From the NCBI RefSeq assembly GCF_009914755.1, contig NC_060941.1: DNA of 64,000 nucleotides; one strand, given 5' to 3'. This stretch comes from the human T2T-CHM13v2.0 reference genome, Homo sapiens. A program made the translations under genes and the position numbers. Positions 1 through 64,000 of the stretch are shown in pieces (within the stretch, counting starts at the first letter, position 1; every line of letters begins with the position of its first letter). The notes below the pieces were generated by a model. It was given only the letters and a program-made list of their open reading frames with translations. It was not told the origin of the DNA and made no database searches.

Positions 1-927
1 TAAACAGATATCTTATGAAACATTCTTGCTTTTGAGAAGTTTGTAGACTTTTATGGAAATACATGTCTAACAATAAGGTTTAGATTATTTGTTTTGCTTT
101 AATGTAAAACCAAAACTCCTTAAGGATGTTTCCTATACACACAAATATCAGGTGCATGTGGTTTGTGGGCATGGGGATCGAGAGATAACCAAGAGAAAGT
201 GATTTCTACATCTGGGTTAGTGGGTAGTTGAGGAAGAGCATCATTTGGGGAGTAAAATGCAAATAAACTGAAAGCCAGAACTAAAGTTCTCATGAGAAAT
301 CCACAGGAACTAGAAAATATTTAGGCAAGAATATTTGAGCTCATACAAGATATGGGCTAGAGGGGTTAAGCCAAATGTATAATAGTACCAAATTAAAAAC
401 AGGCCTGACACCACTAAATTCAGAGGATAAAATTTCAAATTGGCATAAAGACCTGGAGTATTATGATAAAATTTTAAGCAGAAGTCTCCACACCTCTATA
501 ATTTTTATCTGTGTTATATTCAGATATCTTTGATAGAAAGCTTAGACTCATAGAGAAGTATATGATGTAACATGTAATTTTAGATATCCTAAATTTTATG
601 AGTTGATTTTCTAAATTCTGAAGTTAAACTGAAAAATATTTTACAAAATATATACCTTATTATAAAAATAATATATTACTATAAACTTGCTCTGAAAAAA
701 ATAAAGTGCTGTAATTAAAGAAGAACATTGAGAGGATCCAGGAGCTATATAAAATGGAAACATTAGCAATTTATTAATCAGTGACAAATGAATTTTTAAA
801 ATATAATAATTGAATTAGCACTGCCAATTCCAGAAGTCTCACTACGCACACTTACCTCTGGCTCACACAACATTTCATTGAAATGATAGAACAAACTCTA
901 AAAATAGGTATAAATTTAGAGCAGCTC

Positions 928-1434
928 TGATGTCAAAGAAAAATTACACAGGATGGAGTTAAATGGGGAAGATTTTATTTAAGACTATTGCAATAGGGGA
1001 GATAGACTGAATTCAATTGTGCTTAAAGAAAAAATAGGAGTTTTTAAATGCTGTGCTAAGCTAGTGGAAAGGGTACTCCAAGACATCCAAGAGATTAGTG
1101 AGTATGATTAGGACATCAGTATTTGCTAACTAATTATTGAAATTAGGCTCCCGGCTTCTCACAGAGATTGGGATATAAGAGCACTATTTCCTTCCTTCCG
1201 TGATTATGTTTCTAGGAAGTGGCTCTCAGGGCCTTGAGCAAGACATTCCTGGGTTTTAAGAGTAACTAGAGGTTCAAGGAAAATTCATATCTTAACTAAG
1301 CAGAGAAAAAAAAAATGCAATTTTAAGTTTTCTGAAGTAGAGGCTCTAAGAAAAGGGAGGTCAGGGATCCAGAGTCAGGAAGAAGCCTGTCTAAAGTTTA
1401 GTAAAGCTGAGGGGAATTAACACCATCTTGGTCA
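928..1434 (-). mobile_element. ERV1 solo LTR, MER67-like
   Basis: TG...CA ends; reverse complement starts TGACCAAGATGGTGTTAATTCCCCTCAGCTTTACTAAACTTTAGACAGGCTTCTTCCTGACTC, like MER67/MER31-group LTRs; no clear TSD. Confidence 0.6.
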
Positions 1435-2228
1435 CTAGAAAACCAGAAATGGTTTCACTAAGAGACAAAGAGTTAAAGAAATTCTAGATAACAAAAGGAA
1501 ATATATTGACTTCACCAGAAAACTCAATAGACAGTGCAGCCTGAGAATCTCTACAGGAAAGAGAGAGAAACTAAAGAAGAAAGTTTTTCCTGAAAAAGCC
1601 ACGGCCTAACCTCAAATCAAAGCCAGTCGGATTGAAAAAATTCAGTGAGCCATCAGGCAGGTGCCATGTAATTAATTAAAGACCACAGGAACAGCTGCAG
1701 GAGGCTCCTCTCTGAGAAGCTGCCCTCAGGTTAAATCTCAGATAGTCTTCTCTATTTAATGGCAGAAAACACCCAGCATGAGCTTTGATTCTAGAGAGAA
1801 AAAGAGGAGTTTCTCAAATAACTTTCGACTGCACTCAGGAGACAGATGCTGTGTGGACCTGCCAGTCCTTCTTTGTCCCACCCTTCTCTGCATGACCATA
1901 CTAGCAGAATCTTAAAATCAGTATTTGTATTCTCTACCAGCACAATATAGATTTTTCTCTTGTTGGGTACACGCAATGCCGACCGAACTAGTCTTATTTA
2001 TAAATGTGAAAAACTATGCCATAATCACTAAGCAGTCATATTAAACAATCAGAACTGACCACTGAACAAAACAGTTATTGCAAGAATCAGAAGACGTGCT
2101 CAAATTAATTATAAATAGCATCCTCTGAGAAATTCAGAATGATTTCACATTTATTAAAAATTAACTGATCACTATTTAAAGACCAATCAGAATCTTTTGC
2201 TGTTAAAATGAACATAATGGGGAGGGGG

Positions 2229-2812
2229 TGTATGGTAGGGAACCTTTAAGATGTCTCCCAATGATTCCCCCCTCCTGGTAGTTATGCCTTTATGTAATTT
2301 CTTACCTTTGAGTATTGTTTGGATTTAGCAATTCTAATAAATGGATATAGCAAACATGATAGATAACACTTGCAAGGCTAGGTTACAGAGAGACTGTGGT
2401 TTCCAGCATGTGGTACTTCTTTTGCTGTATTACTTGCTTACTATGAGGAAAGTCAGCTGCCATGTTGTGAGTTGCCCTACGAAGAAGCACACATCGCAAA
2501 AAGCTGATGGAGTCCTCCAGCCAATAGTTAGTGAAAAACTGAGGATCTCTCTCCAACAGCCCATGAAAAACTGAACCTTGCTAACAATCACATGAGTGAG
2601 CTTGAAAGTAGATACTCCTTCAATTGAGCCTTTAAATAAGACTTCAGCCCTGGCCACATCTTGACTGCAGTCTTGCGGGATAATTTAAGGCAGAGGAAGC
2701 AAGTGAAGCCATGCCTGTATTCCAGAAACACAGAAACTATGAGATAATTGTTTTCTTTTTTAAGATATCAGGTTTTGGAGCAATTTGTTCTGAAGCAGCA
2801 GATAAGTCATAT
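2229..2812 (+). mobile_element. MaLR LTR, MLT1F-like
   Basis: starts tatggtagggaacctttaagatgtctcccaatgattccccctcctggta; MLT1-type end gcagcagataagtcata. Confidence 0.7.
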
Positions 2813-2964
2813 GGGTAGATGGAAAAAAAGAGAGCAGGCAGGTGGAAACTTGACTCAAGGTCAAATGGTAGAACGACTGTAGCTGAAAATTAAGTTAAAG
2901 AACCAGAAGATTAAGACAGATAATTTCCTCAAAACACAGGCAAAAGAAAAAAGCAGAAAAAACT

Positions 2965-3940
2965 ACATATATACATATATAAATAGATATACATTAATTA
3001 TATACATACACATTATATATTAATGTATATATGTATACATATACACATACACATAGGTATATATATTATATATACATACACAGGTATATATAATATATGT
3101 ATATATACATTATACACACGTATGTATATACAATATATGTATATATACACGTGTATATATACAATATATGTATATATACACGTGTGTATATATTATATAT
3201 GTATATATGCACGTGTGTATAAATTATATATGTACATATACACGTGTGTATATATTACATATGTATATATACACGTGTGTATACATTACATATGATATAT
3301 ACACGTGTGTATATATTACATATGTATATATACACGTGTGTATACATTACATATGTATATATACACGTGTGTATACATTACATATGATATATACACGTGT
3401 GTATATATTACATATGTATATATACACGTGTGTATATATACATATGTATATATACACGTGTGTATATATACATATGTATATATACACGTGTGTATATATA
3501 CATATGTATATATACACGTGTGTATATATTATATATGTATATATACACATATGTGTATATATTATATATGTATATATACACATATGTGTATATATTATAT
3601 ATGTATATATACACATATGTGTATATATTATATATGTATATATACGCATGTGTATATATTATATATGTATATATATGCATATGTATATATGTGTATATAT
3701 GTATATATGTGTATATATGTATATACATATATGTGTATATATGTATATATGTGTATATATGTATATGCATATATGGGTATATATATATGTGTATATATGT
3801 ATATACATATATAATCTATATATTAATACATAGGCATATAAATATGTATATATGTATATGTAATTTTGTATATATGTAATTTTGTATATATGTATGTGTA
3901 TATATGTATTAGAAAATTACATATAGATATTATATATAAA
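2965..3940. repeat. Compound (TA/CA/TG)n low-complexity repeat with a ~30-31 bp minisatellite
   Basis: unit tatacacgtgtgtatatatacatatgtata repeated exactly at 3421-3510; degenerate units on both sides. Confidence 0.97.
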
Positions 3941-3959
3941 GTTAAGAGATGTGAAGAAT

Positions 3960-4450
3960 ACATGTAAGAAGTCAATGAATATTTATTTCCCACCAAATAA
4001 ATCACTGGAAAAATAATTTTTAAAATTACTAATCTGAACAGTTTTGAGTCTTTATGTGAAAAGGGCCAATGAGTACTAAAATTATAATTGAAAAAAAAAA
4101 CACCTAGAGACATTGTGATGAAATTTGTTAATGCCCAGGAACAAATGGAAAATTCCATAAACTAACAGACAGAGTAAGAAAATAATAAAAATTTCCAGTA
4201 TTACAGAAAACATTAAATCATGCCTATAAAGGGCTTATGGAAAATATTTTAGACTCATCTAAATTATGTTCAATTATGAATGCAAAAGAAATACATTTTC
4301 ATAAATTCAAGGAATCAGGCAGCTGAAAACTAATTCCTTCCCCTTGATTAATTATTAAAGTATGCTCTCCAGCAAAACAAAAAACTGAATCGAAGAAAAG
4401 AGAATGAAGAAGAACATATAAATAGTAAAATACATAATTAACTCCAAACT
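3960..4450 (+). mobile_element. Old L1/HAL1 ORF1 remnant
   Basis: A-rich; cacctagagacattgtgatgaaattt reads PRDIVMKF, like the L1 ORF1 PRHI motif. Confidence 0.45.
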
Positions 4451-4730
4451 ATATGGATAACTCATTTATGAAGTTCATAAAATGGAAGACTCTTCAGTTT
4501 TAAATAGCAGATTGACTGAACATGTTTTATCACTCATTTCTCCATTTTTCCGGAGACCTCACTAGAATTATGATAAATAAATACAAAAGCATCAGCACAC
4601 AAGAAATGGGGAAAAGGATATCTACATTTTTGTAGATTTGAAGATTTTAACCAAAATTTTTAATGACTAAAAGCAAGTAGAGAAACAGGAACTGATTTAC
4701 AATGGCAGAGGAAGCCATAGACTACGGAGA

Positions 4731-5253
4731 CATGGTCCCAACCTTTTTGGCACCAGAGGCCAGTTACATGGAAGACAATTTTTCCACGGACTGGAGTGAT
4801 GGAGCAGATGGTTTCAGGATGATTCAAGCATATTACATTTATTGTGTACTTTATTTCTATTATTGCACTATAATATATAATGAAATAATTACACAACTCA
4901 CAATAATGTAGAATCAGTGGGAGCCCTGAACTCTTTTCCCTGCCACCCTGCAACTAGACAGTCCCATCTGGGGGTAATGAGAAACAGTGACAGATCATCA
5001 GGCATTAGATTCTCATAAAGAGCACATAACCTAGATCCCTTGCATGTGCAGTTCACAACAGGGCTCGTGCTCCTATGAGAATGTAATGCCGCCACTTATC
5101 TGACAGGAGGCGAAGCTCAGGTGGTACTGTGAGTGATGGGCAGTGGCTGTAAATACAAATGAAGCTTTGCTCACTTGCCACTTGCCAGCCAGTCACCTCC
5201 TGCTGTGCAGTCCAGTCCATAACAGGCCATGGATAGGGGTGTGGGGACCCCCG
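4731..5253. mobile_element. MER1A (hAT-Charlie) DNA transposon
   Basis: terminal inverted repeats catggtcccaacc...ggggacccccg; internal ttttggcaccag...gaagacaatttttccacggac; ~520 bp. Confidence 0.85.
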
Positions 5254-5879
5254 CTGCAGGGCATGCTGTACAGAATATGGAAAGAAAAGAATTTATCATA
5301 GTAGCCTGGCAAAATCTTCTATTTTAGAATTCAGAAATTTGATATAGGAGAAGGCCGAAATTAGCTGACAGGCTGAAATCAGGAGGATTCACTTAGAAGT
5401 CAGTATACAACACAGGCTAACCCTCCTCACCTCAGCCAGCTACCACCCTGGCTCTCTTTTTAGGTACAAAATCAAAGGTGTTTCTTCAGGAGAAACTGAG
5501 CAAAGACTCAAGGCTCTAAGAAAATCTGAAAACCAGAGATTTAAGTTAAAGTCTTAGATCTTAATTCCCTAAGATACACAGAATGCCAGCAACTGGGCAT
5601 TTATACCCCAAGATGCTGATCAATTATTGCTTTTCTATCTCCCCAGTTGAATAATCCCCGGGGAGGATGGGGGAACTTAGCATATTGGCACTTGAAGATT
5701 CTGCAGCAAAATGGGAAATTTCCAGCCTCAACATCCTACAGCTGAAGCCACAAGTAGAACACTCACAGTCATAAGCATGGAGCTTAGCTTTAAAATTAGC
5801 TTTTAAAATGTGTGTTCTTAGATACACATTTTTCTGTTTTTTTATAAAAAGTTAGCAGTCTAGAAAGAGATACGAAATT

Positions 5880-7100
5880 TCTCATCTTAATAAAAGATAA
5901 CTATCGGAATTCTACAACAAACATCAAAACATTTTGTAACATTTTCAACCAAACCACTATAAAAAAATATTAGCAGGGAAAAGATTTATCTCACATTTGT
6001 AAGTGATATGATTTTTTTCTATGAATTTCCAGATAGCTAAACAGCGATTAAAAATATAAAGAATGTAATAAGGTGATTGAGTACAAAAAAAGTAAAATAA
6101 CTGATTTTATATTTATTTTATTCATTTTATATTGCAATAATCAAGTAGAAAATAAATCTTAAAAAATTAACACCACCTACTGGTACATCAACTGTTAAAG
6201 ACAACAAAGACAGAACTCTAGGAATAAATAAAAAAATGTGCTAGAGTTATCTGAGAATTTATTAATTTTATAGAGCTTAAAAGAAGAATTGTGTAAATAA
6301 GGAGATATTTTACAATGCTGAGAATCTGACGTTTCAGTACCATAAAGAAGACATGAGGTACAGAAGGACAATATTCTGTCTGCTTTCTCCAACCATCATA
6401 CCCCACTGTCTACTTCAGTGCCTTGTGGCATTAGTTTTTATATTGATTACATGTTGAAATGATTAATATTTTAATCATATTTAGCTAAATAAGATATTGT
6501 TAAAATTAATTTTACCTGTTTCTCTTTTTTCAGTTGACTTTTAGAAAATTTTAAATTCTATATGTAATTCAATTCTGACATATAGATGTCAATCAAAAAT
6601 GATATGCTTAGTGAATTAATGAAAAATGAATGATGATTTCTCCAAAATCTATGAATGTAAATAATTCAATTTCAAAGAAAAGTCCAATGTGGTTTTTAAG
6701 AAACTCTTTAAGCTGACTTAAAGTTTGTCTAAAACATTAAATGTGCAAGAATTGTCAATTATACAACAAACAGACATTTGTCCTCCCAGACAGGACAAAT
6801 ACTCTGACACCACAGTTATTACTACTACAGTTCATGTAAGGTATACTAGTTGATAAATAAATAAAGAAAAATATAGAATCCTGAAAAAGATCTATCACAT
6901 TTATTCACATAAGGATGTGATGAATTTGGCATTTGGTGTAGAAAGCTAAATTATTCCATAAATGTGGATGTGATAGTTATCTATTGGAGGAAATAGAGTT
7001 AAAGCCATATTTTAAAATATTAAAAATTAAATTATAGATTAATTATCTAGCCAAAGTCACTCAAATGACCATAAAATATCCTGGGAAAAAAAATCAGAAT
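5880..7100 (+). mobile_element. Highly diverged L1M ORF2 fragments, with a MER3-like fragment at ~6450-6580
   Basis: A-rich L1-like text (aaataaatcttaaaaaattaacaccacc, ataattcaatttcaaagaaaagtccaatg); MER3-like acatgttgaaatgattaatatttt. Confidence 0.45.
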
Positions 7101-7111
7101 AGGTTTGGACT

Positions 7112-9910
7112 GTTATTCATTTATTCAACCACATTTATTGACTATTGACTATGTAAAAAATAAAAGGAAAGGATAGAAATCTTTGCCCTTAGAGGCTTGC
7201 ATTATACCAAAGGAAAAGACTTTAAACTCTAAATATAGCACGTTAATTAACATTATGTTAAAAGGTGACAGAATCAAGGGAGAAAAAATGGATTAGAAGT
7301 TTCAGGACAGGGATGGAAGTGGGGGTAGAAGGGAGGGTGGGTGAAATTTTACATAAAGCTGTCAATCCTCAGAAGTCACACTTAAACACAGGAGGGAAGG
7401 AGATGCTGCTCTCCAGGGGAAGAGCAATTCAGACACAGGAAAGAGCCAGTTCCATGGCCTTAAGTAGAAGTGACTAAGGGAGTAGTATAGATGTGCCAGG
7501 TATAAGCCATGGGAAATTAGAAGCCATTATATGTATCTGTTTTTTATGCTCAGCCAGATGTAACACCACTAAGCTTTTTCAGGAGAGGAATTACAGATGT
7601 GACATGTTTTAAAACAATTACTCTGGCTGCTGTATTAAGGGGCGCCTATGGCACTCTAAATGAGAATGTGTTTCTAGGCAAGAAGTTACAGTGAAGATGA
7701 CCAGAAGCTAACAGTTTCTCATTATTTTTTAAAGGTCATGCCAACAGAAATTTCTGATGGATTTGAGTATAAGAGGAGAGTTAAGATTAACTTCAAGGGT
7801 TCGGGCCTGAGAATAATCAGCCAAAAAGACAAGTCAGTGGATAGAGGAGGATTTTCAGGAAAGATCAACAGTAGTTAAAGATGATTATTAGACATCCAAA
7901 TAGATATGCCAAATAAAGAGTTGGATTTAAAACTTTTGAAGTCAGAAGAGAGACCTGGGCTGGGTTGGGCTGGGTTGGGCTGGGTTGGAACATGAGAATG
8001 GAATTTAAAGACATGAAACTGGTAGACTCAAGGAAGAGTGTGTAGATAAAGAAGAGAAGAGGGTTAGAGAGAGAGCCTTGAATTATCACAACATTAATAC
8101 ATCTAAGAGGATGAGAAAATGAGAAAGACTCACCAAAGAAGGCCAAGAAGGAGTAATCAGTAAGGAGGAAAGAAAACAGAGGTGACGTCTCAGAGCCAGG
8201 AGAAGCTAATAGCTTAAGAAGGAAAATGTAATCAACTGTAATAAAAGATGTTTAGCAAGATCAAATATAACAAATACTAAGAATATATCACTGGATTTAG
8301 CACAATCAAGTTCTTCATGACCTTTAAGGCATTTTGGTTTAGTAGGTGAGCTAAAACTCTCCGAGTAGTTTACCAGCTAATATGTAGTGAGGGGAGATGA
8401 ACTGGAACTTGAGAGCAGAGAGGTCTCTTTTGAGGAGTTTGGCTGCAATGTCAATCTCTGAAAAGGGCAGTGTGCATAGTGGGGGAGGTGTAACTTTTAA
8501 AGGTGTTTTTTATTTGTTTGATTAAGATGCAAGAAATAACAGCATGTTTGTAGGCTGGAGTGAATGATCCAGTACAAGGGGGAAATTTGATGATGCAGGG
8601 GAGACAAAGTGAAAAATTGCTGGAGTAGAAATTCCTTAAGAATTTATTAAGCAGTTAAGAGGAAATGAAATTCATTGCCCAACTCAGGGAATTAGCTTTG
8701 GATAAGTGTGTGAATAGTTAATCCATACTAAAAAGTAAAAGGGATGGATATGTGGGCATAGATGCCAATAAGTAGGTAGATAATGATGGTAGAAGTCTAT
8801 GGAAGTTATTTTCTTTTTTTTTTTTTTTTTTACTCACCTCAGTAAAAAAGATAATCATCTGATGATAAGGCTGGTGGAGCTGATGTCAGAGGTTTGAGAA
8901 GGAAGAACAAAGTGTGAATGGACTTATAAGAAACTAGGAAGTGAATGAACCAGGGAGATATTCTATGATTTGTGTAGCAACTTTAAGAGCTTATCTGGCA
9001 CTTGTAGTCATAAATTTTAAATGAGACCTATCAACATGATTCCATATTTCTATGCAACCATAATTATTTGCATTGGTACAGATGCAAAGCTGGCAAAAGG
9101 TTGGATTTACCAGAGTTGTGATTTTGTCAAGTAAGTTTCCAAATTGAAAGAAGAACAATGGAATAAAGAATATATTCAAGGGAATAAATAAAATGATTGG
9201 CCATGGAATTGAATTTGGATAAAGAGGAAAAAAAGGACATCCAGTGGTACATTGAAGAACAGAGAAGAGGTGGTAAGACAAATGGATGGGAGGTCTAATT
9301 TGAGTGGTGGAATTGTTGAAATTGTGGTCATAGAGGAGTGAGCTGAAAAGTGAGGTTGTGCACAAAATTGAAATTATGTCCAGGTTTCAATTATGGGTAA
9401 TAACAAGTCCAGGGTGTGGCCATAGAGTAGTGATTTAAGTAGAGCAGTTGACAAGATGATCATAAAATAAGAGATCAAGTAACAGGCAGGTATCAGAATT
9501 GCAAATATCATGTATGTATATATTGAAGACAATAAGAAATAAGAGAGGCAAACTGCTCAGAAGGAACTAAAATGTGGAGAAATGGGGGTAGATAGGGTAG
9601 GTAAATTACACCATTAATTATAGATAATAGATAATATAGTCTAAAGGGCATGAGATTTTAAGCTAAAATTTTAAGGAAGAGGAAGGAAGAAGGATCTGGA
9701 AATATGAAGGATGTGCTTAATGGTAAAAGATATAGAGATAGAAATAACCACCACTTAAGAGAAGTTGGGGAATGCCATACCCCAAGAGAGATCCAGGTTC
9801 AGGTTACAGCAAGAAAGAGAAAATAAAATCATGACAGAGTTTGAAGACATAGAGGATTTCACTGGTGATGAACAGTGAATTACATTGGTCCCAGTGAAAA
9901 AGGATTCAAG
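7112..9910 (-). mobile_element. LINE-2, nearly full-length decayed ORF2
   Basis: 3' tail ttattcatttattcaaccacatttattga at 7112; minus-strand remnants VNPTFCQLCICT...NHVDRSHLKFMTT (ORF 8991-9365) and the endonuclease motif FLAVT*TWIS (~9787-9816). Confidence 0.8.
7956..7988 (+). repeat. (TGGGY)n pentamer repeat, G-quadruplex motif
   Basis: tgggctgggttgggctgggttgggctgggttgg: six GGG runs with 2-nt loops. Confidence 0.85.
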
Positions 9911-10588
9911 AGTTGAGAGTGAGTGGAGGATAGAAGAGGAAATTTTCAGACTATATACAGGTTAGAATTTTAAAAATGAAAAGTGGCTGAGGTTGTGAGA
10001 ACTGATATAAAATGACAATAAGGGAGGAAAGGGCAAAATGAGATGATTTTGGTTTTCTCAAGGAAGATTGTGTTAAAGAGGTTAAGTCTGTAGGGAGATG
10101 GCAAATGATGGTTCTGGAGCTCTCTGACCTTATCAATGCTGGTTCAGTGTCTAAGAGAATGAGATGTTAATCTCAGTGCCTGTATGGGATGAACAAAATT
10201 TACCTGGAGCTTGGCATTCTCCATTACCAAGATGATGAAACTGAATTCCCCTGGGAAAAGACAGTAAATTTTTTTTAATCCCAATCCATGGAAGGTGCAG
10301 GTGGCAGGGGGCTGAGATCTGTTTTTGGGGCTTGCTCCTAACCAAGTAGGGGATGAGTTTCATTAAATTTGAATGACCAGGACCCCTGCTTGAGCTCTTT
10401 TGAAGGAGTTGATTTCTAATGGCTCTGACTGCTTAACTTGTATTAGGGAGTCTGAAGATGGAGGAACTTAGAATTTGATCAAGTAATCTAAGTGCGGCCG
10501 TTTAAGCACTCTCAAGTTGAATATTGGAGTAGTGATGCAAATGCTCAGGGTCACATGGAATTCATCCACCAAATTAAGAATGTGGCAA

Positions 10589-11355
10589 TGAAATGGGAGA
10601 GTTCCCTGGCCCCCCTCGCAGGACATGCAACAGGGAAGTGGCTGTTTGGCCACTGCAAGCCCAAACCCTTTACAGGAGGGGCAACACGCAGATGGGCAGA
10701 TGCAGGAACCAGGGCTAGCACTTTGGGGCACCAGCCCCATGGCAGCGTCTAGGAGTGGTTGTCTGCAACCCCAGTGTTACCAAGCTCTTTCAGCTTTGCT
10801 GTCTACAGATGTCTTGTGTGTTAATCAACTCAATGGACTCTCTGCCTTATCACAAGGGCAGAGGGCCAGTGTCATAGTCTTATGTATCCCGAGCTTTTGC
10901 CCAGTATCCTGTAAGAATCGGATCACACGTGGGCTCGAAGGATGAGTGCAAGGTTTTACTGAGTGGTGGAGGTGGCTCTCAGTGAGATTGATGGGGAGCC
11001 AGAGGAGGGAATGGAGTAGGAAGGTTGTCTTCCCCTGGAATCGGGCTGCCCAGTGGCCTCTTTTCCAACCGTCCCCAGCTGAACTCCCCTCAGCCTCCAG
11101 ATGTCCCCACTCTTCTCTCTTTTCCACTGCATTGTTCTACCATCACTGGTCTGCTGGTCTCTTCTGGAGCCTAGGGTTTGGGGCTTATATGGAGGCAGGA
11201 TAGGGTATGCAGCAGGCCAAAAGACAACTTTTTGGGTGTCAAAACAGAAATGCCTGTTCTTATTTAGGGCCATCAGTATCCAGGGTTGAGGGTGGGGCCT
11301 TTGACGGGGAACCACCCCTTTCAGTACAGTATTTCCCTGTCTCCTGTTCATATCA
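10589..11355 (-). mobile_element. ERV1 solo LTR, LTR1 family (LTR1/LTR27/LTR28 group)
   Basis: reverse complement begins TGATATGAACAGGAGACAGGGAAATACTG; TG...CA ends; perfect 4-bp TSD GCAA (10585-88 and 11356-59); 767 bp. Confidence 0.85.
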
Positions 11356-11535
11356 GCAATGAGTGTTCAGGGTAGTCAGTCTTCATAGAGGGCTAGCAAG
11401 AGTGACAGTTTCTCACAGTGGTTTCTTGAGCAAACCTTTTGAGTTCGGCTGCATGTGGCCTCCCTTGGTTTCTACTTAAGAGTCATTCATCAAACTTCTA
11501 ATAGGAATACTTCCTGCAACTCTTCTCATAAATCC

Positions 11536-12136
<601 letters not shown>

Positions 12137-12330
12137 GAAATCCTCTTATTTTTAAATAAATCAAAAAAGCTTCTGATATTTGCAGCCTTCTATTTTTTAA
12201 ATAAACCAAAGTAAGCTTCTGATATTTTCAGCAAATAGTATCCCTGGATATGAACAAGATCTAGCTAGTTTTCGAGCTTGTACACTTTTAGAAACTGACT
12301 CTAGTCCTTTCCTCAAGGAAAGGCAGTGTG

Positions 12331-12768
12331 TGCTATGGTTTGAATATGCCCCCCAAATTTCACATGTTGGAAACAACCCTTAATATGGCAGTATTGAAAG
12401 GTAAGGCTATTAAAAGGTAACTGGGTCATAGGGCAGAGACCTTATAAATGGACTAATCCATTTATGGATGAATGGATTGATGGGTTAATGGATTAATGGG
12501 TTATCATGTGAGTGGAACTGGTGGCTTTATAAGAAGACAAGATACCTGAACAAGTACATTAGCACACTCAGTCCCCTCATCATGTGACATCCTGCACCTC
12601 CTCAGGACTCTTCAGAGAGTCCCCACCAGAAAGAAAATTCTCACTAGATATGGGTTCTCAACGTGAAACCTCTCGGCCTTCATAACTGTAAGAAATAAAT
12701 TTCTTTTATTTGTAAATTACCCAGTTTCAGGTACTCTGTTATAAGCAGCAGAAAAATGAACTAATACA
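12331..12768 (+). mobile_element. MaLR solo LTR, MST family
   Basis: tgctatggtttgaatatg...gaactaataca; TSD gtgtg/gtatg. Confidence 0.85.
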
Positions 12769-13836
12769 GTATGCATTTTCAGTTTTAGAATTCTTGATGC
12801 TTTCCCATGGCTGTGCTCCTGAACAGAATTCACTGATAGTCTGACATTCTCCTCTACCCTTAGCACAGATTACACCAATCATGTTCAGCAGCTATTTCTT
12901 AAAGCAATAATGCTTGGATGAAATTGTGCCTGTAAACAAACAGCATTTAGTGAAAGCGTCACATATTATGAGTATTTATTCAATTACTAGAAAACAGGCC
13001 TGCTGGTTCTTACACCTGATAAGTAGGACATAGTTATTCTTTCCCCCACCCCCACCCATTCACTTTCTTAAATTATATTTTCTTAAAGAAAATAAATTTT
13101 AGCCTTCATTCTCATTGTTTTCATTGCCACCCATTGAGTTGATATAAAGCAAGAAGAAGACATGAAAAATCTTTGCAAAAAGTGGAATTTTTCAAAATAA
13201 GTAAATTACTTGGACTGTTATTTTGATTCACATGTGACATTTCTGACTTCAAATTAAAACATCAAATTATTCGCCAAACACGAATCTTGAGGTTTTTCAA
13301 TTGGTTAGTACAATCTGTCACCCCAAATTAAATTTCTAAAGGAGTGTGTCTTTGGATATTATATACTTCAGAGCTGACAGGGACACTATCTAATTAGCTA
13401 TTTATATGCAAAGCAGGGGAAGGGATAATTAGAGACATGGATTATGCAAAAGCAATCACACTGACAGAGGGCAAAAGAAACTGCGAACATATTGAATCAA
13501 ATTTGTTTTTATATTTCTACAGTTTATCACATTTCATTTGTATTATATTACATTTATGCATCATTTAACATGTTATAAATGAAGTAATATCCTAATCCAT
13601 TGATTGATTAAATATAAATCTTAGAAAATAAACTATCTATTGGACTACAAATATAATAAGCTTCAGTGGATAAAAGGCAATAAAGACCTACATTTAGAAA
13701 ATGCCTTCCTTAGAGTCAAGCTCCAATACTTTTTTCTCCAGAGACACAGGAAAAAAGATAAACATATTTAACTTTCTATCACTAATAGCGTAGTCAAGGT
13801 GCTTATCAAAATAAAAAAATCCTGGCTTATAAAACC

Positions 13837-14490
13837 TGTGCTAGTTAGTTATCTCCTGCTGCATAACACTCCACCCCAAACTTTTCGAGTAAAAAGGTAA
13901 ATATTTTATTATGCTCACAATGTTGTTGGTCAGAAAATTGAGAGTGACACAGAGAAGGTATCTTGTCTCTACTCCACTGTGACTGGGACCTCAGCTGAGA
14001 TAACTTAAATGAGTGGAAGTTGATTGGGCAATTTAACTATGGTCATGTATCTGGGGCTTCAGTTCTGGCTGTCGACCAGTTTCTTTGGTTTTTTCTGTGT
14101 TGCATCTGCTTAAGATAAAATGTCTAAGACGGCTTCTTCACTGACAGCCTTGCATGTAGGCTAGGATGGTTGGAATAGCTGGAATTGAATGGCCGTCTCT
14201 CCTCTTTTTCTCATGCAGCCTCCCCCATGGCTAGCTTGAGCTTCCTCACAGCATGATAATCTTAGGGCAATCCTTGCATAGTGGCTTACTTTCCCAGAGC
14301 AAACATTTTCATGAGAAGGATGGGGAAGTGGACAGTCTATTAAGGCTTGGACAAGGAAACCACCACAAGTATAATTCTACAATATTTTCTGGTGAAAATA
14401 TGCCAAGATTCAAGGAAAGAGGACATAGATTTCCATCTCTCAATGCAAGGCATGTCAAAGAATTTGCAACCATTTTTGATATGCTAAACA
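13837..14490 (-). mobile_element. MaLR LTR, MLT1 family
   Basis: tgtgctagttagttatctcctgctgcataacactccaccccaaac is a reverse MLT1 3' end. Confidence 0.65.
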
Positions 14491-15173
14491 ACCTCATTTC
14501 CACCATGATGATTTATCAGAACCTGGAAGATTTTAGTAGGACTCTGTGATATGACTTCATATAGGCTTTCATTTGCACAACAGTTCACCCCTCCCAAAGA
14601 GTCAGAAATTCACTTCCAACCAATTGAATGTTTTGGTAGAGATTACTTTTAAAAATCTCTTCCAAAGTTAGTGAGTTGAAATTTATGTGTGAGCTCACAG
14701 TTTGGTACAGTGAACTGAACTCTGAGTATTTATCTCATATGTTGTATTTATCTCATATCCTACCAAAATCCAATTAAAATGATGGTAAGGAAGGTAAAAA
14801 AGGAATACATTCATAAAAGTGCAGAGAGGGAAGAAGGATCATTAGAGGGGTAGATTAAGGTGATGCGCTTATCTGTACTCTAAGTATGGAAGGTGAAGCA
14901 TTGAAATATTGAAGTTATATAGCATCATATTGATAGGAAAACTGAACAGAAATAGAATCAGTGCAGTGTATGCTAAAGGAATGCTCAGGTGGAACCTGCA
15001 GAACCACACTCACATAAGAAAATTAAAGAAAGTAAAAGCAGGAAGGGGAGCAGAGACTGAATGGTCATAATGCCTGTTTATTCCTGCATATACAATTGTA
15101 CTGTTTGCTCCCAGGTGGAACTAAAGAACCATTCTTTAAAGAGTTGAGTAACCTGCCTAGTCACATTACGAGT

Positions 15174-15345
15174 TGTGTGCAGAAAGGATTAACCTTGCCC
15201 AAAGATAAGTTTGGCCCTTTGCCTTCAGCTCCTGGGAGGAAATCTTTTATTCCTTGGAATATCATGCCTGATAAGAGCATCTTTGTTTATCTGGGGGCTT
15301 TCGGCCACACCAGATAAACTATACTAATAATATAATTTATAATGG
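15174..15345 (+). mobile_element. MER21-like LTR fragment
   Basis: tgtgcagaaaggattaaccttgcccaaag...gcctgataagagcatctttgtttatctggggg. Confidence 0.6.
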
Positions 15346-15552
15346 CAGTCAGAGAAGAGTATATTATTGATAAATCAAAAAATAAAGGAATTAACAAATA
15401 TTTTAGTTATATATATAACTTTTTGAATAATTAAATAGAAAAAAATCAAAAGTAATTGCCTTTTTGGAGTGGGATGAAATCATGGAGTGCAGAAATGTGT
15501 TGTCCTACTCTATTTTTTAAATGATTATTTCCATTAACATAGATTCTTGGAA

Positions 15553-15874
15553 TTTTTGTTTGTTTGTTTTGTTTGTTTGTTTTTTGAGACGGAGTCTAAC
15601 TCCATCGTGCAGGCCGGAGTGCAGTGGTGGGATCTCGACTCACTGCAACCTTCACCTCTTAAGACTCAAGTGATTCTCCTGCCTCAGCCTCCCAAGTAGC
15701 TGGGATTACAGTAGCGTGCCACCATGCCTGGCTAATTTTTTTAAAATTATTTTTAGTAGAGACAGGGTTTCGCCATGTTGGCCAGGCTGGTCTCGAACCC
15801 CTGACCTGAGGTGATCTGCCCACCTCGGCCCCTCAAACTGTTGGAATTACAGGTGTGACCCACTACTCCTGGCC
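15553..15874 (-). mobile_element. Alu (AluS-like)
   Basis: full dimer, (TTTG)n tail, TSD ~ttcttgga(t)attt. Confidence 0.95.
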
Positions 15875-17857
15875 AGGTTCTTGGATATTTAGTAGAGTAC
15901 ATGGCCTTCCAAAATAGACTACACTTTCCTGTTTCCTTTGCATTGCAACGTGGCTATGTTACTAGGTTTTGGTCAATGGAGTATGCTCAGAAATGTGTGG
16001 CAACTTTCAGAAACCATCACTAAAAGACATTGGTGGGTACTTTTTGCCCCTTTGCCCCTTTTTACTAATGAACTTTTTCCTTGCTGCCTGAAACATAGAT
16101 ACTGTCTTGGAACATAAGTGTGAAAGACATGCACTAGAGAAAGCATATTCAGGAAGCAGCCAGGGTCTTTGAGAACGTAGTGGGAAAAAACTGGCATATT
16201 GGCCCTAATCTGCATAGCTCCAAACTTTAACATGAGAGAGAAATAAGCTCTTGACTTTGGTATAAATCAAGTTATTTTGAGTTTTCTGCATATGCATCTA
16301 AAATTTATTCTAATCCATATATATTTTATTAAAAAACAAATGTACATTCTGCCATCTATTTTACTTTCTTTTTATTTTCTCAATCTTCACACTCCCTCTT
16401 CTCTTTTTCTTTTAAATATTTATATTTTTAACATCAGTCTCTTGATAATGAGATCGTGGATGAAGGGCAATGCTTGCTTTGGTTAAATAGTTTCATCATG
16501 TGGACAGAACTCTTAGGCTATCTTCTCATGAATCCTTGGAATAAAGGGAGGTGAATATTCTGCCTTTAGCACACCATCAGTGTACTTAAGCACTAATATT
16601 TTGGCACCTTTGAAAAGAACAGGGCTGCAAGACGTTATTAGCGTCAGTACATTCCTTAAGTTATTAGTGAAATGAAAATGGAGTTTCAGACAACCAGCCA
16701 ACATTAATGAAGCATTCCTTTTAGTCTCACAACTGTGCATAAGAATTTCTATTTCTTCCCAGGTTCACATAATTATTATTATTTTTACTTCCTTGGTATC
16801 ATTACATAAAGGTATAACGTAAATGCAAAGTGTTTTTACAGACAGAGTCAAATGGGGTGCTGAGAGAATCTGACAACACCCTGGAGGAAATGACCAGATG
16901 CTTGTCATGTACATTTCTAATGCTATTGCTTAGATTGAAGCAAATATTGGGGGGAGGGGAACCCAAAAACCAAAAACTACATATTCTTCACTTCACATTA
17001 GCAAAGACAACAAAACACCTTAATCTCTGACTTCCTCTGCTCCCATGGTGAAATTATTCTATCCGACTCCATTTCTGCAATTCCCAGCACAAATAAAACG
17101 CCTGTGACCCTAAGCCAAGTGGGTAACCGTTGACATGCTGATTAAGCATGACTGATTAACTGTACAGTAAGTCATTTAAATCGCTGGTGCACAGATGGGC
17201 AACATATATTTAATTGTTTAATAACTCATGCTCCAAAGGGAACTTGCTAATGCACCTACAATTAAGAAACAATACTGCTTCAGGGAAACATGAATTGACT
17301 TACCTTTTATGTACTGAGGTCATTATTTGGATAAACTTGTAAAGTTCCATTTTAGCTCTCATCAGTCGTCACAGGCATGATCATCTGATGCAGTAGGACC
17401 CTCTGTCATGTTGAGGCTCAGAAGAAGAATTAACCTAGCAATTGTACATTTCAAAATGTGCCTCTCGTTATTTTGTTTGGAACCTTTTAAACTTGTTTTA
17501 TATTTTTATTTATTTGCCAGTCAGATAGTCTCAAAGAGAACTATTATATATTGTATGATGACCAAAAGTGCTTTAGGAAATAGAAGATGCTCTTCAGGAA
17601 CAACTGAAGGTGTATTTATTACAATATGTATAATCTGTCAGCTCTAAGCTTCTAATCAAATACAACTTGAGTAAGAACTTCAGTAAGGACACTTACTATC
17701 TTTCCCAACTGACAAAGAACAGCTATGATTTAAAACCCATCTCAAATATCACTGAAATTTAAAACTAACAAATATTTCTTCAGCACATATCAGATACTGC
17801 GTGCTAGTGGCTAACTAGCTGCTACTTATGGAAAACAAAAATACAAAGAAATAGACG

Positions 17858-18190
17858 TAGTTATGTGATGCATAAGAATGTTTTGGTTAATGACTGCAAA
17901 TATGATAGAAGTCCCTTAAGATTATAATACTGTATTTTTACTGTAAATGTTCTATGTTTAGATAAACAGATATATATCATTGTGTTACAGTTGCCTACAG
18001 CATTTAGTACAGTAACATGTTGTATGGGTTTGTAGCCTTGGAGCCATAACTATATCAGACAGCCTAAGTGTGTAGAAGACTGTACCATCTAGGGTTGTGT
18101 AAGTGCACTCTATGATATCTGTACAACAAATAAATCACCTAACGATGCATTCCTTAGAATGTATCCCTGTCATTAAGTGGCATGTGACCA
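17858..18190. mobile_element. Tigger3a/MER7A (Tc1/mariner) DNA transposon
   Basis: attgtgttacagttgcctacagcatttagtacagtaacatg; ends with cattaagtggcatgtgac. Confidence 0.8.
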
Positions 18191-18199
18191 TATTATAGG

Positions 18200-18925
18200 T
18201 GGTGTAAGGAAGTGGTTGTCAGCACAGGTTTTGGAGCCAGAATGCCTAAATTCAAATCTTTCCTCTAGCATTTATTATCTGTGCAATGCTGGCAAGTATT
18301 TAAACTCTTTCTTTAAAATAGGAATAATAATGATGATAGAACTCACCTGCTACGGGCTGAATTGTGTCCCCCTAAAAAACATATGTTGAAGTCCTAACCC
18401 CTAGTAACTTACAATATGACCTTACTTGAAAATAGGGTCTTTATGAAAATAATCAAGTTTAAATAAAGTCATTAGGGTGGGCCCTAATCCAACACGACTG
18501 GTTCTTACAAAAGGGAAAGTTGGATACACAGACAGGCACACTCAGAGGGAAGAAAATGTAAAGACATGCAAGAAAAACACCATGGGAACACAGACGCAGA
18601 GACTGAACTGAGGCAAGCTAGAGAACACCAAGGACTGCCAGCCCGCATAGAAGACAGGAGCAGGTAAAGAAGGATTCAGCCCAGAATCTCAGAATGTCGC
18701 ACAGCAGTGTGGCCCTGGAACAACTTGATTTCGGAATTCTAGATCCCAAAACTGAAACAATGTATCTGTTGTTTTAAGACACCCAGTTTGTGGTACTTTG
18801 TCAGAGCAGCCAGAAGAATGAATGTGATATCTGTACAGATGTGGTGAGACAGTTGAGTAAATTAACATATGTAAAGTGCTTAGAACAATGCCTGCCATAT
18901 GGTCAGCACAATAATTTCTGTTAAA
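18200..18925 (+). mobile_element. MIR interrupted by an MLT1C-like LTR (18348-~18825)
   Basis: MIR 5' half ttggagccagaatgcctaaattcaaatc; LTR tgctacgggctgaattgtgtcccc; MIR 3' half atgtaaagtgcttagaacaatgcctg. Confidence 0.75.
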
Positions 18926-18974
18926 GATTTTAATAGAGGAAGAATACAAGGTATCTTGGGAGCACAGAAGAAAG

Positions 18975-19470
18975 ACTGTTTACTCCACAAATTTGCAGCT
19001 TAAATCATCAAACATCTGCTATCTCAAAGTTTGTATGTGTCAGGAATCTGGGCATGGCTTAGCTGTATACCTCCGGCTCAAGATCTCTGAAGAGATTGTA
19101 GTCATGCTGTTAGCAGGGGCTGTGGTCTTATCTGAAGACCCAATCAGTGTGGAGTGGGGAGGAAATCTGTTTCTACTCTTACTGATATGGTTGTGGGCAA
19201 GTATTAGCCCTTCACCACTTGGGCCTTTCCACAGGGCCACCTCATGACATGGCAGCTGACTCTCTCCAGACAGAGCGATTCAAGAGAGATCAAAAGAGAC
19301 TGCCTAAGGTGAAGGCCACAGTGTATAATCTGCTCTCAGAAGTTACAGCCCTTCATTTTTGTTGTTTTCTGTTTATTAGAAACCAGTCAATAAGCCTTGC
19401 TCCCATTCAAGGGAAGATAAGTACATGAGGGTGTGACTACCAGGAGGTATGGATCATTGGGTGTCATCTC
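18975..19470 (-). mobile_element. MaLR LTR, MLT1 family
   Basis: tactccacaaatttgcagcttaaatcatcaaac...gtcaggaatctgggcatggcttagctg. Confidence 0.65.
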
Positions 19471-20324
19471 AGCAGCTACCTTCTACATGCAGGAAGTGGA
19501 AGTAGGGGGGCTTTTCACATGGTATCTCCAGTGCTTTGCATGTAAGAGGTGCTCACTAACTGTTCAAAATAAATGCATAAAATTAGGTACTAATTTATTT
19601 TCTACCTTTCTGAAAGTAGTTTGGTTAAGGGGAAGACATTAAAGCTTATTCCGTGTAATAACAAGTCAACTTATTGTGTTTATATTTAGAAACTTAAATT
19701 AGATGCAATAATTTGGAGAAGTTTTTCCAAAGAAGGAGAAGCAATACAGAGAATGAATCCTGCCCCCTTTGTAATAAGTTTTAAGTTGTTCAAGTAAGAC
19801 AATATACAAAGTAATATTAGTAAAATTGAGTTTTCAAATTTTTATTTGTATTAATTTTACAAGTAATGTAGAACTGTTCTTACTCTGTTTTTATTTAATA
19901 AAGCATACAAATAAAATGAAATTCTTCCCTGAATACCACTACCAATTCTAGTCTCTGAGAGAGAGAGAGAAAAAAAATTTATATTTTGTGGGGTATGAGT
20001 ATATATGTGCATACATATGTATTTATATAATTGTTACCCTATACATGCAGTTCTTCAATTTATCATTTTAATTTAATCTATTTTGGAACTCTTTTGTGGC
20101 CTGAATGGGTTTATCTTAATACCTACCTTATTAGGTTACTTTTAGGATTGCCTGTAGTAATGCATATAAAATGTTTCGAATAGAGCATGGGCATTTAGTA
20201 AACATTTAATAAATATATATTAGCTATTTTTATTGTTATAAAAAGGAAGACAAAATTTTAAAGGAGTTGCACCAAGAAGTTTCTTTGTGATGATGAAACA
20301 ATTCAGTACTCTAATTGTAGTGGT

Positions 20325-20740
20325 TGTGGCTGTTAATTTTATGTATCAATTTGGCTGGGCCATGGTATCCAGATATTTGATTAAATATTATTCTGGATGT
20401 TTCTGCAAGGGTGTTTTGGATGAGATTAACATTTAACTTGGTGAACTTTGAGGAAAGCAAAGTATCCATTACAATGCAGATGGACCTCATCCAATCATTT
20501 GGAGACTTGAATGGCACAAAAGAATGACCTCTGCCACGCAAAAGTGAATTCGGACAGTAGACGGTCTTTGGACTTAAACAGCAACATTAGCCCTTTTTTG
20601 GGTTTTATAATCACATGAGCCAATTCCTTAAAAATAAATCTCTCTCTCTCTCTCAAATATATATATATATATATTTGTTTTTGTTGTTGTTTTCACATAT
20701 CCTATTGATTCTGTTTCTCTGGATTACTCTGGCTACGACA
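20325..20740 (+). mobile_element. ERVL LTR (MLT2 family) nested in an old L1 3' end
   Basis: tgtggctgttaattttatgtatcaatttggctgggcca...ctgtttctctgga; 5-bp TSD gtggt/atggt; L1 3'UTR-like text on both sides (~20250-21005). Confidence 0.8.
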
Positions 20741-21624
20741 ATGGTGGTTACACAAATTTTATCTATACATGTGACAAAATTTTATAAAACTATACACCAA
20801 AAGAGAAGAAAATGTGTGAGTAAATGTAAAAACTGGTAAAATCAGAATAAAGTCCTTAGTTTAGTTAATGATATCGCAGCAATTTCTTGGTTTTGAAAAT
20901 GTGCTATGGTTATGTAAAATGTTATCATTGGGAAGGGTACATGGAAACTTCCTATACTATTTTTGGTTTCTTGTGAGTCTATCATAATTTCATTAAAAAA
21001 AGCTTAATAAAATATAAATCTGATTATATCATGGTCACAGAGATGTGTAAATACCACCTATTAGAAGGGAGATAGGGGCATACCCAGTAGAAAATATGAG
21101 GAAGTTTGGGGGATCAAAGAGCAGAGCTGACCTGCGCCTTACCTCCCAGGGAGAACCTGAGCAGGTGGGAAGCCTCTTAGAAGTTGATATAGCACAAGAG
21201 GCACAGAATAAAGATGTTCACTGAGTTTCTAGGCAGATTGATCTGATCAGCTCTAGAGTTTCCAGTTGTTCTTTGTGCATCCAAAAGTAGTACAGGACTA
21301 ACTAGGAAATAGCTGGGTGTAGAGACCTGGAAGTACTCTATGAAGGAGACACCACAGTGATCAATGTGTCTCATGACTAAAGGACAAGTAAGAACAAGAG
21401 ACTTTCTACATAGGCTAGCATGGATGATAATGGTATAGGACTAGTGCCAATATTCACACATTGGCTCTCCTGACTCCCACAAGACGTTGAACACAATTTC
21501 TAAGAGAGGAACAAAAGCCCTGACATGACTGAGATTACTCTAAATAAAGTGAGATTCAGTTTCCAGAACTCGGTCACATGGTGGCTTGAACAAGAAACTG
21601 GAAAAATTAAAGAAGTCCCATATC

Positions 21625-21918
<294 letters not shown>

Positions 21919-22112
21919 GAAGTCCCATATCTTGCACACCTGGGTTTGTGATGTCTTACTTGTAGCATTGAATGAATGGACCACAATGTCTTTTATCCTC
22001 TCTCCTTTGATTTTTCCTTTGATTTTCTCTGTAAAACCCAGAGTTAAAAAATGAGTAGATGAAGAAATCTGGGAGTAAGAATATTTTAGGTTGGGATTCA
22101 AATATGGAGGAT

Positions 22113-23211
22113 TATGGGGGGAACCTGCCCCCAATATTTTAACATACATTCTTTCTATTTTCTCTAAGTGCTGGCTGGTCTGAGAAATAAAGAAAAGAGT
22201 ACAAAAAGAGGAATTTTACAGCTGGGCCTCCGGGGATGACATCACATACCAGTAGGTCCGTGATGTCCAACCTGAGCTGCAAAACCAGCAGGTTTTTGTT
22301 AAGGACTTTAAAAGGGGAGGGGGTGTACGAACAGGGAGTAGGTCACAAAGATCACATGCTTTAAAAGGCAATAAAGATCACAAGGCAAAGGGCAAAGCAA
22401 AGATCACAAGGCAAAGAGAAAAATTAGAATTACTGATGAGGGTCTATGTTCAGCTGTGCACATATTGTCTTGATAAACATCTTAAGCAACAGAAAACAAG
22501 GTTCAAGAGCAGAGAACCGGTCTGACCTCAAATTCACCAGGGTGGGATTTTTCCCCATCCTAGTGAGCCTGAGGGTACTGCAAGAGACCAGGGCATATTT
22601 CAGTCCTTATCTCAACTGCATAAGACAGATACTCCCAAAGCAGCCACTTATAGACCTCCCCTGAGGAATGCATTCCTTCCCCAGGGTATTAATTATTAAT
22701 ATTCCTTGCTGGGAAAAGAATTCAGTGATATCTCTCCTACTTGCACGTCCATTTATAGGCTCTCTGCAAGTAGAAAAATATGGCTATATTCTGCCCGACC
22801 CCGCAGGTGGTCAGACCTTTGGTTGTCTTCCCTTGTTCCCTAAAATCTCTGTTATTCTGTTCATTTTCAAGGTGCACTGATTTCATATTGTTCAAACACA
22901 CATTTTACAATCAATTTGTACAATAGTGGTCCTGAGTGATGTACATTCTCAGCTTACGAAGATAACAGGATTAAGAGATTAAAGCAAAGACAGGCATAAG
23001 AAATTATAAGAGTATTAATTTGGGGGAACAGATGAATGTCCATGAAATCTTCACAATTTGTGTTCAGAGATTGCAGTCAAGACAGGCATAAGAAATTATA
23101 AAAGTATTAATTTTGGGAACTGATAAATGTCCATGAAATCTTCACAATTTATGTTCCTCTGCTTTGGCTCCAGTCGGTCCCTCCGTTCAGGGTCCCTGAC
23201 TTCCTGCAACA
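22113..23211 (-). mobile_element. MER11 solo LTR (HERV-K11/HML-8)
   Basis: reverse complement starts TGTTGCAGGAAGTCAGGGACCCTGAACGGAGGGACC; perfect 6-bp TSD GAGGAT (22107-12 and 23212-17); internal ~90-bp tandem duplication 22987-23150. Confidence 0.92.
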
Positions 23212-24545
23212 GAGGATGAGTCCATTTTCCTCTATTATCCTTACTTTAAATTCCAGGAAAAACTGACTATCATTAAGAAATTTATTTCAAATAAAAATTT
23301 GTAAAGAAACTGCTTTCTTCAAATCTTCAGGCCTAAAGATGAGGCTCTGAATGTATTTCACAGATGCCTGGTAAGTTGAGTCTATTTTTAAGGCCTTAGT
23401 CTCCTTTTCTTCATTAAAAAACAAACAAAAAATGAAGAAGAAATAAAAAATATAAGTAGGTTGTTTGAAGAAAATACAATCATGCATTTCAGAAGAAGTA
23501 CAGTTTTATGAAGCTGCTCTAGGCAGAGTAAGATCAGGTGAGAAAGTCTTTTTCTGAAAAGTTTTTCTTTGTTTCTTAATTCTTTATATGGAAAAGTGCC
23601 ATTAGAGTCTCTCTGGTACTTTTTTTTCTTTTTTTCCTGAAGCACAATGCAGACATTTTGGGGAAAAATAGTTGCCCACCTCTGTGATGCCACAACTTGA
23701 ATGGTGTAATTCTGCTGGCATTATGGAGGGCTCAAGCTTAAGAAAAAAATATCCTTATAATTAAGAAAAACTACAGGTTATGGGACACAATGCACATTTC
23801 TCACCTAGACTCCCACTTTAGCGTAGGGTGAAAAAACCTTTATCAACTGGCTTGCTTGATCCTTTCCAATAAAGCCATTAGTCTCTAGGAAAGGTGTAGA
23901 GGGTTGAAAACTTTGCTTTCAATCACCATAGCCTAATCCCAGATTGCCTCTGTTCAAATCTGCCTTTGTAGTTGAAATTATGGCTTTAAAATTGTAGTGA
24001 GGATTCATTCAAAAGTACTTCAAAAAGCCAAAAATGCCCTGGTGACCTAGTCAGCATGATATGGGCCAGAACTCTAAGTCTGGGAGTGAAGGGAAGAAGG
24101 GCTAAAATAAGAGTTCAGTGATGGGTAAGAAGTAGATGGCAGACTTTTTCCAGATAGCTTCAGATGAAGGTACAAAAAGATATGAGATTGAGATTTGTGG
24201 TGACATTATCCAATCATTTACTTGGTACAATCTTTGATTCAATTTTTTGTTGTGGATCAGTGTTTGTGTATGTTATAAGAATAGAATAATGGCCTGATGA
24301 AATAAAATTAACTCCTGGATGATAGTAGCAGTCTAATCATACTTCACACAGAAGTCTGCATTACTTATTTTTCTGTTTAGCTATACTACTTTTGTCATTG
24401 CTTTACTTATTAAGATAATTTATGATAAATAATAAAATTTGCTGAATAATTAAGACTCATTAAGATCATTCCTGAATCTCATTCTGTACTATCAAATAAA
24501 TACTTCAGCTTTGTGTATTGTCTCACTATAATTGACCCAAGGTAA

Positions 24546-25096
24546 TGATGTGGCTCTGATGAATGGAGGAACACCAGGTTCTTAGTCTGGAGTGGAATTA
24601 GAAAAACCAACATGACACACGTGGAGTAGTTTTAAGGAGCAGGTCCTTTAACAGACAAGAAAGAAGGGAGGAGAAAGAAAGAAGAAGCTCCCCAAAGACA
24701 GAGGGAGGCGGGCTCCAAAGCGGAGAGACAGGACCCCACATTTAGGTAATATCAGCCAGGTATATTCAATTTGATTTGCATAGGGCTCAGGGTATTGTTT
24801 TGACCAGTCATGTCATTCGTGTAGCCCGCGAAAAATCTGGCCTTCCCACCCTAGCCTTTTAATATGCAAATGCAGGACGCCATGATGTTCCACACACATG
24901 GGGATATGTGGGCGTGCCCATGCTGCCAGGCACATGTTGGGGCAAGGGCAAGAGGACAATCATGGTAATCGCCATGTTGAGTGGACCCAGTTTCTAATGG
25001 CTTGCATTTGCTAGACAAGAGCTTCGAAAAATTTTCCAAGGACCCCTTTTTTCCTCTCTATCTGCCTAAAATAATTTCTTAATAACTCCTACCTCA
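24546..25096 (-). mobile_element. ERV1 (MER4-group) solo LTR, MER61/MER83-like
   Basis: reverse complement starts TGAGGTAGGAGTTATTAAGAAATTATTTTAGGCAGATAG; TG...CA ends; TSD gtaa/gtag; subfamily uncertain. Confidence 0.7.
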
Positions 25097-25674
25097 GTAG
25101 TAAGTAAAGGAGCTCTTTTCTTTCAACGTACCTTAGTATGGAAGTCATCTCGCCCCTATTAAACATTTATTTTAGAAACAGGAACATGTCAGTGCTATTA
25201 AAATAAAATCCTGTTGTTATTCATTGGAGACTCATTTTATCAGGATCACTTTCATTGTTTTTACTCAAGCAGGGACATATTTACATGTAAAGTTTCAGCT
25301 TCTTTTCTATTTTTAACCACCTTTGCCACAAATCAAATTGAGAAGACAATCAGGCTTTTTAACTACTCATCTTGTGGCAGCCTCTGAACTAATTACTTGA
25401 TATGCATTAGAACACCGAATGTTCCCATCAAGTCTGGGCTTCTCTTATGTAGCATCCTTCTACTCTGTGTATCACTCATCCTTCCTTCTGCTTATACTCT
25501 GAAAAATAATAAAGCCTAAAATGACACTATATTTGAAATCACTAACTAAGCATTCTCCCTCCCAACCAAACTCACCTATCCTGCCCACTTACTTACTCAA
25601 GTAATCCTGCCAAAATAGTTGTTTGACATACTTTAGTAACCAATAAATTGATCTCTCCATTCTCTCTCTAGCCC

Positions 25675-25870
25675 AGTGGCTCTCAACTGGGAACTTGTGC
25701 CTTCTAAAAAACAAGAAAATGTCAGAAGATATTTCTGGTAGTTACCACTGGGTATATATGCTATCAAGTGGGTAGAGGCCAGTGATGCTGCTAATGTCAT
25801 ACACAGGACATCTCCCACAACAGAATTTTCCAGCCTCAAATATCAAGAATGCCAAGGTTGAAAACCCCTG
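25675..25870. mobile_element. MER20 (hAT-Charlie)
   Basis: cagtggctctcaactgg...gtgggtagaggccagtgatgctgctaa...ggttgaaaacccctg. Confidence 0.8.
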
Positions 25871-26033
25871 CATTTAGTCCCTTGATTGTTTTCATTTTCT
25901 TAGTCTTCCATGGTAGGCTCAACAGTCCATCACAACATCTCTTTCTTGCTAATTTCCTCAATTCTTTTGCCCATATTACCTTCCATTACCACTCTTTGCA
26001 AAACTTCCAATCTTGTGTTGGTTGTTGACTCCC

Positions 26034-26578
26034 TGTATTAGTCAGGGTTCTTTAGAGGGACAAGAGTAATAGGATAGATGTATATATGAAGGGGAGTTTA
26101 TTAAAGAGTAGTGACTCACACGATCACAAGGTCAAGTCCCACAATCGGCTGTCTGCAAGCTGAGGAGAAAGGAAGCCAGTCCAGGTCCCAAAATCTCAAA
26201 AGTAGGGAAGCTGACTGCAGCATTCAGTCGTGGATGAAGGCCGGAGAGCCCCTGGCAAACCACTGGTGTAAGATCAAGAGACCAAAAGCTGAAAAGCTTG
26301 GAGTCCATTGTTTGAGGGCAGGAAGCATCCAGCACGGAGAAAGATGGAGGCCAGAAAATTAGCCAGTCTAGTCCCTCCATGTTCTTCTGCCTGCTTTTAT
26401 CTTAGCTGTGCTGGCAGCTGATTAGATGGTGCCCACCCAGATTGAGAGTGGGTCTGCCTTTCCCAGTCCACTGACTCAAATTTTAATCTCCTTTGGTGAC
26501 ACCCTCACAGATACACCCAGGAACAATACTTTGCATCCTTCAATCCAATCAAGTTGACACTCAATATTAACCATCACA
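26034..26578 (-). mobile_element. MLT2A (HERV-L) solo LTR, probably MLT2A2
   Basis: tgtattagtcagggttctttagaggga...caatattaaccatcaca; 545 bp; TSD ctccc/ccccc. Confidence 0.9.
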
Positions 26579-27457
26579 CCCCCTAAAAAGACCACCAGAA
26601 ACATTTATTGATTGAACAAAGCTAAACTTATTCAGATGAATTAAGTAAAGAAGAGGACGATCTTGACAGTGTTTTTATAGTATCTCACAAAAGTCAGGAA
26701 AATGCATTTATCAAATTTATGCTTAGATGGGGTGATTTAAAGGCAAGTTTTAAAGGATGGGGAAATATTTGGGAATGGCAGAATTTATGACACACTAGCT
26801 TTAGATTGGTGGACACAGTGAAATGAAGGTCTTGTAGTATTATAAGCAAGCTGCTAGTCATGAAAAGTAAGCTATTCAGTTGTTTCAGTCTTATCCAGGA
26901 GCAAATATTTCTTGGAAGAAGGAGCTAAGTGAGTTTTTTAGCCTGGTCTTGGTGCTGTTTGGCACAGAAACAGGAAAGTATTATTTATACAAGAATTAAT
27001 TAACATAGAAACAGAAAAGTATGAACTAACTAACTTTCAGAGAGGCTCAATAACTTGCCCAAGGTAAAAGACCTAGCAGTTACCAGAGCTGGGAATGCAC
27101 TCACAACTTATCTGACTCCTCTAAGCATTTGTCTTCTTTATACAACACTGCCATTAGAAAAAGAGAATTGATTTTTTTCTTTTTGTTTCCAACATTCTCA
27201 TTTTTTCTCTCTATTTCTGTCAACATTCATCTGTGTTTTTCTATGGCTTTTTTGATCTCTTTGAGTCTTGAAATATAGAAATTGTTGCCTCTTTAGTCCC
27301 ATAAAGTTCTGAATACAGTTTGAACATATACTTCAAAGTTTTCTTTCTATTTTTAAAATTTTATCTTTTAGTTATCGAGTCTTTCTTGGCTTTGAATTAT
27401 ATGAAACTTTAAAGGTCACAACTGCTTTTTGATCTAATAGAACACTATGCTCCTAGT

Positions 27458-27879
27458 TGTGGCAGGCTCGGAATGTGCAACTCAGATCTCCCTTCAAGAA
27501 AGAACTTGCAAGAAATTCAGTTGTAAGGAATGTAGTTAGCTGGCAGCCCTCAGCTATTGGCATCTGCAAGAATTGTCTCAGAGTTTGAATCAAGCCCACT
27601 CTCATCCCAGGCAACCCTCAACCAATATCTGGGCACCATTCCTCCCCAGCTGGAATCCTCTAACAATTCATCTCTGCTTCAGAACTATCCAGTGAGTTTG
27701 CAGACACTGTCAGAACTTCATTTGAAGCTGAGGCTCTCCTTGCCCAATCTCACCTCTTCTTTCCTTTTCTTTCACAGGTTTCAGGTTGACTTGAGGATGG
27801 TAATCTTTTCCCTGCTCAATAAACCTCTTACATTCCTAAGACCATCTCAATGTCTGCTTTCAGGAGGGCTTAAATGACA
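27458..27879 (+). mobile_element. ERVL LTR, LTR16-like
   Basis: tgtggcagg...aataaacctctt...ctcaatgtctgctttcaggagggcttaaatgaca. Confidence 0.6.
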
Positions 27880-30109
27880 GAATATTACAGGACTAATTTT
27901 CTATGCCACTGGGCAAGTCATTTTAACCCAATGCACTAAGTGTTATAAATGGAGTGGGGCCAAGATGTTTTAAGGGTGTACTCTGTGCGGAGCAAATTAT
28001 ATACTCTAGCTTGATGAATCATTACAATAATTTCTGAGATAGGTATTATTCTCATTTTAGAGATAAGGAACCTGAAACCTAAATAGGTTAGATATTCTGC
28101 CCAATTTTACCCAAGAAGTCAGCAGCAGAGTTATGAATGAAACATGACTCTGTCTGACTCAAAATCCTGGATGCTGGTTGTTATGCACATGATCTCACAC
28201 AGGAAGATGTTAGCTGCTATGACTGATACAAGAATTGCAAGATCCTCTTTGTTCTCAAGCATTTGTAAGATGTCTTTTAGTTCTTAAAGGGTATGATTCG
28301 GTGAAATGAATTAAATGCTCTATTATAGTGGAGAAGACCCTGGGAGCTGTAGAAACCCCCATGTTAAGCAGAATGCTCATTGCTATATCACTGTTATAGT
28401 TAGAGATGCCCATACCGTATCCCAGATTTTAAATTAAATGTCAAATTTAATTTGACTGAAGAAGCCTGAAGCTCAAAGTCTATCACAGATCACAGAGCTA
28501 GGCCTGACAGCTGCCTTGTAAATCAACCTGATAAGAAGAATCAGGGAGTAAATGATAAATCACTGTTTAGTGCATCTTGGCCTCATACCACCTCCCACAT
28601 CCCCTAAACAGGTCAGCATCCCATTTGAAAGGATTCTTTATGTTTATAAACTAAACAACAAAGATGTACCAATCCAGACAGTGAGAAAGGCTCAGCTTAC
28701 AGATTTCTACCACCATGGAATTTCTTTGTCATTTCCTGACTTTCCAAACATTCATGTCCAAAGTTCAACTCTTACCTTCAAGAAGAAGACTCATTCCATT
28801 ATCTAGCTTTCATTGATTTCTCTTTTTCTGAATCCAAAACTACTTATCATTTGACAATACATTTTAAAATTTGATGCTGTCATTCTTTTATTCAACACAC
28901 ATTTACTGACTACCTACAATTGCAAACCTTTGGTAGGCACCATGGGAGACACACAGATAGACAAACGTCTCTGCCTTTGGAAACTGAAATCTAGTTGAGT
29001 AGATACTTTCAAATAACATAGGGAGGGATGAACTAGAAGAGCTTGAATTGGGATTCAACCTTGCCAGTTACTAGATGCATAAACTTAAGCTATCTATCTA
29101 ACATTTCTCGACCTATGAAAGATGAAATATAATAAAACAGAGAGCACTACCAGGGTCAAATGAAATAACATTTACAATATTTTTTATTGTAAGTTTCTGT
29201 ACAGTTTCTTAGTTGTTGATAATAATAATATTATCAATAAATTATTAAAGGCAAAATAAAATAAACGACAATAGAGATACAAGTAAAGTGTTATTCGAAT
29301 ACAGCTGAAGATTTGTGGAAATTTTATTTAAGCTAAGCTAGTGTAGATGAGTAAAGTTTTGGTTATGAAGTATGGAAAGGTGAGCAATGAATAGTTTAAA
29401 TAGAGTATTAATAAGTAATACAGTGTCATAAACAAATGGAAGATGATATGAAAATCTATGCTTCGTATAAGAAGGAAAATGTCTGAAATAACTTATGCAA
29501 AGATGGCTATACTAAGAACTAAAATTTGAAAGGTAGAGTAGGGCCTTCTTAGAGAACCTTGATGGAGGTGTGAGAGTGTGAACTTTCTTTTTAGGGATGT
29601 CCTTGTAGTGGACATGTTTTGTTTTACTTGTGTTTTTCACTGATTTCAAGGTTTGTCTGCTCAGCATCGTTCCCTATGCGGTGTTATTCTGGTGGGATTT
29701 TTAATCATGAGACAACATCTGCTAATCTCAGGGGTGATTATTCAACTTAATCAAGTTGGCTTTGCCTAGAAATCAGTTGCCCTGGCCTAGAAATTTGCAT
29801 TTTGAGCAGAGCCTTATAAAAATTGATCATGACTGAAGCTGACTTGTTCAAAGGCAGAGTCCTAGAGAAGACCTGATTCTCAGGTCTCTATAACTACCCT
29901 TTCTCTTGCTCCGCCTGAAGTCAGTTCTTTCAACTTTTCTTTTGATACACTGTTACTACCAGTGTTACTGAGAATCACTTTCTATGGTGGTCCACTACAC
30001 ATCTCTGATATAGTAAAGAAGAACTCTGAGATTAATATGATCTGACTTGTAGTTATACTGTGTTGGCAAAAAAATTTTTTTAGACAAAAGTTCAAATAAA
30101 GAAAAACTA

Positions 30110-30448
30110 CAGCCGTTCTTCCATATTCATGGGGAATTGGTTTTAAAATGCCCATCAGAGACCAAAATCCACAGATGCTTAAGTCTCTTATATAAAATGG
30201 CATAGTGTTGCACATAACTTATGTGCATCCTCCCATATACTTTAATCTCTAGATTACTTATACTATATAATACAATATAAGTACTATGTAAATAGTTGTT
30301 ATAATGCATTATTTAGGGAATAATAATAAAGAAAAATGTCTATATGTATTCAGTACAGATGCAACCATACTTTTTAAAAAACACTTTTCAACCTGTGGTT
30401 GGTTGAATACATGAATGCTGAATCTATAGCTACGGAGGGTCATTATTG
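30110..30448. mobile_element. MER2 (Tigger) DNA transposon
   Basis: ccaaaatccacagatgcttaagtctcttatataaaatggcatagt...ttcagtacagatgcaacca. Confidence 0.85.
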
Positions 30449-31880
30449 TCATAATAAACACCTACAGTTATTCCAATACATTCAGCCTAGTTTAAATTTC
30501 CTGAAACACACATCTATCTACACCTCTCTTCTGCTTAAAATCCTTCAGAAAACTCCACACTACTTAGAGGAAAATCAATTTTTTTTGGCAACCATTGCAA
30601 GTTCCTCAGAGAACTAGCCATAATTCTTATGTCCAACAGTACTTCACTACTCCTTTTCAGGGCTCCTAATTTTAGGTCTATGTGAAACTACTCACTATTA
30701 CCTGTATACAACCCTCAATTTTTGGCTTCCATGACTTCTTGAACTTCAGCAGACCCATCCTTAGATATGTCTATGAGAATATAGCTCTGGAAAAAAGGGT
30801 CATAAGAGAAAGCCTGTTTTTTCCTCAAGCAACAGAATATAAACGTTTCACCTAATAGTCTGCCCTTTGTGTCTTTCTGAATGGCACCAGCATATTTATT
30901 AGCAAGCCAAGCACCCTTGGAGGAACAGTGACATTATCATGTTAATGTCTTAAAAGGTAAAACAGTTGACTTTGTTCTGTTCTGAAGGTATTGCCCTTTT
31001 AATTTTAATAGCAGGGTTTCTCTACCAAGCCAGGTAGATTACCTCTGTAAATCTTATTAACAAGGATACGAGTTGCACTACTAAACTGCTGAGAAGTTCT
31101 GGAATGGCTCCCTTAGTGCCCTCCTAGTCAGCTTTGATGGTAAACCAGAGGGATGCCACCTAGTTAGTTGCATAGCAAGATTCAGGGAAAGCATGGGTAA
31201 GAGGCAATTACTGGCTAGGGTTGGCTGATGGCATTTATTGAGTACCCACTGTGTGCAGAGACTTTAGGACTGCCAGAAATTAAAAGCAAAGTTTGTCCCA
31301 CAACCTTGGAAAATTTGCAAACTAATTAAAGGTTTAGAACATGCACATGTGAACAGAAAGTGAATGAGGAACTAAAAGAATGCAGTTTAACAGTAAGTAC
31401 AAGTGACAGCTGAGGCAAAGGAGGAACATTATGGAAATATCATTCTCTCCACCCATTCTTTTCCATCCCCGGCCCCATCAGCAGAGGAAGTCACCTTCTA
31501 ATTTGCACTAGTAGTACCTAATACTTCATCTCTTAGTGCTTGTTACCTTGAACTCTAATTAATATTTACTTGCCTGTCTTCTCCACTGAGCTTTAAGCAG
31601 CCTATCTGATTTATAGCTATAACCCACCCCTTCTGGCATTACCTGGCAGAGTACAAACTCAATCATGGAACATTGAATACCGAAATAGATTTGTTTATTG
31701 CATGAATTTTATTTATTGAGAAGGTTATGAGAGAAAATCGTGGTATACAGTTTAAGGGTGGATCTCCTTAGGATATCAACATTTTACCTTTAAAATTTTT
31801 CAGTAATATTTGGCCTCCAAAATTTCATTTCATAAAGTAAAATAAGCAATCTTTTTTTCCCTCATCCCATTAGTTCATTT

Positions 31881-32200
31881 CTTATTTATTTATTTATTTA
31901 TTTTATTTCTTTTATTTACTTATTTTGAGACAGAACCTCTCTCCATCACCCAGGCCCAGGCTGGATTGCAGTGGCACAACCTCAGCTCCTGGGTTCAAGA
32001 GATTCTCCTGTCCCAGCCTCCCGAGTAGCTGGGATTACAGGTGCCCACCACCATGCTCGGCTAATTTTTGTATTTTTAATAGAGACGGGGTTTCACCATG
32101 TTGGCCAGGCTGTTCTCGAACTCCTGACCTCAAGTAATCCACCTGCCTTGGCCTCCTCTCAAAGTGCTGGGATTACAGGCATGAGACACCACAATCAGCC
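31881..32200 (-). mobile_element. Alu (AluS-like)
   Basis: dimer with a small right-arm deletion; TSD ccattagt. Confidence 0.93.
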
Positions 32201-33596
32201 CCATTAGTATATTTTTATCAAATTTTCAAATTAAACTAATGTAGTTATTAAAATTGAACCTTCTGTATATCATTCTTTCAACATTTAAAAATCTCAATTT
32301 AAAGTGCTAAAAACCTTTAATTTTGAAGGACTATATATTATCAAAAATGTTTAGACATATAGAGTATCCATAAAGAATGTATAATTAGAGCATTTTGTAT
32401 CTGAGTTTTTAACAAAAATACAAGAAATATCTGTGAAAATAGATAATATAAAAGTAAATAACATTTCTTAATAGTCTTGCTAATGAATCTGATTTACAAA
32501 AAAAAATAGCGGTGGTGCATACATGTGTGTGTGTACACATGCATGCACGTGTTCTTGAACTCACCACCACCAGTCCTCTTGTAATAATAAAAGAATTGCA
32601 AGGTCTCTGAAATTTTAAGCTACTTAAAAGTGCATAGAGCTCTCTACATTTATTTCAGTGTAATCATCCAATATGAATTTATTGGATACCACCTCTATAC
32701 AAAGCACCAAAATGGTTTTGTACCACAATATGGTTCCCGCTCTCTAAAAACTTATGCTATAGTGAGGAAGAGAGACACATAAATAAGTAATTTCAACAGC
32801 ACTTACAATGTGGCAGGTACAATGTTGGAAGTATGCCTAGGGTCCTGTGAAGACACATGAAAGGAGTACATAATTCAGTTATTTGCCTATTGTGTATATG
32901 AGTGTGTCTGGGCAAAAGATTTTATAAACTGAATCTTAGAGTAGGATTTAGTAAATTTAAGAAGGTAGGTGTAGATTCATTTCTAGCATTACAAAGACAT
33001 ATAACAAGGCCCTGACCTGTGTGAAGTAAACTAATAGCCCCTGATAATTATGCGAGGGTAGAATGCAGCAGGGAGAGAAGGGTGGAGATGAAAATCCTGA
33101 GAGGTGGGTAGCAGCTGTGTCATGGAGAAGGTCACATGCCATTTGATGAGCATGCACTCTTTTCATTCAAAGATGTTCTTGCTGTAAGGCAAGGGGTAAC
33201 TGCATGATACATGTGATTAATCATGTGGCTAGTCAGTGGTATGCAGTCACAGTGGGGTCTGCAGAAATTTTGTTTGTCCCAAAAAAAGTTATTTATATAC
33301 CTTTTCCCTCTCCTATCGCAAGCTCTTTAATAATATTAATGGCTAGCATTTATTTAGTACTATTTGCTAGACATAAGTTTAAGCACTTTACATATGTTAA
33401 CATAAGAAATCTTCACAAAAAGTCAATGAGGTAGGAATAGGTATTATGATTACCACTATATATAAGAGATGGACTTGAGGCAGGAAATTAATGTTATAGA
33501 TTGACTTCCTCAGAAACAGACATGGAGACAGCATTCAGACTGCAAAATATTTTACTGGGGATCAACATCAGTGAAAAGAAAGAAGAGGAAGAAGCA

Positions 33597-35460
<1,864 letters not shown>

Positions 35461-35689
35461 CTTGGCATAAAGACTTGCCTTATTGGGTGTTTAACCATCT
35501 TTGAAATTCAGCTACTGTGACTATTATGTCCTAGGCTTGGTCCTGGCTTTGTCAGCCCTCTGACTCAGAGATGAGCACTTATTTATTTATTTATTTAATA
35601 AATATGCAACCAGAAAAGCCCTCTGGCTTTCATGGTTGACTTTTGATGACCTGTAACTTCTCCTCAGCTGTCTATTTTTCTGGGAGCAA

Positions 35690-35872
35690 GATTCTTAAAG
35701 CATGTTTGTGGACCAGCAGAATTAGCATCACCTGGAAATGTGTTAGAAATGGAAATTACTGAGTCCCACCCCAGATCTATTCAGTCAGAAATTGTGGCAT
35801 TGGCACATAGCAGTCCGTGTTTTTAAAAGCCCTTCCAGTGATTCTGATATACACCACAGTTTGAGGACTGCT
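35690..35872. mobile_element. MER5A (hAT-Charlie)
   Basis: ggaccagcagaattagcatcacctggaaatgtgttagaaatg...aagcccttccagtgattctgat. Confidence 0.8.
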
Positions 35873-36169
35873 ACAGTAGTGCACCAATGATGCTTTGCAA
35901 TAACTATCTTACCCTAATATCCTTATATTTACTATTTTCTTCTTATATTTCAAGTATTTAATATATTGAACCTGCTAGTGCATTTCCATCCATGGTACTC
36001 CCTCCCAGCTCCCCACTGCTGAAAGTTAAAAGACCATTGCCTGGAACCAGAGCCCTTCTGTGTTCCATCTACCTTCAGTGACAGAGTCTTCCTCATCAAC
36101 AAGGAGCTGAATGATCCAGCTCCAAAATGCCACTATTGTCTCACTTAATTTCTCAGACCACTTCCAGTG

Positions 36170-36590
36170 CTATCACAGGCTAGGATCTCTGGAAGCAGAG
36201 ACTGAGATAGAGTTTGGAGAATCAGATGTGTAGCAGGGGTCAACCCAAGTGAAGGAAATAAGGAGGAAATGGGATTGAACAGAGAAGTTGACTTAGATGC
36301 AGGCTTGACAAAGATTTGGCCAACTCACCAAGGAGTTCTAATGCTAACACTGACTATCACAGTGCTCCATGTTGAACAAAAGTAGTCAGACCTTTATAAC
36401 CCTGCCTCACTCTGTCAGCAGGTGCAGGCTGACCCAGGAAAGGTATGACTTCAGGCAAAATGATCTCTATAGATTGAAGCTGACCCTGAAGGAGCTAAGA
36501 GCTACAGACTATCTCAGACCACACTCTCTGCTGCTGGACATCATAATCTTCTTAAGGACGTTTTGAATGGTACAACTCCCTATCCACCAC
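36170..36590 (-). mobile_element. Old ERVL LTR, LTR16-like
   Basis: taggatctctggaagcagagactgagatagagttt...tatccaccaca. Confidence 0.5.
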
Positions 36591-37739
36591 AGTTAGTAAC
36601 TTGCCTGTTCCACACTGTTAGAAGGTAGTAGAGGCAGGCCTTGAAGCCAGCTAGCCTTGGTCCAGGATCCGTGCTTGTCACCATCTCAATACAGTATCTA
36701 ACAGCTATTGGTAGTGTGGACCCACTTGACAACTTTAACAAAGTGACATGAATAAATCTGATCCTTAGATTCTCTAGGAGGTATTGTTAAATATCAATAT
36801 CTTGAGATTCTTTCTATTCCTAAGGTTTTATTAGACTCATCCTCCCCACCTGTAAAAAGGCCTCTGCCATCCGTGAGGTAACATTCTTTCCTCTATTGAA
36901 ATAAACCCCAGCGTGTTCAGTTTCTCTGCAGAAGGAGTAGCCTTTATGAGGAAGGGACCCCCACTGTATTGCCTTGAGTTTCGTATTTCCTTATGATTCT
37001 CTCACTTGATCTTCACTGTTAACAGAACATTTTCCTTTTTAAGTTATCCCTTAGAAATTCTGGGATTCATTTCAACATAGAAGTACATAATTTCTGAAGA
37101 CATTCATGAACATGACTATTTGACAAGAAAGGTGAAAGACAATTGTTGATTTCTTCATCTCAACAGTGCCTCAAAATTTCCCTTTTAAAAATCCATTTTA
37201 AGGGAGTTTATACTATGGGTAGAAAATAGTAAAAATGTTTTAATAAAACCAGTAATTCAATCACTTAATTTATTGTTACTCTGAATTGGTATTCTTGCTT
37301 AAAGTAAATGCACAATAAATATTTCTTGAATGAATGAATGAGTCATTATCATCTCTACGCATCATGTATTTTGAATTATCTTTCCAGTCATGGAAATAGA
37401 TAGCTCAGAGAATCTGAATATTGTTACCAGTCAATCATAGTGTCAAGAAATAAAGCCAAGAAAGTCTTACTTTCTTAGATCCCAAGCCTCCTTAATTTTT
37501 TTTCTATGCTTCTATATTCATTTAACCTGTGTCTAAATTTCTTAAGTGCTTTGCAATAACTTTTTTCTCCATGTTTAAGGGGAAAACAGAGGAAAGAGCA
37601 GTGCAAAACTGTGATTATCTCTCTTTAGTTCTGCCTTGGGTTACAGCTATGAGCTCTTTGTGAACTGAGTCCCAACAAGAAGAAGGGAGCACTCTAAAAT
37701 TATGACAATTCCAGCAGAATTTAAGGGTTATTATTTTTT

Positions 37740-37837
37740 CTCTTTTCTTTCTTTCTTGAACTTCTGGGCTCAAGTGATCCTCTTGCCTCAGCCTCCCAAA
37801 GTGCTGGGATTAAAGGTATAAGCCATTGAGCTCAGCT
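37740..37837 (-). mobile_element. Alu 5' fragment (AluJ/FLAM-like)
   Basis: ttctgggctcaagtgatcctcttgcctcagcctcccaaagtgctgggatta. Confidence 0.8.
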
Positions 37838-38442
37838 TTAAGGATTATTTTTAAAGGTCTAGGGATAGTGTAGAAGAGCCACAGGGATAGTACTCAGTTT
37901 AGTGACAGCTCAGCTGTCTTATACTCTTAGACCTGAAGAGGTGAAGTGAAGAGAAGGTGCTTCCAGAACCCACAGGGAGGGGTTATATAGAGAGCTGCCT
38001 GCTAGAAGCTAAGACTTTTTGTGAAGAGACACAGCCAGCCCTTGGTGACTCTACTGGGAGGGAGATGGAGTAATAAAACATACAGCCTCACTCCTCTGCT
38101 TCCCTCCAATCTGTTGCTGGGGCTTCCCTATGCCAAACCCACCTGGAAACTAGGGAGCGAGAGAAGCTATTGATGAAGTCAGTATATATCAGCCTCCCAA
38201 GGCAAGGGAGAGATGAAGAAGGAGAGTGGGTATTCACAGGACAAATAGAGGATGTTCAGCACACTTTTCTCCTATCAGCCAAAATACCTTGGGAACCCTG
38301 CAAAATGTGTAATGGAAAAACGTGGATTTGGAGTAAGATAAACCTGAGTTTCCTTCTTATTTCTGGCACTGCCTAGTTGGTTGGCAATGAGTAAGTTATA
38401 CAGTCATCTCCAGGTCATAATTTCCTCATCAGAAACAAGAAA

Positions 38443-38830
38443 ATGTGGTAGACTGTTTTATTGTCTCCAAGCATTTGCTGACCCCTTTCCTAGATGAGGA
38501 TGCACTTATCCACCCACTGTCATGTCCCGTGTGGATGAAGGATACTTCTCTGGCACGGTGATGTTAAGCTTGCCCATGCAACTTGCTTAGCCCAATGGAA
38601 TGAGAGGCAGAAACCATGCCTGCAAAGAAGCCTTTAAGAGTAATTGTATATTTCTTGTTGTTCTCTTGCTGTCTTTCTTCTGCTATGAGAATAGCAGAAT
38701 ATCCAAACTGGGGTGTCTCATTCAGCTAGCTCCTAGAATAAGAAGACACAGGGAGCAGGAACATGGCAACTGACCTGCAGATGCTAACATGTAACAAGAG
38801 TGATAAGTAAATGTTTTGGCCACCAAGACA
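38443..38830 (+). mobile_element. MaLR LTR, MLT1I/J-like
   Basis: tgtggtagactgtt...gcccatgcaacttgcttagcccaatggaatg. Confidence 0.55.
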
Positions 38831-39005
38831 AATACAGGAGATAATACATTTACAAACCCAAGAGATAACCTCAAAAGGATATTGAAGCAACACAATGTGG
38901 AAACAAGTAGGATGATGTATAATGGACGGGAAATGATAATTATATGTTTGTTCTGTTCACCCCATTTTTCCAACCCTCAACTAATTCACTGGTGCATTTA
39001 GAAGT

Positions 39006-39195
39006 ATACTGTCCAATAGTGATAGTCACTAGCCAAATGTGGCTATTCAGCACTGTTAAGCACTGGTGAGCCATATGGTGTCTGTTAGAGCAACTCAACT
39101 CTGCCATTGTAACCTGAAAGCAGCCGTAAGTAGATGTGCATGGCTGTGTTCCAATAAATTTTATTTACAAAAACAGGCAACTGGCTAGTCCCTGC
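39006..39195. mobile_element. MER3 fragment joined to MER58A
   Basis: ctgtccaatagtgatagtcactagccaaatgtggcta, then actcaactctgccattgtaa...ggctgtgttccaataaattttatttac. Confidence 0.65.
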
Positions 39196-40949
39196 ATTTA
39201 TTGATCAAAGGAAAGAGCAATAGCTTTGAAGCAGAGAGACGAGTCTATGTCCCAGCTCTGACATTCAAGAGTAGCCTGGGACAAGTTACTTATCCTCTTT
39301 GACCAAATTTTTACCTCCCAGAGTTAATGAACCACATAGGTAAAGGGATCAAGTACAGACTAGCCACTCAGTAAACAGAAGTTCCTGTCCTTTCTACACA
39401 TTACCAAAGAAAATATGGAAATTGCATTAGTGAATTTGGCTCAAACATTTTGATCTGTTTTCAAAGTGGGTCAAAAGGCCTTCAGGGAAAATTTGGAGAA
39501 TATATTGTCTAAATAAATTCAATGGAGAAAGATACCACATAAAAGTGCAGGAGTTTTAATTTTTAAAATGAGTTACCTACTATCTTGAGCAGAGTTTAGT
39601 AGATTACAACAGACTGTATTATTATTGCCAGCAGGGGACTATCTAATTGGAAGTTCATCATCTACAATAAAAAAACACAGGTGGAACCCTATCAGTTTGT
39701 GGTGAACAAGAAAAGAGTATGCAAGATGGGTGGGGAGGAATAAGACTATTTGCACCTAGAGAGAAAGATACAAAAAGTAAAAAGGCATGGCTCCAAAGGA
39801 ACTCTCAGCATCAATTTTCAAAATTTAATTTAAAACCCAGAGCTTTCCAAAAGTATGTTGTAATTTACTCAAAATCCTCCACCTCCATCTCCTCTCTGCC
39901 AATAGTCGTAGGGTTTCAACAGACTCAAAATAAATTATCATCAGAAAAAAGAAAAATGGCAGACACCTTTGGTGTCATGCTGACCAGCACCTTTCTCTCC
40001 AAGATAGCCATTATTATATCCTTCAGAAAAATTTCCCCACCACCCAAGGCTGGATCAAGCCTCCCTCCTACATGTTCTGGCTTATAGATACTGTCTTATC
40101 CATATAGCAGGACAGCATGGCCTTTTTATTCTGTCTCTTCCTGAAGAGAAGGCCTCTGTGTGCTATTATTAAAGTTATGGTCACAGTGCCTCCTTAGTAT
40201 AACAATGCCCAGAAAGTGTTCAGTAAATATTTGCTAAATGAAGAAATAAGTGAATGTGAACTAGAGTAGTACTTTTTATTGTCATTTAGGATGTTTCCAT
40301 CTTCCTTCATTCCTCAGTAACAAGCAATTTGTCACCCTCTCGAACTTAATCTCTCTAATCCCCATTTTCTTGATCTATAAAATATTGCACTTTCTTGCTG
40401 AGGTTTAAGTTGTAAGATATATGTCAAGAACCTATCAGAATCTGAGATTTTGTATTCATTCAACACGTATTTGTTCTTTTCCCCCTTTTTATGTCAATCA
40501 TTTCTTATTGAAATATTTGCCTGCAGGTAGATTTGGTTTTGAAATCTTCTCCCTGAATCATTTACAACACTGTGAAGCAATCTACCTTTAAATAATAGTG
40601 AACCATTGTTTTCTTTAGCTTGCATTGAAGTTGAAAGACTATTTCCTTCCTTGCATTCTAGACAAGCCCCAAATTAAGTCTGCTTTACCTGAAATTACAC
40701 ACGAAAACCAATGTTGTGCCTTTGAAATGCATTGCTTTCTTAATCAAAGAACTCAAAACCTTATTGCTTCTAACTCATGTCAGGGTTGTATGTACACAAA
40801 GTATAAGAGCCACACATTATCAATAACAATCCTTACAACTACATAAATCTGAATTTACAACAGACACCGGAGCCAGATTTTTGGTGTTCAAATTCTATCT
40901 ACTGTGATTAGTCTGCACACCTGTAAAGTGGGGAGAAAAATAATAAGTG

Positions 40950-41048
40950 AACCATGATTACACCACTACACTCCAGCCTGTGCAGTAGAGCGAGACCCTG
41001 TCTCTAAAAATAATAATAATAATAATGATAATAATAATAATAATAATA
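40950..41048 (+). mobile_element. Alu 3' fragment with (TAA)n tail, inside a MIR (~40860-41150)
   Basis: ccactacactccagcctgtgcagtagagcgagaccctgtctc followed by (TAA)n. Confidence 0.8.
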
Positions 41049-43494
41049 TTCAGACCATGGGGTTATTGTAATGACAAAATTCATTAATATATGTAAATCA
41101 CTTACAGAAATGCCAAACACACAGTAGCTACCATGTTTGTGTTAACTGTTGTTATTCTTTTCATATGGATCACTGTGAAGAAATACTAGATGTCTCCAAA
41201 ATGTGGGTTTATGATGACAAGAACACATTGATAAACTTTTGCATTTCACAGTGCTTTCATACTGCAAACTTTCACCAGGAAAATTTCATTTAATCCTTAC
41301 CATTCATGGCACATTTGGAGAAATTGGGCTGAGAGCAGTTAAATTAGTTTTCAAGGCCACATAACACGTAAGTGACAGATACAGGGTAACAGAAACAGAA
41401 AAACACAAATCATCTGACTCCAAGTTCAGTGTTTATCTACCACACCAAAGTTATTCATAAACACATAGACAAAGGTTGGAATACAAACCCAAGCCACAAT
41501 CTGACTACAGTGAGATAATTCACAACCTTTTTCGTGTTGGCTTGATATTCTCTTATATTACTTAATTTCTAGATGTTGGACCCTGTCTGCACAAGCATTG
41601 CACAATCCACTCATCTCAACACTTCATTTGACCAATGAATGTGTACATCAATCCACTCAGCTCAAACATTTTGACATCAGCATGTGTAAATTGCAGAAAC
41701 ATACTAATTTTAATATGGATCAGAATGAGGTGGCACACCTTTGAGACATTTGTCATTCTCTGGTTCAGCAACAGTTACCAATATTACAGTGCCTAAATTC
41801 ACATTTGATCTCAGATCTTCTCAAACACTAGTGTTGATATATTTGTTTTCTATTTTTATTATACTATGGTATTTTTCTGGAAATATTTAATTACTAATTA
41901 AGGAGAAATAATTTTAAAAAGTGTATTGCAAGCATTTGTAAAGATGTGTTGGTATATAGATTTCATATGAACTTTGGGATCCTCTATGACTGTACAGCTT
42001 CATCTCTTATGGCTTTTCTTTCATTTTTTATTAACTGAATACCATGTATGATCTTTTCTGATAGGAACTAGTGATTTGCCATGAAATAAGGATGTGTTGA
42101 TTGTGCCAGACTTCAATAAAACACTTTCAGTCATAGTATATTAATAGATACCATTGCATCTTTCCACATTTTGGGGAGAGATATTTCTCTTTATTCTTTG
42201 AAGTGTGTTAAATGCTGGAGTGACATGCAGGTCTGTTGTTAACCGGCAATCATTTGTATATTAGAGTTACCACTTAAAACTGAGACAGCATCATCAGGCA
42301 GACTGATAACATCAATGAAGGGCTATTAAGCCTCATTATATGGTGATGAGCTGTTGCTAATTGATGAACACAGATATGTCCTACACTGGGAATGTGGAGA
42401 GCCTCATCCAACCTCCTGCAAGAATCAGAAGCAGCCAATGCATTTTGATGCAATATTCAAATCCCCTCCTCCAGAGGAGATATAATCCCCAGAGATGAAA
42501 TAATTATATGAATATTCTTAGTCCAAATGATCTCTTCCCCACTGTCATTGCTTTTTATCATGTATGCATTTCAATTTTCTTCTTTATTTACACTTTACCT
42601 TTCTTGCCTTTTTAGTTAACAAGTTATACTTGAGTCATAACATTTCCTGATGTGGCATGGACTATCTCCATGTCAGTGACTTAGAAATCTTTATATTTAG
42701 CCTTCACTTTCCCCCCATCATCCCAGCTGTTTAATATACACCCACTGACTCTCTCCTCTTAGGGACTCACAAGTACCCTACTGTTAAAAACAGAAATACT
42801 TTCTCTCAACTCATCCAAATTTGCTTTTTTCCCCCCAATTTTTCTCCCCAAATAAATTTCAGAGCCATCCTTGGTTCTTTCCTTTTACCTAAGCCCCTCT
42901 CAAACTACAAACTGTCAAGCTTCTCCCTGACATGTTATTCAAATCTCTGTGTTTCTATTATATCTCCATTGCTAACGGTTTTCTCTAAGCCTTCCATGTC
43001 TTTTTTTTTAACTTGTCCAGTAGCTGTTTCCTTTATCTTCCCACATCCTACCACTTCCTTTTCCAAATAATTCCCCAAACTGTCTTTCTAAAACAAAGAA
43101 TTGATAATGTCATTTTTTTTTCTCTTCCTAAATAGCCTTTCTCCTCTTCCTTCCTAGTGAATGCCCCCTCATTTTTCAAGACCGAAGTCAACTGTTCCAT
43201 TTTCTCTTCATCCTTTCTGGGCTTCTTCAGGTAGATTTAGTCTTTCTGTTTTGAATTTCAATGGCCCTTTTAAAAACATATATTACAGCAATCATCACTT
43301 CCTTTGTATATTGAAATGACCAAGGGAAAACTGAATAATTCAGAAATGCACCAATGTCACAGTATTTGAACATTTTTTTTCCAGGATCTCATATTCAGAC
43401 CACAACTTTGTGGGTCTTGCTGAGTATTGAAATCTCCATTGTTAATCATCAATATAATGCAAGTTCATGACAACACAGAATTAGTCTTTGTAAA

Positions 43495-43658
43495 TGTTCC
43501 CGGACCAAACTGAGATTCGGGCTGCTATGTCTCATGGCCCAATAATGAGATGCAGATGAACTGGAGAAAGAGAGTTTTTTATTTCTGTAGCCATTTGCAG
43601 GGAGAAGGCCTGGAAATTATTGCCAGACCAACTCAAAATTACAAAGATTTCCAGAGCT
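43495..43658 (-). mobile_element. 3' end of an unrelated ERV LTR (family unassigned) abutting the ERV9 LTR
   Basis: tgttcccggaccaaactgag...; reverse-strand polyA signal (tttatt at ~43579); not LTR12-like. Confidence 0.55.
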
Positions 43659-44128
43659 TGGACTTCTGGGTTGGTGGGGACTTGGAGAACTTTTCTGTCT
43701 TACAAGAGGATTGTAAAATGCACCAATCAGCAATCTGTAGCTAGGATTGTAAAATGCAGCAATCAGTGCTCTGTGGCTAGCTAGAGGTTTGTAAAATGGA
43801 CCAATCAGCACTCTGTAAAATGGACCAATCAGCACTCTGTAAAATGGACCAGTCAGTGCTCTGTAAAATGGATCAATCAGAAGGATGTGGGCATGGACAA
43901 ATAAGGGAATAACAGCTGGCCACCTAGCCAGCAGCGGCAACCCACTTGGGTCCCCTTCCACACTAAGGAAGCTTTGTTCTTTTGCTCCTCCCAATAAATC
44001 TTGCTGCTGCTCACTCTTTGGGTCTGAGCCACCTTTAAGAACTGTAACATTCACCACGAAGGTCCACAGCTTCATTCTTGAAGTCAGTGAGACCACGAAC
44101 CCACCGGAAGGAACAAACTCCAGATACG
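43655..44128 (+). promoter_or_regulatory. 5' LTR (LTR12F-like), first ~15 nt missing
   Basis: ggacttctgggttggtggggacttggagaac; tandem tgtaaaatggaccaatcagcactc units; AATAAA at ~43993; ends aaactccagatacg. Confidence 0.88.
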
Positions 44129-44131
44129 TCT

Positions 44132-44149
44132 TCAGGGCTCATCCAGAAT
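44132..44149 (+). promoter_or_regulatory. Primer-binding site, tRNA-Pro-like (decayed)
   Basis: tcagggctcatccagaat matches TGGGGGCTCGTCCGGGAT at 13/18 positions; two mismatches are CpG transitions; lies 3 nt after the LTR end. Confidence 0.65.
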
Positions 44150-44158
44150 ACCACCACG

Positions 44159-44166
44159 TGGTGAGT
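44159..44166 (+). promoter_or_regulatory. Major splice donor
   Basis: tg|GTGAGT just downstream of the PBS. Confidence 0.7.
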
Positions 44167-44283
44167 ATCATCGGACCCCTTTTGCTTGCTATTCTGTCCT
44201 ATTTTTCCTTAGAATTTGGGGGCTAAACACAGGGCAACTGCTGATCAGTTAAAAGTGACTAGCGCGGCTGCTGGACTAAAGAC

Positions 44284-44640
44284 ATGGGTGTCAGGATTTC
44301 TTTGAAAGGGCTCTCTAACAACCCCTAACTCTTTGGAGTTGGGAGTGTTGGTTTGCCTGGAACCAGCTTCCACTTTTCCTGTACGTCCAGGCTGAGCCAA
44401 GGGTCAACAGAGAGGAAAGCCATTCACTTCTGGGGTCCTGACAAAAAGTTGGTTGACCCTGCATCCATAAGCGGAACTCTCAAAGTCACGTTGCCCAAGC
44501 AAGACTCACCCATCTATCCTATCTATCCTGACCCTTGTCTCCTGGGTCTTAATGCCTGTGAGACCAACTTACCCTCATCCCCCTTCTCCAAGGCTAGTCT
44601 TGCTTCTACAAACCACTCCCTGCCTCTGGTGCTTTTCTAG
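44284..44640 (+). pseudogene. Pre-gag ORF, 118 codons, one premature stop
   Basis: gacATGG; MGVRISLKGLSNNP*LFGVGSVG continues in frame into track ORF 44353-44640 (LPGTSFHF...LVLF*). Confidence 0.6.
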
Positions 44641-45438
44641 TTTCTCCTATAAGAGTGATTTCTACTATAAGTTTTGGGACTCTGTTCCATTCTTTAGGCA
44701 CCCAGAATCACCAATCAGACAGACATAATTTTTGCCCAAAGCCCCATTGTCGGGGGACTATCTGGAATTTTAGGATCCCTCCTCAGACAAGCAGGCCTAA
44801 CAAAGGCTATTCCTGAAGCTAGGATATGGGGAGCCTCAGAAATGATATCCTTCTTATTCATATGATGAGAAGTGAGGACAAAAAGCGTCACTCTTCCAAC
44901 CCTGGAGATCCCTTTCCTCCCTCAGGGTATGGACCTCCACTCCATTTTGAGGCATAACATCTTTATACGACAAGGATAAAGTCCCAATACTAACAGAAAA
45001 AAATACTAACTTTATAGGACAAGGATAAGGTCCCAATACTAACAGGAAAAATGCTTAGGACTCTAACAGATTTTTGAGAATGCATCAGTAAGGGCCACTA
45101 AATCCGATTTTCCTCAGTCCTCTTTGTGGTCTAAGAAGAAAGGCAAGGGTGCAGGTTTTTGAGAATGCATTGGAAAGGGCCACTAAATCTGAGCTTCCTT
45201 GGTCCCCTTTGTGGTCTAAGAGGAAAACTAGTGTTTCTGCTTCTGTGTCGGTGAGGGCAACTATTCTGATAAGCAGGGTCCAGGGACCATAGCAGGTTCT
45301 TGGGCAAGAGGGGATCTGTTGCTGCATCGGTGAGCACAACTATTCTGCTCAGCAGGGTCCAGGGACCATTGTGGGTTCTTGGGTGGGGCACAGGGGGGCA
45401 ACAAACAAACCAAAACCACAGGAAGTTTTTTCTTTCAG

Positions 45439-50728
<5,290 letters not shown>

Positions 50729-50780
50729 AAAAGATAAGGGAAAACCTACATAATCTTTAACACCTCTCCTTCCCCCTTTA

Positions 50781-50942
50781 ATGGAATCCATTTACTAGTT
50801 CATCATATTATTAAGCAGCATACTAATCATACTCTTTGCAATAGGACTATATACTGTAGCTCTTGCCAGGACGAAAATCCTAATCACATCAACCTTCTTT
50901 CTATCATCCTTCCTTCTGACAGCAATTTACTCCTGCCTTTAA
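50781..50942 (+). pseudogene. Small hydrophobic ORF between pol and env (53 codons, one premature stop)
   Basis: MESIY*FIILLSSILIILFAIGLYTVALARTKILITSTFFLSSFLLTAIYSCL*. Confidence 0.5.
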
Positions 50943-50955
50943 CAGACTGGATAAA

Positions 50956-51084
50956 ATGATTTTATCTTCCAAGGTACCCTCTTTCCTTTCCTACTTACTC
51001 TTTGCCTATCTATCCCTCCTGCTACCTTGGATACTCCACACAATCGCCCCTACCCTTCCACTAGCTCCTAATTACCTCTACAAG
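50956..51084 (+). pseudogene. env: env N-terminus (signal peptide), truncated
   Basis: aaaATG; MILSSKVPSFLSYLLFAYLSLLLPWILHTIAPTLPLAPNYLYK; retroviral similarity stops here. Confidence 0.75.
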
Positions 51085-51976
51085 TCTTGCAGACTTTAAA
51101 CTGTCTTATTTTTCTTATTAAACTAGAACCCATAGAGTGAACTTTTCTCAATTTGCTTATGACAGGTCATCTACTTCTGATAACTGTTCACTAATTTTGA
51201 CTTTGCCCCTATCTCACATTCCTGTTTCTTGTTTCATTTTTTTTTTTCATAACTAACTAAGGACCTATATCCTAAGTACCAAAAGAGAACAGTCCCCCTT
51301 ACATTCTAACATTCTGGCTAAGGGTGAATTAGGGCTTTACCTTTGTTGAGCCACGTTGGCAGAATATATTGAGAATCTTTGACATCTGTTTAATTCAGTA
51401 TCTGGTACATGTTAGGAGTAGACACTAAATATGAATTTATCAGATTTCCAAACATACTACCTTTGGAAAAAGTTAGTCTTGGGTCTATGAAGAAATGAAG
51501 TTGGAGATAAATAAGCCTTAGATGTGAGTTCAGGAGAGATTTTCTCACTTCTATGAGCCAGGGCTCAATATAACCTGGATTCTGAGCCAAAGAGAGTCCT
51601 AGACCAGATCAAATAGAGGTGTTAAGCCTTGGATAAACATATCAGAAAGACATAGTAAACAGGCCTAGGAAGTATTTCAGGCTCTGTACTTGTATAATAA
51701 TTCTATATGTTGTATGGCCTTTCCATTATCCAAGACTATTCAGTAAAGTGTTATTAACAGTTGCAGCCTGACTATAATGATACGCAGAAAATTAGAAAAG
51801 TACTATGCCCACGTGGGGTAAAGTGATACAAAAGGAAGCAATTTCCCCTTTCTTGAGTAGTCCTCCTTCTTCCTAGAGTAGAGAAGGGTGAAGGCAGGTG
51901 GTAGCTATCATTAACAGAGGACAGCTACATCTGAAGAAGAAAGGAAGAAAAAGAGAGAGATTTTAACTTGTACCAT

Positions 51977-52323
51977 TGATATGGTTTGACTTTGTCCCCA
52001 CTCAAATCTCATCTTGAATTGTAGCACCCATAATTCCCACATGTGGGAGGGACCAGGTGGGGGATAATTGAGTTTCCCCCCATACTGTTCTCTCAGGAGT
52101 AAATAAGTCTCACAAGATCTGATGGTTTTATAAGGGGTTTCCCCTTTCACTTGGCTCTCATTCTCTCTTGCCTGCTGCCATGTAAGACGTGTCTTTTGCC
52201 TTCCACCATGATTGTGAGGTCTCCCAGCCACGTGGAACTGTGAGTCCATTAAACCTCTTTTTCTTTATAAATTACCCAGTCTTGAGTATGCCTTTATCAG
52301 CAGCATGAAAACAGACTAATACA
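51977..52323 (+). mobile_element. THE1 (THE1B/C-like) MaLR solo LTR
   Basis: tgatatggtttgactttgtccccactcaaatctcatcttgaattgtagc...acagactaataca; TSD accat/actat. Confidence 0.93.
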
Positions 52324-53471
52324 ACTATTATAATTTGAATACAAAAAAGAACTATGATCTTATTTTGTAGTCAAAGGCAGGTGAAGTCTAGAATATTGGA
52401 GTTCATGTACTTCCTTTTCAACGTTTTCTACTGTACTACAAGTTTCTCCAGAGAAAGAATCATGACATTTTTATCTCAGTACTCCTGGTGTCAACATTAT
52501 TCTTGCCATGATATGTAAGTGTTTAAGTGTTTAATAAATGCTCATTCAGTCAATGAGAGAGAAATAAAGCAGGAAAGTTTTTAAAGGTAGTTTAATCCTT
52601 TAATTCATTTTGACATGTATTTATTATTTTCCTAAAACATGAAATATATTTTTACCAAGAACTTGAAAGTACAACTATGAATAAGGTATGATTCTTGCTA
52701 ACAACTTACAGCTTAGTGAAGGAGACATTGATGCAACTAACTCTAATATGAAACATGTGCAAACAGAACACTTTCTTATGAGTGTCAGAGGAGGCATTTT
52801 GGAGAAAATGTGGGCCTGACAGTCAAATAGGATCATGACCTCTGGAGAAGAACAGGGTATAAAAAGTGAGAGTATTTCCTAGGAATAATAATGTGGAGGC
52901 CAAGATGGGCTGACACCCCAAATCATTCATTCAATCATTCAGTCATCTATTTAACAGACGTTTACTAAATATTTAATATGTGAAGCACTCATGAAACAGA
53001 TCATTATGATGAGGAAAAGAGGTATATCAAGATATTCATTTTCTAATGAAGAATAAGAGGGGAATGCCCAGTGAAAGGAGACATTTTGGGCATTTCTAGG
53101 CTTAGACAAGGCATTCTGAGGGCTTCTATGCAGCATGTCTTCTTTCTCAGAGAACAAGAGGAGGCTACCTGCATTGGGGAAAACCAGGGAAGGTCTTGAT
53201 ATGGCATTTCCAGTGCCAGACGGCAGGGCCTGGAATGGATCATAAAGGGCCAGAACAGGGTATGGAGATCCTAAAAAGTATAGGAATGGTTTAGGGATGT
53301 ATTTGAGAAATGGTTACACTTCAGGGTAGAAAATCAAACCAAAAAAATCAAGGTGAGCAGTAAGCCAAAGGGCAGAGGTAACACTAAGCTGAGGTCTAGG
53401 AATTCAAGCCCAAAGCACTAGGTAAGGTTTAGAAGAGGTAAGTTATTAGCTGGGTTTAAAGACTGACTATA

Positions 53472-53780
<309 letters not shown>

Positions 53781-54351
53781 TCACTATAATTTATAGAGGC
53801 AATCCACACAGTTCCTCCTCCAGAAGGGCATTATGGCTTATGTTAGAGGGTGGAAGCAAAAGGGGACCAAAAAAAGGAATAGAAGGAGTTGGAGGAGTTG
53901 GTGAAAAGCTGAAATGACCATCAGTAATCTGTAAGAAAACTTCAGTTGGCTTCCATCCCTGTGTTAGAATTTCAAGGGAAGACCCATTTTCATTGGTATG
54001 ATAATGACATGAATATAGTTTGTAAATTCTGGAGTGGATAAATTTATTGTTTAAGCCAGAACCAAGATAATTATAAGGGTATTGTCCAAATAAGAGTAAG
54101 ACATAATCTCCAGAAAATGAATCTTGGATTAAAAATAGGGGAGAAAGATCATCATCTAATAATTCGTGTACACAGCAGAGATTCACTTCAAATAAACAAT
54201 GTACTAGGAGAACAGAGAAACCTTAGATGTCCAAATACATGGAAGCGGGAGAGACTTGTTCCCTGAAAATATAGAATAAAAAATGGGTCCCTGTTTCATT
54301 ACAGAAGTGTTGGCATGACTGTTGTTGCCATAAGCATTAATATCTACTCCT

Positions 54352-54656
<305 letters not shown>

Positions 54657-55688
54657 CTACTCCCAATGGTTTAGGTAAGCAAGTACCCTAAATGCTGATC
54701 CAATGACATTTTATCTTATTTTATAATTTTATCTTACAATTACCTTACTTAATACATCTTTATGCTTTTATCTCACTCACTAAATTAATGGTTTTTAATC
54801 CCCAGTGTATATTAAACAACCTGGAAATTTTTATTTTAAATAAATATTTTAGAGCTCTACCAAGAAATTGTGATTTAATTGTTCTAGGTTACACCTTGGA
54901 TGCCAGTATTTTCAAATCTCCCAGTTAATTCTAATGTGCATTCTGAGTTGCAATTTCCACAGCACATTAAAATATCATCAACTACAAAACAGGGTCCCAA
55001 TGGTTTATTTGGATTGGTAGAAAAATCTAAAGTTGAGATTCAGAATCATTGCTTATTAAAGATTACTTTGGAATGAAAGTAAAGATATTCAAAAATGTTC
55101 TAAAATATTCGTCCACGAGTATAGAAGGCTTCTGAATCAAAATATCTGAGAATAATCATTACCTGTCTTCTTCCTCAAAATCCAAAAGAAATGATGGGAG
55201 TTATAAATACATAACAGTCCAAGGAAACCGCGAAGCATCCTATTCCACATATCAAAATAATGAGGAATTTCTGGAAGATAAAAAGTAGATATGACAAAGA
55301 AACTGACACTCAGTACATGCTTGAGATGTGACTAATGAAAAAGTAAGTTTTCCCCCTTAAAACTCTGGAATAACAAATGATGAGAGGCAGCAGGAAATAG
55401 AAGCAAGAGCCAGAAGTAGAAAATTCAGCAAGTAATTAATTAAAGACTGCAAAATAGCTACTCTGTCTCTGGCTCGCAGAGCATCTGGCAACATGGGATG
55501 CTAGAAGTGCTGAAAAAGGATGGGAATAGATATTTTTCATATAAAGAGAATGTTAAAATGTACAAACTCAGTTTAAGAATAAGTGAATACCCATGTGACC
55601 ATGACTCCAGTTAAGAATAGAACATTGCTAGTACATTAAAATGCCTCTTTTGGATAACAACTTCTTTTTCCCCTAAAAGTAACTACTA

Positions 55689-56086
<398 letters not shown>

Positions 56087-56479
56087 CTACTCTTTTGTGA
56101 TTGCTTTTCTCGCTCAACTATACATTTGTAAGTTTCAAACTTGTTGATGTATGTACCTGCAATTCATTCCTTTTCACTGATAGATAATAATCTAGTTTAT
56201 AAATATACAACCATTTTTTAACCAATTCCTGTTGAAGAGTATTTAGATTGCTTCCATTTTTTTAAATTTGATGAACAGTACTGCTATAAATATTTTTGTA
56301 AAAAAGCTTGATGCACATGTGTAAACAATTCCCTTTGTTATACACATCGGAGTAATATATTCATATGCTCAACTTTCTTAGGGCATGCCAACCTATTTTC
56401 AAAATACTTGTACCAATTTACACTCCCACCAGATGTATATGTGAGATTCTGTTGCTTTGCATTTCTTGCCATCATTTGA

Positions 56480-56752
<273 letters not shown>

Positions 56753-58089
56753 TGAATCATTAAAGTTTAAAGCTTAATCTTGCGTTTATGTAAAATTATC
56801 TCATCATGGCTTTCATCTGAATTTATTTGATTACAAATGATAGAAACTTTTTGTAGTTTATAAGTCATTTGGGTTGCCTTTTTTGTGAATTTTTTTATTC
56901 AAACTTTTACCATATTGAGCTGCCCATATTTTTCTTACTTGTTTACAATATTTCATTAAGTTATTAATTCTAAAACTATTGGGCACTTTCTATGTTCCAG
57001 GCCCTGTTCTAGACACTTGAGCTACATCATTAGAACACACACAAAATACACATATCCCTAAGTAAATATTCTCTGCTCTTAGACACCTTCTAGTGTTGAA
57101 AGTGAAAGGGGAAATAGGCAATAAAAATACAAAGGTAAACTATGTTGTATTTTATAAGTTAATAAGTTCTATCAGTTAAAAAAAGAAAAAAAATTAAACA
57201 AGGTAAGGGGTGTTAGATTGCTGGTGCTGCATGGGAATGGAGCAAATTACAATGTAAAATATTATAAGAATAAGCCTTATGAAGATACATATGAGAGAGT
57301 GAGTACATGAATATGCAAAGTTGAAGGCTTCATCATCCTGGGTCCTACAGTCACTGTGCTGATTAGAGATCCCTTACTGACCTGCACTGGGTATAAAATA
57401 TGAGCAAAGAAGTTTATTTTGTCAAGCTATTGAGATCTGCAGGTTGCTCTTTACTAGGTCATCACCTGGCTCATCCTACCTGAGGCAGTTACAGTAAGAC
57501 ATGCAAATAAAAAGACTATTGTGATATTCTTGGAGCGTGGAATTCTTTAAGCAAAGGAGACAACCCAGAAATTGTAAAAGAAGGGAACAAATTTGATTAC
57601 ATAAAAACTAAAAGCTCTCTGTAGGAAACCTACCATGGAAAAAGGATAATAGATACATAATACTTTGTTGAAAAAATGATGATTTATAGACAAGGAATAG
57701 ACATCCATAATGTACAAAGAGTTCTTAAGAATAAGTAACAAATAAAAATTAATTCTAGAAACATAGACAAGGAATATGGATAAAGCATTAATATAGAAGA
57801 TCTGTGTTACATAACATAGAAGAATATTCACAATACTTTAGAAACACACACACACACATATTCCATACCTTTTTAAAAGTACACATATATAACATATAAA
57901 ATGGAAACACACACATATATGTGTGTGTGCGTGTATACATACACATACGATATATATTTTATTTGTATGTGTAAATAAAAAGTTATGGATAACATATAAT
58001 AATATATTAACTATTAGAGTTTGAGAACTTTTTTATCAACTGCAAGTTCTTTAATTTTACAAAACAGTTAAAAATGTCAGAGTATGGTT

Positions 58090-58645
58090 ATGTTTGGTAA
58101 ATTCCAGTTAGCAATCGAAAATTATGTAATTTTGGTTATACTGCCCTATAAATATCAATTAGGTCAAGTTGGCTAATTATATTGTTCACAGTCTCTTTAT
58201 GCTGATTGATCTCCCTGTTAATGTAAGTTATTGAGAGGGAAATATTAAAATCTCAAACAATTATTGCAGATTCACCTGTTCCTTTTTTGGGTTCTGTCTT
58301 CTTTTCTTTACATATTTTGAAGCTATGTTATTAAGGAAAATACATTTAAGATTTTTTTAATTATTTTTTCTTTTTTGCTGTTCTTCATGAACTGTAGATT
58401 AAAGATGGTTATATCTTCCTGTGAAAAAGAGATTTTATCATAAAATACCCTTATTTTTCTCTCATAACACTTGTTGTTTAGATGTACTTTGTCTGATACT
58501 ATTACAGTCATATCAGTATTCTTTTGCGTAGTATTTATTATACATAGCATATCTTTTCCATTTTTTTATTTTTAACCTATATGTATGTTTATTTCAAGTG
58601 TGTTCCTTGTAAACAGCGTATAGTTGGAGCTTTTAAAAAAATTTA
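58090..58645 (-). mobile_element. Old L1 ORF2 (endonuclease region) fragment
   Basis: T-rich L1 text tattgagagggaaatattaaaatctc...catattttgaagctatgttatta. Confidence 0.65.
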
Positions 58646-58648
58646 GTC

Positions 58649-58944
<296 letters not shown>

Positions 58945-58959
58945 TTTACTCAAACAGAT

Positions 58960-59760
58960 TTGACTTTGAACAAGTATGCAACATCATTGGTCAGTATGAA
59001 AATGCATTGCAAAACCATAATTAAATGCCTCCTTAAATCCAGCAAAATCGTTAAAATTTAAAAGAATGACAATAGCAAGTTTTGCAAGAATATAGATGAA
59101 CTAGAATTCTTATACATTATTAGTAGGAGTGTTAATTGGTTAATAAAGCCACTTTGGAAAATGTTTTAGCAGTATATACTACCAAACTTGAACACATGGG
59201 GCTCTAAGACACAGTAATTCTACTCCTAAGTATATACCCAACAGAAATTAGATGAGTGTATAGTCCAACATAAGACATGCACAAAGTATTCATAGCATCT
59301 TCAATAATCACAGACAAAAACTGAAAATTAACCAAATGTCTATCAATAGGAATATTGATAACTAAACTTTGGTGCACTCATGCAGTGATATACACACAGC
59401 AATATAAAAGAACTGATATGCAGGAAAACATGAATAAATCACATTGACATAATGTTGAGTGAAAAAATCTAGACAAAAAGGTGTATATACTGTTTGATTC
59501 AAATTATATAAAGTTTAATAAGAGGCAAAATTAACCTTGGATGACAGATACCAGACCATGGTTACTTCTGGGAGAGGATGATTGGTAATAAGATTGATTG
59601 GCATGAGGAAACCCTCTGATGTGCTGAAAATGTTCTGTCTTGACCTGAGTAGTGGTTTCATGGGTATATACAAATATAAAATGTCAACAATCTGTACACC
59701 TGAGATTTGTACATTCTATGTAAGCTATACCTAAATTAAAAAAAGAAAATAAAATAAATA
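58960..59760 (+). mobile_element. L1M (L1ME/MC-like) 3' end
   Basis: gccactttggaaa...gtaattctactcctaagtatatacccaacagaaat...cataatgttgagtgaaaaaa; A-rich tail. Confidence 0.75.
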
Positions 59761-60536
59761 TCCAGTTTTTCATATTTAGAAAAATCCAAAAATCAGTTTA
59801 TATGAAACCGACTTAACATACACCATTTTGGGTTTATGTTATCTTTCCATAACCTAATGTTGGTTAAAATGAGGTGCTTTCCTATAGTCCTGTTCAGCAG
59901 TGCATACATATTTTGGGTGTTACTGTTTCTAAGTTTTTGAGCTGTGAAACTGATCCTTAGTCTTCATGAAGGGTTGTGCTGAAGACACAATGAGGAGATA
60001 TGAAGGGAAACATAAAAGTGTCCAGCTCTGAATTTTATTGCTCTTTCCCCTCCAGATAAATAATTTGCCTAGATAAATGATTTATTAAGAATAATCATTT
60101 TCTTTTATGACCTTACCCAGGTATTTCTGTTGATGTTGAGATGGCTGACTAATGACATTTTTGGAAGCATTTTCATCATTCAAGAAAGTAGTGGTTATAT
60201 TCATGCTAGTGAAATGTGCTAATGTTTTCTCTTCAAAAGCACAACACATTTTGTCCCTTTGAAAAGATCAATTGAAGTTTCTTTAAAAGCTCAGCTAAAT
60301 ACACACCACCCTGTGAAAGATCACCTCTAGTAGAAAGTAGACAGCTGGAATCTCTGGGACAATTAAGTAGATGAGATGTGAGAACAGAGGTGCTGTTTTA
60401 ATGGTTTTGTGACTGATTCTAAGCTCAATGGAATTATTATGCCAACTTTTCCTCTTGTCTTGCTTTGATGTGGTAGTGGATACTTTTGAGAATGAATATT
60501 GGCAATAATCCTCCTGGCAGCATATAAGCAACTTAG

Positions 60537-61044
<508 letters not shown>

Positions 61045-64000
61045 GAAAATTTGTTTATACTAATCATGCCCAGAAAGAAGCATGAAAGATGTATAATCCA
61101 GCTGGAACTGAGAAGGTATATAGTAGATTTTATAGTAATGATTTCAAGAGACAATCCATTAAATTGATTTAAATAGTACTTGATGGATAATACTTGATAA
61201 TAACATTAGCTCTCTTTATGTTAATTTTTAGCACTTTGAAAAAATGTGCATATTTAAAATCTAGACATACCTTAATTCTTGTGAACATTCAGAACAGACA
61301 TTAATTGGCTTTTAATCTCTGTTATGCATTGATGACAAAGCATTAGAGTGGGAACTTGGAAATTACTGGTCAAAGGTGATGAGGAACAAGTGGCTCTTTT
61401 CTTCCTTTCATTCAGTTCATGTGGGTTCTCTTTAAAACCCGTGCTCTACACAATCAGACCACAGTATTCCCTATTTCCCACATGGCAGGATGGGTGAAGA
61501 TTGGAACTTCTATAGTCCTCCATATTATTCCCTCTTCCACATTATTAAACTTTTTTCAATTAGGCTTCAAGTTCCTTCAGATAGATTATAAGTGAGCCCT
61601 CTGGATTCAAAGGAAGCTCCCTCGTTACCTAGAGCCCAGGTATTCCGGCTTCTCAGGTAACCAGAAATTAATCTTTTCATCATCTCTCTATGGAGAGTGA
61701 CAAGTTTTTAGAGAGTTACAAATAAATTTAGCATCTTTTCAGCGATTCATTTTGCATTAAGAAAAACCACAGCCACTGAATAAAAAATAAAAAATCCTTG
61801 AGGACTCTACTTCATTTTATGCCTAGTGGCAAATATTACAGGATCATGCAGGCAGTTAGAAATGGTTCAGACCTAATTTAACTTTTCTGAAAAATGGCTT
61901 GTAGCCCATTGTCTACAGGATGCCAAAACATCTGATGACAGGTGAACACCTCAGCTGGCCATCTGGATAGTTAATAAATGTCAATCATCTGGGAGTGCCC
62001 AAAGAGCTGAATGGAAGACTGAATTTTCACTTTACTTCCTTTTTTCATATCTTTTCTCCATATTTTGTCCTTTTCACTACTCTTATTTCCCTTCTTATTC
62101 ATCTATAATAACAGCTATTGGGTGAGCAGAATTTTCTTCCAGAATGACATGCCTTTCTCTCTGCCAGAGTCTCATCTTCCTTCCTCCATAGGACTTAACG
62201 TTGGTTGAGGATTCAAGCAAGTAATAAATTGTTAATAGGCTTCCCCACATGTAATTGATGTTGGCATTCTTCCAGGGCTCTTCATGTGAGTTTGGGGTGT
62301 AAATGTAGTTGTCCAACAGATAAAATGTGTGCAAAGCTCTGAACACTCACTAAATTTCCCAAATTAATAACATCTTTGGTGCTTTTGATCTTTATGATAA
62401 AGAGAGAGATGAATATATATTTGGCCATCCAGTCTACCTTGAATTTGTGTTCCTTATCATCACATCTTGCTGTCTGTAAAACTTTGGCAATTTTTTCTTT
62501 TACTTTGAGTCTCCTTTCGCTCACCAGTGAAAACAAAATAACCTGTGAGAGTTGCTGTGTGGACCAAATGAGATACCAAAATCTGAAAAAGTGCCTTGGA
62601 AACTGTTGAAGGATTTACAATTGTACAATATTATTTACTATGGTAGGAAGCATAGCATCAGGAGCTGAATACAAAGCAGAGACTTAAAAGCTTAGAAAGA
62701 CCTCAATAACAAGAATCATGTCATTGTATGATTCCATGCTCCAGATATCGGCTGAAATGAAGTGATTCTTACAAACGTTTGCTAAATGAGAAAAAAACTT
62801 TAAAAATCTATGAAAAAGAAGAATATTTAAATTTTAGTACTGTTAACATTCTAATAGATTCAATCTGTTGTATAAAGTGATTGTTTTCAACCTGCTAAAA
62901 GTCAATCATTACTTATTTCTTAAGGTCTTACTATACACCAGGCCCTTGACTAGGACTACAACAAGTGTAAAGAAATCATTCAATATCAAGTGGAGAGAAT
63001 TTTTGTTTGGGGTAGTGAATTCAGCCTATGTGTTTAATTCTCTTTTGTGTTCTTCACCCTTAGCCCCTTCCAATGAGTAAATTTTGTCAACACGACAAAG
63101 AATGAAAATGTTGGAAACCTACAAAATTTTTGAAAGGAAAACTTTCCAACCCCCAAGTCACTGGATACAGATAACTTGCCTAAGGATTGTGTGTAATAGG
63201 AGACTCCAGAAGGAGGTCAGCAAAGCAACCAGTCTGAGTGACATGGGCTGGAGGTAAGGCTGGAAGTCTCCCTGCCTCCCCAGGTAGTAGTCAAGTAATA
63301 GACACTGAGCAAACAGAGATTGGGAATATTGCTTACAGGTTAAATACATAATTGCTCAACTAAAAAGAGAAATGGAGGTAGAAAGGAGTCTACTGGAAGT
63401 TGTAAATACTATGTTGAATTAGATGACCATCTAGAGAATTCTTAGAATGTCCTAGAACTCAAAGGCAAATAATGAAGAGATTCACATAATGATAAAAAAT
63501 AAAAGAGACAAAGAGGCATGAAGAATAGATCCAAGATTATATATACACATATATATGTGAGTGTATACACACACAGAGTCCTCCTCTGCTCTCTATTTTG
63601 TGAAATAACTCCACCTATAATAAATACCATACCCAGATGAGTACAGAATATTTCTATATTCTTTGAAAATATTTTTCTGTAATGTTTAAACTATTTCAGG
63701 GAACTGAAAAAAATGAATTTAATTAATGAGAACAAAACCAAAATCTTAAAAAGAGAACTCAGAAAACCACACAGACCTGTCTGAGATACAGATGCAAAAA
63801 TCCTAAATTCAAAATAAATTACTTAAAAGAATAAACTGTCAACACTATTCTACTTTTGTCTAATGAACTTGTTTGTTAGTTTAAAAAAACTTACTTGGAT
63901 TTTGATTAATATTTTATTTAAATGATAGATTGATCTTTGGACAACAAATTTATTTACCTGAAGTACTTTCTAACTTTCTCAATGCTAAAACAATATTCTC

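What the first reader, a model, noticed from the sequence alone, without database searches (positions are those of the whole stretch)
44284..44640. Pre-gag ORF with strong Kozak and an N-myristoylation signature
Seen: the first ATG downstream of the LTR TATA region is 44284, in strong context (gacATGG). It opens 118 codons with one stop (TAA, codon 15). The track caught only the part from 44353. The N-terminus M-G-V-R-I-S fits the MGxxxS myristoylation consensus, and a PIYPIYP motif lies mid-protein. Established: pre-gag ORFs have been described in ERV-W-related lineages, with unknown function. Inference: a membrane-targeted accessory protein made from the unspliced RNA. With the pol-env ORF, this would make ERV9 look more like a complex retrovirus.
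Basis: partly seen in the sequence, partly recalled or inferred. Interest (0 to 1): 0.7.

Follow-up and report, generated by a model that had tools for sequence, protein, structure and literature searches.

The report
Broken poxvirus-like gene in HERV9 leader
This stretch of an old virus copy in the human genome holds broken scraps of an already described viral gene related to a poxvirus immune blocker; its start codon likely arose by later mutation, so it likely never made the proposed membrane-anchored protein.

Summary
The letters are as described, but the reading fails. At the ATG (44284), 21 of 46 HERV9 copies have ACG, 16 ATG and 4 ACA. ATG copies are scattered over the tree and 0 of 21 HERV-W copies have one. 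This is the pattern of CpG decay. The 5' half of the frame shows no clear protein-level selection; it looks like a conserved RNA leader with a covarying hairpin. The 3' half is different. 44515-44592, plus 44612-44707 in the next frame, are decayed pieces of a real ~250-290-codon gene upstream of gag in sister ERV lineages (dN/dS 0.18 between two of them). That gene is homologous to molluscum contagiosum virus MC132. The family, and short HERV9 matches to it, are published (PMC9927554). Not found in my searches: the selection test, a BC-box pattern at one aligned site, and the link to splicing. The gene sits in an intron whose acceptor directly precedes the gag ATG, and one HERV9 copy has that exact junction. 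So gag was likely read from spliced RNA. HERV9 had lost the gene before these copies spread. Interest 0.4.

The parts
43655..44130 (+). 5' LTR of the provirus (LTR12/ERV9 type; family label recalled). No second copy in the window.
   Evidence: U3 repeats; shared with paralogues from about 43659; self-search finds one copy only
44132..44149 (+). Decayed primer-binding-site-like stretch
   Evidence: 5 mismatches to a recalled tRNA-Pro-type motif, 9 to an Arg-type one
44160..44167 (+). Splice donor upstream of the finding
   Evidence: GTGAGT in 38 of 46 HERV9; donor motif in 18 of 21 HERV-W and 9 of 10 Y/Z loci; joined exactly to the gag ATG in copy L121
44161..44391 (+). Leader core conserved at nucleotide level across five lineages; likely a cis-acting RNA element
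   Evidence: 73-83% identity HERV9 vs HERV-W per 30-nt bin to 44369; net dS 0.28 against 1.1-2.2 in Gag MA
44284..44286 (+).
44324..44343 (+). 8-bp hairpin with a both-sided base-pair change between HERV9 and HERV-W; overlaps the stop at codon 15
   Evidence: 98% of cells paired, one pair changed on both sides (one event), 14 rows
44467..44469 (+). Site of an in-frame start codon present in 39 of 46 copies and lost in this copy
   Evidence: it heads a 57-codon stretch that is open with its start in 25 of 46 copies
44515..44592 (+).
   Evidence: hhalign probability 57%, E 1e-4; profile hits in 46 of 46 other HERV9 loci; weak in this copy alone; dN/dS about 0.33 vs Y and Z for 44530-44616
44612..44707 (+). 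Remnant 2 (profile positions 64-97), in the +1 frame; 42 of 46 copies have a stop at 44663 in that frame
   Evidence: hhalign probability 81%, E 1.3e-5; hmmsearch; stops
44852..44911 (+). Possible remnant 3 (profile positions 179-202); weak
   Evidence: hmmsearch E 0.05; 35 nt at 80% identity to Z-type DNA
45424..45438 (+). Splice acceptor (pyrimidine run plus AG) directly before the gag ATG
   Evidence: AG in 38 of 43 HERV9, 4 of 4 Y, 2 of 2 Z, 3 of 5 X, 5 of 9 W rows
45439..46558 (+). Broken gag (MA, then capsid in another frame); it has its own N-terminal Gly2
   Evidence: Pfam Gag_MA and Gag_p30; ATG 38 of 44 and Gly2 38 of 44 copies

Best explanation
The stretch is the leader of a broken HERV9 provirus: its 5' half is likely a conserved RNA element whose ATG likely arose by CpG decay, and its 3' half holds broken pieces of an MC132-like viral gene that HERV9 had likely lost before these copies spread. 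Shown here: sister ERV lineages carry that gene as a ~250-290-codon frame with its own start and stop upstream of gag, under purifying selection, homologous to molluscum contagiosum virus MC132; it lies between a splice donor and an acceptor that abuts the gag ATG. Inferred: the ancestral viruses read it from unspliced RNA and read gag from the spliced RNA; its BC-box-like motif bound Elongin B/C, so that it worked like MC132 as an adaptor sending host proteins for destruction. In this window the pieces lie in two frames, the second start is lost and no BC-box region was found, so this locus can make no such protein; from 44284 it could at most give a 14-residue peptide.
For: Start triplet ACG 21 / ATG 16 / ACA 4 of 46; ATG label needs 13 changes on the tree, shuffles 13.4; HERV-W TCA in 19 of 21, ATG 0; Y, Z, X together ATG in 2 of 14. 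Leader core dS 0.28 vs Gag MA 1.1-2.2; MA dN/dS 0.09 as positive control. Best distant homologue P0040 (E 4e-68) is 80% identical over 229 residues to MC132L. Collinear remnants in the window. Own stop 140-237 nt before gag with 4-6 in-frame stops in 6 of 7 copies examined, one not parsed. Exact donor-to-gag junction in L121. BC-box pattern at the aligned register in 13 of 17 rows that cover the site. Family published (PMC9927554).
Against: The frame was open for 125 codons in the HERV9 founders. Decay at this site is skewed to TG (17 vs 4), the strongest such skew of 29 sites. Frame-0 dN/dS in 44263-44391 is 0.46 vs W and 0.35 vs Z, with intervals spanning 1, so weak selection is not excluded; a frame with family-wide stops scored 0.19, which shows the noise. 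Within-HERV9 dN/dS has no power (MA control 1.09). Remnant matches are short and modest. The whole leader core folds no better than shuffles (z 0.2) and matches no Rfam family. The BC-box pattern occurs somewhere in about a third of shuffled proteins. Z has only 2 copies. The splice rests on motifs and one copy.
Confidence: 0.82

Rival explanations
1. The ancestral virus started translation at the ACG (a near-cognate start in good context) and made a myristoylated, N-terminally extended form of the MC132-like protein, in the manner of MLV glyco-Gag (analogy recalled).
For: G at -3 and +4 and Gly2/Ser6 are kept in most rows of H9, Y, Z, X. The site is in frame with the MC132-like motif in 33 of 42 HERV9, 5 of 7 Y, 1 of 2 Z, 1 of 3 X copies. 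One database protein of X type (P0046) reads through from this site.
Against: In frame and stop-free in 0 of 7 Y, 0 of 2 Z, 0 of 3 X, 0 of 19 W copies. W has TCA and the four X copies ACA or ACC. No purifying selection in 44284-44466. Third positions of the Gly and Ser codons are fixed.
Confidence: 0.08
2. HERV9 kept a functional 57-residue mini-protein from the start at 44467, a shortened form of the MC132-like gene.
For: Start in 39 of 46 copies, start plus open frame in 25 of 46. dN/dS 0.45-0.52 vs Z and Y. Variants shared by 3-4 copies in this part are 11 synonymous to 10 non-synonymous.
Against: Intervals reach about 1; the signal is expected from past selection on the whole gene; it lacks three quarters of the family core; 0.83 vs X; this copy has lost the start.
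Confidence: 0.07
3. One reading: an ATG-started, myristoylated 118-residue accessory protein of ERV9.
For: Open founder frame; gene callers list 118-residue products from ATG-bearing copies.
Against: ATG is a scattered minority state; all 29 database hits are 63% identical or more, with no distant relative; single-sequence model pLDDT 36.
Confidence: 0.03

Closest known systems
MC132-like ORF upstream of gag in HERV30, HERV17 (HERV-W), HERV9 and HERV9N (Zhang, Ni, Frith 2023, PMC9927554; parts 1-2 of 3 read, i.e. all text and most references)
   Same: Same gene family and position; the paper reports that HERV9 has only short matches, as here.
   Different: The paper gives no selection test, no BC-box and no splicing; it leaves open how gag was translated. 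Lineages Y, Z, Q here are 44-53% identical to the MC132-like protein, HERV30-type rows 33-37%.
MC132 of molluscum contagiosum virus (passages in reviews PMC8399815 and PMC8695901; the primary paper PMC4524246 was not held)
   Same: Homologous; MC132 binds a Cullin-5/Elongin BC ligase and sends NF-kB p65 for degradation.
   Different: The window keeps about 60 residues' worth of N-terminal pieces; binding and target of the ERV proteins are untested.
ERV-W pre-gag region and intron (Grandi et al. 2020, PMC6995185; abstract, sections 10-12 and passages read)
   Same: Long leader, first ~400 nt shared, donor and acceptor at its ends also in HERV9, processed copies lacking it.
   Different: Its putative ORFs lie downstream of the shared part and were not assigned a family; supplements not read.
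HERV-T and HERV-H pre-gag ORFs, MLV glyco-Gag (passages in PMC5388530 and PMC6995185)
   Same: An ORF 5' of gag in gamma-like retroviruses.
   Different: Homology to these was not tested; the MC132-like gene has its own stop and is not fused to gag.

Membership tests
N-myristoylated 118-residue accessory protein | Conserved initiator ATG followed by Gly2 | tested here: not met
   ATG 16 of 46 HERV9, 0 of 21 W, 2 of 14 X/Y/Z; gag control ATG 38 of 44
N-myristoylated 118-residue accessory protein | Purifying selection on the frame | tested here: not met
   dN/dS 0.74-1.58 for 44284-44466; wide intervals for the best-aligned 38 codons
N-myristoylated 118-residue accessory protein | Translation and myristoylation in cells | not testable with these tools
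   no expression data
MC132-like ERV gene (window remnant) | Sequence homology | tested here: met
   two collinear pieces; profile hits in 46 of 46 other HERV9 loci
MC132-like ERV gene (window remnant) | Position between primer-binding site and gag | tested here: met
MC132-like ERV gene (window remnant) | Whole open frame of 230-290 codons | tested here: not met
   pieces in two frames, family-wide stops; so filed as a pseudogene remnant, not a working member
BC-box (Elongin B/C) adaptor, sister-lineage protein | (S,T,P)LxxxC/S/Axxx-hydrophobic consensus (PMC4878042) | tested here: met
   13 of 17 covering rows at the aligned register, five lineages; misses P0032, one L108 piece, two W-type fragments; no match near the remnants in the window
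BC-box (Elongin B/C) adaptor, sister-lineage protein | Cullin box and binding to Elongin B/C | not tested
   no complex job run; known for MC132 from reviews only
Retroviral packaging/dimerisation leader | Conserved structure with covariation | tested here: inconclusive
   one hairpin with one both-sided change; whole-region z 0.2; no Rfam family

The most novel reading that the evidence does not exclude
The HERV-W/9/30 supergroup were complex retroviruses with an unusual layout: the unspliced RNA made an MC132-like Elongin BC/cullin adaptor that disarmed host immunity, Gag-Pol came from a spliced RNA, and molluscum contagiosum virus took MC132 from a retrovirus of the Y/Z/Q branch; HERV9 and HERV-W spread after losing the gene.
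Probability: 0.45. Interest if true: 0.75.

Novelty: already known. Interest (0 to 1): 0.4.

Why it matters
For this locus: little; it is one broken copy, and it shows how CpG decay can fake a strong start codon with a myristoylation motif. For the family: the published MC132-like gene gains a selection signal as strong as Gag MA, a motif that fits the known MC132 mechanism, and a concrete answer to the paper's open puzzle of how gag could be read behind it. A gag mRNA that needs splicing and a Vif-like ligase adaptor would be unexpected in 'simple' gamma-like retroviruses.

Tried and rejected
Within-HERV9 dN/dS: about 1 for the frame and for Gag MA, star-like tree, no power. Pfam: no family for the window stretch or the sister proteins. 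PDB by sequence: nothing. Folds: window frame pLDDT 36; P0040 pLDDT 51; PDB fold searches gave only generic helical matches (best E 1.1; Z 5.8). ESM Atlas unavailable. Second junction hit L122 had no proviral match and was dropped. Direction of the virus-to-virus transfer: P0040 joins Y, Z, Q (support 100/99) apart from X and W, but the root is only a midpoint and long branches meet, so not decided. Literature; only PMC9927554 treats this family.

Full report
Observation. The window holds a HERV9-type provirus (label recalled): one LTR at 43655-44130, a 1.3-kb leader, then broken gag, pro and pol.

Sample. Two searches of the human genome gave 60 loci (top 30 of 40 scored by DNA; top 30 of 150 by protein). 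47 were distinct, 46 aligned over the leader and 44 over MA, the window included. They are the copies most like the window, and the protein half favours open frames.

The start codon is secondary. The triplet is ACG in 21, ATG in 16, ACA in 4 and other in 5 of 46 copies. Non-CpG columns are 96% conserved, while 29 CpG-type sites keep CG in only 32% of cases and decay both ways. ATG copies need 13 changes on the tree against 13.4 for shuffled labels. HERV-W has TCA in 19 of 21 and no ATG; three further lineages have ATG in 2 of 14. Against this: decay here is skewed to TG, 17 to 4, the strongest of the 29 sites. The gag start, as control, is ATG in 38 of 44 with Gly2 in 38 of 44.

The frame. 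Family-wide stops bound it at 44260 and 44638; stops recur inside at three codons in 12-15 copies each. Such a 125-codon run arises in 12% of shuffles. Within HERV9 the tree is a star and dN/dS is uninformative. Between HERV9 and HERV-W, Gag MA gives dN/dS 0.09 with dS 2.2, whereas 44263-44391 gives dS 0.28 and dN/dS 0.46 (0.16-1.38), no better than the +1 frame at 0.32. Low dS fits constraint on the RNA; recombination is an untested alternative. An 8-bp hairpin at 44324-44343 has one both-sided change between the families.

What the 3' half is. A chrY element led to sister lineages, here Y (9 copies), Z (2), X (5) and Q (3). X matches the paper's HERV30 type by eye; Y may be the LTR12F-HERV17 type of PMC6995185 (not confirmed). 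Y versus Z gives dN/dS 0.18 (0-0.29) over 239 codons, 0.09 beyond codon 57, while shifted frames give 0.65 and 1.5. A profile search of 1.8 billion proteins gave 34 hits; the best distant one, P0040, is 49% identical to the Z protein and 80% identical to MC132L of molluscum contagiosum virus. Zhang, Ni and Frith reported this family in 2023, including short HERV9 matches (PMC9927554). The window keeps profile positions 16-41 at 44515-44592, positions 64-97 at 44612-44707 in the next frame, and perhaps 179-202 at 44852-44911. The frame offset and stops are shared by most copies, so the loss likely predates their spread.

How the ancestral gene likely worked. MC132 recruits p65 to a Cullin-5/Elongin BC ligase (reviews). 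The BC-box consensus (PMC4878042, passages) matches at one aligned register in 13 of 17 rows covering it, across P0040, X, Y, Z and Q; the script's count of 14 included one match in a neighbouring register. Rows are related, and a match anywhere has a one-in-three chance, so this is support, not proof. The gene ends 140-237 nt before gag with 4-6 in-frame stops in 6 of 7 copies examined, so it was not fused to gag. A donor at 44160 and an acceptor directly before the gag ATG are conserved (automatic placing of the gag start failed in some W and X rows). A junction search gave 2 hits, control 0; one, L121, is a HERV9 copy with LTR and donor joined exactly to the gag ATG, the other had no proviral match. 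PMC6995185 had described this intron. Joining the two: unspliced RNA for the accessory protein, spliced RNA for gag (inferred). I did not find this link, the selection test or the BC-box; the MC132 primary paper was not available.

Remaining rival. An ACG-started extended form is attractive because the site is in frame with the remnant in HERV9. But it is in frame and stop-free in 0 of 31 sister-lineage copies.

Verdict. The proposed protein is very likely an artefact of CpG decay. The stretch overlaps a pseudogene remnant of a published gene. Novelty: already known; interest 0.4, carried by the side results on the family.

Noticed in passing
window 46766-47056: An Alu (masked stretch) is inserted near the end of gag, flanked by a repeated target sequence of about 10 nt.
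   Followed up: partly
window 44954-45051, 45067-45226, 45236-45383: Tandem duplications of 49, 85 and 79 nt in the leader; the 49-nt one is absent from most other copies.
   Followed up: no
   Followed up: no
L119:60-1010: An RNase H-like frame (by eye) is followed directly by the C-terminal half of the MC132-like gene, i.e. the gene lies behind a pol piece in this element.
   Followed up: no
L117, L118: MC132-like gene (47-48% to P0040) in elements with no DNA similarity to the HERV9 leader and no gag MA hit within the fetched 1.7 kb; family unknown.
   Followed up: partly
47 HERV9 loci: Primer-binding sites differ: 24 Arg-like, 7 Pro-like, 6 other, 10 not determined (motifs recalled).
   Followed up: no
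P0029: A database protein labelled Helicobacter pylori is 63% identical to the HERV9 frame; likely human contamination of that record.
   Followed up: no

What the first reader, a model, noticed from the sequence alone, without database searches (positions are those of the whole stretch)
50781..50942. Hidden 53-codon two-helix membrane ORF between ERV9 pol and env (vpu/env-like layout)
Seen: pol stops at 50728 and env starts at 50956, a 227-nt gap. Established: pol and env of simple gammaretroviruses usually abut or overlap. Seen: the gap holds ATG(50781)..TAA(50942) = MESIY*FIILLSSILIILFAIGLYTVALARTKILITSTFFLSSFLLTAIYSCL. This has two ~21-23 aa hydrophobic stretches joined by R-T-K and a single defect (TAG at codon 6, one substitution from TAT/TAC). 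Its ATG has a weak -3 base (ttaATGG), there is no ATG in any frame between it and the env ATG (aaaATGA), and it ends 13 nt before env. Inference: an accessory membrane microprotein (viroporin or restriction-factor antagonist) made from the env mRNA, with env reached by leaky scanning, as in HIV-1 vpu/env. I know of no named ERV9 gene here but cannot confirm novelty.
Basis: partly seen in the sequence, partly recalled or inferred. Interest (0 to 1): 0.8.

Follow-up and report, generated by a model that had tools for sequence, protein, structure and literature searches.

The report
Hidden small membrane gene before env
Between pol and env of this dead HERV9 provirus lies a broken copy of a tiny two-helix membrane-protein gene that HERV-H and older human endogenous retroviruses also carry, so these supposedly simple retroviruses probably had an accessory gene that I found described nowhere.

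Summary
Window 50781-50942 is ATG..TAA, 53 codons, with a private TAG at codon 6. It lies between the pol stop (50726-50728) and the env ATG (50956).

It is not a chance frame. The same ORF is fully intact in 24 of 43 HERV9 copies in this genome. A 56-codon homologue sits at the same place in HERV-H, and 58-60-codon homologues occur in at least two older, high-copy class I families.

Between families, second codon positions are most alike and third positions are near background. In the first 28 codons pN/pS is 0.46-0.52 in the ORF frame against about 0.9-1.7 in most shifted frames. A known env block shows the same pattern.

AlphaFold2 gives a helical hairpin (pLDDT 84.6). Pfam, PDB and source names give nothing.

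Best reading: an ancestral accessory microprotein gene placed directly before env. This window's copy is dead.

Not shown: which mRNA carries it, whether it is translated, and what it does (viroporin-like is inference). Weak points: within-family tests are mixed, the second helix has no codon-level signal between HERV9 and HERV-H, HERV-W lacks the ORF, and many HERV-H copies share a stop in it.

The parts
45334..46558 (+). gag remnants of the HERV9 provirus (matrix and p30 capsid pieces)
   Evidence: Pfam Gag_MA (E 2.3e-05, below the family cut-off) and Gag_p30 (E 3.5e-21); frames.
47201..50728 (+). pro-pol, broken by several stops and frameshifts (protease, RT, RNase H, integrase including the MLV-type C-terminal domain)
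   Evidence: Pfam RVP, RVT_1, RNase_H, Integrase_H2C2, rve, MLVIN_C; the stop-to-stop pieces lie in different frames.
50726..50728 (+). pol stop codon TAA
   Evidence: a stop at the homologous place in 39 of 40 copies and the same pol tail sequence before it.
50729..50780 (+). 52-nt spacer between the pol stop and the ORF start; pyrimidine-rich, with AG sites at its 5' end that could be a splice acceptor
   Evidence: The spacer is 52 nt in 21 of 40 copies and 58 nt in 16 of 40. Acceptor heuristic (inference only).
50781..50942 (+). the small ORF: 53 codons plus TAA; a dead copy of a conserved two-helix membrane microprotein gene
   Evidence: homologues; codon tests.
50796..50798 (+). premature TAG (codon 6), private to this copy
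   Evidence: TAG at this column in 1 of 40 copies.
50784..50858 (+). predicted helix 1 (codons 2-26), the best conserved part (LLFAxGLY core)
   Evidence: AlphaFold2 on an intact natural copy with alignment A1: helix 2-26. Conserved columns. Codon-position signal.
50865..50936 (+). predicted helix 2 (codons 29-52), which follows the short loop and begins with the nearly invariant Lys/Arg (codon 32)
   Evidence: AlphaFold2 helix 29-52; K32 is nearly invariant. Hydrophobic character is kept, but the sequence is weakly conserved between HERV9 and HERV-H.
50943..50955 (+). 13-nt spacer between the ORF stop and the env ATG; 2 nt shorter than in the other 39 copies, so the frame relation to env is changed only here
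   Evidence: 15 nt in 39 of 40 copies, 13 nt in 1 of 40.
50956..51087 (+). 5' end of env (signal peptide region). Homology to other HERV9 copies stops at 51087; the rest of env and the 3' LTR are missing
   Evidence: identity to other copies falls from about 0.85 to about 0.5 after 51100; (env of another copy matches only 50995-51087, and no LTR repeat lies downstream).

Best explanation
The interval is a dead copy of a genuine retroviral gene. It is a 53-60-codon ORF for a two-helix (hairpin) membrane microprotein that lay between pol and env in the exogenous ancestors of HERV9, HERV-H and at least two older class I (gamma-like) families.

Shown: the ORF recurs at the same place. Its start and stop are kept. 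Its divergence between families has the signature of protein constraint.

Inferred (about 0.5): it was translated as the first cistron of an mRNA that also carries env. Env would be reached by leaky scanning past a weak start, or by reinitiation at the closely apposed env ATG, as in the vpu-env arrangement.

Inferred more weakly (about 0.3): the protein acted in internal or plasma membranes as a viroporin-like or adaptor-like accessory factor that helps Env maturation or virus release.

The copy in this window cannot make it. It has a stop at codon 6, and the provirus has a truncated env and no 3' LTR.
For: (1) HERV9 copies. ATG in 37 of 40, TAA in 38 of 40, no net indel in 31 of 40. Fully intact in 21 of 40, plus 3 of 3 further copies, giving 24 of 43. 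This decay is similar to the last 53 pol codons (stop-free in about 21 of 40) and the first 53 env codons (24 of 40, my count).

(2) Chance. An ORF of at least 53 codons arose in 1.5-2.7% of shuffles. One that was also this hydrophobic arose in 0 of 5000.

(3) HERV-H. A 56-codon homologue starts 6 nt after the pol stops. blastn saw no nucleotide similarity there.

(4) Register and codon positions. An ungapped comparison anchored at the ATG (147 pairs) gives 0.55 nucleotide identity at offset 0, against 0.20-0.37 at 18 shifted offsets. Identity is 0.56 at position 1, 0.74 at position 2 and 0.34 at position 3.

(5) pN/pS. For the N block (codons 1-28) of HERV9 against HERV-H, pS is 0.78 and pN is 0.37 (ratio 0.48), against 0.91 and 1.47 in the shifted frames. 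Fisher p is 0.0007-0.005 in three real pairs.

(6) Wider family. A profile search of 1.84 billion proteins gave 28 hits, including diverged groups that bridge HERV9 and HERV-H. One such protein matches 150 scored places of 306 candidates in this genome. In L110 the ORF lies between integrase and env remnants, and that integrase is 59% identical to HERV9's.

(7) All six between-group comparisons give identity pos2 > pos1 > pos3 and a frame-0 pN/pS of 0.46-0.52. A known env block gives 0.75 / 0.87 / 0.42.

(8) AlphaFold2: helices 2-26 and 29-52, mean pLDDT 84.6. GRAVY is 1.3-1.5.

(9) Layout. The ORF start context is weak (T or C at -3) in both families. Env ATG lies 15 nt after the stop in HERV9 and overlaps the stop as ATGA in group 3.
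Against: Within-family tests are mixed.
- HERV9 shared variants give 16 synonymous to 12 non-synonymous against 9.7 synonymous expected (P about 0.006) at minor allele count 3 or more. At 5 or more it is 7:7, not significant.
- In the same noisy alignment the pol and env controls showed no signal at 2-3 or more. Only env did at 5 or more.
- Pairwise within HERV9, pN/pS is 0.48 against 0.63 and 0.84 in shifted frames.
- Within old HERV-H it is 0.69 against 0.65 and 0.88, which is no signal.

The C-terminal block of HERV9 against HERV-H does not single out the frame (0.68 against 0.63 and 1.11). For groups 3 against 4 the shifted frames are also low (0.48, 0.64).

14 of 40 HERV-H copies share an in-frame stop at codon 31, most of them with a frameshift as well. 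That lineage therefore multiplied without the full ORF.

HERV-W, the close relative of HERV9, has only about 135 nt between the integrase motif and env, and no such ORF.

Acceptor-like sites inside the ORF and just before env could exclude the ORF from the env mRNA.

HERV-H has a further ATG right after the ORF stop in 40 of 40 copies, which fits simple leaky scanning to env badly.

There are no transcript, ribosome or peptide data. Only one genome was searched. Only 3 DNA copies were used for each of groups 3 and 4.
Confidence: 0.75

Rival explanations
1. It is a regulatory upstream ORF. The frame is kept because ribosomes must translate and terminate just before env to set the level of Env synthesis. 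The peptide itself has little or no function of its own.
For: The ORF stop is tightly apposed to the next start in three lineages: 15 nt in HERV9, TAA followed directly by ATG in HERV-H, and an ATGA overlap in group 3. The start context is weak. The second half of the peptide is poorly conserved between HERV9 and HERV-H. A HERV-H lineage multiplied with the ORF cut at codon 31.
Against: Residues of helix 1 are conserved across four groups while third positions are saturated. A pure spacing or termination device does not need this. Length (53-60 codons), two-helix hydrophobic character and a basic loop residue are kept. The two roles do not exclude each other.
Confidence: 0.12
2. It is a chance open frame in a pyrimidine-rich spacer that holds the env splice acceptor, branch point and polypyrimidine tract. 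The hydrophobic reading would follow from T-rich codons.
For: The gap is 32% T and 11% G. A second frame across the gap is also open for 73 codons in the window. Strong acceptor-like sites lie inside the ORF's 3' half, with pyrimidine fractions of 0.89 and 0.78.
Against: 0 of 5000 shuffles give an ORF this long and this hydrophobic. The ORF recurs in families with no detectable nucleotide similarity. Conservation has a 3-nt period with position 3 at background level. A cis-acting RNA signal would conserve all three positions alike.
Confidence: 0.05
3. It is a remnant or alternative N-terminal leader of Env: an extended signal peptide read through or once continuous with env.
For: In 39 of 40 HERV9 copies the ORF is in the same frame as env, separated by one TAA and four sense codons. 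In 2 of 40 copies the stop is lost.
Against: The stop is kept in 38 of 40 HERV9 copies. In HERV-H env is in another frame, 115 nt further on. In group 3 the env ATG overlaps the ORF stop in another frame. So no frame relation to env is conserved.
Confidence: 0.03

Closest known systems
HIV-1 Vpu and the bicistronic vpu-env mRNA (recalled from general knowledge)
   Same: A small membrane accessory protein is encoded immediately upstream of env. Its start codon is in a weak context, so env can be reached by scanning ribosomes.
   Different: Vpu belongs to a lentivirus, not a gamma-like virus. Vpu has one membrane helix plus a cytoplasmic domain, whereas this ORF is a bare two-helix hairpin of 53-60 residues. 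There is no sequence relation (0 Pfam families for the HERV9 and HERV-H ORFs at E up to 1). Shared-mRNA expression is not shown here.
Class II viroporins: hepatitis C virus p7 and alphavirus 6K (recalled)
   Same: About 55-63 residues, with two hydrophobic helices joined by a short loop that carries a basic residue.
   Different: Those are cut out of polyproteins of RNA viruses. There is no sequence or significant fold match (best E 1.5; none). Oligomerisation and channel activity are untested.
HTLV-1 p12/p8 (ORF-I), a small hydrophobic two-helix accessory protein of a retrovirus (recalled)
   Same: A retroviral accessory protein that is little more than membrane helices.
   Different: It is encoded 3' of env in the pX region of a deltaretrovirus, is about twice as long and carries proline-rich motifs. 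No similarity was found.
sORF2 of Drosophila MDG1-group LTR retrotransposons (bioRxiv 10.1101/2025.03.14.642691; abstract and outline seen)
   Same: A short transmembrane accessory ORF in LTR retroelements that had been overlooked. It shows that such microproteins can be central to transmission.
   Different: It occurs in insect Ty3/gypsy elements without env. It is described there as fusogen-like and as acting in place of Env. It is not related in sequence or position.
Pre-gag ORF of HERV-W, HERV-H and related class I HERVs (PMC6995185, passages seen)
   Same: Another non-canonical putative ORF noted in the same group of endogenous retroviruses.
   Different: It lies between the 5' LTR and gag, is long, and by that paper's own account differs in sequence between lineages. 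The passages that my term search showed in that paper do not describe an ORF between pol and env.

Membership tests
HIV-1 Vpu (Pfam Vpu family) | Sequence match to the Vpu family | tested here: not met
   Pfam scan at E up to 1: 0 families for the HERV9 and HERV-H ORFs. The other group members gave only sub-threshold hits to unrelated membrane families.
HIV-1 Vpu (Pfam Vpu family) | One N-terminal membrane helix followed by a cytoplasmic domain | tested here: not met
   AlphaFold2 gives two helices (2-26 and 29-52) that fill the whole 53 residues.
HIV-1 Vpu (Pfam Vpu family) | Gene directly upstream of env and translated from the same mRNA | tested here: inconclusive
   The position is met in HERV9, HERV-H and group 3. 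The mRNA structure could not be tested, because acceptor-like sites lie on both sides of the ORF start.
Class II viroporins (p7 / 6K type) | About 60 residues forming a helical hairpin with a short basic loop | tested here: met
   The loop Lys/Arg (K32) is nearly invariant.
Class II viroporins (p7 / 6K type) | Homo-oligomer that conducts ions | not testable with these tools
The one complex job gave no verdict and counts neither way (see Tried and rejected).
Env leader / signal peptide extension | Continuous reading frame with env | tested here: not met
   Stop kept in 38 of 40 HERV9 copies. The frame relative to env differs in HERV-H and group 3.
Protein-coding gene under purifying selection | Divergence concentrated at third codon positions and pN below pS in this frame only | tested here: met
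   Met for codons 1-28 in five of six between-group comparisons, with an env positive control. In the sixth (groups 3 against 4) the shifted frames are about as low. Not met for the C-terminal block of HERV9 against HERV-H. Mixed within families.
HERV9 (ERV9) provirus | Nucleotide homology of the pol-env junction to other genomic copies, with gamma-type gag, pol and env domains | tested here: met
40 scored matches at 85-91% identity; Pfam domains.

The most novel reading that the evidence does not exclude
HERV-H, HERV9 and at least two older, high-copy class I families descend from gamma-like retroviruses that were not 'simple'. They carried a dedicated accessory gene for a 53-60-residue two-helix membrane protein, translated ahead of env from a shared mRNA. 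It has no named relative in Pfam, the PDB or the sequence sources searched here. Many genomic copies are still open, including copies in HERV-H, which is recalled to be highly transcribed in human pluripotent cells. The peptide could therefore still be made in human cells.
Probability: 0.5. Interest if true: 0.85.

Novelty: new variant of a known kind. Interest (0 to 1): 0.75.

Why it matters
Gammaretroviruses and their endogenous class I relatives are textbook 'simple' retroviruses with only gag, pro, pol and env. A conserved extra gene shared by HERV-H, HERV9 and older families would change that picture.

It would add a new family to the small membrane proteins of viruses. It would also give a concrete candidate for functions that are otherwise unassigned in this lineage, such as Env maturation, release, receptor or restriction-factor handling, or control of Env translation.

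The human genome holds dozens of still-open copies. The claim can therefore be tested directly with existing long-read RNA, Ribo-seq and immunopeptidome data, and by expressing natural alleles.

For this particular locus nothing follows: the copy is broken and the provirus is truncated.

Tried and rejected
- Three papers were not held: La Mantia 1991 on ERV9 cDNAs, Lopez-Sanchez 2005 and Jern 2005 in J Virol. The published ERV9 and HERV-H splice maps could therefore not be read.
- The splicing review PMC9631305 (passages) and PMC3253121 (passages) give no acceptor positions.
- Complex prediction with four copies of the ORF returned 'no answer'. It counts neither for nor against oligomers.
- Foldseek against viral models: 0 matches at E up to 0.001.
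- PDB sequence profile search: 0 matches.
- Pfam: nothing over cut-off.
- ESM Atlas: only unnamed small clusters at 0.88, below the level that counts.
- IMG/VR scan: 173 pattern matches, none confirmed.
- The shared-variant test on a whole-locus MAFFT alignment proved a poor instrument. The pol and env controls showed omega near 1 at low allele counts. I lean on pairwise and between-family tests instead.
- A simple acceptor heuristic gave seven candidates in HERV9 and thirteen in HERV-H, so it decides nothing.
- HERV-FRD (syncytin-2 locus): a 50-codon hydrophobic stop-to-stop piece lies in frame just before env, but it has no ATG and the family profile does not match it. I left it open.
- The family of loci L031-L036, L039 and L042 has pol overlapping env and no such ORF.
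- Rejected readings: pol read-through, because the ORF is in a different frame from pol in both HERV9 and HERV-H (my arithmetic on the coordinates), and an Env leader.

Full report
THE OBSERVATION. ATG is at 50781 and TAA at 50940-50942, giving 53 codons that read MESIY*FIILLSSILIILFAIGLYTVALARTKILITSTFFLSSFLLTAIYSCL*. The TAG is at 50796-50798. Upstream, Pfam finds protease, reverse transcriptase, RNase H and integrase domains up to the MLV-type integrase C-terminus. The pol frame ends at TAA 50726-50728. Downstream, ATG 50956 opens a signal-peptide-like env N-terminus. The gap is 227 nt.

THE PROVIRUS IN THE WINDOW. It is a wreck. gag and pol are broken into many pieces. Homology to other copies stops at 51087. 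No LTR repeat lies downstream within the window. Whatever the ORF was, this locus cannot express it together with env.

OTHER HERV9 COPIES. The window's own genome could be searched. A 501-base query gave 40 scored matches out of 81 candidates, at 85-91% identity. Two divergent copies used as queries brought only three more, so about 43 copies carry this junction.
- Among the 40 aligned copies, the ATG is present in 37, the TAA in 38, and 31 have no net indel in the ORF.
- 21 of 40 are fully intact, and so are all 3 further copies, giving 24 of 43.
- That is about the decay seen in neighbouring genes. The last 53 pol codons are stop-free in about 21 of 40. The first 53 env codons are open from an ATG in 24 of 40 (my count).
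- So the ORF was open in the viruses that made these insertions and has decayed neutrally since. Nothing suggests host selection on any locus.
- The TAG at codon 6 is private to the window copy (1 of 40).
- The other 39 copies have 15 nt, not 13, between the stop and the env ATG, which places the ORF in frame with env.
- 'No ATG before env' holds in 12 of 40 copies. 24 of 40 have one ATG in between, which I read as the in-frame Met at codon 31 seen in many copies.

CHANCE. An ATG ORF of at least 53 codons arose in 74 of 5000 and 107 of 5000 mononucleotide shuffles of the window gap and of an intact copy's gap. It arose in 36 of 2000 and 54 of 2000 dinucleotide-preserving shuffles. None of the 2 x 5000 mononucleotide shuffles gave an ORF that long with GRAVY of at least 1.3. 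So the hydrophobic reading is not a by-product of base composition.

A HOMOLOGUE IN HERV-H. A Pfam env search of the genome supplied env loci of other families. tblastn with the peptide of an intact HERV9 copy hit five HERV-H loci over its full length, at 41% identity. In HERV-H the ORF has 56 codons, for example MSLIHPFILLSVFILTLLFATGLYAVTPTTWTEPQKLVIPTIFCLVILLFTVLNCS. It starts 6 nt after the double pol stop. It ends at a TAA that is followed at once by another ATG. The env ATG lies 115 nt further on, in another frame. blastn had found no nucleotide similarity between HERV9 and HERV-H in this stretch.

IS THE LIKENESS CODING? The first 28 codons need no gaps, so I compared them anchored at the ATG, which avoids any bias from protein-guided alignment.
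- Over 147 pairs (21 intact HERV9 copies by 7 old HERV-H copies), nucleotide identity is 0.55 in register, against 0.20-0.37 at the 18 offsets from -9 to +9.
- In register it is 0.56 at first, 0.74 at second and 0.34 at third codon positions. Third positions are thus at background.
- By Nei-Gojobori counting, pS is 0.78 (saturated) and pN is 0.37, a ratio of 0.48. The two shifted frames give 0.91 and 1.47. Three real pairs give Fisher p of 0.0007-0.005.
- A block of env that is certainly coding gives the same picture between the two families: 0.75, 0.87 and 0.42 over 76 pairs.
- A conserved RNA signal would hold all three positions alike, and neutral sequence would have lost all three.

A WIDER FAMILY.
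- A profile of 31 natural ORFs (alignment A1) searched against 1.84 billion representative proteins gave 28 hits at E up to 0.001.
- Besides HERV9-like and HERV-H-like entries there are diverged groups. Examples are MEIIYYTTLAGIAMLALLFAIGLYMVAPSNWNIGQRVSIAVVFCLIIILIAGIIV... and MTIIYHATLGKIVIVTLLFAIELYTVAAPTVWNSVCKIIIAVIFCLIIILITGLIITGEI. They combine the HERV9-like N-terminus with the HERV-H-like loop and second helix.
- One of them matches 150 scored places out of 306 candidates in this genome.
- In locus L110 the ORF lies between integrase pieces and env remnants (a signal-peptide-like start and the membrane-anchor tail). Its integrase is 59% identical to that of HERV9, so it belongs to a different family.
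- A fourth group has 59 codons.
- All six between-group comparisons of codons 2-28 give identity pos2 > pos1 > pos3 and a frame-0 pN/pS of 0.46-0.52. Shifted frames give about 0.9-1.7 in five comparisons and 0.48 / 0.64 in the sixth.
- The alignment of 16 natural sequences has an invariant LF, the L of GLY, and an F in the second helix. Its signature is roughly L-T-x-L-F-A-x-G/E-L-Y-x-V-x-P ... K/R ... F-C-L.
- HERV-W lacks the ORF. Only about 135 nt separate its integrase motif from the syncytin-1 ATG.
- Another family has the classical pol-env overlap.

LAYOUT AND EXPRESSION.
- The ORF start is in a weak context in both families: CCTTTAATGG in 31 of 40 HERV9 copies and ACCCTTATGA in 26 of 40 HERV-H copies. 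HERV9 env has A at -3.
- The ORF stop is always close to the next start: 15 nt in HERV9, TAA-ATG in HERV-H (40 of 40), and an ATGA overlap with the env start in group 3.
- The frame relative to env differs between groups, and the ORF is not in the pol frame. Read-through fusion proteins are therefore unlikely.
- This fits a two-cistron mRNA in the manner of vpu-env, but it is inference. Acceptor-like sites lie upstream of the ORF and also inside it or just before env. I could not read the old cDNA papers.

THE PROTEIN. AlphaFold2 with A1 gives helices 2-26 and 29-52, with mean pLDDT 84.6 and pTM 0.56. GRAVY is 1.3-1.5. A Lys/Arg in the loop is nearly invariant. No Pfam family passes its cut-off. 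No PDB chain matches. No viral model matches at E up to 0.001. The resemblance to two-helix viroporins such as p7 or 6K is one of shape only and is recalled, not tested.

AGAINST, AND LIMITS.
- Within-family tests are weak. The HERV9 shared-variant test is significant at low allele counts only, and its pol and env controls failed at those counts.
- Pairwise omega within HERV9 is 0.48 against 0.63 and 0.84. Within old HERV-H it is 0.69 against 0.65 and 0.88.
- The second helix shows no codon-level signal between HERV9 and HERV-H.
- In HERV-H, 14 of 40 copies share an in-frame stop at codon 31, and 15 of 40 have a net +1 length. A prolific lineage therefore did without the full ORF.
- The HERV-H loci with the longest open env frames carry an extra 1-nt deletion upstream that puts the second helix back in frame. 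Four other copies have different compensating deletions. The order of these events cannot be settled here. They may reflect selection for the full protein in env-competent lineages, or chance.
- Only the human genome was searched.
- The family names HERV9, HERV-H, HERV-W and syncytin are my labels from the sequences and from recall.

KNOWN OR NEW. Nine of the ten full-text searches found no description of an ORF between pol and env in HERV9, HERV-H or other gamma-like ERVs. The tenth brought only the Drosophila sORF2 preprint. The 'Accessory genes' section of Jern et al. 2005 (PMC1224870, passage seen) names none for gamma-like ERVs. It says that unknown accessory genes are hard to recognise. 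Grandi et al. 2020 (PMC6995185, passages) discuss only a pre-gag ORF. Subscription papers and supplements were not searched, so novelty is probable, not certain.

VERDICT. The route of expression and the function remain inference. The window's own copy is dead.

Noticed in passing
window 51087-64000: The HERV9 provirus is cut off about 130 nt into env. Homology to all other copies ends at 51087, and no copy of the 5' LTR region recurs downstream in the window.
   Followed up: partly
L059 450-734 (HERV-H; also L049, L053, L058): A second ORF of 94 codons starts at the ATG that directly follows the small ORF's TAA. That ATG is present in 40 of 40 HERV-H copies. The ORF overlaps the env start in another frame. 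Pfam finds nothing, and its status (gene or chance) was not tested.
   Followed up: partly
HERV-H copies L047-L108, L059 coordinates 336-400: The small ORF exists in three states. Old copies are intact. 14 of 40 copies share a stop at codon 31, most of them also with a 1-nt insertion. The copies nearest to L059, including the loci with the longest open env frames, have a further 1-nt deletion that restores the frame. Four other copies carry different compensating deletions.
   Followed up: partly
L050, L051, L056, L057, L060: A HERV9-like variant in which the RNase H / integrase N-terminal region runs through a Lys/Glu/Arg-rich low-complexity insert straight into the env transmembrane subunit. 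Integrase C-terminus, the small ORF and the env surface subunit are all absent.
   Followed up: no
L111 900-1083; proteins P0020, P0025: The group 3 ORF ends in ...DKKEA. This has the form of a C-terminal di-lysine (KKXX) ER-retrieval signal (recalled motif). The other groups do not have it.
   Followed up: no
L044 472-621 (syncytin-2 locus, HERV-FRD): A 50-codon stop-to-stop piece with one strongly hydrophobic stretch lies in frame directly before the env ATG. It has no ATG, and the family profile does not match it. It may be a decayed distant relative or chance.
   Followed up: partly
window 50729-50780 and the same place in L002-L070: A 6-nt length difference in the spacer before the ORF splits the HERV9 copies into two sets: 52 nt in 21 of 40 and 58 nt in 16 of 40. 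It is a handy subfamily marker.
   Followed up: no
L109, L111 (group 3 elements): Two of three sampled group 3 elements have no pol upstream of the small ORF and an internally deleted env, yet keep the ORF open. The family has at least 150 matches in the genome, so a non-autonomous element may have spread while retaining this ORF.
   Followed up: no
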